The notes under the pieces were generated by a model. The model did not search any database and was not told where the DNA came from. It saw only the letters and a list, made by a program, of their open reading frames with translations. Positions 1-64,000 of a stretch of DNA of 64,000 nucleotides are shown in pieces. The stretch lies in sequence record LR597660; one strand, 5' to 3'. The position numbers and the translations under genes are program-made. Within the stretch, counting starts at the first letter, position 1; each line of letters opens with the position of its first letter. Source of the stretch: Escherichia phage T4_ev151.

Positions 1-2
1 AA

Positions 3-104
3 GAGCTTCAGGATATGAGCGACGACTACGCGCCAGTTATATTTGTGGATTCGGTTCATTCTGCTGAGTATGTTCCAGTATCTCATGGTATGTCAATGGT
101 ATAA
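3..104 (+). CDS. 17: 3' end of upstream late gene, probably terminase large subunit; 5' part lies outside the window
   Basis: Open frame from window edge to TAA at 102-104, ending ...DYAPVIFVDSVHSAEYVPVSHGMSMV; sits directly upstream of gene 18 as gene 17 does in T4. Identity is by position only. Confidence 0.45.
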   Translation, partial: ELQDMSDDYAPVIFVDSVHSAEYVPVSHGMSMV

Positions 105-107
105 ATA
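100..107 (+). promoter_or_regulatory. T4-type late promoter box TATAAATA upstream of gene 18
   Basis: Exact TATAAATA 29 nt upstream of the gene 18 ATG; overlaps the stop of the upstream gene. Confidence 0.7.
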
Positions 108-135
108 TATTAAAGCATATTAAAGAGGATTAAAA

Positions 136-2115
136 ATGACTTTATTATCTCCGGGCATTGAGCTCAAAGAAACTACGGTTCAAAGCACCGTGGTTAATAA
201 CTCTACTGGTACAGCAGCTTTGGCCGGTAAATTCCAGTGGGGTCCTGCTTTTCAGATTAAACAGGTTACAAATGAAGTAGATTTAGTTAATACTTTTGGT
301 CAACCAACCGCTGAAACTGCTGACTATTTTATGTCTGCGATGAATTTCTTACAATACGGAAATGACTTACGAGTAGTTCGTGCTGTTGATAGAGATACCG
401 CTAAAAACTCATCACCAATCGCTGGTAATATTGAATATACAATTTCTACCCCAGGTAGTAACTATGCGGTTGGAGATAAAATCACGGTCAAATATGTTTC
501 AGATGATATTGAAACTGAAGGTAAAATTACTGAAGTAGACGCAGATGGAAAAATTAAGAAAATTAATATTCCTACTGCAAAAATTATCGCTAAAGCTAAA
601 GAAGTCGGTGAATACCCAACATTAGGTTCTAACTGGACTGCAGAAATTTCTTCGTCTTCCTCTGGTTTAGCCGCAGTAATAACTCTTGGAAAAATTATTA
701 CTGATTCTGGTATTTTATTAGCTGAAATTGAAAATGCTGAAGCTGCTATGACAGCGGTTGACTTTCAAGCAAATCTCAAAAAATACGGAATTCCAGGAGT
801 AGTAGCTCTTTATCCAGGCGAATTAGGCGATAAAATTGAAATTGAAATCGTATCTAAAGCTGACTATGCAAAAGGAGCTTCTGCATTACTCCCAATTTAT
901 CCAGGTGGTGGTACTCGTGCATCTACTGCCAAAGCAGTGTTTGGATATGGACCGCAAACTGATTCACAATACGCTATTATAGTTCGTCGCAATGATGCTA
1001 TTGTTCAAAGCGTTGTTCTTTCAACTAAGCGTGGTGAAAAAGATATTTACGATAGTAACATCTATATCGATGACTTTTTCGCAAAAGGTGGTTCAGAATA
1101 TATTTTTGCAACTGCACAAAACTGGCCAGAAGGCTTCTCTGGAATTTTAACTCTGTCTGGTGGATTATCATCAAATGCTGAAGTAACAGCAGGAGATTTG
1201 ATGGAAGCTTGGGACTTCTTTGCTGACCGTGAATCTGTTGACGTTCAACTGTTTATTGCAGGTTCTTGTGCCGGTGAATCTTTAGAAACAGCATCTACTG
1301 TCCAAAAACACGTCGTTTCAATTGGGGATGCTCGCCAAGATTGCTTAGTATTGTGCTCTCCTCCGCGTGAAACTGTAGTTGGAATTCCTGTAACTCGTGC
1401 AGTAGATAATTTAGTTAACTGGAGAACTGCGGCAGGTTCATACACTGATAATAACTTTAATATCAGTTCAACCTATGCAGCAATTGATGGTAACTATAAG
1501 TATCAGTATGACAAATATAATGATGTGAATCGTTGGGTTCCATTAGCAGCTGATATTGCTGGTTTATGCGCAAGAACTGATAACGTATCTCAGACTTGGA
1601 TGTCTCCAGCTGGTTATAATCGTGGCCAAATTTTGAACGTTATTAAACTGGCTATTGAAACTCGCCAGGCTCAGCGCGACCGTTTATACCAAGAAGCTAT
1701 CAACCCAGTGACTGGTACAGGTGGCGATGGTTACGTATTGTATGGTGATAAAACAGCTACTTCTGTTCCTTCTCCATTTGATCGTATTAACGTTCGTCGT
1801 CTGTTTAATATGTTGAAAACGAATATCGGACGTAGTTCAAAATATCGTTTGTTCGAATTAAACAACGCGTTTACTCGTTCATCATTCCGCACAGAAACTG
1901 CCCAGTACTTACAGGGAATTAAAGCTCTCGGTGGAATTTATGAATATCGTGTAGTTTGCGATACAACAAATAACACTCCGTCAGTAATTGATAGAAATGA
2001 GTTTGTTGCAACATTCTACATCCAACCTGCACGCAGTATAAATTATATCCAACTTAACTTCGTTGCGACTGCTACTGGTGCAGATTTCGATGAGTTGACT
2101 GGTCTTGCAGGTTAA
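136..2115 (+). CDS. 18: Contractile tail sheath protein gp18
   Basis: 659 aa, same length as T4 gp18; N-terminus MTLLSPGIELKETTVQSTVVNN; RBS AAAGAGGA upstream; followed by gene 19. Confidence 0.95.
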   Translation: MTLLSPGIELKETTVQSTVVNNSTGTAALAGKFQWGPAFQIKQVTNEVDLVNTFGQPTAETADYFMSAMNFLQYGNDLRVVRAVDRDTAKNSSPIAGNIEYTISTPGSNYAVGDKITVKYVSDDIETEGKITEVDADGKIKKINIPTAKIIAKAKEVGEYPTLGSNWTAEISSSSSGLAAVITLGKIITDSGILLAEIENAEAAMTAVDFQANLKKYGIPGVVALYPGELGDKIEIEIVSKADYAKGASALLPIYPGGGTRASTAKAVFGYGPQTDSQYAIIVRRNDAIVQSVVLSTKRGEKDIYDSNIYIDDFFAKGGSEYIFATAQNWPEGFSGILTLSGGLSSNAEVTAGDLMEAWDFFADRESVDVQLFIAGSCAGESLETASTVQKHVVSIGDARQDCLVLCSPPRETVVGIPVTRAVDNLVNWRTAAGSYTDNNFNISSTYAAIDGNYKYQYDKYNDVNRWVPLAADIAGLCARTDNVSQTWMSPAGYNRGQILNVIKLAIETRQAQRDRLYQEAINPVTGTGGDGYVLYGDKTATSVPSPFDRINVRRLFNMLKTNIGRSSKYRLFELNNAFTRSSFRTETAQYLQGIKALGGIYEYRVVCDTTNNTPSVIDRNEFVATFYIQPARSINYIQLNFVATATGADFDELTGLAG

Positions 2116-2131
2116 TACGGTGCATTCTAAA

Positions 2132-2149
2132 GGCCTGTTTCGGCAGGCC
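2132..2149 (+). other. GC-rich hairpin after gene 18 (GGCCTG-TTTCGG-CAGGCC)
   Basis: Inverted repeat 2132-2137/2144-2149 immediately 3' of the gene 18 stop; no T-run, so more likely an RNA stability or processing hairpin than a terminator. Confidence 0.5.
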
Positions 2150-2150
2150 A

Positions 2151-2158
2151 TATAAATA
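2151..2158 (+). promoter_or_regulatory. T4-type late promoter box TATAAATA
   Basis: Exact TATAAATA in the 18-19 intergenic region. Confidence 0.6.
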
Positions 2159-2209
2159 CACTATATCCTTAATTCTTTAATTCTATATGCCCTAGGTTAA
2201 ACATAGGGA

Positions 2210-2217
2210 TATAAATA
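2210..2217 (+). promoter_or_regulatory. T4-type late promoter box TATAAATA upstream of gene 19
   Basis: Exact TATAAATA 15 nt upstream of the gene 19 ATG. Confidence 0.65.
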
Positions 2218-2231
2218 CTACAGAGGCTAAT

Positions 2232-2723
2232 ATGTTTGTAGATGATGTAACACGAGCGTTTGAATCTGGTGATTTTGCTCGACCTAACTTATTCCAAGTA
2301 GAAATTTCTTATCTTGGACAAAATTTTACGTTTCAATGTAAAGCCACTGCTTTACCAGCTGGTATTGTAGAAAAAATTCCAGTCGGATTTATGAACCGTA
2401 AAATTAACGTAGCAGGCGATCGTACATTCGATGACTGGACTGTTACAGTAATGAACGATGAAGCTCATGATGCTCGCCAGAAGTTCGTTGATTGGCAAAG
2501 CATTGCTGCGGGGCAAGGAAACGAAATTACTGGTGGAAAACCTGCCGAGTATAAAAAGAGCGCTATCGTTCGTCAATACGCTCGTGACGCTAAAACAGTA
2601 ACAAAAGAAATTGAAATTAAAGGTCTGTGGCCTACTAACGTGGGTGAACTTCAATTAGATTGGGATTCAAACAATGAAATCCAAACCTTTGAAGTAACTC
2701 TTGCTCTCGATTATTGGGAATAA
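2232..2723 (+). CDS. 19: Tail tube protein gp19
   Basis: 163 aa; MFVDDVTRAFESGDFARPNLFQVEISYLGQNF...; length and position match T4 gp19. Confidence 0.95.
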   Translation: MFVDDVTRAFESGDFARPNLFQVEISYLGQNFTFQCKATALPAGIVEKIPVGFMNRKINVAGDRTFDDWTVTVMNDEAHDARQKFVDWQSIAAGQGNEITGGKPAEYKKSAIVRQYARDAKTVTKEIEIKGLWPTNVGELQLDWDSNNEIQTFEVTLALDYWE

Positions 2724-2730
2724 AATGAAT

Positions 2731-2744
2731 GGGGAGAAATCCCC
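2731..2744 (+). other. Hairpin GGGGA-GAAA-TCCCC after gene 19
   Basis: 5-bp GC stem with GAAA tetraloop, 8 nt after the gene 19 stop. Confidence 0.45.
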
Positions 2745-2755
2745 ATCCTGCTTAA

Positions 2756-4380
<1,625 letters not shown>

Positions 4381-4381
<1 letters not shown>

Positions 4382-4620
4382 TGGAAGGTTTAATTGAAGC
4401 TATTAAATCAAACGACCTCGTAGCCGCTCGTAAATTATTTGCTGAAGCCATGGCTGCAAGAACGATTGATTTAATTAAAGAAGAAAAAATCGCTATCGCT
4501 CGTAATTTCTTAATCGAAGGTGAAGAACCTGATGACGAGGATGATGACGAAGACGAAGATAGTGATGATAAAGACGACAAAAAAGACAAAGACTCTGACG
4601 AAGACGAGGATGATGAATAA
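4381..4620 (+). CDS. 67: Prohead core protein gp67 with acidic C-terminal tail
   Basis: 79 aa; [20 protein letters not shown]... followed by a D/E-rich tail; start overlaps the gene 20 stop. Confidence 0.8.
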
Positions 4621-5045
4621 TGCTTCTGATCCCTGAAACTCATGAATTAGTTCTCGAGAATGTCGAAGCACTTATTCCTGAAGCACAGGGTCGCTTTGAC
4701 GAATTGTCTTCTGCTTTAAATAAAGACGATATAAATACAATTGTCGAGAATATGCTTGATGATGAAACTGATTTAGCGGTTGCATTAGCTTCTATTAATG
4801 AAAATATGCCGTTAAATGAATTCATCGTTAAACATGTTTCCGCCCGTGGTGAAATTACTCGCACTAAAGACCGCAAAACGCGTGAACGTAATGCATTTCA
4901 AACCACTGGGCTGTCTAAAGCAAAACGTAGACAAATTGCTCGTAAAGCTACCAAAACGAAGATTGCCAATCCAGCAGGTCAATCTCGTGCTCAGCGTAAG
5001 CGTAAAAAAGCTCTTAAACGCCGTAAAGCATTAGGATTAAGCTAA
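4620..5045 (+). CDS. 68: Prohead core protein gp68
   Basis: 141 aa, basic C-terminus; ATG overlaps the gp67 stop (TAATG); position between 67 and 21 as in T4. Confidence 0.75.
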
Positions 5046-5683
5046 TGAATGAACCCCAATTACTAATTGAAACTTGGGGTCAACCTGGCGAAATTATTGA
5101 TGGCGTGCCAATGCTTGAATCTCACGATGGAAAAGACTTAGGTTTAAAACCGGGTTTATACATCGAAGGAATATTCATGCAAGCGGAAGTCGTCAATAGA
5201 AATAAACGTCTTTATCCAAAACGTATATTAGAAAAAGCGGTAAAAGACTATATTAATGAGCAAGTTTTAACTAAACAAGCTCTCGGAGAATTAAATCATC
5301 CTCCACGCGCTAATGTTGACCCGATGCAAGCCGCTATCATTATAGAAGATATGTGGTGGAAAGGAAATGACGTATACGGACGAGCTCGTGTTATTGAAGG
5401 TGACCATGGTCCTGGAGATAAATTAGCAGCTAATATTCGTGCCGGATGGATTCCAGGAGTTTCTTCTCGTGGATTAGGTTCATTGACTGACACAAATAAA
5501 GGTTATCGTATCGTAAACGAAGGATTCAAATTAACTGTAGGTGTTGATGCAGTATGGGGTCCAAGTGCTCCAGATGCATGGGTAACTCCTAAGGAAATTA
5601 CCGAATCACAGACGGCGGAAGCCGATACAAGTGCCGATGACGCCTATATGGCTCTCGCAGAGGCCATGAAAAAAGCGTTATAA
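5045..5683 (+). CDS. 21: Prohead core scaffold protease gp21
   Basis: 212 aa, same length as T4 gp21; start overlaps the gp68 stop. Confidence 0.9.
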   Translation: MNEPQLLIETWGQPGEIIDGVPMLESHDGKDLGLKPGLYIEGIFMQAEVVNRNKRLYPKRILEKAVKDYINEQVLTKQALGELNHPPRANVDPMQAAIIIEDMWWKGNDVYGRARVIEGDHGPGDKLAANIRAGWIPGVSSRGLGSLTDTNKGYRIVNEGFKLTVGVDAVWGPSAPDAWVTPKEITESQTAEADTSADDAYMALAEAMKKAL

Positions 5684-5686
5684 ATA
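5679..5686 (+). promoter_or_regulatory. T4-type late promoter box TATAAATA upstream of gene 22
   Basis: Exact TATAAATA overlapping the gene 21 stop codon, 28 nt upstream of the gene 22 ATG. Confidence 0.7.
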
Positions 5687-5713
5687 TTATTATCTAAACA
5701 ACAGGACTACAAA

Positions 5714-6523
5714 ATGCTTAAAGAACAACTGATTGCCGAAGCGCAGAAAATTGATGCTTCCGTTGCTCTTGATAGTATTTTCGAATCAGTTAATATTTCT
5801 CCGGAAGCAAAAGAAACTTTCGGCACTGTATTCGAAGCTACCGTCAAGCAGCACGCCGTTAAATTAGCTGAATCTCATATCGCTAAAATTGCTGAAAAAG
5901 CAGAAGAAGAAGTAGAAAAAAATAAAGAAGAAGCAGAAGAAAAAGCTGAGAAGAAAATCGCTGAGCAAGCTTCTAAATTCCTTGACCATCTTGCAAAAGA
6001 ATGGCTCACTGAAAATAAATTAGCAGTAGATAAAGGTATCAAAGCCGAACTGTTTGAATCCATGCTTGGTGGATTGAAAGAGCTCTTCGTTGAACACAAC
6101 GTTGTTGTTCCAGAAGAATCAGTTGATGTTGTAGCTGAAATGGAAGAAGAACTGCAAGAACATAAAGAAGAATCAGCTCGTCTGTTCGAAGAACTCAATA
6201 AGCGTGACGCATATATCAATTATGTGCAGCGTGAAGTGGCATTGAGCGAAAGTACTAAAGATCTGACTGAGTCTCAAAAAGAAAAAGTCTCTGCTCTGGT
6301 CGAAGGTATGGATTATTCAGATGCATTCTCAAGTAAATTGAGTGCAATCGTAGAAATGGTGAAGAAATCTAATAAAGATGAAAGCACTATTACTGAGAGT
6401 ATAAATACTCCTGATACTGAAGCAGCCGGACTGAATTTCGTCACTGAAGCTGTAGAAGATAAATCTGCACAAGGTGCAGAAGATATTGTAAGTGTATATG
6501 CGAAAGTCGCATCTCGTTTCTAA
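5714..6523 (+). CDS. 22: Prohead core scaffold protein gp22
   Basis: 269 aa, highly acidic coiled-coil-like; same length as T4 gp22. Confidence 0.9.
   Translation: MLKEQLIAEAQKIDASVALDSIFESVNISPEAKETFGTVFEATVKQHAVKLAESHIAKIAEKAEEEVEKNKEEAEEKAEKKIAEQASKFLDHLAKEWLTENKLAVDKGIKAELFESMLGGLKELFVEHNVVVPEESVDVVAEMEEELQEHKEESARLFEELNKRDAYINYVQREVALSESTKDLTESQKEKVSALVEGMDYSDAFSSKLSAIVEMVKKSNKDESTITESINTPDTEAAGLNFVTEAVEDKSAQGAEDIVSVYAKVASRF
6400..6407 (+). promoter_or_regulatory. T4-type late promoter box TATAAATA inside the gene 22 3' region, upstream of gene 23
   Basis: Exact TATAAATA (codons S-I-N-T of gp22), about 135 nt upstream of the gene 23 ATG. Confidence 0.6.
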
Positions 6524-6541
6524 TTTTAAAGGTTAACACAA

Positions 6542-8107
6542 ATGACTATCAAAACTAAAGCTGAACTTTTGAACAAATGGAAGCCATTACTGGAAGGTGA
6601 AGGTTTACCGGAAATTGCTAATAGCAAACAAGCGATTATCGCTAAAATCTTTGAAAACCAGGAAAAAGATTTCCAGACAGCTCCGGAATATAAAGACGAA
6701 AAAATTGCTCAGGCATTCGGTTCTTTCTTAACAGAAGCTGAAATCGGTGGTGACCACGGTTACAATGCTACCAACATCGCTGCAGGTCAGACTTCTGGAG
6801 CAGTAACTCAGATTGGCCCAGCTGTTATGGGTATGGTACGTCGTGCTATTCCTAACCTGATTGCTTTCGATATTTGTGGTGTTCAGCCAATGAACAGCCC
6901 GACTGGCCAGGTATTCGCACTGCGCGCAGTATATGGTAAAGACCCAATCGCTTCCGGTGCTAAAGAAGCATTCCACCCAATGTATGGTCCAGATGCAATG
7001 TTCTCTGGTCAGGGTGCTGCTAAGAAATTCGCTGCTTTGAAAGCAAGTGATACTCTTGAAGTCGGAACTATTTACACTCACTTCTTCCAGGAAACTGGTA
7101 CAGTATATCTGCAAGCTACAGAAGTTAAACAAATTGATTCAGGCGCATCTGACGCAGACAAATTAGATGCTGAAATTAAGAAACAAATGGAAGCTGGTGT
7201 ACTGGTAGAAATCGCTGAAGGTATGGCTACTTCTATCGCTGAACTTCAGGAAGGTTTTAACGGTTCTACCGATAACCCATGGAATGAAATGGGCTTCCGT
7301 ATCGATAAGCAAGTTATCGAAGCTAAATCTCGTCAGCTGAAAGCTGCTTACTCTATTGAATTAGCACAAGACCTTCGCGCTGTTCACGGTATGGATGCTG
7401 ATGCTGAACTGTCTGGTATTCTGGCTACCGAAATTATGCTGGAAATCAACCGCGAAGTTGTTGATTGGATTAACTACTCCGCTCAGGTTGGTAAATCTGG
7501 TATGACCCTGACTCCGGGTTCTAAAGCTGGTGTATTTGACTTCCAGGATCCAATTGATATTCGTGGTGCTCGCTGGGCGGGTGAATCCTTTAAAGCTCTG
7601 TTGTTCCAGATTGACAAAGAAGCAGTTGAAATTGCTCGTCAGACTGGTCGTGGTGAAGGTAACTTCATTATCGCTTCCCGTAACGTAGTTAACGTTCTGG
7701 CTTCAGTTGATACCGGCATTTCTTATGCTGCACAGGGTCTGGCTACCGGCTTTAACACTGATACTACCAAGTCAGTATTTGCTGGTGTTCTGGGTGGTAA
7801 ATACCGTGTATATATCGACCAGTATGCTAAACAGGATTATTTCACTGTAGGTTATAAAGGTCCGAACGAAATGGATGCTGGTATTTACTATGCTCCATAT
7901 GTAGCTCTGACTCCGCTGCGTGGTTCCGATCCGAAGAACTTCCAACCGGTAATGGGATTCAAAACTCGTTACGGTATCGGTATCAACCCATTTGCAGAAT
8001 CCGCTGCTCAGGCTCCGGCTTCTCGCATCCAGAGCGGTATGCCTTCTATTCTGAATAGCCTTGGTAAGAACGCTTACTTTAGACGTGTATATGTTAAAGG
8101 TATCTAA
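6542..8107 (+). CDS. 23: Major capsid protein gp23
   Basis: 521 aa, same length as T4 gp23; MTIKTKAELLNKWKPLLEGEGLPEIANSKQAIIAKIF... Confidence 0.97.
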   Translation: MTIKTKAELLNKWKPLLEGEGLPEIANSKQAIIAKIFENQEKDFQTAPEYKDEKIAQAFGSFLTEAEIGGDHGYNATNIAAGQTSGAVTQIGPAVMGMVRRAIPNLIAFDICGVQPMNSPTGQVFALRAVYGKDPIASGAKEAFHPMYGPDAMFSGQGAAKKFAALKASDTLEVGTIYTHFFQETGTVYLQATEVKQIDSGASDADKLDAEIKKQMEAGVLVEIAEGMATSIAELQEGFNGSTDNPWNEMGFRIDKQVIEAKSRQLKAAYSIELAQDLRAVHGMDADAELSGILATEIMLEINREVVDWINYSAQVGKSGMTLTPGSKAGVFDFQDPIDIRGARWAGESFKALLFQIDKEAVEIARQTGRGEGNFIIASRNVVNVLASVDTGISYAAQGLATGFNTDTTKSVFAGVLGGKYRVYIDQYAKQDYFTVGYKGPNEMDAGIYYAPYVALTPLRGSDPKNFQPVMGFKTRYGIGINPFAESAAQAPASRIQSGMPSILNSLGKNAYFRRVYVKGI

Positions 8108-8122
8108 TCTTTGACGATTTAA

Positions 8123-8147
8123 GGGACCTTCGGGTCCCTTTAGTTGT
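8123..8147 (+). terminator. Rho-independent terminator after gene 23
   Basis: GGGACC-TTCG-GGTCCC hairpin (8123-8138) followed by a T-rich tract. Confidence 0.75.
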
Positions 8148-8155
8148 TTTTATGG

Positions 8156-8163
8156 TATAAATA
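8156..8163 (+). promoter_or_regulatory. T4-type late promoter box TATAAATA upstream of gene 24
   Basis: Exact TATAAATA 28 nt upstream of the gene 24 ATG. Confidence 0.7.
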
Positions 8164-8190
8164 AATCATATAAACCAAAAGGAAAGCGCA

Positions 8191-9474
8191 ATGGCTAAAA
8201 TCAACGAACTTCTGCGCGAATCAACCACAACGAATAGCAACTCAATCGGTCGCCCAAATCTCGTTGCTTTGACTCGCGCTACCACTAAATTAATATATTC
8301 TGACATTGTAGCAACGCAAAGAACTAATCAACCTGTTGCTGCTTTTTATGGTATCAAATACCTTAACCCAGACAATGAATTTACATTTAAAACTGGTGCT
8401 ACTTATGCTGGCGAAGCTGGATATGTAGACCGAGAACAAATCACAGAATTAACAGAAGAGTCTAAATTAACTCTCAATAAAGGCGATTTATTCAAATATA
8501 ATAATATCGTTTATAAAGTATTAGAAGATACACCATTTGCTGATATTGAAGAAAGCGATTTAGAATTGGCTCTTCAGATTGCAATTGTTCTTTTAAAGGT
8601 TCGTCTATTTTCTGACGCAGCGTCAACAAGCAAATTTGAAAGCTCTGATAGTGAAATTGCGGATGCTAGATTCCAGATTAATAAATGGCAAACCGCAGTT
8701 AAATCTCGCAAACTTAAAACTGGTATCACAGTTGAATTAGCACAAGATTTAGAAGCAAATGGATTCGATGCTCCTAATTTCTTGGAAGATTTGCTTGCAA
8801 CTGAAATGGCAGATGAAATCAATAAAGATATTCTGCAGTCTTTGATTACAGTGTCAAAACGCTATAAAGTTACAGGAATTACTGATACTGGATTCATCGA
8901 TTTGAGTTATGCATCTGCACCTGAAGCTGGTCGTTCATTATACCGAATGGTATGTGAAATGGTTTCGCATATCCAAAAAGAATCAACTTATACAGCAACG
9001 TTCTGTGTTGCTTCTGCTCGTGCCGCTGCGATTCTTGCTGCTTCAGGTTGGTTAAAACATAAACCAGAAGATGACAAATATCTTTCACAAAATGCCTATG
9101 GGTTTTTAGCTAATGGTTTACCACTTTATTGCGATACTAACAGCCCATTAGATTATGTAATCGTTGGCGTAGTAGAAAATATCGGTGAAAAAGAAATTGT
9201 TGGATCAATTTTCTATGCTCCGTATACAGAAGGTCTCGACTTAGATGACCCTGAACATGTAGGTGCATTTAAAGTTGTTGTTGATCCAGAAAGCTTGCAA
9301 CCGTCTATCGGTTTATTAGTTAGATATGCTTTATCTGCAAATCCTTACACCGTAGCAAAAGATGAAAAAGAAGCAAGAGTAATTGATGGTGGAGACATGG
9401 ATAAAATGGCGGGTCGTTCAGATTTGTCTGTTTTATTAGGTGTTAAGCTACCAAAAATTATCATTGATGAATAA
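8191..9474 (+). CDS. 24: Capsid vertex protein gp24
   Basis: 427 aa, same length as T4 gp24; gp23 paralogue by position. Confidence 0.93.
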   Translation: MAKINELLRESTTTNSNSIGRPNLVALTRATTKLIYSDIVATQRTNQPVAAFYGIKYLNPDNEFTFKTGATYAGEAGYVDREQITELTEESKLTLNKGDLFKYNNIVYKVLEDTPFADIEESDLELALQIAIVLLKVRLFSDAASTSKFESSDSEIADARFQINKWQTAVKSRKLKTGITVELAQDLEANGFDAPNFLEDLLATEMADEINKDILQSLITVSKRYKVTGITDTGFIDLSYASAPEAGRSLYRMVCEMVSHIQKESTYTATFCVASARAAAILAASGWLKHKPEDDKYLSQNAYGFLANGLPLYCDTNSPLDYVIVGVVENIGEKEIVGSIFYAPYTEGLDLDDPEHVGAFKVVVDPESLQPSIGLLVRYALSANPYTVAKDEKEARVIDGGDMDKMAGRSDLSVLLGVKLPKIIIDE

Positions 9475-9480
9475 AACAAA

Positions 9481-9505
9481 GGGACCGAAAGGTCCCTTTT
9501 TATTT
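9481..9505. terminator. Bidirectional terminator between convergent gene 24 (+) and rnlB (-)
   Basis: GGGACC-GAAA-GGTCCC hairpin (9481-9496) flanked by an A-run on one side and a T-run on the other. Confidence 0.75.
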
Positions 9506-10508
9506 AACTTACCAATTCAATCCAAGCCGGACGAAGTACATCTTGTACCATTTTAACTAATTCCTTTTTAACTAAAGAAGGATTATCTGCTTGAGTTAGA
9601 GTAATACCTTCACGAGAAGTTTCTTCCAAAATATCTTGAACAGTTAGTCCCATCACCTTTCCAAAATCTTTTGGACCAATTTCGCCAATTTTAGAAATAA
9701 CGTTATTTACTCGGTTTAGTGTAACGTAACAAGCTAAAATCCCCACCAATTTGTTATCAGCTTCTGACAGTTCAACTTTAGCTTTAATAAGCTTATCAGA
9801 CTTTTTCTTTTCACTAAATTTAGAATTCTTGCATTTGATGGCTACACGATTTCCATTATGAAGCCAAGAAGGATAACAAGGTTTCAATACATATCCTTCA
9901 GCGGTAAATACTTCGCCTTTGGCTTCAGCTTTCCAAACGCATTTATTTGCATCAACTAATCCAGCATGGTCTACTGTAAAATTATAATCTTGGACGACAG
10001 AATCTAAATCATTTGGCAATTTAATAAGCTCTTCAAATTTACCGCGACCTAAAAGTGGAGCCATTTTAAATTTAAATGTATTGCAGAATGATTCCATCAT
10101 ATAATCGTCGACATAAGTCACATCACCACTTTCTGTAGTGACAATAATGTCAAATACATAAAAATCTTTATCACCATAATCAACATTCTTCTGAATGCCA
10201 GGTCCAGCGAATTCGCCAAAGACTTGATAAGATACAACCGCTGAGGTTTCCATAATATTTTGTACTGCTTTAATGGAATCAGCGTAATTCTTTAAAATAA
10301 TTTCATAACCGAAGAAATCTTCAGCAGGAAGAATCGGTCCAGTACGTTTAGCACAAGTTACTTTATCACGCTCAATAATCAATGAGAAATTTGTGCCGTG
10401 AATCTTTTCACGAGCTACCCATTCGCCGCCAGTCAATCCTAAGCTATAAAGTTTTTCAATAAATTTAGAGTTGTAATGATTTTCAAGACTGCTATACTTT
10501 TTAAACAT
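9504..10508 (-). CDS. rnlB: RNA ligase 2
   Basis: 334 aa, same length as T4 Rnl2; nucleotidyltransferase lysine motif in ...[13 protein letters not shown]... Confidence 0.9.
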
Positions 10509-10517
10509 AATTAATCC

Positions 10518-10796
10518 TCAAAATGTAATTTCTAACCAATCACCATCACGCTGATCACTATTGACTTTAAAGCTGAATCCTTCTTTTCTCAGCCAATCAC
10601 CAATTTCTTCAGTAATCAATTTATCACGAGCAATACAATAATAATTAAAATGTGTTTTACCTTGTTCAGCTGCTTTATTAGCAAGTTCCGAAAAATCTTT
10701 AATAAAACACTCTAGTTTAAACTGTTTACTTTTTAATGCTTTTTCACGTAATTGATTAGCAAAAGATTCATTTTCATAAAAATCATACTGTTCCAT
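10518..10796 (-). CDS. Hypothetical protein, 92 aa (T4 24.2 position)
   Basis: ORF with RBS, tightly packed between rnlB and the next ORF. Confidence 0.6.
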   Translation of the reverse strand: MEQYDFYENESFANQLREKALKSKQFKLECFIKDFSELANKAAEQGKTHFNYYCIARDKLITEEIGDWLRKEGFSFKVNSDQRDGDWLEITF

Positions 10797-10998
10797 TTTT
10801 CACCTTTTTATTAATATGTCTTTTTCTATAGACAACTTTTTCTCGAGTTTCAAATTTATTCTTAGCAGTCATAGCTCGAGCCCATAATACAGCCACTTCT
10901 TTTGCCTGTAAGTTCAATTCACGAGCAATTTCAATGAATGACTTTCCAGACTCATGAAGAGTAAACACCACAACCTCAGTTCTCATAATCAATCTCAT
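10783..10998 (-). CDS. Hypothetical protein, 71 aa (T4 24.3 position)
   Basis: ORF overlapping the start of the downstream ORF. Confidence 0.55.
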   Translation of the reverse strand: MRLIMRTEVVVFTLHESGKSFIEIARELNLQAKEVAVLWARAMTAKNKFETREKVVYRKRHINKKVKNGTV

Positions 10999-11054
10999 GT
11001 TATCGAGTTGGTGCCATTATATACATCATTTTCTGAGTGTGTTTTGTGTGCTTT

Positions 11055-11081
11055 CAAAATGAAGAAAGGGGCCGAAGCCCC
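11055..11081 (-). terminator. Terminator after hoc on the minus strand
   Basis: GGGGC-TTCG-GCCCC hairpin (11068-11081) followed on the minus strand by a U-rich tract. Confidence 0.6.
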
Positions 11082-11087
11082 TTATGA

Positions 11088-12794
11088 TTATGGATAGGTA
11101 TAGATGATACCAGTTTCTAAAGCAGTTTTATGAATGATGTATCCATTACGCGATTCTTGGACATCAACTTCTGGATAATCTTTCATCATCTTCTGGAGAG
11201 TGTAACGATGCAAGTAGTACTTACTATCTGGATCGTCAGTTTTCCAATCTTTACCTTCTTCGGTCATTTTTTGGATTTCATCCATAACCCACCAACCGCA
11301 CCAGATATAAGCCGAAGTACGATGTGGAAGAGGATGAACATAAGGCAATTCACCTTCTGGTTCTGGAGCAACTTTATCAGTTACCTGAACTTGACCTTCT
11401 GCTGTGATAGTTTTGCTATCATAATCAGTAGCAGTAACAGTTGCAGTAACTTCAATAGTTTGACTTCCAATAGATGATGTATCAACAGTGTATACATTAG
11501 TTGACCCTTCTACTGGAGAAGAATCTTTCTTCCATGAATATTCGATTTGTGCTTCTTCTGGAGCATCCGTAACATTAGCAGTAAATGTAGCCGAAGCATC
11601 TTGCTGAACGTTAATAGAAGGAGGAGTCAATGTAACCCGTGGATTCATTGTTTTCTTATTAACAGTCAATGATACTTCATTAGAAGTAACTTCCTTTTCA
11701 TTGTAATTTTCTGCAGTTACTTGCGCTACACACTTAACTGTTTTAGCTCCAACTGTGGTAGGAGTATAGTTAAATGTAGTAGTAGTTTCTCCATCGACCA
11801 GAGAACCGTCAACATACCACTGATACGTAGCAGACGCTCCTGGTGGCTGTGAAGCCAAGGCAGCAGTAAATTGAACTGGGGTTCCAATTACTGCTGCAGC
11901 AGGATTAGCAGGAGTTACGGCTAACGTAGTTGTCTGTGTTTTCTTATTAACTGTTAATGATACTTCATTAGAAGTAACTGTTTTTGCGTCATAATCTGTT
12001 GCTGTTACTTGGGCTACGCATTTAATTCTTTTAACCCCACTTGTAGTTGGAGTGTAATTGAACGTAGCATTAGTTTCTCCACCAACTTGTGAATCATCTA
12101 CATACCACTGATACGTAGCAGATGCTCCTAGCGGCTGCGAAGCTAAGGCAGCAGTAAATTGAACTGGGGTTCCAATTACTCCTGCTGGAGGACTATCAGG
12201 AGTTACTGCCAAAGTAGTTGTCTGCTCCTTTTTATTAACAGTCAGTGATACTTCATTAGAAGTAACGCTTAGTGCATCATAATCTGTCGCAGTTACTTGA
12301 GCTACACACTTGATTTTTTTAACTCCGCTTGTGTCAGGAGTGTAATTGAATGTAGCGTCAGTTGCTTCGTCTACAGGAGAACCGTCAACGTACCACTGAT
12401 ATGTGGCGTTTGCGCCAGATGGCTGCGAAGCTAAGGCAGCGGTAAATTCAATTGGAGTTCCAATCACTCCAGCATCAGGGCTACCAGGAGTTACAGCTAA
12501 AGTAGTTGTTTGTGTCTTATTTTGAACTGTGATAGTTGTACTAATTTCAGCTGTTTCAGCTTCACTGTCAGGAACTGGATTTGTTGCAACTACTTTAATA
12601 GTTTTCTGGCCTGCAGGCCCCTTTAATACATAACTAAAAGTTGCTGACGTTTCTTCCTGTGGAGCACCGTCTACAGTCCAAGCATATGTAATAGGTCCAT
12701 CTCCAGTTTGACCACTGGGTGTAGCAGTAAACTGCTGAGTCTGATCTATAACTCCAGTAGGTGTTTTAGGAGTTATATCAACTGTAAAAGTCAT
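11088..12794 (-). CDS. hoc: Outer capsid decoration protein Hoc with five tandem Ig-like domains plus C-terminal capsid-binding domain
   Basis: 568 aa; five ~95-aa repeats (three nearly identical, starting TTTLAVTP...) then a C-terminal block ...YIWCGWWVMDEIQKMTEEGKDWKTDDPDSKYY; positioned between 24.x and inh as in T4. Confidence 0.88.
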   Translation of the reverse strand: MTFTVDITPKTPTGVIDQTQQFTATPSGQTGDGPITYAWTVDGAPQEETSATFSYVLKGPAGQKTIKVVATNPVPDSEAETAEISTTITVQNKTQTTTLAVTPGSPDAGVIGTPIEFTAALASQPSGANATYQWYVDGSPVDEATDATFNYTPDTSGVKKIKCVAQVTATDYDALSVTSNEVSLTVNKKEQTTTLAVTPDSPPAGVIGTPVQFTAALASQPLGASATYQWYVDDSQVGGETNATFNYTPTTSGVKRIKCVAQVTATDYDAKTVTSNEVSLTVNKKTQTTTLAVTPANPAAAVIGTPVQFTAALASQPPGASATYQWYVDGSLVDGETTTTFNYTPTTVGAKTVKCVAQVTAENYNEKEVTSNEVSLTVNKKTMNPRVTLTPPSINVQQDASATFTANVTDAPEEAQIEYSWKKDSSPVEGSTNVYTVDTSSIGSQTIEVTATVTATDYDSKTITAEGQVQVTDKVAPEPEGELPYVHPLPHRTSAYIWCGWWVMDEIQKMTEEGKDWKTDDPDSKYYLHRYTLQKMMKDYPEVDVQESRNGYIIHKTALETGIIYTYP

Positions 12795-12803
12795 AAGTTA
12801 TCC

Positions 12804-13484
12804 TTATTTTAATGTTACGAAAGAAGAATTGCGTGTTTCACGAATTAAAACTGATCCGTCACGGTTAATGTAATAAATTAAGCTAAATAAAGTTTGGTGT
12901 GCTGACGCGTGTTCAAAACTAGTTGGGTGAGATTTCCAATCCGGAGTTTCAGCTATCCATTGATAAATCCACCAAGGAACGGTGCAGAATCCTGGATTTT
13001 TTCCAATCAACTGAAGATTCGGGCTAAAGTTTTCCGGAAGAGTAAATACAGACGGCTTTTCAGATTCAATAATCTCAGCTACAGCCTGTTCAAATTTTTC
13101 TTCAACAAAAGGAGTATCTTCAATCAAAACATCGGCATTTTCGGGAATTTTATCCGTTTCTACTACTTCAATTTTAATGTCAGATTTAACCGGAGAATCA
13201 ATCAGAAGTGCTGCTTCTGGATTGACTTCTTCATCGTCATATTTTAATCCCTCTGCAGCATCAGCAGCATCAATTAAGTCTTTAATAGATAACCCATCAG
13301 TCTCTGGCATAGGTTCACTAGCGAGCTTCTGGAGGGCTTCTTCAATATCAACAACGATATTATCAAAAGATTTATTCTTTTTGACCTTTATACCAAACTG
13401 TTCAGCATATTCAGCTAATTTAGCTTTAGCTTCTTTGTTATCATCAAGAGCCTTCAGCTCTGCAATATAATCTTTATCTATCAT
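12804..13484 (-). CDS. inh: Inhibitor of prohead protease, Inh
   Basis: 226 aa, same length as T4 Inh; position after hoc; RBS GAGGA. Confidence 0.8.
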   Translation of the reverse strand: MIDKDYIAELKALDDNKEAKAKLAEYAEQFGIKVKKNKSFDNIVVDIEEALQKLASEPMPETDGLSIKDLIDAADAAEGLKYDDEEVNPEAALLIDSPVKSDIKIEVVETDKIPENADVLIEDTPFVEEKFEQAVAEIIESEKPSVFTLPENFSPNLQLIGKNPGFCTVPWWIYQWIAETPDWKSHPTSFEHASAHQTLFSLIYYINRDGSVLIRETRNSSFVTLK

Positions 13485-13497
13485 AATATTTCCTCAG

Positions 13498-13505
13498 TAT
13501 AAATA
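13498..13505 (+). promoter_or_regulatory. T4-type late promoter box TATAAATA upstream of the GIY-YIG endonuclease gene
   Basis: Exact TATAAATA 29 nt upstream of the ATG at 13534. Confidence 0.6.
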
Positions 13506-13533
13506 TAGATATATTTATTACTCGGAAAATAGT

Positions 13534-14151
13534 ATGTACCACTTTGTATATGAAACAACAAATCTAATAAACGGTAAAAAGTATATAGGAAAACACTCTA
13601 CTGATGACTTGAATGATGGTTACCTTGGTTCCGGTAAGGCAATTCAGCAGGCTATAAAGAAATATGGTGAAAACAATTTCTCTAGAACAATATTAAAAGA
13701 GTTTAAAACTTCTGAAGAAGCGTACATGTATGAAGAAGAAATTATAACTCCTGAAATAATAAAAAGCAAAAATTATTATAATATGAAACCTGGTGGAATT
13801 GGTGGAATTGTTATGACTACAGAGGTTATAGCAAAGATGAAAGAATCTTCCGCTAAGAGATTTGAAAACTCACCGGGCACGGTATTAGGTACAACTTGTT
13901 ACACCAATGGAACTAAAAATATTTTTATTAAACCTGGAGAACTTGTTCCAGAAGGATTTGTAAAAGGAATGGTTCATCCTAATAGAAAGTCCAGAAAAGG
14001 ATGTAAAGTCAAACCGACTACCACAGGAACTTTTTGGGTCAATAACGGTGCAATAAATAAATTAATACAACCAGACGGTATTATTCCCGACGGATTTATT
14101 AAAGGTCGTCTCATGAAAAGAGATTCTAAAGGCAAATTTAGTAAGGCATAA
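13534..14151 (+). CDS. Free-standing GIY-YIG homing endonuclease (Seg family-like)
   Basis: 205 aa; N-terminal GIY-YIG module (HFVYETTNLINGKKYIGKH ... Y..EEEI ... YYNMKPGG); sits in the inh-uvsW interval, where I recall T4 carrying a seg gene, but I cannot say which one. Confidence 0.8.
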   Translation: MYHFVYETTNLINGKKYIGKHSTDDLNDGYLGSGKAIQQAIKKYGENNFSRTILKEFKTSEEAYMYEEEIITPEIIKSKNYYNMKPGGIGGIVMTTEVIAKMKESSAKRFENSPGTVLGTTCYTNGTKNIFIKPGELVPEGFVKGMVHPNRKSRKGCKVKPTTTGTFWVNNGAINKLIQPDGIIPDGFIKGRLMKRDSKGKFSKA

Positions 14152-14153
14152 TT

Positions 14154-15662
14154 ATGGATATTAAAGTACATTTTCACGACTTCAGCCATGTACGCATCGA
14201 TTGTGAAGAGAGCACGTTCCACGAATTAAGAGATTTCTTTTCGTTTGAGGCCGATGGATATAGGTTTAATCCTCGCTTCAGATATGGCAACTGGGATGGA
14301 CGAATCCGTCTTTTAGATTATAATCGTCTTCTTCCATTTGGCTTGGTCGGGCAAATTAAAAAGTTCTGTGATAACTTTGGCTATAAAGCCTGGATTGACC
14401 CACAAATTAACGAAAAAGAAGAATTATCAAGAAAAGATTTTGATGAATGGCTTTCTAAATTAGAAATCTATTCAGGAAATAAAAGAATTGAACCACACTG
14501 GTATCAAAAAGATGCAGTGTTCGAAGGATTAGTTAATCGTCGTAGAATTCTTAATCTTCCAACATCTGCAGGTAAATCGTTAATTCAAGCTCTGCTTGCT
14601 CGGTATTATTTGGAAAATTATGAAGGTAAAATTCTTATCATTGTTCCAACAACTGCTCTAACAACTCAGATGGCTGATGACTTCGTTGACTATCGTTTAT
14701 TCAGTCATGCAATGATAAAGAAAATTGGTGGCGGAGCATCAAAAGATGATAAATATAAAAATGATGCACCAGTCGTTGTTGGTACATGGCAAACTGTAGT
14801 AAAACAACCGAAAGAATGGTTCTCACAGTTTGGAATGATGATGAATGATGAATGCCATCTTGCTACAGGAAAAAGTATTTCATCTATCATATCAGGTTTA
14901 AATAACTGCATGTTCAAATTTGGTCTATCTGGTTCATTACGTGATGGCAAAGCCAATATCATGCAGTATGTTGGAATGTTTGGTGAAATATTTAAGCCAG
15001 TAACGACTTCTAAGTTAATGGAAGATGGACAAGTAACTGAGCTAAAAATTAATAGTATTTTTCTTCGCTATCCCGATGAGTTCACTACTAAATTAAAGGG
15101 AAAAACTTATCAAGAAGAAATAAAAATTATTACTGGGCTCAGTAAAAGAAATAAATGGATCGCTAAATTAGCTATTAAGCTTGCGCAAAAAGATGAAAAC
15201 GCTTTTGTCATGTTTAAACATGTATCGCACGGTAAAGCTATTTTCGATTTAATTAAAAATGAATACGATAAAGTTTATTACGTATCAGGGGAAGTTGATA
15301 CCGAAACCCGCAATATAATGAAAACTTTAGCTGAAAATGGTAAAGGAATAATTATAGTAGCTAGTTATGGTGTATTTTCTACTGGTATTTCAGTTAAAAA
15401 TCTACATCACGTTGTTTTAGCGCACGGTGTTAAATCAAAAATCATTGTATTACAAACAATCGGTCGTGTATTACGTAAGCATGGTTCTAAGACAATAGCA
15501 ACAGTCTGGGACCTCATAGATGATTGTGGTGTTAAGCCAAAATCTGCTAATACGAAAAAGAAATATGTTCATTTGAACTATCTTTTAAAACACGGCATTG
15601 ATCGTATTCAGCGCTACGCAGATGAAAAATTTAATTACGTAATGAAAACAGTTAATTTATAA
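14154..15662 (+). CDS. uvsW: UvsW DNA helicase (SF2)
   Basis: 502 aa; MDIKVHFHDFSHVRIDCEESTFHELRDFF...; Walker A ...LPTSAGKSL... and DECH box (MMMNDECHLATG). Confidence 0.9.
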   Translation: MDIKVHFHDFSHVRIDCEESTFHELRDFFSFEADGYRFNPRFRYGNWDGRIRLLDYNRLLPFGLVGQIKKFCDNFGYKAWIDPQINEKEELSRKDFDEWLSKLEIYSGNKRIEPHWYQKDAVFEGLVNRRRILNLPTSAGKSLIQALLARYYLENYEGKILIIVPTTALTTQMADDFVDYRLFSHAMIKKIGGGASKDDKYKNDAPVVVGTWQTVVKQPKEWFSQFGMMMNDECHLATGKSISSIISGLNNCMFKFGLSGSLRDGKANIMQYVGMFGEIFKPVTTSKLMEDGQVTELKINSIFLRYPDEFTTKLKGKTYQEEIKIITGLSKRNKWIAKLAIKLAQKDENAFVMFKHVSHGKAIFDLIKNEYDKVYYVSGEVDTETRNIMKTLAENGKGIIIVASYGVFSTGISVKNLHHVVLAHGVKSKIIVLQTIGRVLRKHGSKTIATVWDLIDDCGVKPKSANTKKKYVHLNYLLKHGIDRIQRYADEKFNYVMKTVNL

Positions 15663-15675
15663 GGGCTTCGGCCCT
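15662..15675 (+). other. Hairpin AGGGC-TTCG-GCCCT between uvsW and uvsW.1
   Basis: Begins at the last base of the uvsW stop codon; GGAG RBS and ATG of uvsW.1 follow. Confidence 0.5.
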
Positions 15676-15687
15676 TTGGAGAAAAAG

Positions 15688-15921
15688 ATGTTACTAGAAT
15701 TTAAACAATTTCTTTATGAAGCTTCTATTGATGAATTTATGGGTAAAATTGCCTCTTGTCAAACATTAGAAGGTTTAGAAGAACTTGAAGCTTATTATAA
15801 GAAAAGAGTTAAAGAAACTGAATTAAAAGATACTGATGACATCTCTGTGAGAGATGCTTTGGCAGGAAAAAGAGCTGAATTAGAAGATTCAGACGATGAT
15901 GAAGTAGAAGAAAGTTTTTAA
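15688..15921 (+). CDS. uvsW.1: UvsW.1, small acidic protein (possibly the C-terminal domain of UvsW)
   Basis: 77 aa from ATG 15688 with GGAG RBS; track ORF starts at TTG 15676; lies in the +1 frame relative to uvsW. Confidence 0.7.
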   Translation: MLLEFKQFLYEASIDEFMGKIASCQTLEGLEELEAYYKKRVKETELKDTDDISVRDALAGKRAELEDSDDDEVEESF

Positions 15922-15975
15922 ATAAAAAAGGCCCAACCAAAAAGGAAGGGCCAAAACTATAGACTAAAGGTCACA

Positions 15976-16143
15976 CTATAGCAAAAGTTGTGTTTCATTT
16001 AATTGTTCTTCCGAACTTTCTGAAACTGGTAGTTCTTTAATGTAATTATAGCAAGGCCCAGGATGTACAGGACCTTTGTCTGTTTCAACAACCAATGCAG
16101 AATCGATTGGAGTTTTACAGACAACACAAATCTTATCTGACAT
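15976..16143 (-). CDS. Hypothetical small Cys-containing protein, 55 aa
   Basis: MSDKICVVCKTPIDSALVVETDKGPVHPGPCYNY...; strong RBS GAGGAG 5 nt upstream; late promoter box 26 nt upstream; below the 60-aa cutoff of the ORF track. Confidence 0.45.
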   Translation of the reverse strand: MSDKICVVCKTPIDSALVVETDKGPVHPGPCYNYIKELPVSESSEEQLNETQLLL

Positions 16144-16168
16144 GATTGTCTCCTCTGAATTATATATC

Positions 16169-16176
16169 TATTTATA
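16169..16176 (-). promoter_or_regulatory. T4-type late promoter box TATAAATA on the minus strand
   Basis: Plus-strand TATTTATA, i.e. TATAAATA on the minus strand, upstream of the 55-aa ORF. Confidence 0.55.
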
Positions 16177-16266
16177 ACCCCATCTTAAAACGCATTTCTT
16201 GTACACGCTTTAAACATGCTTCCATTTCTGCTAAAAGTCTAAATACTTCTTTATAATTTGTCATAT

Positions 16267-16494
16267 TTACCCCATATCTCTCATATGCATATCAATGCCC
16301 ATATCTTTAGAATAAAAATATTCATCAAGATATCCGGCAAATTTTCCTTTAATATAAAGGACATCTTCACCACACGGGTGGTCGGCCAGGATACGAATAT
16401 CCTGACGCTTAATATTATGCTTTTTCATTAAGAATTGAATTTCCGTTTCAAATTCTTCTTCATAATTAAAAGCATCATCAATGTTATATCTCAT
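16267..16494 (-). CDS. Hypothetical protein, 75 aa (uvsY.-1 position)
   Basis: ORF whose ATG overlaps the uvsY stop; translationally coupled. Confidence 0.65.
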   Translation of the reverse strand: MRYNIDDAFNYEEEFETEIQFLMKKHNIKRQDIRILADHPCGEDVLYIKGKFAGYLDEYFYSKDMGIDMHMRDMG

Positions 16495-16907
16495 TATTTT
16501 CCAGCCTCAAATGCTCGCATGTCTTGAATATGCTTAATAGCAAATCCACGTGATTTAATAGCATCAAGAGCTCCGCTACAGAAATCTAATAAAATCCCCC
16601 AATACTGTAACGAGGTATCAACCTTTAAAACATCCTTATCAGCTGATAGAACTGTCTTCATTTCTGATTTCTCGTAACGATCCATACTAAATTCATCACC
16701 ATCTCCTCGTCCCGAGTAGTAGTCTAATTTAGCTTTAAGAGCAACTTTTTTCTGTGCGTCAATTCTAAGCATTTCCTTTTTAATACTTGAATGCTTATTA
16801 AGCCATTTACTATATAACATCACATTATTAGCTGCTTCATACTGTAATTTAGTCGAATCTATAAACACATCTTTCTTCAATTCTTCTTGAAGATCTTCTA
16901 ATCTCAT
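16494..16907 (-). CDS. uvsY: Recombination mediator protein UvsY
   Basis: 137 aa, same length as T4 UvsY; MRLEDLQEELKKDVFIDSTKLQYEAANNVMLYSKWL... Confidence 0.92.
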   Translation of the reverse strand: MRLEDLQEELKKDVFIDSTKLQYEAANNVMLYSKWLNKHSSIKKEMLRIDAQKKVALKAKLDYYSGRGDGDEFSMDRYEKSEMKTVLSADKDVLKVDTSLQYWGILLDFCSGALDAIKSRGFAIKHIQDMRAFEAGK

Positions 16908-16947
16908 ATTGTTCTCTATTCAATTGTTATTGGATGGACTTAGATTC

Positions 16948-16974
16948 ATTATACCACGTTTTAACGTGAAGCAT
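16948..16974 (-). promoter_or_regulatory. Middle (MotA-dependent) promoter of uvsY
   Basis: Minus strand reads ATGCTTCA (MotA box, 16974-16967), 13-nt spacer, TATAAT (16953-16948), 41 nt upstream of the uvsY ATG. Confidence 0.65.
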
Positions 16975-17372
16975 TATACTCTATTACTGGAAGCCAGTTG
17001 CAGTTTTATCTGCTCAATATCATCGGGGTTATCGATGACCGAAAAGCGTATTTCTACTATCAGAGTATAATCATCATAAACCGGTATTACATTAACTGCT
17101 AATTTATCAATACGTGGCTCATAGTTTCTTACTGCGCTTTCGATGTTACGCTCAACCGTATCAGCAGTAAGAGGAGTCATATTTTCAAAAAGCTGATCTG
17201 ATAAATCACATCCAAATTCAGGGTCAAATGGTCTTGAACCTTTTCTTGTTGTAATAATTCCTAAAAGACTGTTTTTAATTGACCTTAATCCAAGCGATCT
17301 GGAAACGTCTTTGTTCCAATCCATTTTCATTTCCGGGTCAATGTCAGAATAAAGCTTATTAATATTTGACAT
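16974..17372 (-). CDS. 25: Baseplate wedge protein gp25
   Basis: 132 aa, same length as T4 gp25; [28 protein letters not shown]... Confidence 0.93.
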   Translation of the reverse strand: MSNINKLYSDIDPEMKMDWNKDVSRSLGLRSIKNSLLGIITTRKGSRPFDPEFGCDLSDQLFENMTPLTADTVERNIESAVRNYEPRIDKLAVNVIPVYDDYTLIVEIRFSVIDNPDDIEQIKLQLASSNRV

Positions 17373-17998
17373 TATAGTAACTCAAAGAACTCTTTGAGGC
17401 CTCTTATTACGTGAGCATGGGTTTTTCCACACTCTGGACACTTAATTGGAACAGCCAAATAAACGGTAGGTTTTAAAAGCATATCTTTTATAGCTACAAT
17501 ATCTGACTCTGTGATGATAGAATATAAATCTTCTAGTTCCTTTTCATTTAAGTCTTCAACTGGAATGCTTTCCCCGTTAGCATGAATCGTTTCTATGCAT
17601 GATACTATCATGTGGGCTATATTTTTATCATCAAAAATTTTAGGGTATCGGAATTTAATTTTAATGTCACCCAGTGTATACCAGAGGTCTTCTGGTGCAT
17701 CTATTTGTGTATGTAATAGATTTATATGGGTTGGTATTTCAGTTCCACAGGTGCACTTCCAGGAGTTTTCGTGATTAACTTCACCGAGAGAATGTGCCCA
17801 TAAATGAATCAACAATAGTTCTGATTCTTGGCGGTTTAAATCTTTTGCATTTGTGCAGTCTTTGATTAGCTTTTTAACAATTACTTCTACGGAACCATTA
17901 TTTTTGGCAGTAATAAGTTCTAGATATTCTTTAAGCGTGAATGCGCGACAATTGATTATTTTAGAACCAACTCTCACATCAAATTTGTATTCATACAT
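17372..17998 (-). CDS. 26: Baseplate hub protein gp26
   Basis: 208 aa, same length as T4 gp26; stop overlaps the gp25 start. Confidence 0.88.
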
Positions 17999-18019
17999 AT
18001 TTAGCTCCTTTATTTATCA

Positions 18020-18027
18020 TATTTATA
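18020..18027 (-). promoter_or_regulatory. Late promoter box TATAAATA on the minus strand for genes 26-25
   Basis: Plus TATTTATA at 18020-18027, 22 nt upstream of the gene 26 ATG. Confidence 0.6.
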
Positions 18028-18031
18028 AATA
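18024..18031 (+). promoter_or_regulatory. Late promoter box TATAAATA on the plus strand for gene 51
   Basis: Exact TATAAATA 17 nt upstream of the gene 51 ATG; overlaps the minus-strand box by 4 bp. Confidence 0.6.
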
Positions 18032-18048
18032 GAATAAAAGGAGCATCT

Positions 18049-18798
18049 ATGGCAAACATTATTCGTTGTAAATTACCAGATGGTGTTCATCGTTTTAAAC
18101 CATTTACGGTAGAAGATTATCGAGATTTTTTGTTAGTTCGAAACGATATAGAACATCGGTCACCGCAAGAACAAAAAGAAATAATTACTGATTTAATTGA
18201 TGATTATTTTGGAGACTATCCGAAGACTTGGCAACCATTTATATTTTTGCAGGTATTTGTAGGGTCGATAGGTAAAACTAAAGTACCGGTCACATTTGTA
18301 TGTCCAAAATGTAAAAAAGAAAAGACAGTTCCATTTGAAATATACCAAAAAGAATTAAAGGAACCTGTTTTTGATGTAGCTAATGTTAAAATTAAATTAA
18401 AGTTTCCTTCTGAGTTTTATGAAAATAAAGCAAAGATGATTACTGAAAATATTCATTCTGTTCAAGTAGATGAAATTTGGTATGATTGGAAGGAAATTAG
18501 CGAATCCAGTCAAATAGAACTCGTTGACGCCATCGAGATAGAAACATTAGAAAAAATTCTCGATGCAATGAATCCTATTAATTTAACTCTACATATGTCA
18601 TGCTGTAATAAGTACATTAAAAAATACACTGATATAGTAGATGTGTTTAAGCTATTAGTTAACCCAGATGAGATATTTACTTTTTATCAAATTAACCACA
18701 CACTTGTAAAAAGCAATTATAGCTTAAATTCAATAATGAAAATGATTCCTGCCGAGCGCGGATTCGTATTAAAACTGATTGAGAAGGATAAACAATAA
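18049..18798 (+). CDS. 51: Baseplate hub assembly catalyst gp51
   Basis: 249 aa, same length as T4 gp51; RBS AAAGGAG. Confidence 0.88.
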
Positions 18799-19973
18799 TG
18801 AGTATGTTGCAACGCCCCGGATATCCAAATCTCAGCGTTAAATTATTTGATAGCTACGACGCTTGGAGTAATAATAGATTTGTTGAATTAGCTGCTACTA
18901 TTACCACATTAACTATGCGGGATTCTCTTTATGGCCGAAATGAAGGAATGCTGCAGTTTTATGATTCTAAAAACATCCATACAAAAATGGATGGAAATGA
19001 AATAATTCAGATTTCTGTAGCTAATGCAAATGATATTAATAATGTTAAAACACGAATTTATGGATGTAAGCATTTTTCCGTGTCAGTAGATTCAAAAGGT
19101 GATAACATCATTGCTATTGAATTGGGAACTATTCATTCTATAGAAAATCTTAAATTCGGTAGACCATTTTTCCCTGATGCAGGTGAATCTATAAAAGAAA
19201 TGCTTGGTGTCATTTATCAGGATCGCACATTATTAACTCCAGCAATAAATGCTATAAATGCTTATGTTCCTGATATTCCGTGGACTAGCACATTTGAAAA
19301 CTATTTGTCATATGTAAGAGAAGTTGCTCTAGCTGTAGGAAGCGACAAATTTGTATTTGTATGGCAAGACATCATGGGAGTTAACATGATGGACTATGAT
19401 ATGATGATAAATCAAGAACCATATCCAATGATTGTCGGTGAGCCATCTTTAATAGGTCAATTTGTCCAAGAATTAAAATATCCATTAGCATATGATTTCG
19501 TTTGGTTGACTAAATCGAATCCTCACAAACGTGACCCAATGAAAAATGCTACTATCTATGCTCATTCATTTTTAGATTCTTCACTGCCAATGATTACTAC
19601 AGGAAAGGGCGAAAACTCTATTGTAGTGTCAAGGTCAGGTGCTTATTCTGAAATGACTTATAGGAATGGATATGAAGAAGCCATTCGTCTTCAAACTATG
19701 GCACAATATGACGGTTATGCTAAATGTTCTACTGTCGGTAATTTTAACTTGACTCCTGGTGTTAAAATTATTTTTAATGATAGTAAAAACCAATTTAAAA
19801 CAGAATTTTACGTTGATGAAGTCATCCATGAATTATCAAATAATAATTCGGTAACTCATCTATATATGTTCACTAATGCAACGAAACTGGAAACAATAGA
19901 CCCAGTTAAGGTTAAAAATGAATTTAAATCTGATACTACCACTGAAGAAAGTAGTTCTTCCAATAAGCAATAA
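18798..19973 (+). CDS. 27: Baseplate hub protein gp27
   Basis: 391 aa, same length as T4 gp27. Confidence 0.92.
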
Positions 19974-20451
19974 AGAAGTTTCTATTCCTAAAATGGGTCT
20001 TAAACATTATAACATTTTAAAAGATGTTAAAGGTCCTGATGAAAATTTAAAACTTCTTATTGATTCTATTTGCCCGAATTTGTCACCAGCAGAAGTTGAT
20101 TTCGTTTCTATTCATTTATTGGAATTTAATGGAAAGATTAAATCTCGTAAAGAAATAGATGGTTATACTTATGACATTAATGATGTTTATGTATGCCAAA
20201 GATTAGAATTTCAATACCAAGGAAATACATTTTATTTTAGACCTCCTGGAAAATTTGAACAATTTTTAACGGTGAGCGATATGTTATCCAAATGCTTGCT
20301 TAAGGTCAATGATGAAGTTAAAGAAATTAATTTTCTTGAGATGCCAGCATTCGTTTTAAAATGGGCAAATGATATTTTTACAACTTTAGCAATTCCTGGC
20401 CCTAATGGTCCAATAACTGGAATTGGCAATATTATTGGATTATTTGAATGA
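19918..20451 (+). CDS. 28: Baseplate hub distal subunit gp28
   Basis: 177 aa, same length as T4 gp28; overlaps the gp27 3' end in another frame. Confidence 0.8.
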
Positions 20452-22220
20452 AAAAGCCACAAGAAATGCAAACGATGCGTAGAAAAGTTATTTCAGATAA
20501 TAAACCAACACAGGAAGCGGCTAAATCCGCTTCTAATACTTTATCTGGGCTTAATGACATTTCTACGAAATTGGATGATGCTCAAGCTGCTTCTGAATTA
20601 ATAGCTCAAACTGTCGAAGAAAAATCGAATGAAATAGTTGGAGCAATTGGTAACGTAGAAAGCGCAGTGAGTGATACTACTGCCGGTTCTGAGTTAATTG
20701 CTGAAACTGTCGAAATTGGCAACAATATTAATAAAGAAATCGGTGAATCACTCGGAAGCAAATTAGATAAATTAACAAGTTTACTAGAGCAAAAAATTCA
20801 GACAGCTGGAATTCAACAGACTGGAACTAGTTTAGCTACAGTTGAAAGCGCTATTCCTGTTAAAGTCGTTGAGGATGATACTGCTGAATCTGTGGGTCCT
20901 TTATTACCAGCTCCCGAAGCAGTTAATAATGATCCTGACGCTGATTTTTTCCCTACTCCTCAGCCAGTTGAACCCAAGCAAGAATCGCCAGAAGAAAAAC
21001 AGAAAAAAGAAGCATTTAACTTAAAATTATCTCAAGCTTTAGATAAATTAACGAAGACTGTTGATTTTGGATTTAAGAAATCCATTTCAATTACTGATAA
21101 AATATCAAGCATGCTATTTAAGTACACCGTCAGTGCTGCTATTGAAGCTGCTAAAATGACTGCAATGATATTGGCTGTTGTTGTTGGAATAGACCTGTTG
21201 ATGGTTCATTTTAAATACTGGTCAGATAAATTTTCAAAAGCCTGGGATTTATTTAATACTGACTTTACTAAATTCTCTAGCGAAACCGGAACATGGGGTC
21301 CTTTATTACAGAGCATCTTTGATTCTATTGATAAAATTAAACAACTTTGGGAAGCGGGAGATTGGGGTGGATTGACAACAGCTATCATAGAAGGACTTGG
21401 AAGTGTTCTTTTTAATTTAGGAGAGCTTATTCAATTAGGTATGGCTAAATTATCTGCAGCAATTCTTCGAGTCATTCCTGGTATGAAGGATACTGCTGAT
21501 GAAGTAGAAGGAAGAGCATTGGAAAATTTCCAAAATTCTACTGGAGCATCTCTCAATAAAGAAGACCAAGAAAAAGTTGCAAATTATCAAGATAAACGAA
21601 TGAACGGAGACCTTGGTCCGATAGCAAAAGGATTAGATAAAATTGCTAATTGGAAAACTCGTGCATCTAATTGGATTCGTGGAGTTGATAATAAAGAAGC
21701 ACTAACTACCGACGAAGAACGCGCAGCAGAAGAAGAAAAATTAAAGCAACTTTCACCTGAAGAAAGAAAAAATGCTTTAATGAAGGCTAATGAAGCCCGT
21801 GCCGCAATGATTCGCTTTGAAAAATATGCTGATTCAGCTGATATGAGTAAAGACTCAACGGTTAAATCTGTTGAATCTGCCTATGAAGACCTTAAAAAAC
21901 GGATGGATGACCCGGATTTAAACAATTCACCGGCAGTTAAAAAAGAACTTGCTGCTAGATTTTCTAAAATTGATGCTACTTATCAAGAGCTCAAGAAAAA
22001 TCAGCCTAATGCCAAACCTGAAACTTCTGCTAAATCGCCAGAAGCGAAACAGGTCCAGGTTATTGAAAAGAACAAAGCACAGCAAGCTCCTGTTCAGCAA
22101 GCATCTCCTTCAATCAATAATACTAATAATGTTATTAAGAAAAATACTGTCGTTCATAATATGACACCCGTAACGAGCACGACTGCTCCTGGTGTATTTG
22201 ATGCGACTGGAGTTAATTAA
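20448..22220 (+). CDS. 29: Baseplate hub / tail length determining protein gp29
   Basis: 590 aa, same length as T4 gp29; ATGA overlap with gp28. Confidence 0.9.
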   Translation: MKKPQEMQTMRRKVISDNKPTQEAAKSASNTLSGLNDISTKLDDAQAASELIAQTVEEKSNEIVGAIGNVESAVSDTTAGSELIAETVEIGNNINKEIGESLGSKLDKLTSLLEQKIQTAGIQQTGTSLATVESAIPVKVVEDDTAESVGPLLPAPEAVNNDPDADFFPTPQPVEPKQESPEEKQKKEAFNLKLSQALDKLTKTVDFGFKKSISITDKISSMLFKYTVSAAIEAAKMTAMILAVVVGIDLLMVHFKYWSDKFSKAWDLFNTDFTKFSSETGTWGPLLQSIFDSIDKIKQLWEAGDWGGLTTAIIEGLGSVLFNLGELIQLGMAKLSAAILRVIPGMKDTADEVEGRALENFQNSTGASLNKEDQEKVANYQDKRMNGDLGPIAKGLDKIANWKTRASNWIRGVDNKEALTTDEERAAEEEKLKQLSPEERKNALMKANEARAAMIRFEKYADSADMSKDSTVKSVESAYEDLKKRMDDPDLNNSPAVKKELAARFSKIDATYQELKKNQPNAKPETSAKSPEAKQVQVIEKNKAQQAPVQQASPSINNTNNVIKKNTVVHNMTPVTSTTAPGVFDATGVN

Positions 22221-22228
22221 GGAATAAT

Positions 22229-23323
22229 ATGGCAATTGTTAAAGAAATAACTACTGATTTAATTAAAAAGTCCGGTGAGAAAATTTCAGCCGGACAGAGC
22301 ACTAAATCAGAAGTAGTAACTAAAACATACACTGCCCAGTTTCCAACTGGGCGTGCTAGTGGTAATGACACTACAGGGGACTTCCAGGTAACAGATCTAT
22401 ATAAGAATGGATTATTATTTACTGCATACAATATGTCATCTAGGGATTCTGGAAGTCTTAGAACGATGAGATCTAACTACTCTTCTTCATCTTCGAGTAT
22501 TTTACGTACAGCCAGAAACACTATCAGTAGTACAGTATCAAAACTATCAAATGGATTAATATCAAATAATAATTCAGGAACAATAAGTAAAGCTCCTGTC
22601 GCAAACATTCTTTTACCGAGATCTAAATCTGATGTTGACACATCATCACATAGATTTAATGATGTTCAAGAAAGTCTTATCAGCAGAGGCGGAGGTACTG
22701 CTACTGGTGTGCTAAGTAATGTTGCTTCAACCGCAGTATTTGGGGCACTGGAAAGTATAACACAAGGTATAATGGCTGATAATAATGAACAGATTTATAC
22801 GACAGCCAGAAGTATGTATGGTGGTGCTGAAAATAGAACTAAAGTGTTTACATGGGATTTGACTCCACGTTCAACAGAAGATTTAATGGCTATTATTAAT
22901 ATCTATCAATATTTTAACTATTTTTCTTATGGTGAAACAGGTAAATCTCAACACACTGCTGAAATAAAGGGGTATTTAGATGATTGGTATCGTTCTACGT
23001 TAATTGAACCTTTATCTCCGGAAGACGCAGCTAAAAATAAAACACTATTTGAGAAAATGACAGCAAGTTTAACGAACGTTCTTGTAGTTTCAAACCCGAC
23101 AGTTTGGATGGTGAAAAACTTTGGTGCAACATCTAAGTTTGATGGAAAAACGGAAATATTTGGTCCATGCCAAATACAGAGCATTAGATTTGATAAAACA
23201 CCTAATGGTAACTTTAACGGATTAGCTATTGCTCCAAACCTCCCTAGTACATTTACTCTCGAGATTACTATGAGAGAAATTATCACGTTAAACCGTGCTT
23301 CTTTATATGCGGGGACTTTTTAA
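22229..23323 (+). CDS. 48: Baseplate tail tube cap gp48
   Basis: 364 aa, same length as T4 gp48. Confidence 0.9.
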   Translation: MAIVKEITTDLIKKSGEKISAGQSTKSEVVTKTYTAQFPTGRASGNDTTGDFQVTDLYKNGLLFTAYNMSSRDSGSLRTMRSNYSSSSSSILRTARNTISSTVSKLSNGLISNNNSGTISKAPVANILLPRSKSDVDTSSHRFNDVQESLISRGGGTATGVLSNVASTAVFGALESITQGIMADNNEQIYTTARSMYGGAENRTKVFTWDLTPRSTEDLMAIINIYQYFNYFSYGETGKSQHTAEIKGYLDDWYRSTLIEPLSPEDAAKNKTLFEKMTASLTNVLVVSNPTVWMVKNFGATSKFDGKTEIFGPCQIQSIRFDKTPNGNFNGLAIAPNLPSTFTLEITMREIITLNRASLYAGTF

Positions 23324-24288
23324 TGTATTCTTTAGAGGAATTTAATAATCAAGCAATAAACGCAGATTTCCAACGTAATAATATGTTTAGCTGCGTTTTT
23401 GCAACAACTCCATCAACTAAAAGCTCTTCGTTGATAAGTTCAATTAGCAACTTTTCTTATAATAACTTGGGCCTAAATTCAGATTGGTTAGGATTAACTC
23501 AAGGCGATATTAATCAGGGAATTACCACGCTAATTACAGCTGGCACACAAAAACTGATAAGAAAATCAGGGGTTAGTAAATATCTTATTGGTGCCATGAG
23601 TCAACGTACAGTTCAAAGTTTATTAGGCTCATTTACAGTTGGTACATATTTAATTGACTTCTTTAACATGGCATATAACTCATCTGGATTGATGATATAC
23701 TCTGTAAAAATGCCAGAGAATAGATTATCCTATGAAACTGACTGGAACTATAATTCTCCTAATATTCGTATAACTGGGAGAGAATTAGACCCTTTGGTTA
23801 TTTCATTTAGAATGGATTCAGAAGCTTGTAACTATCGTGCAATGCAAGACTGGGTTAACTCTGTTCAAGACCCAGTAACTGGATTGCGTGCTTTGCCACA
23901 AGATGTCGAGGCAGATATTCAGGTTAATCTTCATTCTCGCAATGGATTACCTCATACTGCGGTGATGTTCACTGGATGCATTCCAGTGTCAGTGAGCGCT
24001 CCTGAGTTATCATATGATGGAGATAACCAAATAACTACATTTGATGTTACTTTTGCGTATAGAGTGATGCAGGCTGGAGCAGTTGATAGGCAAGCTGCGC
24101 TTGAATGGCTTGAATCTGCTGCTATAAATGGTATTCAAAGCGTTCTTGGAAATAGTGGAGGTGTTACTGGACTATCTAATTCGCTTTCACGACTTAGTAG
24201 ATTAGGAGGGACTGCAGGAAGCATTTCAAACATTAATACTATGACAGGGATTGTCAATTCGCAAAGTAAAATATTAGGAGCAATATAA
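23323..24288 (+). CDS. 54: Baseplate tail tube initiator gp54
   Basis: 321 aa (T4 gp54 is about 320 aa); start overlaps the gp48 stop. Confidence 0.9.
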   Translation: MYSLEEFNNQAINADFQRNNMFSCVFATTPSTKSSSLISSISNFSYNNLGLNSDWLGLTQGDINQGITTLITAGTQKLIRKSGVSKYLIGAMSQRTVQSLLGSFTVGTYLIDFFNMAYNSSGLMIYSVKMPENRLSYETDWNYNSPNIRITGRELDPLVISFRMDSEACNYRAMQDWVNSVQDPVTGLRALPQDVEADIQVNLHSRNGLPHTAVMFTGCIPVSVSAPELSYDGDNQITTFDVTFAYRVMQAGAVDRQAALEWLESAAINGIQSVLGNSGGVTGLSNSLSRLSRLGGTAGSISNINTMTGIVNSQSKILGAI

Positions 24289-24292
24289 CAAT

Positions 24293-24321
24293 GGGGACCT
24301 TTCGGTCCCCATATTTTTATT
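24293..24321 (+). terminator. Rho-independent terminator after gene 54
   Basis: GGGGACC-TTTC-GGTCCCC hairpin (24293-24310) followed by ATATTTTTATTT. Confidence 0.8.
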
Positions 24322-24607
24322 TACGGAATGAAATGAAAGCAGAAACTGAAGCAACTAAACTGTCTTCAATATAAACTTCAATTTTTACCGGAGCTTCTGA
24401 CTCAAATTTACCTGTTACTACACCCTGAAAAATACTTTCAGTTTGTTCTGGCTTTGAAAAATTTTCAGAAGGAAAAATTCCGAACTTTTTATCTGTTCCA
24501 AAAATTTTAATAAATTCATCGTAAACTGCTTCATTAAAAGCATTATCAGCAGGAATAACGCCTTCAACTACAAGTTCTTGACCCAAAAAGCGCAAAGAAG
24601 ATTTCAT
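24317..24607 (-). CDS. Hypothetical protein, 96 aa (alt.-3 position)
   Basis: ORF with GAGGA RBS supplied by the 54-bp promoter cassette; MKSSLRFLGQELVVEGVIPADNAF... Confidence 0.6.
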   Translation of the reverse strand: MKSSLRFLGQELVVEGVIPADNAFNEAVYDEFIKIFGTDKKFGIFPSENFSKPEQTESIFQGVVTGKFESEAPVKIEVYIEDSLVASVSAFISFRK

Positions 24608-24614
24608 TTTGTGT

Positions 24615-24668
24615 TCCTCATGTTATGTCAGTAAGACTACTATAACACAACACGAGGGACTTGTAAAC
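24615..24668 (-). repeat. 54-bp exact repeat, copy A: early promoter, leader and Shine-Dalgarno cassette
   Basis: Identical to 38248-38301. Minus strand: GTTTACA (-35), 17-nt spacer, TGtTATAGT (extended -10), leader, GAGGA. Confidence 0.85.
24639..24668 (-). promoter_or_regulatory. Sigma70-type T4 early promoter inside repeat copy A
   Basis: -35 TTTACA (24667-24662), 17-nt spacer, -10 TATAGT (24644-24639) with upstream TG. Confidence 0.65.
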
Positions 24669-24843
24669 TACATTTTGAACTTTTTAGTACGCGTAATAGG
24701 CATGCGTCGATTTTATACTGTTTCATTGTTTGAAGAGCAGTATCAAAAACAGCATTAATGACACCAATTGGATTTCCACCCAAGTTTTTAAGCTTAACTA
24801 ATGATAGTTTCTCATTAACACCTATCATTACGATATGCATCAT
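24640..24843 (-). CDS. Alt N-terminal domain paralogue, distal fragment (alt.-2 position)
   Basis: 67 aa; MMHIVMIGVNEKLSLVKLKNLGGNPIGVINAVFDTALQTMKQYKIDACLLRVLKS aligns with Alt residues ~63-118. Confidence 0.55.
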   Translation of the reverse strand: MMHIVMIGVNEKLSLVKLKNLGGNPIGVINAVFDTALQTMKQYKIDACLLRVLKSSKCSLQVPRVVL

Positions 24844-25025
24844 TTTGTCGCCTGGTTTAACGTTTTATCTGTATCACCGCCAGAGGTGTATGTACAAAAT
24901 CTAAATCCAGGAAGCACGCTTTCTTCGCCGGCTTGAATAGCAAAAATTTGTGGTATTTTATGCTTAGGATTTAAGTTAACAACCGGCGCCGAAGCGCCGT
25001 CAAATAATTCTGTAATAAGTTCCAT
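24840..25025 (-). CDS. Alt N-terminal domain paralogue, proximal fragment (alt.-1 position)
   Basis: 61 aa; MELITELFDGASAPVVNLNPKHKIPQIF...CTYTSGGDT aligns with Alt residues 1-55; RBS AAGGA; stop overlaps the next ATG (ATGA). Confidence 0.6.
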   Translation of the reverse strand: MELITELFDGASAPVVNLNPKHKIPQIFAIQAGEESVLPGFRFCTYTSGGDTDKTLNQATK

Positions 25026-25028
25026 GAT

Positions 25029-27116
25029 TTATCCTTGAACGAACTTGTAAGGCATATTTGTAATATCTATGCAAGACGCAATAATTCCAAGAGATGATTC
25101 TACTTTCTGTTTAACATTTGACGAAACAAATGATGCAAAGTCAACTCTATTTTCTATATAGCCTGTCATTGTAACCAATTCACCAGTTTCCATTAAACGG
25201 TCTCCGTCATAGATTACCGATTCGGTGAGTTCTTCTGTGGTCATAACTTCAGCTTGAATGAGTTTTGTATTATTAGATGTTGTTCCGTCATTATTAGAAG
25301 CATCAGTTATTTTATTAACTTTGACCATCAATCCACGCGGTAGAATAACTTCAGCTTCAGTTGCTATTCCGAGATTTCCTGGATATACAACATTAACTTT
25401 ATGTGCGCCGTCAATAGCCCATCCTATTTGAACTTTAACGTATTCAGGATTTTCTTTATACGCTCTTATTTCGTTTGGATTAATAGTTATTCCTTCTTCA
25501 TTTTTATCAACTGTTAATTCATTGCGAGCTTCTGGTTCTAAAAGACCAATACCAGCATGTGTAATTCCAAAACGTCCAAAAATGATAGGAGTTAAAGAAG
25601 TAGATACAAAATTTCTGAAATAGAATACTTTATTTTTAACTAGTGCTTCGTATATAGGAGCAGTCATACTTTGAGCACGATAAACTGTAATGCCTTCTGG
25701 TATACGATCACCATTTTCAAAAGCATAATCTAAATTAGTTATAGCAGCTTCAATTTCTTTTTCACTCATTACTTCATAACGTTCTGGATCATAACGACCC
25801 AAAAGAAGATTATTGATGTCAGTATACCCTGAACCACAATACTCTCTAATGCCGCGCTTTTGTGATGGAGTATATTTAGAACCATCACGGGCAATAGTAA
25901 TATCAATCATTGGACCTGCACCAATTCCAGAAAAACTATAAATCATTCTTTTGAGGAATTTAGTTTTTGCTGCGTTCCAGGAATTTTTAGTCATTTCTTC
26001 CCAGACTTCATCTGGCTGCCCTTTACGAGTTTTATTATGTTTATCAAGCCAATTATCTTTATATTCTTCAAAGAGTTGATTAACAGCTGCTGCGTATTTC
26101 TCTAAACATTTTATTGAAGTAGTTGGTTCATTTTTAATTGCATTAAAAATTACTTCTTTAATTTTTTCTGAAACTTCACCGACTTGACTCATTGGAAAGA
26201 ATTTATAATCATAGTGAAGTTCATCTGCCGTTCCTTCAGCAATAATTTTTGCTGCCTTTGTTTTAGAAGCTAATGAATTAATTCCAATTTTCATTTCTTC
26301 TGCTTCGGGAATTAAAGGTGCAGTAGCTGGTTTATTAAAATTAGCTGCTGTAGATTCATACTTCTGGAATAATTCACTTTCAAATCTAGAAGATTCCAAT
26401 GATTGACTTTGCGCAATTGCTCTACGGGAAATTTTAACTTTAACGATTACAGCTTGGTCAGAACGTTTATCATTTTCTTGTGCAATAGATGCTGCAATTG
26501 CCTCATTTTTAGTTACTTGAGCTCCAGTATCTTTATTGATGTAAACATCGCCGACTTTCGATTCAACTTTAGTAAAGAGCTCGGTACTAATTTCCGGAAC
26601 TCCTGGAATGTCTTCTAGTGATACATTTTTGCGATGTATAAGAATATATGCATACTTTTTATCATAATCCCAGAGTTCCTTAAGAAGGACGTATCTGCCA
26701 CCTGAACGGCTACGGATAAGTCTATCAGCAATAACTTGAATTTGTCGAGCTTGACCAGCGGTTTTAGACTTAAGAATACGAAGCATACAAGCATCAATTT
26801 TATACTGACGCATTGTTTGCATTGCAACAGTAAAAACTGAATTGATATAATTAATTGGGCTTGGACCAAGACCTTTTAATTTAGCAATTGAACCTTTAGC
26901 AGTTAATGTAAAAGGAACAATGTGCATCATTTTATCGCCCATCTTTAAATCGCGATTAGTATCACCTCCAGATGTATAGGTACATAAACGAAAGCCTGGT
27001 TGTTCAATTGCATCATCAACATGAACTGAAAAAATTTGCGGTATTTTCTTCTTTGGATTTAAGTTTGTAATCGGAAGAGTAGTATCTTCGTCAAATAATT
27101 CTGTAATGAGTTCCAT
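25029..27116 (-). CDS. alt: Alt, virion-packaged ADP-ribosyltransferase
   Basis: 695 aa (T4 Alt is about 682 aa); MELITELFDEDTTLPITNLNPKKKIPQIF... Confidence 0.9.
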   Translation of the reverse strand: MELITELFDEDTTLPITNLNPKKKIPQIFSVHVDDAIEQPGFRLCTYTSGGDTNRDLKMGDKMMHIVPFTLTAKGSIAKLKGLGPSPINYINSVFTVAMQTMRQYKIDACMLRILKSKTAGQARQIQVIADRLIRSRSGGRYVLLKELWDYDKKYAYILIHRKNVSLEDIPGVPEISTELFTKVESKVGDVYINKDTGAQVTKNEAIAASIAQENDKRSDQAVIVKVKISRRAIAQSQSLESSRFESELFQKYESTAANFNKPATAPLIPEAEEMKIGINSLASKTKAAKIIAEGTADELHYDYKFFPMSQVGEVSEKIKEVIFNAIKNEPTTSIKCLEKYAAAVNQLFEEYKDNWLDKHNKTRKGQPDEVWEEMTKNSWNAAKTKFLKRMIYSFSGIGAGPMIDITIARDGSKYTPSQKRGIREYCGSGYTDINNLLLGRYDPERYEVMSEKEIEAAITNLDYAFENGDRIPEGITVYRAQSMTAPIYEALVKNKVFYFRNFVSTSLTPIIFGRFGITHAGIGLLEPEARNELTVDKNEEGITINPNEIRAYKENPEYVKVQIGWAIDGAHKVNVVYPGNLGIATEAEVILPRGLMVKVNKITDASNNDGTTSNNTKLIQAEVMTTEELTESVIYDGDRLMETGELVTMTGYIENRVDFASFVSSNVKQKVESSLGIIASCIDITNMPYKFVQG

Positions 27117-27139
27117 TATATCCTCTCTAGTGTTTATTC

Positions 27140-27147
27140 TATTTATA
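27140..27147 (-). promoter_or_regulatory. Late promoter box TATAAATA on the minus strand upstream of alt
   Basis: Plus TATTTATA at 27140-27147, 24 nt upstream of the alt ATG. Confidence 0.6.
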
Positions 27148-27152
27148 AAATT

Positions 27153-27170
27153 AAAGGCCCGAAGGCCTTT
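27153..27170 (-). terminator. Hairpin terminator between gene 30 region and alt
   Basis: AAAGGCC-CGAA-GGCCTTT palindrome; on the minus strand it is followed by AAUUUUAU. Confidence 0.55.
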
Positions 27171-27357
27171 AATAATCTATTGGTAAGAGAGTACGATATA
27201 TTTCAAACTTTGGACCTTTTTCATAAGCATCAAAAGTTTCTGTGAATTTATTATAAGCATATGCATCTATAAATTCAATCATGATTTGTGATACAGAAGT
27301 AGAAACATCTCCACCTTCTTTTTGAGCCACGACAATTGTTTCTAAGTAAGCTTTCAT
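27169..27357 (-). CDS. Hypothetical protein, 62 aa
   Basis: ATG overlaps the DNA ligase stop (ATGA), suggesting translational coupling. Confidence 0.5.
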   Translation of the reverse strand: MKAYLETIVVAQKEGGDVSTSVSQIMIEFIDAYAYNKFTETFDAYEKGPKFEIYRTLLPIDY

Positions 27358-28817
27358 AGACCAGTTACCTCATGAAAATCACCAAATACATCTTCGAATG
27401 TATTAGCTTTAGTTTTATCTTCACGTAAACGAATCGCAATCGGAAGAAATAATTTAACGTAATCAGTGCGGCCATCAGATTTTAACCAACCGTTGCATTC
27501 GCACTCTAGAATTTTTCCAATATAATAATTTTGGTTTTCCATAATGCGAGTACGGTCAAGTTCATGTGATTTTACACCGGCTTTATCTTTTAAGCCTGAA
27601 CCAGCATTCACCTTAATTTTTCCACACTCTGACTCAAGAATAAATCCACCTGCTTTAGTAGGGTCTTTACGGTGAGGATAAATTCCTACAATTTTTAAAT
27701 CAACATCAATTACTTCTTTAAATTTATAGAGATTTTTTGAACGAGCATTTTCCCATAATCCATCGATATTTTTGAGAATAATACCTTCAAGACCTTGGTC
27801 AATATACTTTTTATAAATTACCTTAGCTTCATCTAGGTTATTTACTACTTGGTTTTCAATTAAAATTACTTTATCATAACCTGATGTCATTTGTTCTAAT
27901 TTAGAAAAACGGACATCATATTTCAAACGAAATGTAGGAAGACCGTATATTTCTATCAACGGTACATAATCCCAGACCTGAAACTTCATGCATTGTGCTT
28001 CTTTTTCAGAAATTGTTCCCTTTAAAGATTTATTGGCGATGCCATTAGAAGCAGTACGTGATTCAGCTACTTCGGCGAATTCTTTAGCTTTACTATTTTC
28101 AGGATAAGCATCAAAAAGAAAATCTAGGCCTTCTGGCTCCTTTTTAACTTGCTCATGGTATACCAATTCGCCATCAATTAACACACCTTCTGGATGAATC
28201 TGGCGGGCTTCAGCGGTCATTTTGATTAACTCTTCCTTAAGAAGATCTAATCCTAGGTATTCATTACCAGCTCGTGATAAAAGACGAACATCATCTAATT
28301 CATCACCTCTGACTTCAGCAAAGCACCGAGCCCCATCAGCTTTTAACTGGGCAAAGGCTGGAAATTTGATATTCTTATTAATGCCTTTTTCATCATAAGA
28401 ACTTGCAAGCATTTGAGGTTGTTCAGGAATTAAACCTGGCCAAACTTTGTTTGCAATAGATACTGAAGCACCACATTCAAGGTCTCGCATCATCACTCGA
28501 CGCAAAACTTCAACATCATCTTTTTTACCATCGGTGATATATCCAGTTAATTCCTCAATTGCTGCATTTCCAGTCAATTTCCGAGTAGCTAACGTGAATT
28601 CAATAAAATCAAGCATATCGGTAAGAGTCAACATTCCAAAACTCTGGGTAGCAATACCAGGTTTAGGCCATTTCTTGATATAATACTGTAACCCACGAGA
28701 ATAAGTCAGACGATATACTCGTTTAAGCAATTCATTATCTTTATTCTTTTCAAGAATTGCTTGCTTCTGCTTAGTTGAACCAATAGATGCTATTTCGTTC
28801 AGAATTTTAAGAATCAT
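27354..28817 (-). CDS. 30: ATP-dependent DNA ligase gp30
   Basis: 487 aa, same length as T4 DNA ligase; adenylation lysine motif in ...FAQLKADGARCF... Confidence 0.95.
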   Translation of the reverse strand: MILKILNEIASIGSTKQKQAILEKNKDNELLKRVYRLTYSRGLQYYIKKWPKPGIATQSFGMLTLTDMLDFIEFTLATRKLTGNAAIEELTGYITDGKKDDVEVLRRVMMRDLECGASVSIANKVWPGLIPEQPQMLASSYDEKGINKNIKFPAFAQLKADGARCFAEVRGDELDDVRLLSRAGNEYLGLDLLKEELIKMTAEARQIHPEGVLIDGELVYHEQVKKEPEGLDFLFDAYPENSKAKEFAEVAESRTASNGIANKSLKGTISEKEAQCMKFQVWDYVPLIEIYGLPTFRLKYDVRFSKLEQMTSGYDKVILIENQVVNNLDEAKVIYKKYIDQGLEGIILKNIDGLWENARSKNLYKFKEVIDVDLKIVGIYPHRKDPTKAGGFILESECGKIKVNAGSGLKDKAGVKSHELDRTRIMENQNYYIGKILECECNGWLKSDGRTDYVKLFLPIAIRLREDKTKANTFEDVFGDFHEVTGL

Positions 28818-29083
28818 TGTTCATCCTTTAGAGTTTGGTTTACAGCTCTATTATAAATCAATTCATCATTAAGCTCAGTCAAAGACCTGTGGTACGTTGT
28901 TCTAACTTTATTTCCTTGCATCCAGTGCTTGACGTAAATGAAACCTTGCTCTACACATTTTTTAAAAATTCGTTCGTCTTTTTGAGCTCGGAATTCTGGA
29001 TTGCATCTAAAAAATTGATTTACGTGACCGTAATCACGTGTAGTATTACCTTCATTTTCATAAATAGTGTGAACAACAAACAT
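28814..29083 (-). CDS. Hypothetical protein, 89 aa (30.1 position)
   Basis: ORF coupled to its neighbours on both sides (TAATG upstream, ATGA with gene 30). Confidence 0.6.
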   Translation of the reverse strand: MFVVHTIYENEGNTTRDYGHVNQFFRCNPEFRAQKDERIFKKCVEQGFIYVKHWMQGNKVRTTYHRSLTELNDELIYNRAVNQTLKDEQ

Positions 29084-29919
29084 TAGAATGCTCCTTGGAA
29101 AATATTATCACCACTAGTAGGTCTATTATACAAATACTCTATGCCACCGGGTTTAATATAATTCCATGTCTGAAACGGATGCGTCTGATATGGATGATAT
29201 GGATTATAAGGATTAAATCCAGGAGTTCTCCAGGTAGTGTTCCAAGGAAAAGAATCGTTTTTAATCATCTTCTCGATTGCATCTTTTATAGCTTTTTCAC
29301 TATCAAAACTTTCTTTATTTTCCTTCGGTGAAAAAAGCTTATTTTCTACATCATTCCATGTATAAACTCGCTGTGCAGTTTTTGGAATACTGTCACGCTC
29401 CCCTCGAGCCATCCAATAAACAGGAACATTTAATATTTCACTCGCGTGATCGCAGTGGTGAGCGAGATCGTCAATATAACAAATTACGTTATATTTTTCT
29501 TTTGCCTTTTTGAACAGCTCTTCTTTTGAAGAATCATGACCACACATCATTACTTCTGAGAAGGCACCAGGAAAAAGAGCATTCAAATTAAATTGACGAT
29601 TCAGCAGAGCGTCAATAGAATCACCCAATGCTGTAACAGCTACAAAATTATAATCTTCTTTTAATTTGTTAATTACACACAGAGCATCTTTATATGGAGA
29701 CAAGTAACGAATAAAATCTGAACGATTGTATTTTTCAATTAACTTGACGCCAAGTTCTTCATCACAATTAAAGAGTTTACCAGGAGAAATAAATTTCTCA
29801 TCTTGGATCATTTTTAAAATATGTTCTAACGGAAGATTATATTTCTGAGCAAAATAAGGAAGACCTGATTGCCAGCTTAAACATACTCCATCAATATCAG
29901 TTAAAATAGTAGGCTTCAT
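29083..29919 (-). CDS. HAD-superfamily hydrolase-like protein with Pro/Tyr-rich C-terminal tail (30.2 position)
   Basis: 278 aa; N-terminal DIDGV motif (HAD motif I) and downstream YIDDL; C-terminus has NPYNPYHPYQTHPFQTW repeats. Confidence 0.65.
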   Translation of the reverse strand: MKPTILTDIDGVCLSWQSGLPYFAQKYNLPLEHILKMIQDEKFISPGKLFNCDEELGVKLIEKYNRSDFIRYLSPYKDALCVINKLKEDYNFVAVTALGDSIDALLNRQFNLNALFPGAFSEVMMCGHDSSKEELFKKAKEKYNVICYIDDLAHHCDHASEILNVPVYWMARGERDSIPKTAQRVYTWNDVENKLFSPKENKESFDSEKAIKDAIEKMIKNDSFPWNTTWRTPGFNPYNPYHPYQTHPFQTWNYIKPGGIEYLYNRPTSGDNIFQGAF

Positions 29920-30380
29920 AGAGAGTCTCTTAATAGGTTTAACACATCAATAAATTCAGCTTCGGTTAGTATTGTATCATCTTTTGTTAGACCACTAGCC
30001 ATGCTGTGCTTCAAAACTTTTCCTTTCGAGGCTAGTAATGCATCACGAAAGCCCTTGTTTTGGATTGCTGCTTCAAAATATGCATTTGTGTATAATTCTT
30101 TCCACGCTGGGGAGTATCTTGAAAACGGAACTCCAAGCCAGAAGAGGGTCCCACGGTCCTGAGCTCTAGCATAAGACCTTCCAGCTTGTTGGGCGGCAAG
30201 CCCGGATAACCCAAATATACGTCTTTGCTGTTCAACATTTTTCACCTTACATCCTTGGAGGAATCCTTCAAGACCTCCAAATTGAATGCCATCCATAACG
30301 AAAGGCCATTGGGCAAAATTACTTAATGCACATGATGGCCATTTAAAATTGCTTCTAATCTCTAACTCAGACATTTTCAA
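29916..30380 (-). CDS. YbiA/NADAR-like domain protein (30.3 position)
   Basis: 154 aa; family assignment is from recollection of the conserved pattern (WPFVMDGIQFGGLEGFLQGCK...), not a search. Confidence 0.5.
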   Translation of the reverse strand: MKMSELEIRSNFKWPSCALSNFAQWPFVMDGIQFGGLEGFLQGCKVKNVEQQRRIFGLSGLAAQQAGRSYARAQDRGTLFWLGVPFSRYSPAWKELYTNAYFEAAIQNKGFRDALLASKGKVLKHSMASGLTKDDTILTEAEFIDVLNLLRDSL

Positions 30381-30573
30381 TACTTATAATTTCAACATCA
30401 GCCCAATGACCATAGTTTGGTAGACGAAATTCAACTGGCCAGTCACTGCCTTTTTCTAATATAATAGACTTAACTTGTGGTTCTTCGTGTTCATCAGTAT
30501 ACGGATTTTTATCTGTTACTTTATATGTTACCTTAATGTACTGAATTCCAAAAATCTTATTAATTATATTCAT
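30367..30573 (-). CDS. Hypothetical protein, 68 aa
   Basis: ORF in the tightly packed 30.x cluster, overlapping neighbours. Confidence 0.5.
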   Translation of the reverse strand: MNIINKIFGIQYIKVTYKVTDKNPYTDEHEEPQVKSIILEKGSDWPVEFRLPNYGHWADVEIISIENV

Positions 30574-30767
30574 ACTAATTCCTTTAATCCGTAGATAGGA
30601 GATAATTCATCACCCATACGAAGGTCTTCATTCCCATCTACCCAAGAAACAATATAAGCCTCTTTTACTTGAACATCTCCCAATTTAAATGCGGGTAAAA
30701 CCTTAGAAATTAATCCAGGTATACCAACTCCCTTTAATTCAACAGTTTGGCCTAAAAAGAATTTCAT
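30570..30767 (-). CDS. Hypothetical protein, 65 aa
   Basis: ORF in the 30.x cluster; ATGA overlap with the upstream ORF. Confidence 0.5.
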   Translation of the reverse strand: MKFFLGQTVELKGVGIPGLISKVLPAFKLGDVQVKEAYIVSWVDGNEDLRMGDELSPIYGLKELV

Positions 30768-31054
30768 TAAAACCTCATCTGAAAACCATGCGATTTAACA
30801 TTACCGCCATTAATATCAGAACTATTAATTTCACGTGCAATTGAGGGATCAATGTCAATTTCGCCATTAAGTTTAATGATAGACAAAGTATCACGCCCAT
30901 TTACTGTGCGGAACTCTAAAGGGCAGACTGCATTAACATAGTTTTTAATCGATTCACTGGTAGGCTGCAAATGAGCAGGAAGGTCTTTAGGCGCCTTTGA
31001 GAAAACTACTTCACAGAAATTTTTGCGGGTGTCAAAATAAGTAGTCATAAACAT
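30767..31054 (-). CDS. Hypothetical protein, 95 aa
   Basis: ATG at 31054 with GAGGA RBS; the track ORF start at 31105 would run through the hairpin at 31072-31085. Confidence 0.55.
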   Translation of the reverse strand: MFMTTYFDTRKNFCEVVFSKAPKDLPAHLQPTSESIKNYVNAVCPLEFRTVNGRDTLSIIKLNGEIDIDPSIAREINSSDINGGNVKSHGFQMRF

Positions 31055-31094
31055 AATATTTTCCTCAGTAAGGGGCCGAAGCCCCTGTTTTATT

Positions 31095-31472
31095 TTAAAT
31101 ATCAAATTCGTTAAGAACTACATCAAAGATTGCTTCAAGATGCTCAGGTTTAGCTTTGTTACTCAGAATATGACGAATCCAAGTTTTAACCAGAAGCTTA
31201 CGATTGACGCCATTCCAGCAAGGATGAGTCCCTAAATCACGTTGACGAAAATCATCATCCAAAGCGATTTTAAAAGAAGAACCTTCTTTCGTGATTGAAA
31301 CCGTGATGCCATTTTCAAATCGCATATAAACGTAATTAGGAGTCATATACTGTTCAATTTCGCATACTGATCCATTTTGATGTTTCCAAAGGCAGATAGT
31401 ATCAATAGAACCTGCAATACCATTAGAAACATATTTACGTTCAAAGTTGATGTAGTTCATTTTATTCTCCAA
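31095..31472 (-). CDS. Hypothetical protein, 125 aa
   Basis: ORF with an intergenic spacer upstream; MENKMNYINFERKYVSNG... Confidence 0.6.
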   Translation of the reverse strand: MENKMNYINFERKYVSNGIAGSIDTICLWKHQNGSVCEIEQYMTPNYVYMRFENGITVSITKEGSSFKIALDDDFRQRDLGTHPCWNGVNRKLLVKTWIRHILSNKAKPEHLEAIFDVVLNEFDI

Positions 31473-31527
31473 GATGTTTAATTGCGGTACAGGTATATAA
31501 TATCATATCCTGTACCAAAGTAAACAA

Positions 31528-31860
31528 TTATTTTACTACTTTCCAATGTTGCATGTCAAGTTTACCAACTTTTTTCATCTTCTCAATTAAGCGTTCTGCA
31601 CGTTGGCGAGCTGTAACATAATGCCATTCGCCTAATTCATTTTGTTCAATTTTTCCAACGATTACTGTATTCAATTCATAAATCCAACCAGTAAAGAAAT
31701 TATGAACTTGAATTGTAAAGGTGAAATCTGTTCCCATACCTTCTGTTGTTTCTACTTCAATAATATCACCTTCAACTGCCATTAAGAACCACATAGTTTC
31801 ATTATATTTACCATTGAAGCATTTAGTTTTAACTGTAGCGTTCAGATTAATCGTTTTCAT
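31528..31860 (-). CDS. Hypothetical protein, 110 aa
   Basis: ORF with RBS AAAGGAG; candidate early promoter upstream. Confidence 0.6.
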   Translation of the reverse strand: MKTINLNATVKTKCFNGKYNETMWFLMAVEGDIIEVETTEGMGTDFTFTIQVHNFFTGWIYELNTVIVGKIEQNELGEWHYVTARQRAERLIEKMKKVGKLDMQHWKVVK

Positions 31861-31887
31861 TTTATTCTCCTTTGTTTGTGTAAGATA

Positions 31888-31917
31888 ATACTATCACAAA
31901 GGAGCTATACTGTAAAC
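31888..31917 (-). promoter_or_regulatory. Candidate early promoter
   Basis: Minus strand GTTTACA, 17-nt spacer, TAGTAT; lies just downstream of the terminator at 31941-31965. Confidence 0.4.
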
Positions 31918-31940
31918 AACTTTGTGCAATCTTTGGAAAA

Positions 31941-31965
31941 TAAAAAAGGACTCCCGAAGGAGTCC
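31941..31965 (-). terminator. Strong rho-independent terminator on the minus strand
   Basis: GGACTCC-TTCG-GGAGTCC hairpin (31948-31965) followed on the minus strand by TTTTTTATTTTCC. Confidence 0.8.
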
Positions 31966-31970
31966 TCAAC

Positions 31971-32147
31971 TTATGCTTTCTGCTTACCAAAACGAGAAGC
32001 ATCATCTCGAAGAACCGCACGTGCTCGGCGCATGATCTTCTCAACAGTTTGATTGATACGAGAGTTCGACCCACGCTTGTAACCAGCGCGTTTAGAATCA
32101 CCAACTTTCTTTTCAACTGCTTTCTTTGCTTTAGCTTGTTTTGCCAT
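31971..32147 (-). CDS. Small highly basic protein, 58 aa
   Basis: MAKQAKAKKAVEKKVGDSKRAGYKRGSNSRINQTVEKIMRRARAVLRDDASRFGKQKA from ATG 32147; track ORF extends to an upstream non-ATG start; terminator follows. Confidence 0.5.
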   Translation of the reverse strand: MAKQAKAKKAVEKKVGDSKRAGYKRGSNSRINQTVEKIMRRARAVLRDDASRFGKQKA

Positions 32148-32435
32148 TATAAATTCTCTTTTAAATGAAAATGCAGGACTTATTGGCATTGCCTGCGCAA
32201 GCCCTCAAGGGGAACATAGGTTTTGAATATTTACCGACAGGATAACCATAAACCTCGTCATCATACCACCAAGACTTACACAGATAACACTTTTCTGACG
32301 CATGATAGTAACATTCAAGAGGTACACCATAAAACTGCCGGGGTCTTAAAACTATAATGATTCGCAAATCATTAATCAGACAGTTCGATGGCTCCTCGAT
32401 TTTAGCTCACACTAAGGCAGTGAATCTCCAATAAA

Positions 32436-32684
32436 TTACTTCAGTGTTACCACAAAGTGACGAACTGCTTTTCGTGCAGCAGAAGCCAAAGGCTTAGCAT
32501 ATTTAAGTTCATCTTTTTCCTGAAGCTCAGCAGCTAATGCAGTTTGAGCAGGATTCAGATGTTTGAAATAACGCAGGATTTCAAGAGCTTCGGCTTCAAC
32601 ATCAATAGATGCGCCATAGTTTTCGTGACCATTATTCCATGCGTTTCGTTGCAGTTCAAGAGCGTGTTGTAATTGTTTAATCAT
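32436..32684 (-). CDS. rIII: Probable lysis inhibition accessory protein RIII
   Basis: 82 aa, same length as T4 RIII; positioned just downstream of gene 31 as in T4; a late promoter box lies between them. Confidence 0.6.
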   Translation of the reverse strand: MIKQLQHALELQRNAWNNGHENYGASIDVEAEALEILRYFKHLNPAQTALAAELQEKDELKYAKPLASAARKAVRHFVVTLK

Positions 32685-32823
32685 TTAAAAATTCTCGTTA
32701 GAGATTAAAACTCGGTAGTCACGTTCTTCTGAATTTCATCTTCTTTCGACAGATCTCTCAGTTGTAGACTACCACATAGAATTGTTCGGTTAACTTATTA
32801 TTCCGACACCCAATTCATATTAT

Positions 32824-32831
32824 TATTTATA
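32824..32831 (-). promoter_or_regulatory. Late promoter box TATAAATA on the minus strand between gene 31 and rIII
   Basis: Plus TATTTATA at 32824-32831, abutting the gene 31 stop codon. Confidence 0.5.
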
Positions 32832-33167
32832 TCACTTATAAAGACACGGAATAGCTTTATAGTGACAAGTGACGAATTTTTGTTTAATTTCTTTTGGCTG
32901 CTTAAGACCCAGAGCTACAAAAGGATGTGGAACATTTCGAATTTGACCAACTGGAAGAGAAGTCAAATCACCAACTTCGCAGAAACCTTCAGGAACATCA
33001 GGACCGACAGAGTGAACTACACATAGTTCAGGAACTTCACCTTGAACACGTTTACCGATAATAAGTCCTGATTCTGTAACTTCTTCATCACCAGCCTGTG
33101 CAGGTTCAGAAACTAAAATAACATATTCACCGACAGCACGAATTGGTAGCTGTTGTACTTCAGACAT
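32832..33167 (-). CDS. 31: Co-chaperonin gp31 (GroES analogue for capsid protein folding)
   Basis: 111 aa, same length as T4 gp31; [30 protein letters not shown]... Confidence 0.92.
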
Positions 33168-33223
33168 CGTTTTTCCTTTTTGTTAACAGATGAATTAATA
33201 ATAACAAATAATTCTTAAAGCAT

Positions 33224-33532
33224 TTATTTACCAATAATTTGAAGCAAATGCTCAACTTTCATACCATTAACAGAAATCAATTTGTCAATAGAAAAACCTC
33301 GCCATGCGCCAAGTTCAACATCAAATACTGGAATCATGTCAGTAGATTCTTTCCGAGTAGATTCAGTCAATTTACCAGTTTGCATGGTTGGCATAAAGTC
33401 TGCATCACGAGTACCTTTCATAATACGAATAGTACCATCAGATTTTTCAAAAACTACGTTTGAAACACCCATGGACAGTTTAGTTTTCAAAATTTCGCGA
33501 ATTGCTACTTTCTGCTCAGTTGTCAGTTTCAT
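33224..33532 (-). CDS. Hypothetical protein, 102 aa (31.1 position)
   Basis: ORF with RBS, downstream of gene 31. Confidence 0.6.
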   Translation of the reverse strand: MKLTTEQKVAIREILKTKLSMGVSNVVFEKSDGTIRIMKGTRDADFMPTMQTGKLTESTRKESTDMIPVFDVELGAWRGFSIDKLISVNGMKVEHLLQIIGK

Positions 33533-33769
33533 TTATTTACCTATTACAGTTTTAATATGAGTTGTTCCACGTTCTTTAAGGGTGGAAAGTAATTTTTGGC
33601 ATTTTTCTAAATCAGATTTCCAACTATATGGTCTATCAATACTAGTCCAATCAGTTTTATAATACTGTTTCCATTTAGAGAAAAAATATTTCTTATACTC
33701 TACAGCAAACGAGATGTTCTCATTAGAATAAGAACTAATTGCTGTGAGCTTTACCAAACGAAATTTCAT
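33533..33769 (-). CDS. Hypothetical protein, 78 aa (31.2 position)
   Basis: ORF whose ATG overlaps the cd stop. Confidence 0.55.
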   Translation of the reverse strand: MKFRLVKLTAISSYSNENISFAVEYKKYFFSKWKQYYKTDWTSIDRPYSWKSDLEKCQKLLSTLKERGTTHIKTVIGK

Positions 33770-34350
33770 TATTCACCACAGAATTCGTTGATATTTTCCC
33801 AGTTTAACTTATTCAAGTTTTTCTTAGGAACATTAAACACTTCAATACCTGCATTTCGCAGAATATCATCCCAGCCAGGTTTATTTTTATCGTATGTTTC
33901 GCAATAAACCAGCTTTTTAATACCAGATTGAGCTATTGCTTTTGCACAATCTGGACAGGGAGAAAGTGTTACATACATAGTAGCACCTTCAATAGAAGAA
34001 CCATTTCGTGCAGCAAACAAAATTGCATTTAGTTCAGCATGAATTTCATTTTTAGACGACCATTCAGAGTGAGCGCTACGGTGTTCTTTCGCCAAGACAA
34101 AACGATCAGTTGAACCAAATGATACACATTCAGGCTTATGACCTTGGATGATAGTGTGTTTAGGCTTATTCAACAACCATCCTTGCTCAGCAGCATAATC
34201 ACAACAGTTCACACCCCCTGCGGGGGAACCATTATACCCAGTAGAAATAATACGTCCATTCTTTTCAATTACTGCTCCTACCTTCCAGGAGCAACATTTT
34301 GATTCTTGTGATACTAAATATGCAATTTGAAGTACTGTACTCGCTTTCAT
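33769..34350 (-). CDS. cd: dCMP deaminase
   Basis: 193 aa, same length as T4 Cd; zinc deaminase motifs HAELNAI and SPCPDCAKAI. Confidence 0.93.
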   Translation of the reverse strand: MKASTVLQIAYLVSQESKCCSWKVGAVIEKNGRIISTGYNGSPAGGVNCCDYAAEQGWLLNKPKHTIIQGHKPECVSFGSTDRFVLAKEHRSAHSEWSSKNEIHAELNAILFAARNGSSIEGATMYVTLSPCPDCAKAIAQSGIKKLVYCETYDKNKPGWDDILRNAGIEVFNVPKKNLNKLNWENINEFCGE

Positions 34351-34685
34351 TTCATAATCACCAGATAAGCAGATTTAGCAGTTTCAACACGATAAATTTC
34401 GTGACGAAGTTTAGTTATACTTTTAATAACAGAACTAATTATATTCTGCCCATCTTTAAAGCGGTTTTTCTTATCAATAAAAATTGCGCCAACCATCTTT
34501 TTGTGAAGCTCAACTGGATACTTCGTCACAATAATAGCATCATATACAGAAGGATGAATACTATTTACTAGAGTGTCATTCATTAAAGTTATTCTAATAA
34601 ACTGTGCTGTTTCAGAGTCAAGCGCTCTATGATCGCCAGTATCATTTTCAAGACAATTATCAATTATATCAGTTAAATTCATCAT
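34347..34685 (-). CDS. Hypothetical protein, 112 aa (cd.x cluster)
   Basis: ORF with ATGA overlap to cd. Confidence 0.55.
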   Translation of the reverse strand: MMNLTDIIDNCLENDTGDHRALDSETAQFIRITLMNDTLVNSIHPSVYDAIIVTKYPVELHKKMVGAIFIDKKNRFKDGQNIISSVIKSITKLRHEIYRVETAKSAYLVIMK

Positions 34686-34921
34686 AGTACGCCATACACC
34701 CTTTGTGCTTCAACTAATCCATCAAAATCCAGTTTAAGATGCGATATTTGATCGCCATCACCTGGATTCACAATTACTAATACTGAACGAGGAGTTTCGG
34801 TAATAACACGAACCGATGTTTCAGGAAATCGTTCAGAAACCTTATTTACCAATTCCTGAGCAAATAGTTTAACTTTTTCTTGGAATTCTTTAACAGTAAT
34901 TGGTTTTTCACTTAGCAGCAT
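34682..34921 (-). CDS. Hypothetical protein, 79 aa (cd.x cluster)
   Basis: ORF overlapping its neighbour by 4 bp. Confidence 0.55.
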   Translation of the reverse strand: MLLSEKPITVKEFQEKVKLFAQELVNKVSERFPETSVRVITETPRSVLVIVNPGDGDQISHLKLDFDGLVEAQRVYGVL

Positions 34922-34982
34922 TTTGTTTTCCTCATTTATTTGGTAGAGCTATAATATCACAACTCTACCGTAAAGTAAACCA

Positions 34983-35258
34983 TTAAATCGCTTTGAATTC
35001 CGCAGTTTGAGATTCAAAGCGAATGTCGCCTTTGATAACTAACTCAGCATCAAGACCGAATACGACAATGATATGCGCGGAACCTGGATACAGCGTAATG
35101 GCAACAGAATCCACCTGGTCTGGAAGCAAAGTGTTTAATACATGAGTCACTTGAGCATGGATTCGAAGTTCGGCTGCGTTATCAAGTTTTTCAAACATAT
35201 TATTAGCGATAATTTGGCTAAACACTACTTCTACGATTTTAGAATAAGTCGGAAACAT
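34983..35258 (-). CDS. Hypothetical protein, 91 aa (cd.x cluster)
   Basis: ORF with RBS. Confidence 0.55.
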   Translation of the reverse strand: MFPTYSKIVEVVFSQIIANNMFEKLDNAAELRIHAQVTHVLNTLLPDQVDSVAITLYPGSAHIIVVFGLDAELVIKGDIRFESQTAEFKAI

Positions 35259-35260
35259 AT

Positions 35261-35461
35261 TTACCTCACATAATTTTCTTCAAGCCAATCGATAACATCC
35301 AAAGCGTTATCAAAAGTTGAACCATCTACTTTGTCTTCTGTTTCATAATCAAGAACATCTAAACCTACTCTTCCATCAACAATAGGCCATAAACAAAATA
35401 GATATTTCTTTTCTTTTTCAATTTTATCACAAAGACGATAAATCTTTTCTAGATTATTCAT
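35261..35461 (-). CDS. Hypothetical protein, 66 aa (cd.x cluster)
   Basis: ORF tightly packed with neighbours. Confidence 0.5.
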   Translation of the reverse strand: MNNLEKIYRLCDKIEKEKKYLFCLWPIVDGRVGLDVLDYETEDKVDGSTFDNALDVIDWLEENYVR

Positions 35462-35650
35462 AAGTTTTCCATGGTAAAGGCAGTTTAGTTTTCTTTACTG
35501 TTAGTTCAACATCAGGATTCTTTTCTCTCAATTTAAGACATTCCTCCCAAGCTCTGATTTCACTAGTGAATACACAAAATTGCCCATTACTAGTACCGAC
35601 TAAACCACTATTTACAATAATAATAGCCCAAGTTTCATGATGCCACGCCA

Positions 35651-35651
<1 letters not shown>
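35454..35651 (-). CDS. Hypothetical protein, 65 aa (cd.x cluster)
   Basis: ORF whose ATG overlaps the pseT stop. Confidence 0.5.
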
Positions 35652-36869
<1,218 letters not shown>

Positions 36870-36873
<4 letters not shown>

Positions 36874-37106
36874 TTATTTTTCTCAACTAATGATTGAATA
36901 TAATCATGCAGATCTTTAGATGCCTTACCCCACTTATTTTGATATTCATTTTTAAGATTAGCACGTGATTGAGCTAATAAAACATCATTAGTTGGAGGTA
37001 AAGATTCTAATCGTTGAATCTGTCGTCCATAAATCATTGCAGCCATCTCGGATTCATAAATTAATCCTTTTAAATGTTCAAATTGATACCAAGAAATCAT
37101 TTGCAT
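36870..37106 (-). CDS. Hypothetical protein, 78 aa (pseT.x cluster)
   Basis: ORF overlapping its neighbour. Confidence 0.5.
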
Positions 37107-37396
37107 TTATCCTCTTTTAACTCTTGACGATAATAACATATCATAGTTTTCTGGTCGTGTACATATCGTTTTACATCATTAAGCCAAATACGAAATTCCT
37201 GAGAATCTTCAAATGGCATACCGACCCAAGCTTTACCATCAATAACTTTAACTTGCCAAGATAATTTAGCTTCGTCATATGACTTTATTTGTACAGGCCA
37301 ATTAGGATGAACTGTTTCTTTCTTTACTTCTAGAGGCTTTGTCGAACAACCAACTAGAAGACCAATAGATAATATTACTGCTGATAGTTTAATCAT
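37097..37396 (-). CDS. pseT.2: Outer-membrane spanin (o-spanin) lipoprotein
   Basis: 99 aa; signal peptide with lipobox LVGC (MIKLSAVILSIGLLVGCSTKP); adjacent to the i-spanin as in T4. Confidence 0.75.
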   Translation of the reverse strand: MIKLSAVILSIGLLVGCSTKPLEVKKETVHPNWPVQIKSYDEAKLSWQVKVIDGKAWVGMPFEDSQEFRIWLNDVKRYVHDQKTMICYYRQELKEDKCK

Positions 37397-37746
37397 TTAG
37401 AAAGGTCCTGGATGTCTTCTGCGAACTTGTTGAAGGAGTTGTTGATTTGTTTTTCAACCAATCCTGGCTTATGAGCCACCACATCCGCCTTCTTTGCGTC
37501 TTTGCGCAGTTTTTCATTTTCACGCTCAATAGCAGCAATTGCCTCACGATTTTTATTATTCATCGCGTCAATATAATTATACTGAATTCGCAAATTATTT
37601 AATGCTAAGGCGTTTTCATTGGCCGTTTTTGTAATTTCTACAACAGACGTTTCTAATCTTTCAATTTTATTTTTTAAAATTAAAGAAGTTCCGCCCAATG
37701 CAATTACAATTAATAGCAAGCCTGTTGTCGTATTACTTAATTGCAT
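37393..37746 (-). CDS. pseT.3: Inner-membrane spanin (i-spanin)
   Basis: 117 aa; N-terminal transmembrane helix (GLLLIVIALGGTSLIL) then a coiled-coil region; overlaps the o-spanin by 4 bp. Confidence 0.75.
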   Translation of the reverse strand: MQLSNTTTGLLLIVIALGGTSLILKNKIERLETSVVEITKTANENALALNNLRIQYNYIDAMNNKNREAIAAIERENEKLRKDAKKADVVAHKPGLVEKQINNSFNKFAEDIQDLSK

Positions 37747-38243
37747 AAAGTTTTAATAACCTCTATAATATCGTCTTGAGAAAGACCGTTAATTAAAATA
37801 TGATGTTCAGCCGGAGATTTAGAAATTTTAAAGCACGCCGCAACATCTTCTGCCATATCCGATGCGCTACGATTTGGATTACTAATTCCAAGACGATGCT
37901 TTCCTGTCAAAGGATTAACGATGATATAGCATTTGCAGCTATTGATATGAACATTAGGTTGAGTCTGATTAATAAACACTTCACAATCATACTTAGCGAG
38001 TTGATTTTCTAAAAAGACTTTCATCTCCTCAACCGCATCAGGAAGCATATCACGGGCTTGCTCAAGACGACGATTTCGATATTCTTTAATGGTCGTTTTC
38101 CGCTTGACTTGCTTAGCTAAATCTTTCTTAAGATCGGTGATATATCCAACTCGACGATTTCCTTTGAATACAGAAATCCCATCTGTAGTATCACCGTATG
38201 CTTCAACGACCATTTCAGTAGTAATAAGCTGCAAATCCATCAT
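37737..38243 (-). CDS. alc: Alc, inhibitor of host transcription on cytosine-containing DNA
   Basis: 168 aa (T4 Alc is about 167 aa); positioned between rnlA and the spanins as in T4; RBS supplied by repeat copy B. Confidence 0.75.
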   Translation of the reverse strand: MMDLQLITTEMVVEAYGDTTDGISVFKGNRRVGYITDLKKDLAKQVKRKTTIKEYRNRRLEQARDMLPDAVEEMKVFLENQLAKYDCEVFINQTQPNVHINSCKCYIIVNPLTGKHRLGISNPNRSASDMAEDVAACFKISKSPAEHHILINGLSQDDIIEVIKTLCN

Positions 38244-38247
38244 AAAG

Positions 38248-38301
38248 TCCTCATGTTATGTCAGTAAGACTACTATAACACAACACGAGGGACTTGTAAA
38301 C
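38248..38301 (-). repeat. 54-bp exact repeat, copy B: early promoter, leader and Shine-Dalgarno cassette upstream of alc
   Basis: Identical to 24615-24668; lies between the rnlA stop (38305) and the alc ATG (38243). Confidence 0.85.
38272..38301 (-). promoter_or_regulatory. Sigma70-type T4 early promoter inside repeat copy B
   Basis: -35 TTTACA (38300-38295), 17-nt spacer, -10 TATAGT (38277-38272). Confidence 0.65.
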
Positions 38302-38304
38302 AGC

Positions 38305-39892
<1,588 letters not shown>

Positions 39893-39900
39893 AATAAAAT

Positions 39901-39914
39901 GGGCCTTGCGGCCC
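39901..39914 (-). other. Hairpin GGGCC-TTGC-GGCCC between nrdB and denA
   Basis: 5-bp GC stem directly after the nrdB stop; followed on the minus strand by AUUUUAUUAUG (includes the denA start). Confidence 0.5.
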
Positions 39915-39919
39915 ACTCC

Positions 39920-41098
39920 TTAAAAGTATTTTTTAAAACTCATCATAACTTTATCATCAACATCATTATCAATCTGTGCAACAAGATAAGATGACAGTTC
40001 TACTTCTTGCGGCGCGGATTGAACATTATCAGAATTAAGGTATTCACGAATCCAAGGATATGGATGTTTAACCGGAGCATCGGTAATCGGGCATGGAAGA
40101 CCACACTGTTTCATACGAGATACAGTTAAGTAATCAATAAAGCTCCACATGCTATTTGTATTTAATCCAGGAACATCGCCATCTTTAAATAAATGAACTG
40201 CCCAATCTTTTTCTTGGCGGTTAACTTCCATGAAAATATCAACTGCTTCTTGTTCACACTCTTTGGCAATTTTAACCCATTCATCGCCATCAGTACCGGA
40301 TTGAAGTTGACGAATAATATATTGTGTACCTTTAAGATGAAGCTGCTCATCACGTGCAATAAATTTCATAATCTTCGCATTACCTTCCATGATTTCCATG
40401 TTCTTATGGAAGTTGAAAGTACATGCAAAGGATACATAAAAACGAATAGCTTCCAGAGCATTGATAACGTGCAGACAGAGATAAAGCGACTTCATCAGGT
40501 CTCGTTTACATTCTTCCAAATGAGTGAGACTGTTTGAATATGCTTCTAAATCATATTCATTTTCAGCAAAATAACTAAAGTTTTCTTTGGCGTTTTCCCA
40601 AATACGTGTCTTGTCCAGAACATCATCATAATAACGACCAATAGATTCAGCACGTTTCATGATAGCTTTATCTAATACAATCTCATCAAATACCTTTGAC
40701 GGATCAGTATAAAGATTTCGCATAATATGAGTGTATGAACGACTGTGAATGGTTTCACTAAAAGTCCATGTAGCAACCCATGTATCAAGGCTTGGGTCTG
40801 AAATCAATGACATAAGTACAGCAGACGGTGCACGACCCTGAATGCTATCCAGAAGTGATTGATACTTCAGATTATTAGTAAAAATATTCTGCTGATATTG
40901 AGGAAGCTTATTAAACTGTGCAGCATCCATCATTAAGTTTACTTCTTCAGGACGCCAGAAAAATGACAACTGCTTTTCGGTTAAATCTTCAAAAACTTTA
41001 TGACGTTGAATATCATAACGCGCAATACCAAGACCTGAACCAAAAAACATAGGTTCTTTTAAAACATCAACTGGATTTGTATTAAAAACTGTAGACAT
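39920..41098 (-). CDS. nrdB: Ribonucleotide reductase small subunit; continuous, no intron
   Basis: 392 aa from ATG 41098 (MSTVFNTNPVDVLKEPMFFGSG...); uninterrupted reading frame; track ORF starts 12 codons upstream. Confidence 0.92.
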   Translation of the reverse strand: MSTVFNTNPVDVLKEPMFFGSGLGIARYDIQRHKVFEDLTEKQLSFFWRPEEVNLMMDAAQFNKLPQYQQNIFTNNLKYQSLLDSIQGRAPSAVLMSLISDPSLDTWVATWTFSETIHSRSYTHIMRNLYTDPSKVFDEIVLDKAIMKRAESIGRYYDDVLDKTRIWENAKENFSYFAENEYDLEAYSNSLTHLEECKRDLMKSLYLCLHVINALEAIRFYVSFACTFNFHKNMEIMEGNAKIMKFIARDEQLHLKGTQYIIRQLQSGTDGDEWVKIAKECEQEAVDIFMEVNRQEKDWAVHLFKDGDVPGLNTNSMWSFIDYLTVSRMKQCGLPCPITDAPVKHPYPWIREYLNSDNVQSAPQEVELSSYLVAQIDNDVDDKVMMSFKKYF

Positions 41099-41829
41099 TA
41101 ATTTTTCCTCTTTAAAATTCTGCCGCGTTTCCAACCTGGCGGTATAATATCATCTTTACCTATAAGCGTGCATTCACTTCCATTATTAATCCATTTCTTA
41201 CCGCGGATTCCTTTATAATCTCTTGGTTGTATTTTATCAAACTTTGCATCAAGTTGATATGACCATCTAAATCCATAGGCATATTGAAATTTACCCTCAG
41301 CACAATATTTGATATTTGACCCGTTTCCATTAACTGACCTGGACGCTGCCGCAATAGAGTGAAAGGTTTCTATGAAATCCCCATCTAATGAGAATTTATG
41401 TATTTCGATAGATGGGCATGCATACCTATTCACGTTTGATACATGTTGTTTAGTTTCGTTTTTATGATGCTTGCCTAACATTCCTCTAGGATGAGGATTA
41501 TTTTTCCAATATTTCTTAAAGAAATCAGAATTAGCTTTAGCAAATAATTTTCTGTGCAAGCTATACAATCTGTTATTAATTCTATTACCAGCTTTATCTG
41601 TTACCATTAACGTTAACGCAGAGGCAAGCCCAAAATGGCCTTCATTTATCTTACATAGTAATAGATGCGCTATAAAATGTTCTCTAGCTGTTAATTCAAC
41701 TAAATTTTCTTTATCATCAGAACCTCCCATGCATTTAGGGACTATATGATGTGTCTCTTTATATTCAGATAAAGGTTCCCGAGCCTGAGCTCGGGAAATT
41801 AGGTCATTATAGATTTTTTGATAATTCAT
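41098..41829 (-). CDS. Free-standing HNH homing endonuclease (mobE-like position between nrdA and nrdB)
   Basis: 243 aa; HNH motif HHIVPKCMGGSDDKENLVELTAREHFIAH; ATG overlaps the nrdA stop and stop overlaps the nrdB ATG. Confidence 0.8.
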   Translation of the reverse strand: MNYQKIYNDLISRAQAREPLSEYKETHHIVPKCMGGSDDKENLVELTAREHFIAHLLLCKINEGHFGLASALTLMVTDKAGNRINNRLYSLHRKLFAKANSDFFKKYWKNNPHPRGMLGKHHKNETKQHVSNVNRYACPSIEIHKFSLDGDFIETFHSIAAASRSVNGNGSNIKYCAEGKFQYAYGFRWSYQLDAKFDKIQPRDYKGIRGKKWINNGSECTLIGKDDIIPPGWKRGRILKRKN

Positions 41830-44093
41830 TACAATTTACACGCTGCACAATCGTCGGCTTTAGGAGTTTCTATTTCATAATCATCAGTACCAGAACCATC
41901 ACGGGTATTATGATAATAGAAATTTTTAATGCCATAATACCATCCGTATAGCATGTCATCAATCATTATTGACATTGGAACCTTGCCTTTAGGGAAGATT
42001 TGGGGGTCATAGTATGTATTCGCTGAAGCTGATTGACATACCCATTTCAGCATAATAGCTACCTGCGTAAGATAAGGTTTATTACCTTTCTTAGCTAATT
42101 TCCATGTATAATCATATAGGTCTATGTTATGTTCAATATTGGGCACGACTTGATTAAAGGAACCCTCTTTTGATTCTTTAACAGAGACTGGTCCACGTGG
42201 AGGCTCGATACCGTTTGTACTGTTAGAAACTTGGGAAGATGACTCACATGGCATAAGTGCTGATAGTGTGCTATTACGGATGCCAAAGAGCTTAAGGTCT
42301 TCCCGCAGCGACGACCAGTCACAAACGTATTTTGGAGCTGCGATTTGGTCAATCTTTTTATTGTACCAGTCGATAGGTAATTCGCCTCGAGACCAACGAG
42401 TGTCTGAATAATATTCGCAAGGTCCTTTTTCTTTGGCGAGCTTAATGGATGCTTTAATGAGTCCATACTGTAATCTCTCAAATAGTTCATGTGTTAAATC
42501 GTTAGCATCTTCATAAGAAGCAAAGTTACTTGCCAACCAAGCTGCATAGTTAGTAACACCTACACCGAGGTTACGACGCTTTTTAGCTTTTTCTGCTTCA
42601 GGAACCGGATATCCTTGGTAATCCAAAAGATTATCAAGAGCACGAACCTGGACTTCTGCCAATTCATTAATTTTATCTTGGTCTTGCCAGTCAAAATTAT
42701 CCAGTACGAATGCAGAGAGAGTACACAATCCAATTTCAGCATCAGGACTATTCACATCATTTGTTGGAATAGCAATTTCACAACACAAGTTACTCTGACG
42801 AATAGGTGCCTTTTCACGAATAAACGGAGTATAGTTATTCGTATTATCAATGAACTGCACATAAATCCTTGCGGTTCCTGAACGTTCAGTCATGAGCAAT
42901 TCAAATAGTTCACGGGCTTTAATACGCTTTTTACGAATATTAGGGTCTTTTTCTGCTGCTTCGTATAATTCACGGAAACGGTTTTGGTCTTTAAAATAAG
43001 AATAATAAAGCTCGCCACCCATTTCATGTGGACTGAACAAAGTAATGTAATCGTTCTTTCCGAATCGTTCCATCATCAAATCATTCAGTTGAACACCATA
43101 ATCCATATGACGAATGCGGTTTTCTTCTACGCCTTTGTTATTTTTCAAAACAAGAAGATTTTCAACTTCCAAATGCCAAATAGGATAATAAGCAGTAGCA
43201 GCGCCGCCACGAATTCCACCCTGTGAGCATGATTTAACAGCAGTCTGAAAATGTTTCCAAAAAGGAATAACACCAGTATGGCGTACTTCACCCATGCCAA
43301 TCTTAGAACCTTCAGCACGAATCATACCAACGTTAATACCAATTCCAGCACGTTTAGAGATATATTCAACAATTGAAGCGGAAGCCTTATTGATAGACTT
43401 CAATGAATCTCCTGCCTCAATAACAACGCATGAACTAAACTGTCGAGTCGGAGTACGACAACCAGCCATAATAGGAGTTGGCAGTGAAATCTGTCGAGTA
43501 GATACTGCTTCATAAAAACGAATAACATGTTTTAATCTGTCAACAGGTTCATCTTGATGCAATGCCATTCCAATAGTCATAAATGCAAACTGTGGAGTTT
43601 CATAAATTTGACCAGTGGTTTTATCTTTAACGAGATATTTTTCTTTTAATTGCATCGCCCCGGAATAAGTAAATTCCATATCCCGCTCGTGCTTAATTTT
43701 TGATTCTAAAAATGTAATTTCTTCTGCAGAATATTTTGACAACAATTCAGGGTCGTATTTACCTTCATTTACACAGTAAGAAATATGGTCAATAAATGAA
43801 CGTGGTTCATATTGTCCGTAAACATGCTTACGAAGAGCAAACATTAAACAGCGTGCAGCTACGTATTGATAATCAGGCTCTTCAACTGAAATAGAATTCG
43901 CAGCAGCCTTAATTACAATGGTTTGAATGTCATCAGTGGTCATTCCATCACGGAGATATGATTTAATATTTTCATATAATTCATAAGGATCTACAGATGT
44001 TCCTTCAGCTGCCCAAGATAAAACTTTAATAATTTTTTGCGGGTCAAAGCTCTGAGAAACACCACTACTTTTGATAACATTAATTAATTGCAT
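41829..44093 (-). CDS. nrdA: Ribonucleotide reductase large subunit
   Basis: 754 aa, same length as T4 NrdA; N-terminal ATP-cone, catalytic region including NLCCEI. Confidence 0.95.
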   Translation of the reverse strand: MQLINVIKSSGVSQSFDPQKIIKVLSWAAEGTSVDPYELYENIKSYLRDGMTTDDIQTIVIKAAANSISVEEPDYQYVAARCLMFALRKHVYGQYEPRSFIDHISYCVNEGKYDPELLSKYSAEEITFLESKIKHERDMEFTYSGAMQLKEKYLVKDKTTGQIYETPQFAFMTIGMALHQDEPVDRLKHVIRFYEAVSTRQISLPTPIMAGCRTPTRQFSSCVVIEAGDSLKSINKASASIVEYISKRAGIGINVGMIRAEGSKIGMGEVRHTGVIPFWKHFQTAVKSCSQGGIRGGAATAYYPIWHLEVENLLVLKNNKGVEENRIRHMDYGVQLNDLMMERFGKNDYITLFSPHEMGGELYYSYFKDQNRFRELYEAAEKDPNIRKKRIKARELFELLMTERSGTARIYVQFIDNTNNYTPFIREKAPIRQSNLCCEIAIPTNDVNSPDAEIGLCTLSAFVLDNFDWQDQDKINELAEVQVRALDNLLDYQGYPVPEAEKAKKRRNLGVGVTNYAAWLASNFASYEDANDLTHELFERLQYGLIKASIKLAKEKGPCEYYSDTRWSRGELPIDWYNKKIDQIAAPKYVCDWSSLREDLKLFGIRNSTLSALMPCESSSQVSNSTNGIEPPRGPVSVKESKEGSFNQVVPNIEHNIDLYDYTWKLAKKGNKPYLTQVAIMLKWVCQSASANTYYDPQIFPKGKVPMSIMIDDMLYGWYYGIKNFYYHNTRDGSGTDDYEIETPKADDCAACKL

Positions 44094-44410
44094 AAGTCCT
44101 CAACTTGAAAATCGTCTTTAAACAATCGGTTAACTATATGAGCTATTATATCACCATGACACGGCTTTGGTTTACATGTGCATCCTAGCCTCATTCCACG
44201 TAAAGGCTCTAAATGTGCTTTAGTTATTTCTCCGGATTTAATTCGACGTATAAAATCTTTTTTGAATAATTCAATGGCAGCCGGAAGGCTGCCAGCATCT
44301 TTACCGACGTAATTTCCCCAAAATGTACCGCGGTGAATATTAACATCAAAGTCGGATTTATATTTATTCACTACCCGGCATAGACGGCCCGCGCGGTGAT
44401 AATTCGGCAT
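44084..44410 (-). CDS. Hypothetical protein, 108 aa (nrdA.1 position)
   Basis: ORF overlapping the nrdA start; C-x-C...C-H cluster. Confidence 0.55.
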
Positions 44411-44627
44411 ATTGTTTTTCCGTTAAAACAGTAATATCATAATAACAATCAGAAGAAGTTTTAACTGTAGAAATTTTATTATCAAAATACTCACGAGTCA
44501 TTTTATGAGTATAATATTTTTTGCCATAAATGATAATAGGCTGATTTGGTCCTGGAACTTCTAACTCACTTGGGTTAGGAAGTGTAAAAAGAACTACACC
44601 AGAAGTATCTTTAAATCGTAAAATCAT
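44364..44627 (-). CDS. Hypothetical protein, 87 aa (nrdA.2 position)
   Basis: ORF downstream of td exon 2. Confidence 0.5.
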
Positions 44628-44650
44628 AAATCCTCACAATTAAATTAAAA

Positions 44651-44962
44651 TTACACCGCCATTTTTCCTTTCAAGACGCCGTGGGACTGATAATCTTTGA
44701 GAACGAAATCTTTAGGCCTGAGTTTAAGAATGTATTCCAATTGTTCTTTAGTAGAAAGATAGCGGAATTTATAAGGCAATCCGCCTATTACCAGTTCACA
44801 AAGCTCTTTAGGTTCACGACGCAAAATTTCTTTACATTGTTCTACGTGATTCATATAGATATGAGTATTACCGCCAGAAAATATCAAATCTCCAGGAATA
44901 AGATTACACATCTTAGCTACAATATGAACTAACGCAGCATATGATGCAATATTAAATGGAAG
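44651..44962 (-). CDS. td: Thymidylate synthase, exon 2 (C-terminal 103 aa)
   Basis: Begins CTTCCATTTAAT (LPFNIASYAAL...) directly after the intron terminal G at 44963; the track ORF Met is the last intron codon. Confidence 0.88.
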   Translation of the reverse strand, partial: LPFNIASYAALVHIVAKMCNLIPGDLIFSGGNTHIYMNHVEQCKEILRREPKELCELVIGGLPYKFRYLSTKEQLEYILKLRPKDFVLKDYQSHGVLKGKMAV

Positions 44963-45978
44963 CATTATGTTCAGATAAGGTCGTTAATCTTACCCCGGAA
45001 TTATATCCAGCTGCATGTCACCATGCAGATCAGACTATATCTCCAACTTGTTAAAGCAAGTTGTCTATCGTTTCGAGTCACTTGACCCTACTCCCCAAAG
45101 GGATAGTCGTTAGGCATTTATGTAGAACCAATTCCATTTATCAGATTTTACACGATAAGTAACTAATCCAGACGAAATTTTAAAATGTCTAGCTGCATCT
45201 GCTGCACAATCAAAAATAACCCCATCACATGAAATCTTTTTAATATTACTAGGCTTTTTACCTTTCATCTTTTCTGATATTTTAGATTTAGTTATGTCTG
45301 AATGCTTATGATTAAAGAATGAATTATTTTCACCTGAACGATTTCTGCATTTACTACAAGTATAAGCAGAAGTTTGTATGCGAACACCGCACTTACAAAA
45401 CTTATGGGTTTCTGGATTCCAACGCCCGTTTTTACTTCCGGGTTTACTGTAAAGAGCTTTCCGACCATCAGGTCCAAGTTTAAGCATCTTAGCTTTAACA
45501 GTTTCAGAACGTTTCTTAATAATTTCTTCTTTTAATGGATGCGTAGAACATGTATCACCAAACGTTGCATCAGCAATATTGTATCCATTAATTTTAGAAT
45601 TAAGCTCTTTAATCCAAAAATTTTCTCGTTCAATAATCAAATCTTTCTCATATGGAATTTCTTCCAAAATAGAACATTCAAACACATTACCATGTTTGTT
45701 AAAAGACCTCTGAAGCTTTATAGAAGAATGGCATCCTTTTTCTAAATCTTTAAAATGCCTCTTCCATCTCTTTTCAAAATCTTTAGCACTTCCTACATAT
45801 ACTTTATTGTTTAAAGTATTTTTAATCTGATAAATTCCGCTTTTCATAAATACCTCTTTAAATATAGAAGTATTTATTAAAGGGCAGTCCTACAATTTAG
45901 CACGGGATTGTCTACTAGAGAGGTTCCCCGTTTAGATAGATTACAAGTATAAGTCACCTTATACTCAGGCCTCAATTA
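44963..45978 (-). mobile_element. Group I self-splicing intron in td (1016 bp) carrying the I-TevI ORF
   Basis: 5' end TAATTGAGGCCTGAGTATAAGGTGACTTATACTTGTAATC after exon 1 ...GATGTTTTCTTGGGT; 3' end ...CATAATG; length 1016 bp as I recall for the T4 td intron. Confidence 0.88.
45110..45847 (-). CDS. I-TevI: Intron-encoded GIY-YIG homing endonuclease I-TevI
   Basis: 245 aa; MKSGIYQIKNTLNNKVYVGSAKDFEKRWKRHFKDLEKG...; lies inside the td intron. Confidence 0.93.
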   Translation of the reverse strand: MKSGIYQIKNTLNNKVYVGSAKDFEKRWKRHFKDLEKGCHSSIKLQRSFNKHGNVFECSILEEIPYEKDLIIERENFWIKELNSKINGYNIADATFGDTCSTHPLKEEIIKKRSETVKAKMLKLGPDGRKALYSKPGSKNGRWNPETHKFCKCGVRIQTSAYTCSKCRNRSGENNSFFNHKHSDITKSKISEKMKGKKPSNIKKISCDGVIFDCAADAARHFKISSGLVTYRVKSDKWNWFYINA

Positions 45979-46527
45979 ACCCAAGAAAACATCTACTGAT
46001 CGTTGATACCACTGCAAATCCAAATAGCCATTACGCACATTAAACTGATAGAACATATGACAAGGCGGTAATGCCATCTGCTTGAGTTCAGCTGGATTCC
46101 ATGCTGAAACAATTTGACGCCTATCATTTGGCAATTTTTTAATACGATCAACAACTTCTATAATTTGGTCTACACCGCCAAAATCGCGCCATTGTTTTCC
46201 ATAAATTGGACCAAGTTCACCGCTATGGTATCCTAAATCTTTTGCTTGATTTTCGTAATTTTCATCCCAGACTGTTTTGCCTTGGATTAACGAATCATGC
46301 TGAATTACTCGTAAATCATTGACATTTGTGCTTCCCGATAAAAACCATATTAGCTCAGCAATGCAAGCTTTCCAGGCGAGCTTTTTAGTTGTTACTGCAG
46401 GAAAACCTTTACTTAAATCCCAGCGTAATTTAGTACCGAACAAAGCAATTGTTCCTGTGCCCGTTCGGTCATCGGTTTCATAGCCATTTTCAAAAATGTC
46501 TTTAATTAAATCTTGGTATTGTTTCAT
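45979..46527 (-). CDS. td: Thymidylate synthase, exon 1 (N-terminal 183 aa)
   Basis: MKQYQDLIKDIFENGYETDDRTGTGTIALFG...; ends ...DVFLG at the 5' splice site; exon 1 + exon 2 = 286 aa. Confidence 0.9.
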
Positions 46528-46572
46528 TTAGTACCTTATATAAATTATAATACATTTTATGAAGCTAAATAA

Positions 46573-46920
46573 TCAATACGGTTTAGCATCAAATTTTCTC
46601 TCAATTTCAGGCGTGAAATATAATTCTTTACCGCGTTTGGAAAAGCGACCAATAATATGATAATTATTCTCATCAAACGCGATATTACCAATATCCATAG
46701 CTTTCAACCAAATATCGATATTTCTATCCAGCTTTATATCAAAATTCCAATACGGAGAACTATTACCGAAAATACTACAAGCGGATTCAGTGAAACAGCT
46801 ACTATAAATCTTGTCTTTAGGAACTACTAATTGATAGACACCTTTAATAAACTGAGGACCTTGCCATTTTGGCTGTTTCACGTCTTTTTCTAATAGAATA
46901 GGGTAATAATTAAAATTCAT
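46573..46920 (-). CDS. Hypothetical protein, 115 aa, inserted between frd and td
   Basis: ATG at 46920 (MNFNYYPILLEKDVKQPKWQGPQFIKGVY...); track ORF starts at an upstream GTG. Confidence 0.6.
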   Translation of the reverse strand: MNFNYYPILLEKDVKQPKWQGPQFIKGVYQLVVPKDKIYSSCFTESACSIFGNSSPYWNFDIKLDRNIDIWLKAMDIGNIAFDENNYHIIGRFSKRGKELYFTPEIERKFDAKPY

Positions 46921-46940
46921 ATTTTCCGCCACGCGTTATT

Positions 46941-47761
<821 letters not shown>

Positions 47762-47770
47762 TATATTTCC

Positions 47771-48013
47771 TCAAACAGACTTTTTCACAATTTTCCAATC
47801 AGCTTTAAACTGATCGACGTCAGAGTGATAAATCCAAAATCCTGCGCTTTCACCGTCTTCATAAAGCGGACACCCATCACATTCATCTTCCCATCCCATG
47901 CCACGTAAAAGGTGTTCAGCTTTTTCAACAAGTTCAGAATCTTTACCGATGATATTAAAATACCATTTACCTTTAACTTCTGAATCTTTGATGCTCTGGC
48001 GTTGTAATCTCAT
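47771..48013 (-). CDS. Hypothetical protein, 80 aa (frd.x cluster)
   Basis: ORF with RBS AAGGAG; contains C..C.....C.GC pair. Confidence 0.55.
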   Translation of the reverse strand: MRLQRQSIKDSEVKGKWYFNIIGKDSELVEKAEHLLRGMGWEDECDGCPLYEDGESAGFWIYHSDVDQFKADWKIVKKSV

Positions 48014-48122
48014 TTTATTCTCCTTAGCAAGCTTTAATCAAAAGATATAAACAGACCAACATAACTGCTGCCATAATATAAGGTGCGAACATTTTCTTTT
48101 CTCCATTAGTTTTGATAGGGTA

Positions 48123-48152
48123 ATAGTATCACACTACTACCCTTCTGTAAAC
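48123..48152 (-). promoter_or_regulatory. Sigma70-type T4 early promoter
   Basis: Minus strand GTTTACA, 17-nt spacer, TGaTACTAT (extended -10). Confidence 0.55.
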
Positions 48153-48547
48153 TACTTTTTGAAAGTTTTTCGCAAAAGTTCAATGATTTCATCTACATTG
48201 TTTTCGTCAACAATGCAGTGAATTTTTGTTACGCCAGAAACTGGGGTCTTATTAATGAAATCTATGGGTTGAAATGATTCTGGAGATACTTCAACAAAGT
48301 ATTTGAATTCGTCTTCATATATTTCAAAAAATGAACCCGGTTTGCCGGCAGCATAAAATTTACTGCCGTCTTGCATAGTAACTCCTGTTACGAATGATAT
48401 GTTGTCATCATCAACAACCATATCATTGACAGTAAAACTAGGACCATGAATCTCAATCAAAGATACCATATCAGCATTTTGTGGGCATTCATCAGCAAAA
48501 GTAGCTTTGCATATAGGATTAATGATATAAGTTTTTCCGATTTTCAT
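48152..48547 (-). CDS. Hypothetical protein, 131 aa (frd.x cluster)
   Basis: ORF preceded by a hairpin and RBS. Confidence 0.6.
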   Translation of the reverse strand: MKIGKTYIINPICKATFADECPQNADMVSLIEIHGPSFTVNDMVVDDDNISFVTGVTMQDGSKFYAAGKPGSFFEIYEDEFKYFVEVSPESFQPIDFINKTPVSGVTKIHCIVDENNVDEIIELLRKTFKK

Positions 48548-48591
48548 TTATTTTCTCTCATTTTAATAGGGGCTTGATAGCCCCTTGATAA

Positions 48592-48819
48592 TTACTGCTC
48601 AATAAATCCTGTGTAAAATTCTACATCTTCATCATCCATACCGTCACAGTATTCATTAACCATAAACTGTTTAAGACGATTTAAAGGACCTTCAATAACA
48701 ACTGAAACATTGCAATTAGGATCATTTAGTGCGCTTATGATATTAAGTTCAGGATAACGATTACGAATAATTTCTTCAAAATATTCAAAATCAATAACAT
48801 CAATATCAACTTTAGCCAT
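48592..48819 (-). CDS. Hypothetical protein, 75 aa
   Basis: ATG at 48819 ([16 protein letters not shown]...) with RBS AGAGGA 8 nt upstream; track ORF starts 7 codons earlier without an RBS. Confidence 0.55.
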
Positions 48820-48862
48820 ATTGTTTTCCTCTTTAATCATCAGCAGTATTGCCGATAGTTGT

Positions 48863-48892
48863 ATAGTACCATAAAGCTTTATGCTTGTAAAC
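48863..48892 (-). promoter_or_regulatory. Sigma70-type T4 early promoter downstream of the gene 32 terminator
   Basis: Minus strand GTTTACA (48892-48886), 17-nt spacer, TACTAT (48868-48863); A/T-rich upstream element. Confidence 0.55.
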
Positions 48893-48914
48893 CGTTTTGT
48901 GAAAAATTTTTGAA

Positions 48915-48941
48915 ATAAAAAAGGGGACCTCTAGGGTCCCC
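48915..48941 (-). terminator. Rho-independent terminator after gene 32
   Basis: GGGGACC-CTAGA-GGTCCCC hairpin (48923-48941) followed on the minus strand by TTTTTTATTTC. Confidence 0.8.
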
Positions 48942-48963
48942 AATTAATTAGTAATATAATCTA

Positions 48964-49872
48964 TTAAAGGTCATTCAAAAGGTCATCCAGGTCCGTGTCA
49001 TCAGCACTAGATGAACTGCCAGAGCTTGAGCTCATAAAATCATCTTCAGTTTTTGTATTGAAGTCATCAACATTGAATGCATCCAAATCATCAGCAACTT
49101 TATCAGCTTTCTTAGCGGCAGTTGCTGCGGCACCGCCCATAGCAGCAGTTCCCATAACTTGACTGAACTTAGTGCTCAGTTCTTCAAACGATTTGAATTT
49201 ATCTTTAGAAGTCATTTCAGAAAGGTCAACCATTTGTTCGAACAGTTCTTTCTGGAAAGATTCATCATCAATGTTTGGAATCGCAGATTGATTCAGGAAT
49301 TTAGATTCGTCGTAGTTACTAAAACCAGAAACTTGTTTAACTTTCAGTACAAAGTTAGCACCTTCCCACGGGCAAGTTACATCAACCGGAGTTTCACCCA
49401 TTTCAACATCAACTGCAATCATTGCATTGATTTTATCCCAGATTTTCTTACCGAAACGATATTTAAATACTTTACCTTCATTTTCTGGAGCAGCTGGGTC
49501 TTTTACTACAAGAATGTTAGCCCAGTAAGAAGTTTTACGTTTAACAAGACTATACTCTTTATTGTCAGTGTTGTACAGATCATTTTTACTGATATACTGA
49601 CATACTGGACAAGAATCGTAATCACCGTGGGTAGATGAACATGTTTCAATATACCATTTACCATTTTTCTTGAAACCGTGATTTACAAGAATTGCGAATG
49701 GTGCTTGTTCATCATTTTTAGACGGAAGAAAACGAATTACTGCTTGACCGTTACCCGCATTATCGAGTTTCAGTTTCCACTCGCCTTTATCTTCAGAAGA
49801 AAAACCACCTTTATTGCCATTCAGTTTAGCCATTTGTGCAGCGAGTTCAGCAGTAGATTTACGTTTAAACAT
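48964..49872 (-). CDS. 32: Single-stranded DNA-binding protein gp32
   Basis: 302 aa (T4 gp32 is 301 aa); [37 protein letters not shown]...; zinc ligands ...[14 protein letters not shown]... Confidence 0.95.
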
Positions 49873-49955
49873 TTTTATTTCCTTTTTAATTTAATTAACA
49901 GTTGGTGCTATGACGATGTATGACCTCATAGCTGGTCAGTGAGATAATTATAATC

Positions 49956-49963
49956 TATTTATA
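49956..49963 (-). promoter_or_regulatory. Late promoter box TATAAATA on the minus strand upstream of gene 32
   Basis: Plus TATTTATA at 49956-49963 in the 59-32 intergenic region. Confidence 0.55.
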
Positions 49964-49971
49964 ATAAGCAA

Positions 49972-50625
49972 TTAATACTTGCAAGATTTCACAGTTTCAA
50001 TGAAAACACTTTTAGCTTTCTGTGAATCAATATTTAAAATTTTTCTATAAGCCTTTAACTTTATAGAATAATTATTCCAGACTAAATTATCAGTCTGTTC
50101 ATCATGTTTATCGATTATATTTAAAAACGAATCAAGCAAGATAAACGTCTCAAACGAAATTATATTCGATTGTAGAAGTTTAAAAATATAACTTGACTGA
50201 ACCTTTGGATTATATTCAAAGATTTCTTTAAAAGCAGAAACTTCAACTTTTTTACTAAAATAATAAATGTTGCGAATATCTTCTTCAAACTTAAATTTAA
50301 TTTGCTTTAAGCGTCCGATATATTCACGATAAAACACAAGTGCATCAGCGTCAGAGATGTCACCAATCCAAGCATCTTGGTTAGCAACCAGATTGCTTAT
50401 AAAGATTAAAGCAAGTTCCTTTAATTTATATTTTTCTGATAACTTCTGGAAAAAATACTTATCCCTTCGCTTTTGATAAGCGGCATCAGACACCCGCATG
50501 CACCAATTATACTTAATTACATCATACTTTCCGTTCATATGTTGTTTTATCATTAAGTATAATTTATAAACTGATTTACCATCAATGTATCTTTCACCAC
50601 CAGCAGGCATGCGGAGTTTAATCAT
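49972..50625 (-). CDS. 59: Helicase loader gp59
   Basis: 217 aa, same length as T4 gp59; directly upstream of gene 32 with no seg gene between them. Confidence 0.9.
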   Translation of the reverse strand: MIKLRMPAGGERYIDGKSVYKLYLMIKQHMNGKYDVIKYNWCMRVSDAAYQKRRDKYFFQKLSEKYKLKELALIFISNLVANQDAWIGDISDADALVFYREYIGRLKQIKFKFEEDIRNIYYFSKKVEVSAFKEIFEYNPKVQSSYIFKLLQSNIISFETFILLDSFLNIIDKHDEQTDNLVWNNYSIKLKAYRKILNIDSQKAKSVFIETVKSCKY

Positions 50626-50960
50626 AGCAGAAAATCTAATGTATTAGTTTTTTCACAACGAACAACAGAAGGACGTAAAAGATTTTCGTCAATAGCTTCT
50701 GATTGAATTTTTTCAATTATACCCGAAGGAATAAATTTAGCAAATTGAGTTTCAGGAATAGAGTTTTCTTCCAAGAATGCTGTTGTAGCTTCAAGATAAC
50801 TCATTCCAAACTCTTCTACCATTTTTTCAATAATAAATCCATTTTCTTGACGATCAAGAAGCTTTGCTATTTCATCCTTTTCTTTCTTTATTGAAAGTTC
50901 TTTTTCTGAAAGACCGGTCTCATCGACCGGACGAATATCATTTAGAGAAAACTGTGTCAT
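50622..50960 (-). CDS. 33: Late transcription co-activator gp33
   Basis: 112 aa from ATG 50960 (MTQFSLNDIRPVDETGLSEKELSIKKEK...), same length as T4 gp33; track ORF starts at an upstream TTG. Confidence 0.88.
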   Translation of the reverse strand: MTQFSLNDIRPVDETGLSEKELSIKKEKDEIAKLLDRQENGFIIEKMVEEFGMSYLEATTAFLEENSIPETQFAKFIPSGIIEKIQSEAIDENLLRPSVVRCEKTNTLDFLL

Positions 50961-51207
50961 AAAGTTCAACTACCTCTTCAGTTTCAGCTTCAAACACATC
51001 ACGGTTATCTTTATGATACAGAGCTAATAGACGATTAAACATCTTACCATCAACGCCAAGTTCATCTTTAGCACGAATTCGAATATCTTTAATCAGTTCA
51101 TTATAACCGGAAATTTTCAGTTTATGATCAGATGCTTCTTTAATAAATTTAGCCAAGTCTTCACCGTGGATAGCTTCATCAAATTCAACCATTTCTTTTT
51201 TAGCCAT
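50938..51207 (-). CDS. dsbA: Double-stranded DNA-binding protein DsbA (late transcription accessory)
   Basis: 89 aa, same length as T4 DsbA; MAKKEMVEFDEAIHGEDLAKFIKEASDHKLKISGY... Confidence 0.88.
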   Translation of the reverse strand: MAKKEMVEFDEAIHGEDLAKFIKEASDHKLKISGYNELIKDIRIRAKDELGVDGKMFNRLLALYHKDNRDVFEAETEEVVELYDTVFSK

Positions 51208-51215
51208 TATTCACC

Positions 51216-52133
51216 TCAAAATTCATTAATGCTATTAGTTAATTTAGAAAGACCCGCTTTTACAAAATATGAATAAATTTTGCCACGCGGTGGTAATTTA
51301 TATGAATTATAGTAATTCACAATGTTTGAAGCAATATTATCAGGAATATAATCAAAATCAATTAGAACTAAATTTTCTTTATAACGATTATACTCAGATT
51401 CTGAGAGAAGCACCTTAGCTTGCTCACGGTCATTAGCAATAGCTTCAACGATTGAAGTTTTCATTGAAGGAGTTCGTTCACCTTCAACTCTGGTAAACCA
51501 AAAGTCAGATCGTACTTTAACTGAAGCAACGTTATCCTTTTTGTCGCCTTTAAGGATTTTAGTCATACAGTCAATTTCAGCAGAACCGCTTTTAATTTTA
51601 ACCCATTTCTTATGCATCGGTGACCATTGCTTAACATTTGGATATTTGTGAAGCTGTGTAAAGTCACCATCCGACGAAATGATTAAAATCTTGTGTCCTT
51701 CTAAAGAGAACTTTTTAACAAGAACAGCAATATGGTCATCTGCTTCATACTTATCAATATCCATAACAATGTATGGCATATAAGCTTTCAATTCATCTAT
51801 AACTTTATGGCTGGATTCAAAATAACCTTCCCAGTCCCAAGTAGATTCTTCTCGTGCTTTTCCACGGTTTTTCTTATAATAATAAGCAAAATCACGACGC
51901 CAGTATCCAGATTTCGCGTTATCAATACACAGTACAATTTTAGTGTATCCAAGCATTTTTGCTTTTTTGACATTAAACTTAATTGAGTTCAATATCAAAT
52001 GACGAACCATTGATAAATTAATTTTTTCTTTATCTGGGAAGTTTACCAAAGCAGTTGAAAGCGCAATTTGACTAAAGTCAATTAAGCAGATTCCTTCTTT
52101 GTAATCTTCATCCAGCATCATTTCTAAATCCAT
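51216..52133 (-). CDS. rnh: RNase H / 5'-3' exonuclease (FEN-like)
   Basis: 305 aa from ATG 52133 (MDLEMMLDEDYKEGICLIDFSQIAL...), same length as T4 RNase H; track ORF extends 5 codons upstream. Confidence 0.9.
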   Translation of the reverse strand: MDLEMMLDEDYKEGICLIDFSQIALSTALVNFPDKEKINLSMVRHLILNSIKFNVKKAKMLGYTKIVLCIDNAKSGYWRRDFAYYYKKNRGKAREESTWDWEGYFESSHKVIDELKAYMPYIVMDIDKYEADDHIAVLVKKFSLEGHKILIISSDGDFTQLHKYPNVKQWSPMHKKWVKIKSGSAEIDCMTKILKGDKKDNVASVKVRSDFWFTRVEGERTPSMKTSIVEAIANDREQAKVLLSESEYNRYKENLVLIDFDYIPDNIASNIVNYYNSYKLPPRGKIYSYFVKAGLSKLTNSINEF

Positions 52134-52195
52134 ATGAACCTCGTTCAATTAGTGAGATTTCTATTATATACCATCCAAATCTTAAAGTAAACAGG

Positions 52196-52203
52196 TATAA
52201 ATA
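52196..52203 (+). promoter_or_regulatory. T4-type late promoter box TATAAATA upstream of gene 34
   Basis: Exact TATAAATA 35 nt upstream of the gene 34 ATG; RBS AGGAG. Confidence 0.7.
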
Positions 52204-52237
52204 CTTATTATTGAAAACACAATAGGAGCCCGGGAGA

Positions 52238-55200
52238 ATGGCCGAGATTAAAAGAAAGTTCAGAGCAGAAGATGGTCTGGACGCAGGTGGCGATAAAATA
52301 ATCAACGTAGCTTTAGCTGATCGTACCGTAGGAACTGACGGTGTTAACGTTGATTACTTAATTCAAGAAAACACAGTTCAGCAATATGACCCAACTCGTG
52401 GATATTTAAAAGATTTTGTAATCATTTATGATAACCGCTTTTGGGCTGCTATAAATGATATTCCAAAACCGGCAGGAGCTTTTAATAGCGGACGCTGGAG
52501 AGCATTACGTACCGACGCAAACTGGATCACAGTTTCATCCGGTTCGTATCAATTAAAATCTGGCGAAGCAATTTCGGTTAATACTGCAGCTGGAAATGAC
52601 ATCACATTTACTTTACCATCTACTCCAATTGATGGTGATACTATCGTTCTCCAAGATATTGGAGGAAAACCTGGAGTTAACCAAGTTTTAATTGTAGCTC
52701 CAGTGCAAAGTATTGTAAACTTTAGAGGTGAACAGGTACGTTCAGTACTAATGACTCATCCAAAGTCACAGCTAGTTTTAATTTTTAGTAATCGTCTGTG
52801 GCAAATGTATGTTGCTGATTATAGTAGAGAAGCTGTAATTGTAACACCAGCAAGTCTCTATCAGGCGCAATCTAATGATTTTATCGTACGTAGATTTACT
52901 TCTGCTGCACCAATTAATATTAAACTTCCAAGATTTGCTAATCATGGCGATATTATTAATTTCGTCGATTTGGATAAATTAAATCCACTTTATCATACAA
53001 TTGTTACTACATACGATGAAACGACTTCAGTACAAGAAGTTGGAACTCATTCCATTGAAGGCCGTACATCGATTGACGGTTTCTTGATGTTTGATGATAA
53101 TGAGAAATTGTGGAGATTGTTTGACGGGGATAGTAAAGCACGTTTACGCATTATAACGACTAATTCTAATATTCGTCCAAACGAAGAAGTTATGGTATTT
53201 GGTGCGAATAACGGAACAACTCAGACAATTGAACTTCAGCTTCCGACTGATATTTCTGTTGGTGATACTGTTAAAATTTCCATGAATTACATGAGAAAAG
53301 GACAAACAGTTAAAATCAAAGCTGCCGGTGAAGATAAAATTGCTTCTTCAGTTCAATTGCTGCAATTCCCAAAACGTTCAGAGTATCCGCCTGAAACTAA
53401 ATGGGTTACAGTCCAAGAATTAGTTTTTAATGGTGAAACTAATTATGTTCCAGTTTTACAGCTTGCTTATATAGAAGATTCTGATGGAAAATACTGGGTT
53501 GTACAACAAAACGTTCCAACTGTAGAAAGAGTTGATTCTTTAAATGATTCTACTAGAGCAAGATTAGGCGTAATTGCTTTAGCTACACAAGCTCAAGCTA
53601 ATGTCGATTTAGAAAATTCTCCACAAAAAGAATTAGCAATTACTCCAGAAACGTTAGCTAATCGTACTGCTACTGAAACTCGCAGAGGTATTGCAAGAAT
53701 AGCAACTACTGCTCAAGTGAATCAGAACACCACATTCTCTTTTGCAGATGACCTTATCATTACTCCTAAAAAGCTGAATGAAAGAACTGCTACAGAAACT
53801 CGCAGAGGTGTCGCAGAAATTGCTACGCAGCAGGAAACTAATACAGGTACTGATGATACTACAATCATTACTCCTAAAAAGCTTCAAGCTCGTCAAGGTT
53901 CTGAGTCATTATCTGGTATTGTAACTTTTGTATCTACTGCAGGTGCTACTCCAGCTTCTAGCCGTGAATTAAATGGTACGAATGTTTATAATAAAAACAC
54001 TAATAATTTAGTTGTTTCACCTAAAGCTTTGGATCAGTATAAAGCTACTCCAACACAGCAAGGTGCAGTAATTTTAGCAGTTGAAAGTGAAGTAATTGCT
54101 GGACAAAGTCAAGAAGGATGGGCAAATGCGGTTGTAACACCAGAAACATTACATAAAAAGACATCAACTGATGACAGAATTGGTTTAATTGAAATTGCTA
54201 CGCAAAGTGAAGTTAATACAGGAACTGATTATACTCGTGCAGTTACTCCTAAAACTTTAAATGACCGTAAAGCAACCGAAAGTTTAAGTGGTATAGCTGA
54301 AATTGCTACACAAGTTGAATTCGACGCAGGCGTCGACGATACTCGTATCTCTACACCATTAAAAATTAAAACCAGATTTAATAGTACTGATCGTACTTCT
54401 GTTGTTGCTTTATCTGGATTAGTTGAATCAGGAACTCTCTGGGACCATTATACCCTTGATATTCTTGAAGCAAATGAGACACAGCGTGGTACACTTCGTG
54501 TGGCTACACAAGTTGAAGCTGCTGCAGGAACATTAGATAATGTTTTAATAACTCCTAAAAAGCTTTTAGGTACTAAATCTACTGAAGCACAGGAAGGTGT
54601 TATTAAAGTTGCAACTCAGTCTGAAACTGTGACTGGAACGTCAGCAAATACTGCTGTATCTCCAAAAAATTTAAAATGGATTGTGCAGAGTGAACCTACT
54701 TGGGCAGCTACTACTTCGATAAGAGGTTTTGTTAAAACTTCATCTGGTTCAATTACATTCGTTGGTAATGATACAGCTGGTTCCACGCAGGACTTAGAAC
54801 TATACGAGAAAAATAGCTATGCAGTATCACCATATGAATTAAACCGTGTATTAGCAAATTATTTACCATTAAAAGCAAAAGCTGCTGATACAAATTTATT
54901 GGATGGTCTAGATTCATCTCAGTTCATTCGTAGGGATATTGCACAGACGGTTAATGGTTCACTAACCTTAACCCAACAAACGAATCTGAGTGCCCCTCTT
55001 GTATCATCTAGTACTGCTACGTTTGGTGGTTCAGTTTCGGCAAATAGTACATTAACTATTTCTAATACTGGAACAGCAACTCGATTGATTTTTGAGAAAG
55101 GACCTCAAACTGGAACAAACCCGGCTCAAACGATGACTGTCAGAGTATGGGGAAATCAATATAGTGGGGAATCAGACACAACACGTTCTACCGTATTTGA

Positions 55201-56107
55201 AGTTAGCGATGAAACATCTAGTCATTTTTATTCTCAGCGCAATAAAGCTGGAAATATAACATTTAATATCAACGGTACAGTAACTCCGATAAATGTTAAT
55301 GCTTCAGGAACATTGAATGCAAATGGTGTAGCAACATTTGGTAATTCAGTTACTGCTAATGGCGAATTTATCGGCAAGTCTGCAAATGCTTTCAGAGCAA
55401 TAAACGGTGATTATGGATTCTTTATCAGGAATGATGGCGGCAGCACATATTTTATGCTCACTGCATCGGGTGATCAGAGTGGCGGATTTAATGGATTACG
55501 TCCATTAGCTATTAATAATGCATCTGGTCAAGTAACGATTGGTGAAAGCTTAATCATCGCCAAAGGTGCTACTATAAATTCAGGTGGTTTGACTGTTAAC
55601 TCGAGAATTCGTTCTCAGGGTACTAAAACCTCTGATTTATATACCCGTGCGCCAACATCTGATACAGTAGGATTCTGGTCAATCGATATTAATGATTCAG
55701 CCACTTATAACCAGTTCCCGGGTTATTTTAAAATGGTTGAAAAAACTAATGAAGTGACTGGACTTCCATACTTAGAACGTGGTGAAGAAGTTAAATCTCC
55801 TGGTACATTGACTCAGTTTGGTAACACACTTGATTCACTTTACCAAGATTGGATTACTTATCCAACGACCCCAGAAGCACGTACCACTCGCTGGACACGT
55901 ACATGGCAGAAAACCAAAAACTCTTGGTCAAGTTTTGTTCAGGTATTTGACGGAGGTAACCCTCCTCAACCTTCAGATATAGGAGCGATCCCATCTGATA
56001 ATGGAATAATAGGTAATCTTACTATTCGCGATTTCTTGCGAATTGGTAATGTTCGCATTATTCCTGACCCAGTGAATAAAACTGTTAAATTTGAGTGGAT
56101 TGAATAA
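52238..56107 (+). CDS. 34: Long tail fibre proximal subunit gp34
   Basis: 1289 aa, same length as T4 gp34; MAEIKRKFRAEDGLDAGGDKIINVALADRTVGTDGVN... Confidence 0.95.
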   Translation: MAEIKRKFRAEDGLDAGGDKIINVALADRTVGTDGVNVDYLIQENTVQQYDPTRGYLKDFVIIYDNRFWAAINDIPKPAGAFNSGRWRALRTDANWITVSSGSYQLKSGEAISVNTAAGNDITFTLPSTPIDGDTIVLQDIGGKPGVNQVLIVAPVQSIVNFRGEQVRSVLMTHPKSQLVLIFSNRLWQMYVADYSREAVIVTPASLYQAQSNDFIVRRFTSAAPINIKLPRFANHGDIINFVDLDKLNPLYHTIVTTYDETTSVQEVGTHSIEGRTSIDGFLMFDDNEKLWRLFDGDSKARLRIITTNSNIRPNEEVMVFGANNGTTQTIELQLPTDISVGDTVKISMNYMRKGQTVKIKAAGEDKIASSVQLLQFPKRSEYPPETKWVTVQELVFNGETNYVPVLQLAYIEDSDGKYWVVQQNVPTVERVDSLNDSTRARLGVIALATQAQANVDLENSPQKELAITPETLANRTATETRRGIARIATTAQVNQNTTFSFADDLIITPKKLNERTATETRRGVAEIATQQETNTGTDDTTIITPKKLQARQGSESLSGIVTFVSTAGATPASSRELNGTNVYNKNTNNLVVSPKALDQYKATPTQQGAVILAVESEVIAGQSQEGWANAVVTPETLHKKTSTDDRIGLIEIATQSEVNTGTDYTRAVTPKTLNDRKATESLSGIAEIATQVEFDAGVDDTRISTPLKIKTRFNSTDRTSVVALSGLVESGTLWDHYTLDILEANETQRGTLRVATQVEAAAGTLDNVLITPKKLLGTKSTEAQEGVIKVATQSETVTGTSANTAVSPKNLKWIVQSEPTWAATTSIRGFVKTSSGSITFVGNDTAGSTQDLELYEKNSYAVSPYELNRVLANYLPLKAKAADTNLLDGLDSSQFIRRDIAQTVNGSLTLTQQTNLSAPLVSSSTATFGGSVSANSTLTISNTGTATRLIFEKGPQTGTNPAQTMTVRVWGNQYSGESDTTRSTVFEVSDETSSHFYSQRNKAGNITFNINGTVTPINVNASGTLNANGVATFGNSVTANGEFIGKSANAFRAINGDYGFFIRNDGGSTYFMLTASGDQSGGFNGLRPLAINNASGQVTIGESLIIAKGATINSGGLTVNSRIRSQGTKTSDLYTRAPTSDTVGFWSIDINDSATYNQFPGYFKMVEKTNEVTGLPYLERGEEVKSPGTLTQFGNTLDSLYQDWITYPTTPEARTTRWTRTWQKTKNSWSSFVQVFDGGNPPQPSDIGAIPSDNGIIGNLTIRDFLRIGNVRIIPDPVNKTVKFEWIE

Positions 56108-56115
56108 GAGGTATT

Positions 56116-57231
56116 ATGGAAAAATTTATGGCAGAGTTTGGACAAGGATATGTCCAAACGCCATTTTTATCGGAAAGCAATTCAGTAAGATATAAAATAA
56201 GCATAGCGGGTTCTTGCCCGCTTTCTACTGCGGGGCCATATGTTAAATTTCAGGATAATCCCGTTGGAAATCAAACATTTAGTGCAGGTCTTCATTTAAG
56301 AGTTTTTGACCCTTCTACGGGAGCATTAGTTGATAGCAAGTCATATGCTTTTTCTGCTTCAAACAATACAACATCTGCCGCTTTTGTCAGTTTCATGAAT
56401 TCTTTGTCAAACAATAGACTTGTTGCTATATTAACTAGCGGAAAGGTTAATTTTCCTCCTGAAGTGGTATCTTGGTTAAGAACCGCCGGAACGTCTGCTT
56501 TTCCATCTGACTCTATATTGTCAAGATTTGATGTATCATATGCTGCTTTTTATACTTCTTCTAAAAGAGCTATTGCATTAGAGCATGTTAAATTAAGTAA
56601 TAGAAAAAGCACAGATGATTATCAAACTATTTTAGATGTTGTATTTGACAGTTTAGAAGACGTTGGAGCTACCGGGTTTCCAAGAAGAACATATGAAAGC
56701 GTTGAGCAGTTTATGTCAGCGGTTGGTGGAACTAATAACGAAATTGCACGTCTACCAACTTCATCCGCGATAAGTAAACTTTCTGACTACAATTTAATTC
56801 CTGGCGATGTTCTTTATCTTAAAGCACAACTATATGCTGATGCCGATTTACTTGCTCTTGGAACTACGAATATATCCATTAGATTTTATAATGAATCGGA
56901 TGGATATATTTCTTCAACACATGCTGAGTTTACTGGTCAAGCTGGGTCATGGGAATTAAAGGAAGACTATGTAGTTGTTCCTGAAAATGCGGTAGGATTT
57001 ACGATATATGCACAAAGAACTGCCCAAGCAGGTCAAGGAGGCATGAGAAATTTAAGTTTTTCTGAAGTATCAAGAAATGGCGGCATTTCAAAACCTGCTG
57101 AATTCGGCGTCAATGGTATTCGTGTTAATTATATCTGTGAATCTGCTTCACCTCCGGATATAATGGTACTTCCTACACAAGCATCGTCTAAAACTGGTAA
57201 AGTGTTTGGGCAAGAATTTAGAGAAGTTTAA
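56116..57231 (+). CDS. 35: Long tail fibre hinge connector gp35
   Basis: 371 aa (T4 gp35 is about 372 aa); follows gene 34. Confidence 0.88.
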   Translation: MEKFMAEFGQGYVQTPFLSESNSVRYKISIAGSCPLSTAGPYVKFQDNPVGNQTFSAGLHLRVFDPSTGALVDSKSYAFSASNNTTSAAFVSFMNSLSNNRLVAILTSGKVNFPPEVVSWLRTAGTSAFPSDSILSRFDVSYAAFYTSSKRAIALEHVKLSNRKSTDDYQTILDVVFDSLEDVGATGFPRRTYESVEQFMSAVGGTNNEIARLPTSSAISKLSDYNLIPGDVLYLKAQLYADADLLALGTTNISIRFYNESDGYISSTHAEFTGQAGSWELKEDYVVVPENAVGFTIYAQRTAQAGQGGMRNLSFSEVSRNGGISKPAEFGVNGIRVNYICESASPPDIMVLPTQASSKTGKVFGQEFREV

Positions 57232-57236
57232 ATTGA

Positions 57237-57262
57237 GGGAGCCTTCGGGTTCCCTTTTTCTT
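57237..57262 (+). terminator. Rho-independent terminator after gene 35
   Basis: GGGAGCC-TTCG-GGTTCCC hairpin followed by TTTTTCTTT. Confidence 0.7.
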
Positions 57263-57270
57263 TATAAATA
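57263..57270 (+). promoter_or_regulatory. T4-type late promoter box TATAAATA upstream of gene 36
   Basis: Exact TATAAATA 24 nt upstream of the gene 36 ATG. Confidence 0.7.
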
Positions 57271-57293
57271 CTATTAAAATAAAGGGGCATACA

Positions 57294-57950
57294 ATGGCTG
57301 ATTTAAAAGTAGGTTCAACAACCGGAGGCTCTGTCATTTGGCATCAAGGAAATTTTCCATTGAATCCAGCCGGTGACGATGTACTCTATAAATCATTTAA
57401 AATATATTCAGAATATAATAAACCACAAGCTGCTGATAACGATTTCGTTTCTAAAGCTAATGGCGGTACTTATTTAAATAAAGTAATTTTTAATAAAGGA
57501 ATGACTGTTCCTGGCGCAGGGTCAGGTGATAATGGTATTTTTGCTGGTCCTGGTGATAGTGCCACGTATGATACTACAAATATGGATATTGTTTCGTGGT
57601 ATGGTATTGGTTTTAAATCATCACAAGGAACAGCAGGTAGAACTGTAGTAATTAACACACGAAATGGAGATATTAGCTCAAAGGGCGTAATTGAAGCATC
57701 ACAAATCCGTGTAACTTCGTTATCACCAGTAAATAATTATGACCTTACGCGGAAAGATTATGTTGATGGAGCAATAAATATTGTTACAGCAAACGCAAAC
57801 TCTAGGGTATTACGCTCTGGAGACACTATGACAGGAAATTTAACTGCGCCAAACCTTTTTTCACAGAATCCTGCATCTCAACCCTCGCATGTTCCACGAT
57901 TTGACCAAATTGTTATTAAGGATTCTGTTCAAGATTTCGGCTATTATTAA
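57294..57950 (+). CDS. 36: Long tail fibre distal connector gp36
   Basis: 218 aa (T4 gp36 is about 221 aa); MADLKVGSTTGGSVIWHQGNFPLNPAGDDVLYKS... Confidence 0.88.
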   Translation: MADLKVGSTTGGSVIWHQGNFPLNPAGDDVLYKSFKIYSEYNKPQAADNDFVSKANGGTYLNKVIFNKGMTVPGAGSGDNGIFAGPGDSATYDTTNMDIVSWYGIGFKSSQGTAGRTVVINTRNGDISSKGVIEASQIRVTSLSPVNNYDLTRKDYVDGAINIVTANANSRVLRSGDTMTGNLTAPNLFSQNPASQPSHVPRFDQIVIKDSVQDFGYY

Positions 57951-57958
57951 GAGGACTT

Positions 57959-60900
57959 ATGGCTACTTTAAAACAAATACAATTTAAAAGAAGCAAAACT
58001 GCAGGAGCACGTCCTGCCGCTTCAGTATTAGCCGAAGGTGAATTGGCTATAAACTTAAAAGACCGTGTACTTTTTACTAAAGATGACCAAGGAAATATTA
58101 TTGATCTGGGTTTTGCTAAAGGCGGTAGTATTGACGGGAATGTTATTCATACAGGCAATTATAACCAAACTGGCGATTATATTTTAAATGGTGTCTTCAC
58201 TCAGACTGGTAATTTTAATTTAACCGGTATTGCTCGAGTAACTCGCGATATTATTGCCGCTGGGCAGATTATGACTGAAGGCGGAGAACTTATTACAAAA
58301 AGTTCAGGTACAGCGCATGTTCGTTTTTTCGATAACAATAGTCGCGAACGCGGAATCATTTATGCCCCGGCTAATGATGGTTTAACTACACAAGTACTTA
58401 ATATCAGGGTTCAAGACTACGCCGCTGGTAGCGAAAGCACTTATGCATTTTCAGGCAGTGGACTATTTACTTCACCTGAAGTATCAGCATGGAAATCTAT
58501 TTCGTCTCCACAAATTCTAACCAACAAAGTCATTACTAATAATAAATCTACGGGTGATTATGACATCTATTCGATGGCAGACAATGTTCCATTGTCTGAA
58601 AGCACTACTGCTATTAATCATCTTCGTGTCATGCGTAATGCCGTTGGTTCTGGTATTTTCCATGAAGTTAAAGATAATGATGGAATAACTTGGTATGCAG
58701 GTGATGGACTTGACACCTATCTTTGGTCATTTACTTGGAGCGGCGGAATTAAATCAAGTCACTCAATTTCTATTGGTTTAACACCTGGTAATAAAGATTA
58801 TTCAATATTAGGACCATCTAGTATTGCTTTAGGAGATAATGATACTGGATTTAAATGGCATCAAGATGGATATTATTTTAGCGTTAATAATGGAACAAAA
58901 ACGTTTTTATTTAGTCCTAGCGAAACAACTAGCCTAAGAAAATTTGTAGCTGGATATTCTACTAACGGAACCGATTTAACTACTCCTCCAACTGAAAACT
59001 ATGCTCTCGCTACTGTCGTGACATATCACGATAATAACGCGTTTGGAGATGGTCAGACTCTTTTAGGATATTATCAAGGCGGTAACTATCATCATTATTT
59101 CCGCGGCAAGGGTACCACAAACATTAATACTCACGGCGGTTTGTTAGTTACTCCTGGTAATATTGACGTTATTGGTGGTTCTGTTAATATCGATGGTAGA
59201 AATAATGCTTCTACACTGATGTTTAGAGGTAACACAACTGGTAGCAGTTCAGTTGATAATATGACAATTTCCGTGTGGGGTAATACCTTTACTAATCCTA
59301 GCGAAGGCACCCGTAAAAATGTCATGGAAATTTCTGACGCAACTAGTTGGATGAGCTATATTCAACGAACAACTGCAGGTAAAGTCGAATCGGTTATAAA
59401 TGGCACCCAGATTGTTAATGAAAACTTGACAGTAGTAAAAAATGCTACATTTGACGGTACAATCAGCGCAGCCGGTGAAATCGCGACAAATGCTGTAAAT
59501 GGTCTTCGCATTTGGAACGCAGATTATGGAGCTATTTTTAGACGTTCAGAAGGAAGTCTTCATATTATTCCAACTGCTTACGGTGAAGGTAAATATGGCG
59601 ATATCGGTCCACTTCGCCCGTTTAGTATGGCTTTAGATACTGGTAAAGTTACTATTCCAGATTTACAATCAAGTTACAATACGTTCGCTGCTAACGGTTA
59701 TATTAAATTTGTTGGTCATGGAGCGGGTGCCGGCGGTTATGACATTCAATATGTTCAAGCGGCTCCTATTTTCCAGGAAATCGATGATGATGCTGTAAGC
59801 AAATATTATCCTATTGTTAAACAGAAGTTTCTAAACGGTAAATCCGTTTGGTCTTTAGGTACTGAAATTAATTCGGGTACATTGGTTATTCATCATCTGA
59901 AAGAAGATGGATCACAAGGCCATACGTCTCGTTTTAATCAAGACGGTACTGTTAACTTCCCTGATAACGTTCAGGTCGGCGGCGGTGAAGCTACTATTGC
60001 TCGTAATGGTAATATTTTCTCGGATATTTGGAAATCGTTCACTTCAGCAGGAGACACTACAAATATTCGTGACGCAATAGCTACCCGTGTTGCCAAAGAA
60101 GGTGATACGATGACCGGCAAGTTGATTATTAGAAGAGATTCTGACGCTATTAACTTAGCTGCGCCTTCAGCAACTGATGCAAGTTACCTTCTTTCTACTG
60201 GCGGTGGAGAAAATCAATGGTATATTGGTAAAGGCGGCGCTGATAATACTGTATCATTCTACAACTATAAAACCAACGGGGCTGTGCAAATTAACTCTAT
60301 TGGTGAAATCGCGCTGATTCCACAAGGTGCTGCAACATTTAACTTTAACCGCGATCGTCTCCATATAAATGGGACTCAATGGACTGCACATCAAGCTGGT
60401 GACTGGGGTAACCAATGGCGTCAAGAAGCTCCTATATTTGTGGATTTTGGTAGTGTCGGTAATGATAGTTATTATCCTATTATTAAAGGAAAATCTGTTA
60501 TTACGAATGAAGGATACGTATCTGGTGTTGATTTCGGTATGCGACGCATTCCTAATAACTGGGCTCAGGCTATTATCCGTGTTGGTAACCAGGAAAATGC
60601 TAGCGATCCGCAAGCTATCTTCGAATTCCACTATAATGGAAACATGTACGTTCCTGACATGGTTAAAGCTGGAGTAAGAATATCAGCTGGTGGAGGTGAC
60701 CCTGTATGGACAGGCGCATGTGTTGTTATTGGTGATAATGATACCGGATTAGTTCATGGTGGTGACGGCCGAATCAATATGGTTGCAAATGGAATGCATA
60801 TTGCTTCATGGTCGTCCGCTTACCATCTCCATGAAGGTCTTTGGGATACCACTGGTGCTTTGTGGACTGAACAAGGAAGAGCTATTATTTCTTTTGGTCA

Positions 60901-61291
60901 TTTAGTCCAACAGAGCGATGCCTATTCCACATTTGTTCGAGATGTTTATGTCCGTTCTGATATTCGTGTTAAAAAAGACCTTGTTAAATTTGAAAATGCT
61001 TCTGAGAAGCTTTCCAAAATTAACGGTTACACTTATATGCAGAAGCGAGGCCTAGATGAAGAAGGCAATCAGAAATGGGAACCTAACGCCGGTTTAATTG
61101 CTCAAGAAGTTCAAGCTATTTTACCAGAATTAGTTGAAGGTGACCCTGATGGCGAAGCTTTACTTCGTTTGAACTATAACGGTATAATTGGTTTAAATAC
61201 AGCTGCAATCAATGAGCATACTGCAGAAATTGCAGAACTTAAATCAGAAATCGAAGAACTTAAAGCATTAGTTAAATCATTGTTAAAATAA
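57959..61291 (+). CDS. 37: Long tail fibre distal subunit gp37, T2-type, with C-terminal intramolecular chaperone domain
   Basis: 1110 aa; [39 protein letters not shown]...; C-terminal ~110 aa begin at an SDIRVKK motif and end in a coiled coil. Confidence 0.9.
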
Positions 61292-61296
61292 TAAGA

Positions 61297-61310
61297 GGGG
61301 CTTCGGCCCC
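61297..61310 (+). other. Hairpin GGGGC-TTCG-GCCCC between genes 37 and 38
   Basis: Sits 5 nt after the gene 37 stop and 2 nt before the gene 38 RBS (GGAGG 61313-61317); no T-run. Confidence 0.5.
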
Positions 61311-61322
61311 TTGGAGGTTTAT

Positions 61323-62099
61323 ATGGCAGTAGCAGGACCGTGGATAGGAACTTCTGCATTGGCACAGACTGGAGACCATTGGATGGCAGGAGCAGCCGCA
61401 AGATTAAGAATGGGCGTTCCGTTTTGGATGAGTAATATGATAGGTCGATCTGTTGAAGTAATTCACACGCTTGGAGCAGACCATAACTTCAATGGTCAAT
61501 GGTTCCGAGATAGATGTTTTGAGGCAGGTAGTGCACCTATAGTGTTTAATATCACTGGAGATTTAGTATCATATTCTAAAGATGTTCCTTTATTCTTCAT
61601 GTATGGAGATACACCGAATGAATATGTTCAGTTGAATATACACGGCGTAACGATGTATGGACGTGGCGGTAATGGCGGTAGCAATAGTCCTGGCTCAGCT
61701 GGAGGTCATTGTATTCAAAACGATATTGGTGGGAGACTAAGAATCAATAATGGCGGAGCTATTGCAGGCGGCGGTGGCGGCGGTGGCGGCGGATATTATT
61801 CTCCTTTTTCACAAATGAGATTGACCTTTGGTGGTGGTGGCGGTCGTCCTTTTGGTGCGCCAGGCGGATCTATTGATATGCAATCAGGCGCAACTGCTGG
61901 TACTATTTCTGCGCCTGGCGCAGGGTCTGTGAACGGTATCTATAATGGCGGGAATGGTGGTGAAGTTGGCTCCGCAGGAGGTAGATGCAATATTCGCGGT
62001 CAAGGATCTGAATATAATGGCGGCGATGCTGGTTATGCTGTTATAGGGTCTGCTCCAACGTGGATAAATGTTGGAGCAATATATGGTCCAAGAGTATAA
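61323..62099 (+). CDS. 38: T2-type gp38 receptor-binding adhesin with glycine-rich motifs
   Basis: 258 aa from ATG 61323 ([31 protein letters not shown]...); poly-Gly segments ([27 protein letters not shown]); track ORF starts at TTG 61311 inside the hairpin. Confidence 0.85.
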
Positions 62100-62129
62100 T
62101 TTGAATAAATATCCTTAAAAGGAGGGTCT

Positions 62130-62786
62130 ATGGCAGCACCTAGAATATCATTTTCGCCCTCTGATATTCTATTTGGTGTTCTAGATCGCTTGTTCAAAGA
62201 TAACGCTACCGGGAAAGTTCTTGCTTCCCGGGTAGCTGTCGTAATTCTTTTATTTATGATGGCGATTGTTTGGTATAGGGGAGATAGTTTCTTTGAGTAC
62301 TATAAGCAATCAAAGTATGAAACATACAGTGAAATTATTGAAAAGGAAAGAAATGCACGCTTTGAATCTGTCGCCCTGGAACAACTCCAGATAGTTCATA
62401 TATCATCTGAGGCAGACTTTAGTGCGGTGTATTCTTTCCGCCCTAAAAACTTAAACTATTTTGTTGATATTATAGCATATGAAGGAAAATTACCTTCAAC
62501 AATAAGTGAAAAATCACTTGGAGGATATCCTGTTGATAAAACTATGGATGAATATGCAGTTCATTTAAATGGACGTCATTATTATTCCAACTCAAAATTT
62601 GCTTTTTTACCAACTAAAAAGCCTACTCCCGAAATAAACTACATGTACAGTTGTCCATATTTTAATTTGGATAATATCTATGCTGGAACGATAACCATGT
62701 ACTGGTATAGAAATGATCATATAAGTAATGACCGCCTTGAATCAATATGTGCTCAGGCGGCCAGAATATTAGGAAGGGCTAAATAA
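62130..62786 (+). CDS. t: Holin T
   Basis: 218 aa, same length as T4 holin; single transmembrane segment (VAVVILLFMMAIVWY) and large periplasmic domain; RBS AGGAGG. Confidence 0.92.
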   Translation: MAAPRISFSPSDILFGVLDRLFKDNATGKVLASRVAVVILLFMMAIVWYRGDSFFEYYKQSKYETYSEIIEKERNARFESVALEQLQIVHISSEADFSAVYSFRPKNLNYFVDIIAYEGKLPSTISEKSLGGYPVDKTMDEYAVHLNGRHYYSNSKFAFLPTKKPTPEINYMYSCPYFNLDNIYAGTITMYWYRNDHISNDRLESICAQAARILGRAK

Positions 62787-63059
62787 TTATTTGTTCGTAT
62801 ACATCTCTAGATATCGATATACACCCTCAAAACCCTCGTTGAATTCGTCGATGAGGGTTTTCTTATCTTCTTGGGTTAATTCAGAAACAATTTTACGGAA
62901 TGAATTCTGATTTAACTTTCTACCTTCATGCGTTACTCCAATCTCATTCAGAAATGCAATAAAATTAGCACGATTCTCAACAATATCTTCTCTGGAAAAT
63001 TTAATCAAAATAGACGCAACAGTAATAATTTCACGAACTGTATCAATATTTTTATTCAT
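62787..63059 (-). CDS. asiA: Anti-sigma70 factor AsiA
   Basis: 90 aa, same length as T4 AsiA; MNKNIDTVREIITVASILIKFSREDIVENRANFIAFLNEIG...; stop abuts the t stop. Confidence 0.93.
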   Translation of the reverse strand: MNKNIDTVREIITVASILIKFSREDIVENRANFIAFLNEIGVTHEGRKLNQNSFRKIVSELTQEDKKTLIDEFNEGFEGVYRYLEMYTNK

Positions 63060-63220
63060 TAACTATACCACTCAATTAGTTGACTTTGTTATAATATCAT
63101 CAGACGCTTGATTTGTAAACTGGTCTGTGGTATTTTCTTCAAAAATTTTTTCTACGAATTCCTTGAACGACTTACGTTCCTGAGCTACATTATGCTCGAT
63201 TACTTTTTCAAGATTATGAC

Positions 63221-63499
63221 TCATTCGAAATAATCTTCAATTTCATAATCAAGAACATAAATCATTATAGTTTTTAATACATCATCAATACTTTTTCCAG
63301 GAGCTGGAATTACGTAAAAATATCCTGCTTTTGAGAGGTCTTTATAAGTTCCAACCAAGAAATCATTATTCTCAAGATGCAGTTCTTCAACTAATTCATT
63401 AACAATTGAGTGGTATAAATTTGGTAGAAACTTATATAGCTTTTCTAGAATATCAATTTTGATTGTGTATTGAACCACAGACTGAGAATCAATAATCAT
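63221..63499 (-). CDS. arn: Arn, anti-restriction protein (inhibitor of McrBC)
   Basis: 92 aa, same length as T4 Arn; acidic; positioned upstream of asiA as in T4. Confidence 0.8.
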   Translation of the reverse strand: MIIDSQSVVQYTIKIDILEKLYKFLPNLYHSIVNELVEELHLENNDFLVGTYKDLSKAGYFYVIPAPGKSIDDVLKTIMIYVLDYEIEDYFE

Positions 63500-63665
63500 A
63501 GACCTTCCCCTTATGTTTCTGTTTGCGATTAGATTCTTTAAACGCTTTCTTCTTATCTTTGTGGACAGAAGCTTTATTAAAATTATGTTTTGCGACTAAA
63601 TTGTTCATAGTGCTGAATTACCTCTCTCAAACATTTGCATGTGAATGAAAACTTTTTAATATTCA

Positions 63666-64000
63666 TTAGTAAAGGTCCTCAGAGTAAAGTTCTTTTTCAT
63701 TACCACCACGTTCAATACGTACTTGTCCAGCGTAAGTTGCAATAATCATTGCTTCTTCACGTGTCCAATAATTACTATATTGGTCAATAAACCCTTGGTC
63801 ATCATCACAAACTTGTTGAGTAACTAATTGAGGTTTAACTACATCTAAAACTTCTGCCATATCTTTAGAATAATGACGAGCACCTGGAATAATAAGAGTT
63901 TGTCCATCTTTTAATTTAAAACGGTTGGCTGCACAGACAATTCGTCGTTGATACTTTTGGTTTTCATCCCAATACGCAGTCTGCCAACAGATTTCAGGAA
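63666..64000 (-). CDS. Hypothetical protein, 5' end beyond the window
   Basis: The minus-strand frame of the 64-aa track ORF stays open upstream to the window edge (...[34 protein letters not shown]...); at least 111 codons are visible. Confidence 0.5.

Follow-up and report, generated by a model that had tools for sequence, protein, structure and literature searches.

The RB3-type allele of the homing endonuclease gene mobE lies between nrdA and an uninterrupted nrdB in Escherichia phage T4_ev151

The 243-codon open reading frame (ORF) that separates nrdA from nrdB in Escherichia phage T4_ev151 is mobE, an already described gene whose exact allele is present in GenBank under that name. The frame was analysed within a window of 64,000 nucleotides (sequence record LR597660), and the best explanation of the whole, which we consider very probable, is that it represents the RB3-type allele of mobE, encoding a free-standing HNH homing endonuclease that would act by the mechanism proposed below. 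The ORF (41098-41829; Table 1) includes the string HHIVPKCMGGSDDKENLVELTAREHFIAH, quoted in an earlier sequence-only reading as part of an HNH endonuclease wedged between nrdA and nrdB with TAATG overlaps; the sequence bears out this description, although the reading had not recognised the known gene. The top tblastn match of the ORF was RB3 mobE (AY262130.2 and KM606994; 99.6% amino-acid identity), from which it differs by one mismatch in 732 nt and one amino acid (V76 in the window versus A76 in RB3), and it also matched phrog_655 'homing endonuclease' (E 1e-57). RB3 mobE was reportedly first described by Sandegren et al. in 2005.

In the annotations of T4, T6 and RB3, mobE occupies the same slot between nrdA and nrdB, and the window gene has the same orientation. 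The earlier reading had implied that the endonuclease is present instead of the nrdB intron, a contrast that does not hold, as T4 has mobE at exactly the same position plus the intron. On the minus strand TAATG stands at both junctions, with a one-base overlap on either side: upstream, the TAA of nrdA (41831-41829) meets the ATG of mobE (41829-41827), and downstream, the TAA of mobE (41100-41098) meets the ATG of nrdB (41098-41096). RB3 mobE, likewise of 243 codons, has the same overlaps with both genes. At the nrdA junction positions 41831-41826 read TAATGA, so that the mobE AUG overlaps the nrdA stop; such a UAAUGA overlap with nrdA, together with the nrdA-nrdB location, has been given for mobE (PMC2988022).

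Table 1. Features of the nrdA-mobE-nrdB region (window positions)
Feature	Position	Strand	Description and basis
nrdA, aerobic ribonucleotide reductase large subunit	41829..44093	minus	754 aa; Pfam ATP-cone, Ribonuc_red_lgN, Ribonuc_red_lgC; T4-collinear
nrdA last 30 nt	41829..41858	minus	GCCGACGATTGTGCAGCGTGTAAATTGTAA = ADDCAACKL*; variable-site table, junctions of 17 phages
mobE, RB3-type allele, free-standing HNH homing endonuclease gene	41098..41829	minus	243 aa
Shared HNH catalytic module, mobE codons 1-62	41644..41829	minus	~97% nt identity to T4 mobE over first 186 nt
Terminator-like hairpin in mobE 5' end	41776..41797	minus	9-bp stem, 4-nt loop, CCUUUAUCU tail; terminator scan
Allele-specific 3' three-quarters of mobE, codons 63-243	41098..41643	minus	no counterpart in T4 or T6 mobE
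NUMOD1 motif, mobE aa 147-177	41299-41391	minus	Pfam
nrdB, ribonucleotide reductase small subunit	39920..41098	minus	392 aa, uninterrupted; Pfam Ribonuc_red_sm
Position homologous to T4-MobE nick sites, nrdB nt 122-126	40973..40977	minus	codon 42 = AAG Lys; 17-phage alignment
Vacant nrdB group I intron insertion site	40422..40423	minus	exon 1 end = nrdB nt 676; T4 and RB3 alignments, blastn breakpoints
GC-rich hairpin between nrdB and denA, putative terminator	39900..39915	minus	GGGCCGCAAGGCCC

The window and T4 alleles share the slot, the UAAUGA overlap, near-identical first 62 codons and terminator hairpin, and the same nrdA 3' end, yet residues 63-243 are unrelated. By BLASTP, residues 1-105 of the window protein aligned with RB55/T4-type MobE at 63% identity, being near-identical through about residue 57; no protein similarity to T4-type MobE was detected by BLASTP beyond residue ~105, and alignment and blastn found no DNA similarity to T4 within mobE past window position 41660. 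The C-terminal, presumed DNA-binding half thus lacks homology to its T4 counterpart and corresponds to the RB3 allele: Pfam identified NUMOD1 in the window protein versus NUMOD3 in T4/T6-type MobE, and where T4 has NUMOD3 repeats plus a CPHC...C motif, the window has NUMOD1 plus a C-terminal beta-hairpin module that ends ...IPPGWKRGRILKRKN. No mention of the unrelated C-terminal half of RB3-type MobE was found in PMC2790892 or PMC2988022. Among the full texts covered by a literature search, no paper combined mobE with NUMOD1.

An AlphaFold model of the window MobE, built from a 47-sequence alignment, reached a pLDDT of 89.7, and its best structural match in the PDB was I-HmuI (1u3e; probability 0.98, but a low global TM-score of 0.21-0.29), an HNH nicking enzyme of Bacillus phage SPO1. 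Like the window protein, I-HmuI joins an HNH domain at its N-terminus to an elongated array of small DNA-binding modules, NUMOD-like elements among them, and Pfam PF22083 was found in homologues of the window MobE; unlike it, I-HmuI is intron-encoded rather than free-standing, and the two share 14% identity. A sequence search of the PDB returned a single marginal HNH-motif match and nothing else.

The HNH motif, which aligns with that of a group II intron maturase, scored 19.3 bits against Pfam HNH (PF01844), slightly below the cut-off of 21.4, while T6 and T4-type proteins, with a motif almost identical to the window's, scored 24.4-24.6 bits. It shows no sign of the degeneration that would have spoken against a working nuclease: the catalytic His/Asn/His residues are intact, and window residues H27, H28, N42, E50, H51 and H55 occupy columns that are invariant across the 47 homologues aligned. 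Furthermore, pN/pS between the two haplogroups of RB3-type mobE is 0.10-0.15 across the whole protein, from which the allele is judged to be under purifying selection, and of eight carriers sampled, seven retain an uninterrupted reading frame. Because of the invariant catalytic residues, a pN/pS of about 0.1 and the identical copies amid divergent flanks described next, the window mobE looks active.

The population-wide distribution was determined in the GenBank phage collection, as few Tequatroviruses were found in the IMG/VR scans; the counts include GenBank/RefSeq duplicates and represent records, not independent lineages, the near-identical isolates RB3, 5, 6, 7, 9 and 10 being among them. 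RB3-type mobE is present in 54 records and the 3' part of T4/T6-type mobE in 71, while 377 have an empty, T2-like nrdA-nrdB junction. The arrangement is therefore sporadic rather than universal and static. Gelderlandvirus and Gaprivervirus phages carry full-length homologues (60-73% amino-acid identity) in the corresponding slot.

Across the window, RB3, Jbel and Sf23, differences within mobE amount to 0-1 of 732 nt, as against 1.5-3.0% in nrdA and 2.7-14.6% in nrdB exon 1. The tract of identity around mobE reaches 24-210 nt into nrdA and 47-146 nt into nrdB before it breaks off. A nuclease that spreads itself and its flank, as the sequence-only reading had suggested, fits the sporadic distribution, the purifying selection and the identical mobE amid divergent flanks; the high general recombination of T-even phages, acting without nuclease-driven homing, could be an alternative source of that last pattern. 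The broader suggestion of intronless homing by a free-standing nuclease is also supported, being the published function of mobE at the nrdA-nrdB locus for the T4 allele: in T4 x T2 crosses, T4 mobE showed super-Mendelian inheritance with co-conversion of flanking DNA, both the mobility and its dependence on the HNH motif being demonstrated for the T4 allele only (PMC2790892; review PMC2988022). Intronless homing by SegF and SegG of T4 is similar in that a free-standing nuclease gene between two essential genes directs a nearby cut in the genome lacking it, with flank co-conversion, but the Seg enzymes are of the GIY-YIG family and make double-strand breaks, while MobE is an HNH enzyme for whose T4 allele only a nick has been detected.

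The upstream flank retains a mark that may reflect such transfer. The GCCGACGATTGTGCAGCGTGTAAATTGTAA version of the nrdA end was found in all ten mobE-positive sequences compared, irrespective of allele, and GCTGAAGATTGTTCATCCTGTAAATTATGA (AEDCSSCKL*) in all seven empty-junction Tequatroviruses compared. A near-identical ADDCAAC end is native to empty-junction phages of another T4-like group, which makes a hitch-hiking donor flank likelier than an immunity change; the GCCGACGATTGTGCAGCGTGTAAATTGTAA end probably arrived together with mobE as part of its flank. Further upstream, window positions 41660-46530 are collinear with T4 (nrdA, nrdA.1, nrdA.2 and the intron-containing td; 96.7% over 4878 nt), and the ORF at 45110-45847 matched three I-TevI Pfam domains, which together corroborate the td intron and I-TevI that had been noted in the same phage.

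Expression signals in and around mobE were searched. The hairpin near its 5' end lies some 30 nt past the start codon, folds as RNA at -16.7 kcal/mol (z = -2.6) and matches in sequence and position the weak intrinsic terminator that was mapped experimentally in T4 mobE, a gene co-transcribed with nrdA (PMC2790892); translational coupling of mobE to nrdA is a suggestion made in a review and not an experimental result (PMC2988022). When mobE and its surroundings were scanned for T4 promoters of the middle (MotA box) and late (TATAAATA) classes, one weak MotA-box-like site emerged, at 41171; sigma-70-like matches were at the level of shuffled expectation. The 3' end of T4 mobE contains a MotA-type middle promoter for nrdB (AATGCTTTA...TATGAT), but no equivalent was found in the window, and the 3' end of RB3-type mobE yielded no convincing nrdB promoter of the middle or late class. 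Expression of nrdB in the RB3-type arrangement is therefore not accounted for by the promoters found. Downstream of nrdB, the annotation of phage G50 places a putative transcriptional terminator at the position homologous to the nrdB-denA hairpin.

The promoter content bears on whether mobE might persist as a domesticated or stranded gene, no longer an active nuclease and kept for nrdB expression signals or as a regulator or exclusion factor. For T4 mobE, Wilson and Edgell proposed that the internal nrdB middle promoter shields the gene from deletion, and they conceded a possible regulator role (PMC2790892); in addition, clean loss would be hard given the TAATG overlaps on both sides. Yet a strong nrdB promoter was not found inside the RB3-type allele, the low pN/pS across the whole protein and the invariant catalytic residues point to a protein-level function, and passive retention explains less well than recent spread why identical copies occur in divergent backgrounds and in only ~10% of related genomes. 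Domestication is accordingly regarded as improbable.

The preferred reading, an active homing endonuclease, would work as follows. mobE would have no promoter of its own and be transcribed from the nrdA promoters; the weak hairpin terminator, at mobE codons ~11-18, would attenuate read-through, and translation would be coupled to nrdA termination via the UAAUG overlap, terminator and coupling together holding nuclease levels low. The protein would be modular and I-HmuI-like, with a nicking domain of the HNH (beta-beta-alpha-metal) type at the N-terminus and, after it, an elongated DNA-binding half made up of a helical linker, a NUMOD1 helix-turn-helix and the C-terminal beta-hairpin module. 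During mixed infection MobE would nick or cut a mobE-less genome close to the nrdA/nrdB junction, and T4-type recombination-dependent repair would then copy mobE into the recipient along with a short flank, from a few tens to hundreds of bases long. For the RB3-type allele, activity and cutting place are inferred.

Downstream of mobE, nrdB starts by homology at the ATG at 41098 (MSTVFNT...), while the mechanically called ORF begins instead at a TTG at 41134. The continuous nrdB frame and the missing T4 intron, both noted earlier from the sequence, were confirmed: the window NrdB and the intronless T2H NrdB (392 aa) aligned without gaps at 92% identity, and blastn against T4 showed that the T4 nrdB intron (L001 5459-6058, ~600 nt) is absent from the window. 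Alignment with the intron-containing nrdB of T4, proposed in that reading, mapped the would-be insertion site to 40423|40422; the group I intron of ~0.6-1.1 kb that follows nrdB nt 676 in the T4/RB3 type, with I-TevIII, is not present. An Rfam scan of 38000-48000 at gathering thresholds gave zero matches and likewise missed the td group I intron, which T4 collinearity shows to be there; the scan is thus uninformative for intron calls, and the absence of the nrdB intron is based on the alignments.

Among about 500 records with nrdB in the GenBank phage collection, about 125 bear the intron, so the intronless gene is the common state among T4-like phages and the window is ordinary in that respect. 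T6, deposited as mobE-positive, likewise has no intron at the insertion site, as far as the 5' portion of nrdB that was sequenced shows. RB3, however, pairs the same mobE, one nucleotide different, with a nrdB group I intron carrying intact I-TevIII, and a precise loss of the intron from an RB3-like ancestor that had both elements would have been a notable event. This scenario was rejected as highly improbable. Not only is intronless nrdB the majority state, but the flanks of the window and RB3 differ (2.3% in nrdA and 14% in nrdB exon 1), and the exon 1 divergence together with a distinct hypervariable patch indicates two nrdB alleles rather than a parent and its deletion derivative. Moreover, mobE and the intron are distributed independently, the intron occurring in at least 12 of the 54 RB3-type carriers, near the expectation for independent assortment.

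The target of the RB3-type allele was considered in relation to that of T4 MobE, which nicks the nrdB of T2 at nt 122-126 in a manner dependent on HNH; no in vitro activity was obtained and an indirect role was not excluded by the authors (PMC2790892). In a 17-phage alignment, nrdB nt 91-150 of the window matches T2, the sensitive substrate, at every position (100% identity). In carriers of T4/T6-type mobE, substitutions are densely clustered at nrdB nt ~30-135, T4 itself having substitutions around the nick site that the window lacks, while in 50 of the 54 RB3-type carriers the same interval shows 95.5% or higher identity to the window. A comparison of RB3-type carriers with empty-junction phages, looking for marks of the target site, showed consistent fixed differences only in the last 27 nt of nrdA and in nrdB codon 2, and these did not point to a target.

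The RB3-type enzyme might still act on the same target, nicking nrdB nt 122-126 and tolerating or otherwise avoiding self-cutting. Wilson and Edgell proposed that the polymorphic nick region is read by the HNH module, which hardly differs between the two alleles, and they pooled RB3 with the other mobE-positive phages (PMC2790892). Target polymorphism need not be obligatory for self-immunity if other free-standing nucleases cut their own DNA. SegH and Hef reportedly did so in the work of Sandegren et al. (2005). Nevertheless, residues 63-243 are unrelated to those of T4/T6 MobE, with NUMOD1 in place of NUMOD3 repeats and a Cys/His motif, and the T4/T6-type substitution block is absent from most RB3-type carriers, the window being identical to T2; a shared target appears doubtful. 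Given the unrelated DNA-binding half and the T2-type sequence kept at the T4-MobE nick site, it is more likely that the recognition site of RB3-type MobE differs from that of T4 MobE.

Together, these observations allow a tentative joint reading, falling somewhat short of an even chance, in which the locus holds at least three mobE alleles (T4-, T6- and RB3-type) that have a common HNH cassette and 5' flank, carry swapped DNA-binding halves and compete with one another, the RB3-type allele recognising a different site. Aplg8 is a recombinant with RB3-type mobE beside a T6-type nrdB 5' end.

The presence of mobE at nrdA-nrdB, its overlap with nrdA, the internal terminator and the homing behaviour are already published, and the arrangement in the window is real but ordinary. 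What the present analysis adds, modestly, is a comparison across phages: identical mobE copies occur in divergent backgrounds, bordered by short stretches of flank that are also identical, the gene is under purifying selection, and the alleles have the catalytic module in common but not the DNA-binding half. The allele difference bears on the published self-avoidance model, which invokes substitutions around nrdB codon 42, as RB3-type carriers are without those substitutions. If the joint reading is true, RB3-type carriers would be open to super-invasion by T4/T6-type mobE through one crossover in the shared HNH-coding segment, recombinants such as Aplg8 and Ptacy1496 would be products of the allele contest, and the nrdA-nrdB locus would be a natural case of competing homing-endonuclease alleles.

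The nucleotide-metabolism cluster of the window is of T4 type and runs on the minus strand from td to rnlA, in the order tabulated below. As the sequence-only reading had stated, a 243-aa endonuclease ORF lies between nrdA and nrdB; from the ORF map and a reading of both junctions, TAATG was found on the coding strand at each end of it, with one base common to stop and start. The nrdB start was assigned by homology to the ATG at 41098 (the mechanical ORF list begins at an upstream TTG). Elsewhere in this region, two genes have no counterpart in T4. One is td.1 (46573-46920), which separates frd from td in T2 and T6 too (96.9% identity to the T6 copy); the other, a 106-aa ORF (36553-36873), separates pseT from pseT.1 and falls in a gap of ~315 nt in the alignment to T4.

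Features of the td-rnlA cluster in minus-strand order (window coordinates)
Feature	Position	Strand
td with intron and I-TevI	I-TevI ORF 45110-45847	minus
nrdA.2 and nrdA.1	between td and nrdA	minus
nrdA	41829-44093	minus
243-aa ORF (mobE)	41098-41829	minus
nrdB	39920-41098	minus
denA	39482-39916	minus
rnlA	38305-39465	minus

The uninterrupted nrdB was borne out: NrdB (392 aa) aligned without gaps to NrdB of intronless T2H (92% identity), and in blastn against the intron-containing nrdB of T4 the ~600-nt intron was cleanly missing, mapping the vacant insertion site to the exon junction 40423/40422. The claimed presence of the td intron and I-TevI in the same phage is supported by the I-TevI ORF and by collinearity with the intron-containing td of T4. 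Despite this collinearity, an Rfam search at the gathering threshold reported no group I intron at 44600-46600 (td), presumably as the I-TevI ORF separates the intron core farther than the Rfam model tolerates. The initial observation was confirmed in all its details.

The gene and its location are already known, its role is known or presumed, and GenBank holds this very allele under the name mobE: the ORF differs by 1 nt in 732 from the deposited mobE of RB3 (99.6% protein identity), and mobE occupies exactly the same position between nrdA and nrdB in T4. This characterised free-standing HNH homing endonuclease is, in T4, co-transcribed with nrdA and carries a weak intrinsic terminator soon after its AUG; in T4 x T2 crosses it is inherited at ~2x its input frequency in an HNH-dependent manner, causes a strand-specific nick at T2 nrdB nt 122-126 and carries along flanking DNA, the defunct nrdB intron included (Wilson and Edgell, PMC2790892). 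The Edgell review described a UAAUGA overlap of mobE with nrdA and suggested translational coupling of the two (PMC2988022). Both the terminator and the overlap have counterparts in the window, namely a hairpin at 41797-41776 (9-bp stem, 4-nt loop, -16.7 kcal/mol) and the same UAAUGA at the nrdA junction. T6 is an earlier deposited mobE-positive case, its insertion site being intronless in the sequenced 5' part of nrdB. The finding is thus not new, homing of mobE at nrdA-nrdB being already known.

The ORF is not degenerate: HNH residues H27, H28, N42, E50, H51 and H55 are invariant across 47 homologues, the frame is intact in seven of eight sampled carriers (in JoYop one nucleotide is missing close to the stop codon), and pN/pS between the two haplogroups is 0.10-0.15. 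Nor is the arrangement universal and static. Among records in the GenBank phage collection, 54 carry RB3-type mobE (the window's allele), 71 the T4/T6-type mobE 3' part and 377 an uninterrupted T2-like nrdA-nrdB junction. The nrdB intron is found in about 125 records, and at least 12, among the full-coverage matches listed, combine it with RB3-type mobE; since about a quarter of related records have the intron, independent assortment predicts ~13 such carriers. The commonest state of this allele is mobE with intronless nrdB, as in the window.

Across the window, RB3, Jbel and Sf23, mobE is identical or one base apart, the flanks differ by 1.5-3.0% (nrdA) and 2.7-14.6% (nrdB exon 1), and the stretch of identity reaches 24-210 nt into nrdA on one side and 47-146 nt into nrdB on the other. 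Identical mobE in divergent flanks is what recent transfer with short co-conversion tracts should leave behind and, with the published behaviour of T4 mobE, supports the intronless homing proposed by the sequence-only reading. At 60-73% aa identity, full-length relatives are found at this junction in phages of Gelderlandvirus (Melville) and Gaprivervirus (RZ) as well. In more distant T4-like phages (IMG/VR contigs L017, L019-L024, L029-L033 and L037) the junction holds other inserts, either ~170-500 nt or ~1.6 kb long. None resembles either MobE type except that of L030, in which 18 aa match the C-terminus of T6-type MobE. The junction is a general insertion hotspot.

The likeness of the window's mobE to that of T4 is confined to the first 186 nt (codons 1-62, HNH motif), where identity is ~97%; the DNA becomes unalignable at codon 63, and the proteins show no similarity past residue ~105. 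NUMOD3 repeats, with a CPHCGKK...C motif at the C-terminus, characterise T4- and T6-type MobE, whereas in the window's protein a NUMOD1 motif is found at aa 147-177 and the C-terminal module is a different one. Between T4 and T6 mobE, in turn, just the final ~250 nt are common, the middle being different. By these comparisons the locus holds at least three mobE alleles, which combine one catalytic cassette with exchangeable DNA-binding parts. A confident AlphaFold model of the window's MobE, built on 47 homologues (pLDDT 89.7), had the nicking homing endonuclease I-HmuI as its best PDB match (probability 0.98) with a low global TM-score, as would be expected for a flexibly linked string of modules.

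In the T4 reference NC_000866 (L001, 6717-7417), mobE (141 aa) and nrdB.1 (83 aa) are separate and can be joined only via two frame changes. RB55, of the T4 species, has a single 232-aa mobE ORF, and the same stretch is 2 nt shorter in other T4 records, so that the split is probably an old sequencing error. In T4/T6-type mobE, the 3' end also holds a middle promoter for nrdB with a clear MotA box (AATGCTTTA-N11-TATGAT), whereas the corresponding end of the window's allele (41140-41175) offers just a weak resemblance to it, GCACGCTTAT-N12-TATTAT at 41171.

The last 27 nt of nrdA have one version (ADDCAACKL*) in all 10 mobE-positive sequences compared, whichever the allele, and AEDCSSCKL* is the nrdA end in all seven empty-junction Tequatroviruses compared. 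Because a nearly identical ADDCAAC version is native to empty-junction phages of another T4-like group, the block is most simply read as donor flank that arrived with the element.

At the other flank, substitutions around nrdB codon 42 were proposed to shield mobE carriers from self-nicking (Wilson and Edgell, PMC2790892). In T4/T6-type carriers, substitutions are dense between nrdB nt ~30 and 135, a stretch that surrounds the mapped nick site. The window's nrdB nt 91-150, by contrast, match the nick-sensitive T2 sequence at every position (100% identity). Over a segment made up of the final 153 nt of mobE and nrdB nt 1-159, identity to the window is 95.5% or higher in 50 of the 54 carriers of the RB3-type allele. 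Judged from these sequences, the self-protection model does not hold for the RB3-type allele. Either RB3-type MobE would differ in specificity from T4 MobE or self-cutting would be tolerated; we favour the former because the DNA-binding half differs, and no target was deducible from the sequence comparisons. Two phages are exceptions among the RB3-type carriers: in Aplg8, RB3-type mobE directly adjoins an nrdB whose 5' end is of T6 type (nt 1-160, 98.8% identity to T6), and in Ptacy1496 it lies beside a partial T6/F1-type nrdB block (nt ~96-135); both junctions are recombinant arrangements. Although phage F1 has an empty junction, its nick site lies in a T6-like block.

Further into the otherwise conserved NrdB, a hypervariable patch (window 40499-40618; nrdB nt ~481-600, aa ~162-197) occurs in at least five mutually unalignable versions of differing length among 17 phages, irrespective of which mobE allele a phage carries and of whether it has the intron. 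The version seen in the window is found in just 14 records, all 100% identical. The patch could be a tolerant surface loop, a product of diversifying selection or another nuclease target.

Neither the modularity nor its bearing on self-immunity was found in PMC2790892 or PMC2988022, and a literature search for mobE with NUMOD1 was empty (the 2005 RB3 mobE paper lay outside its scope). The modularity of the alleles, with its consequence for the self-immunity model, is a small, testable addition.
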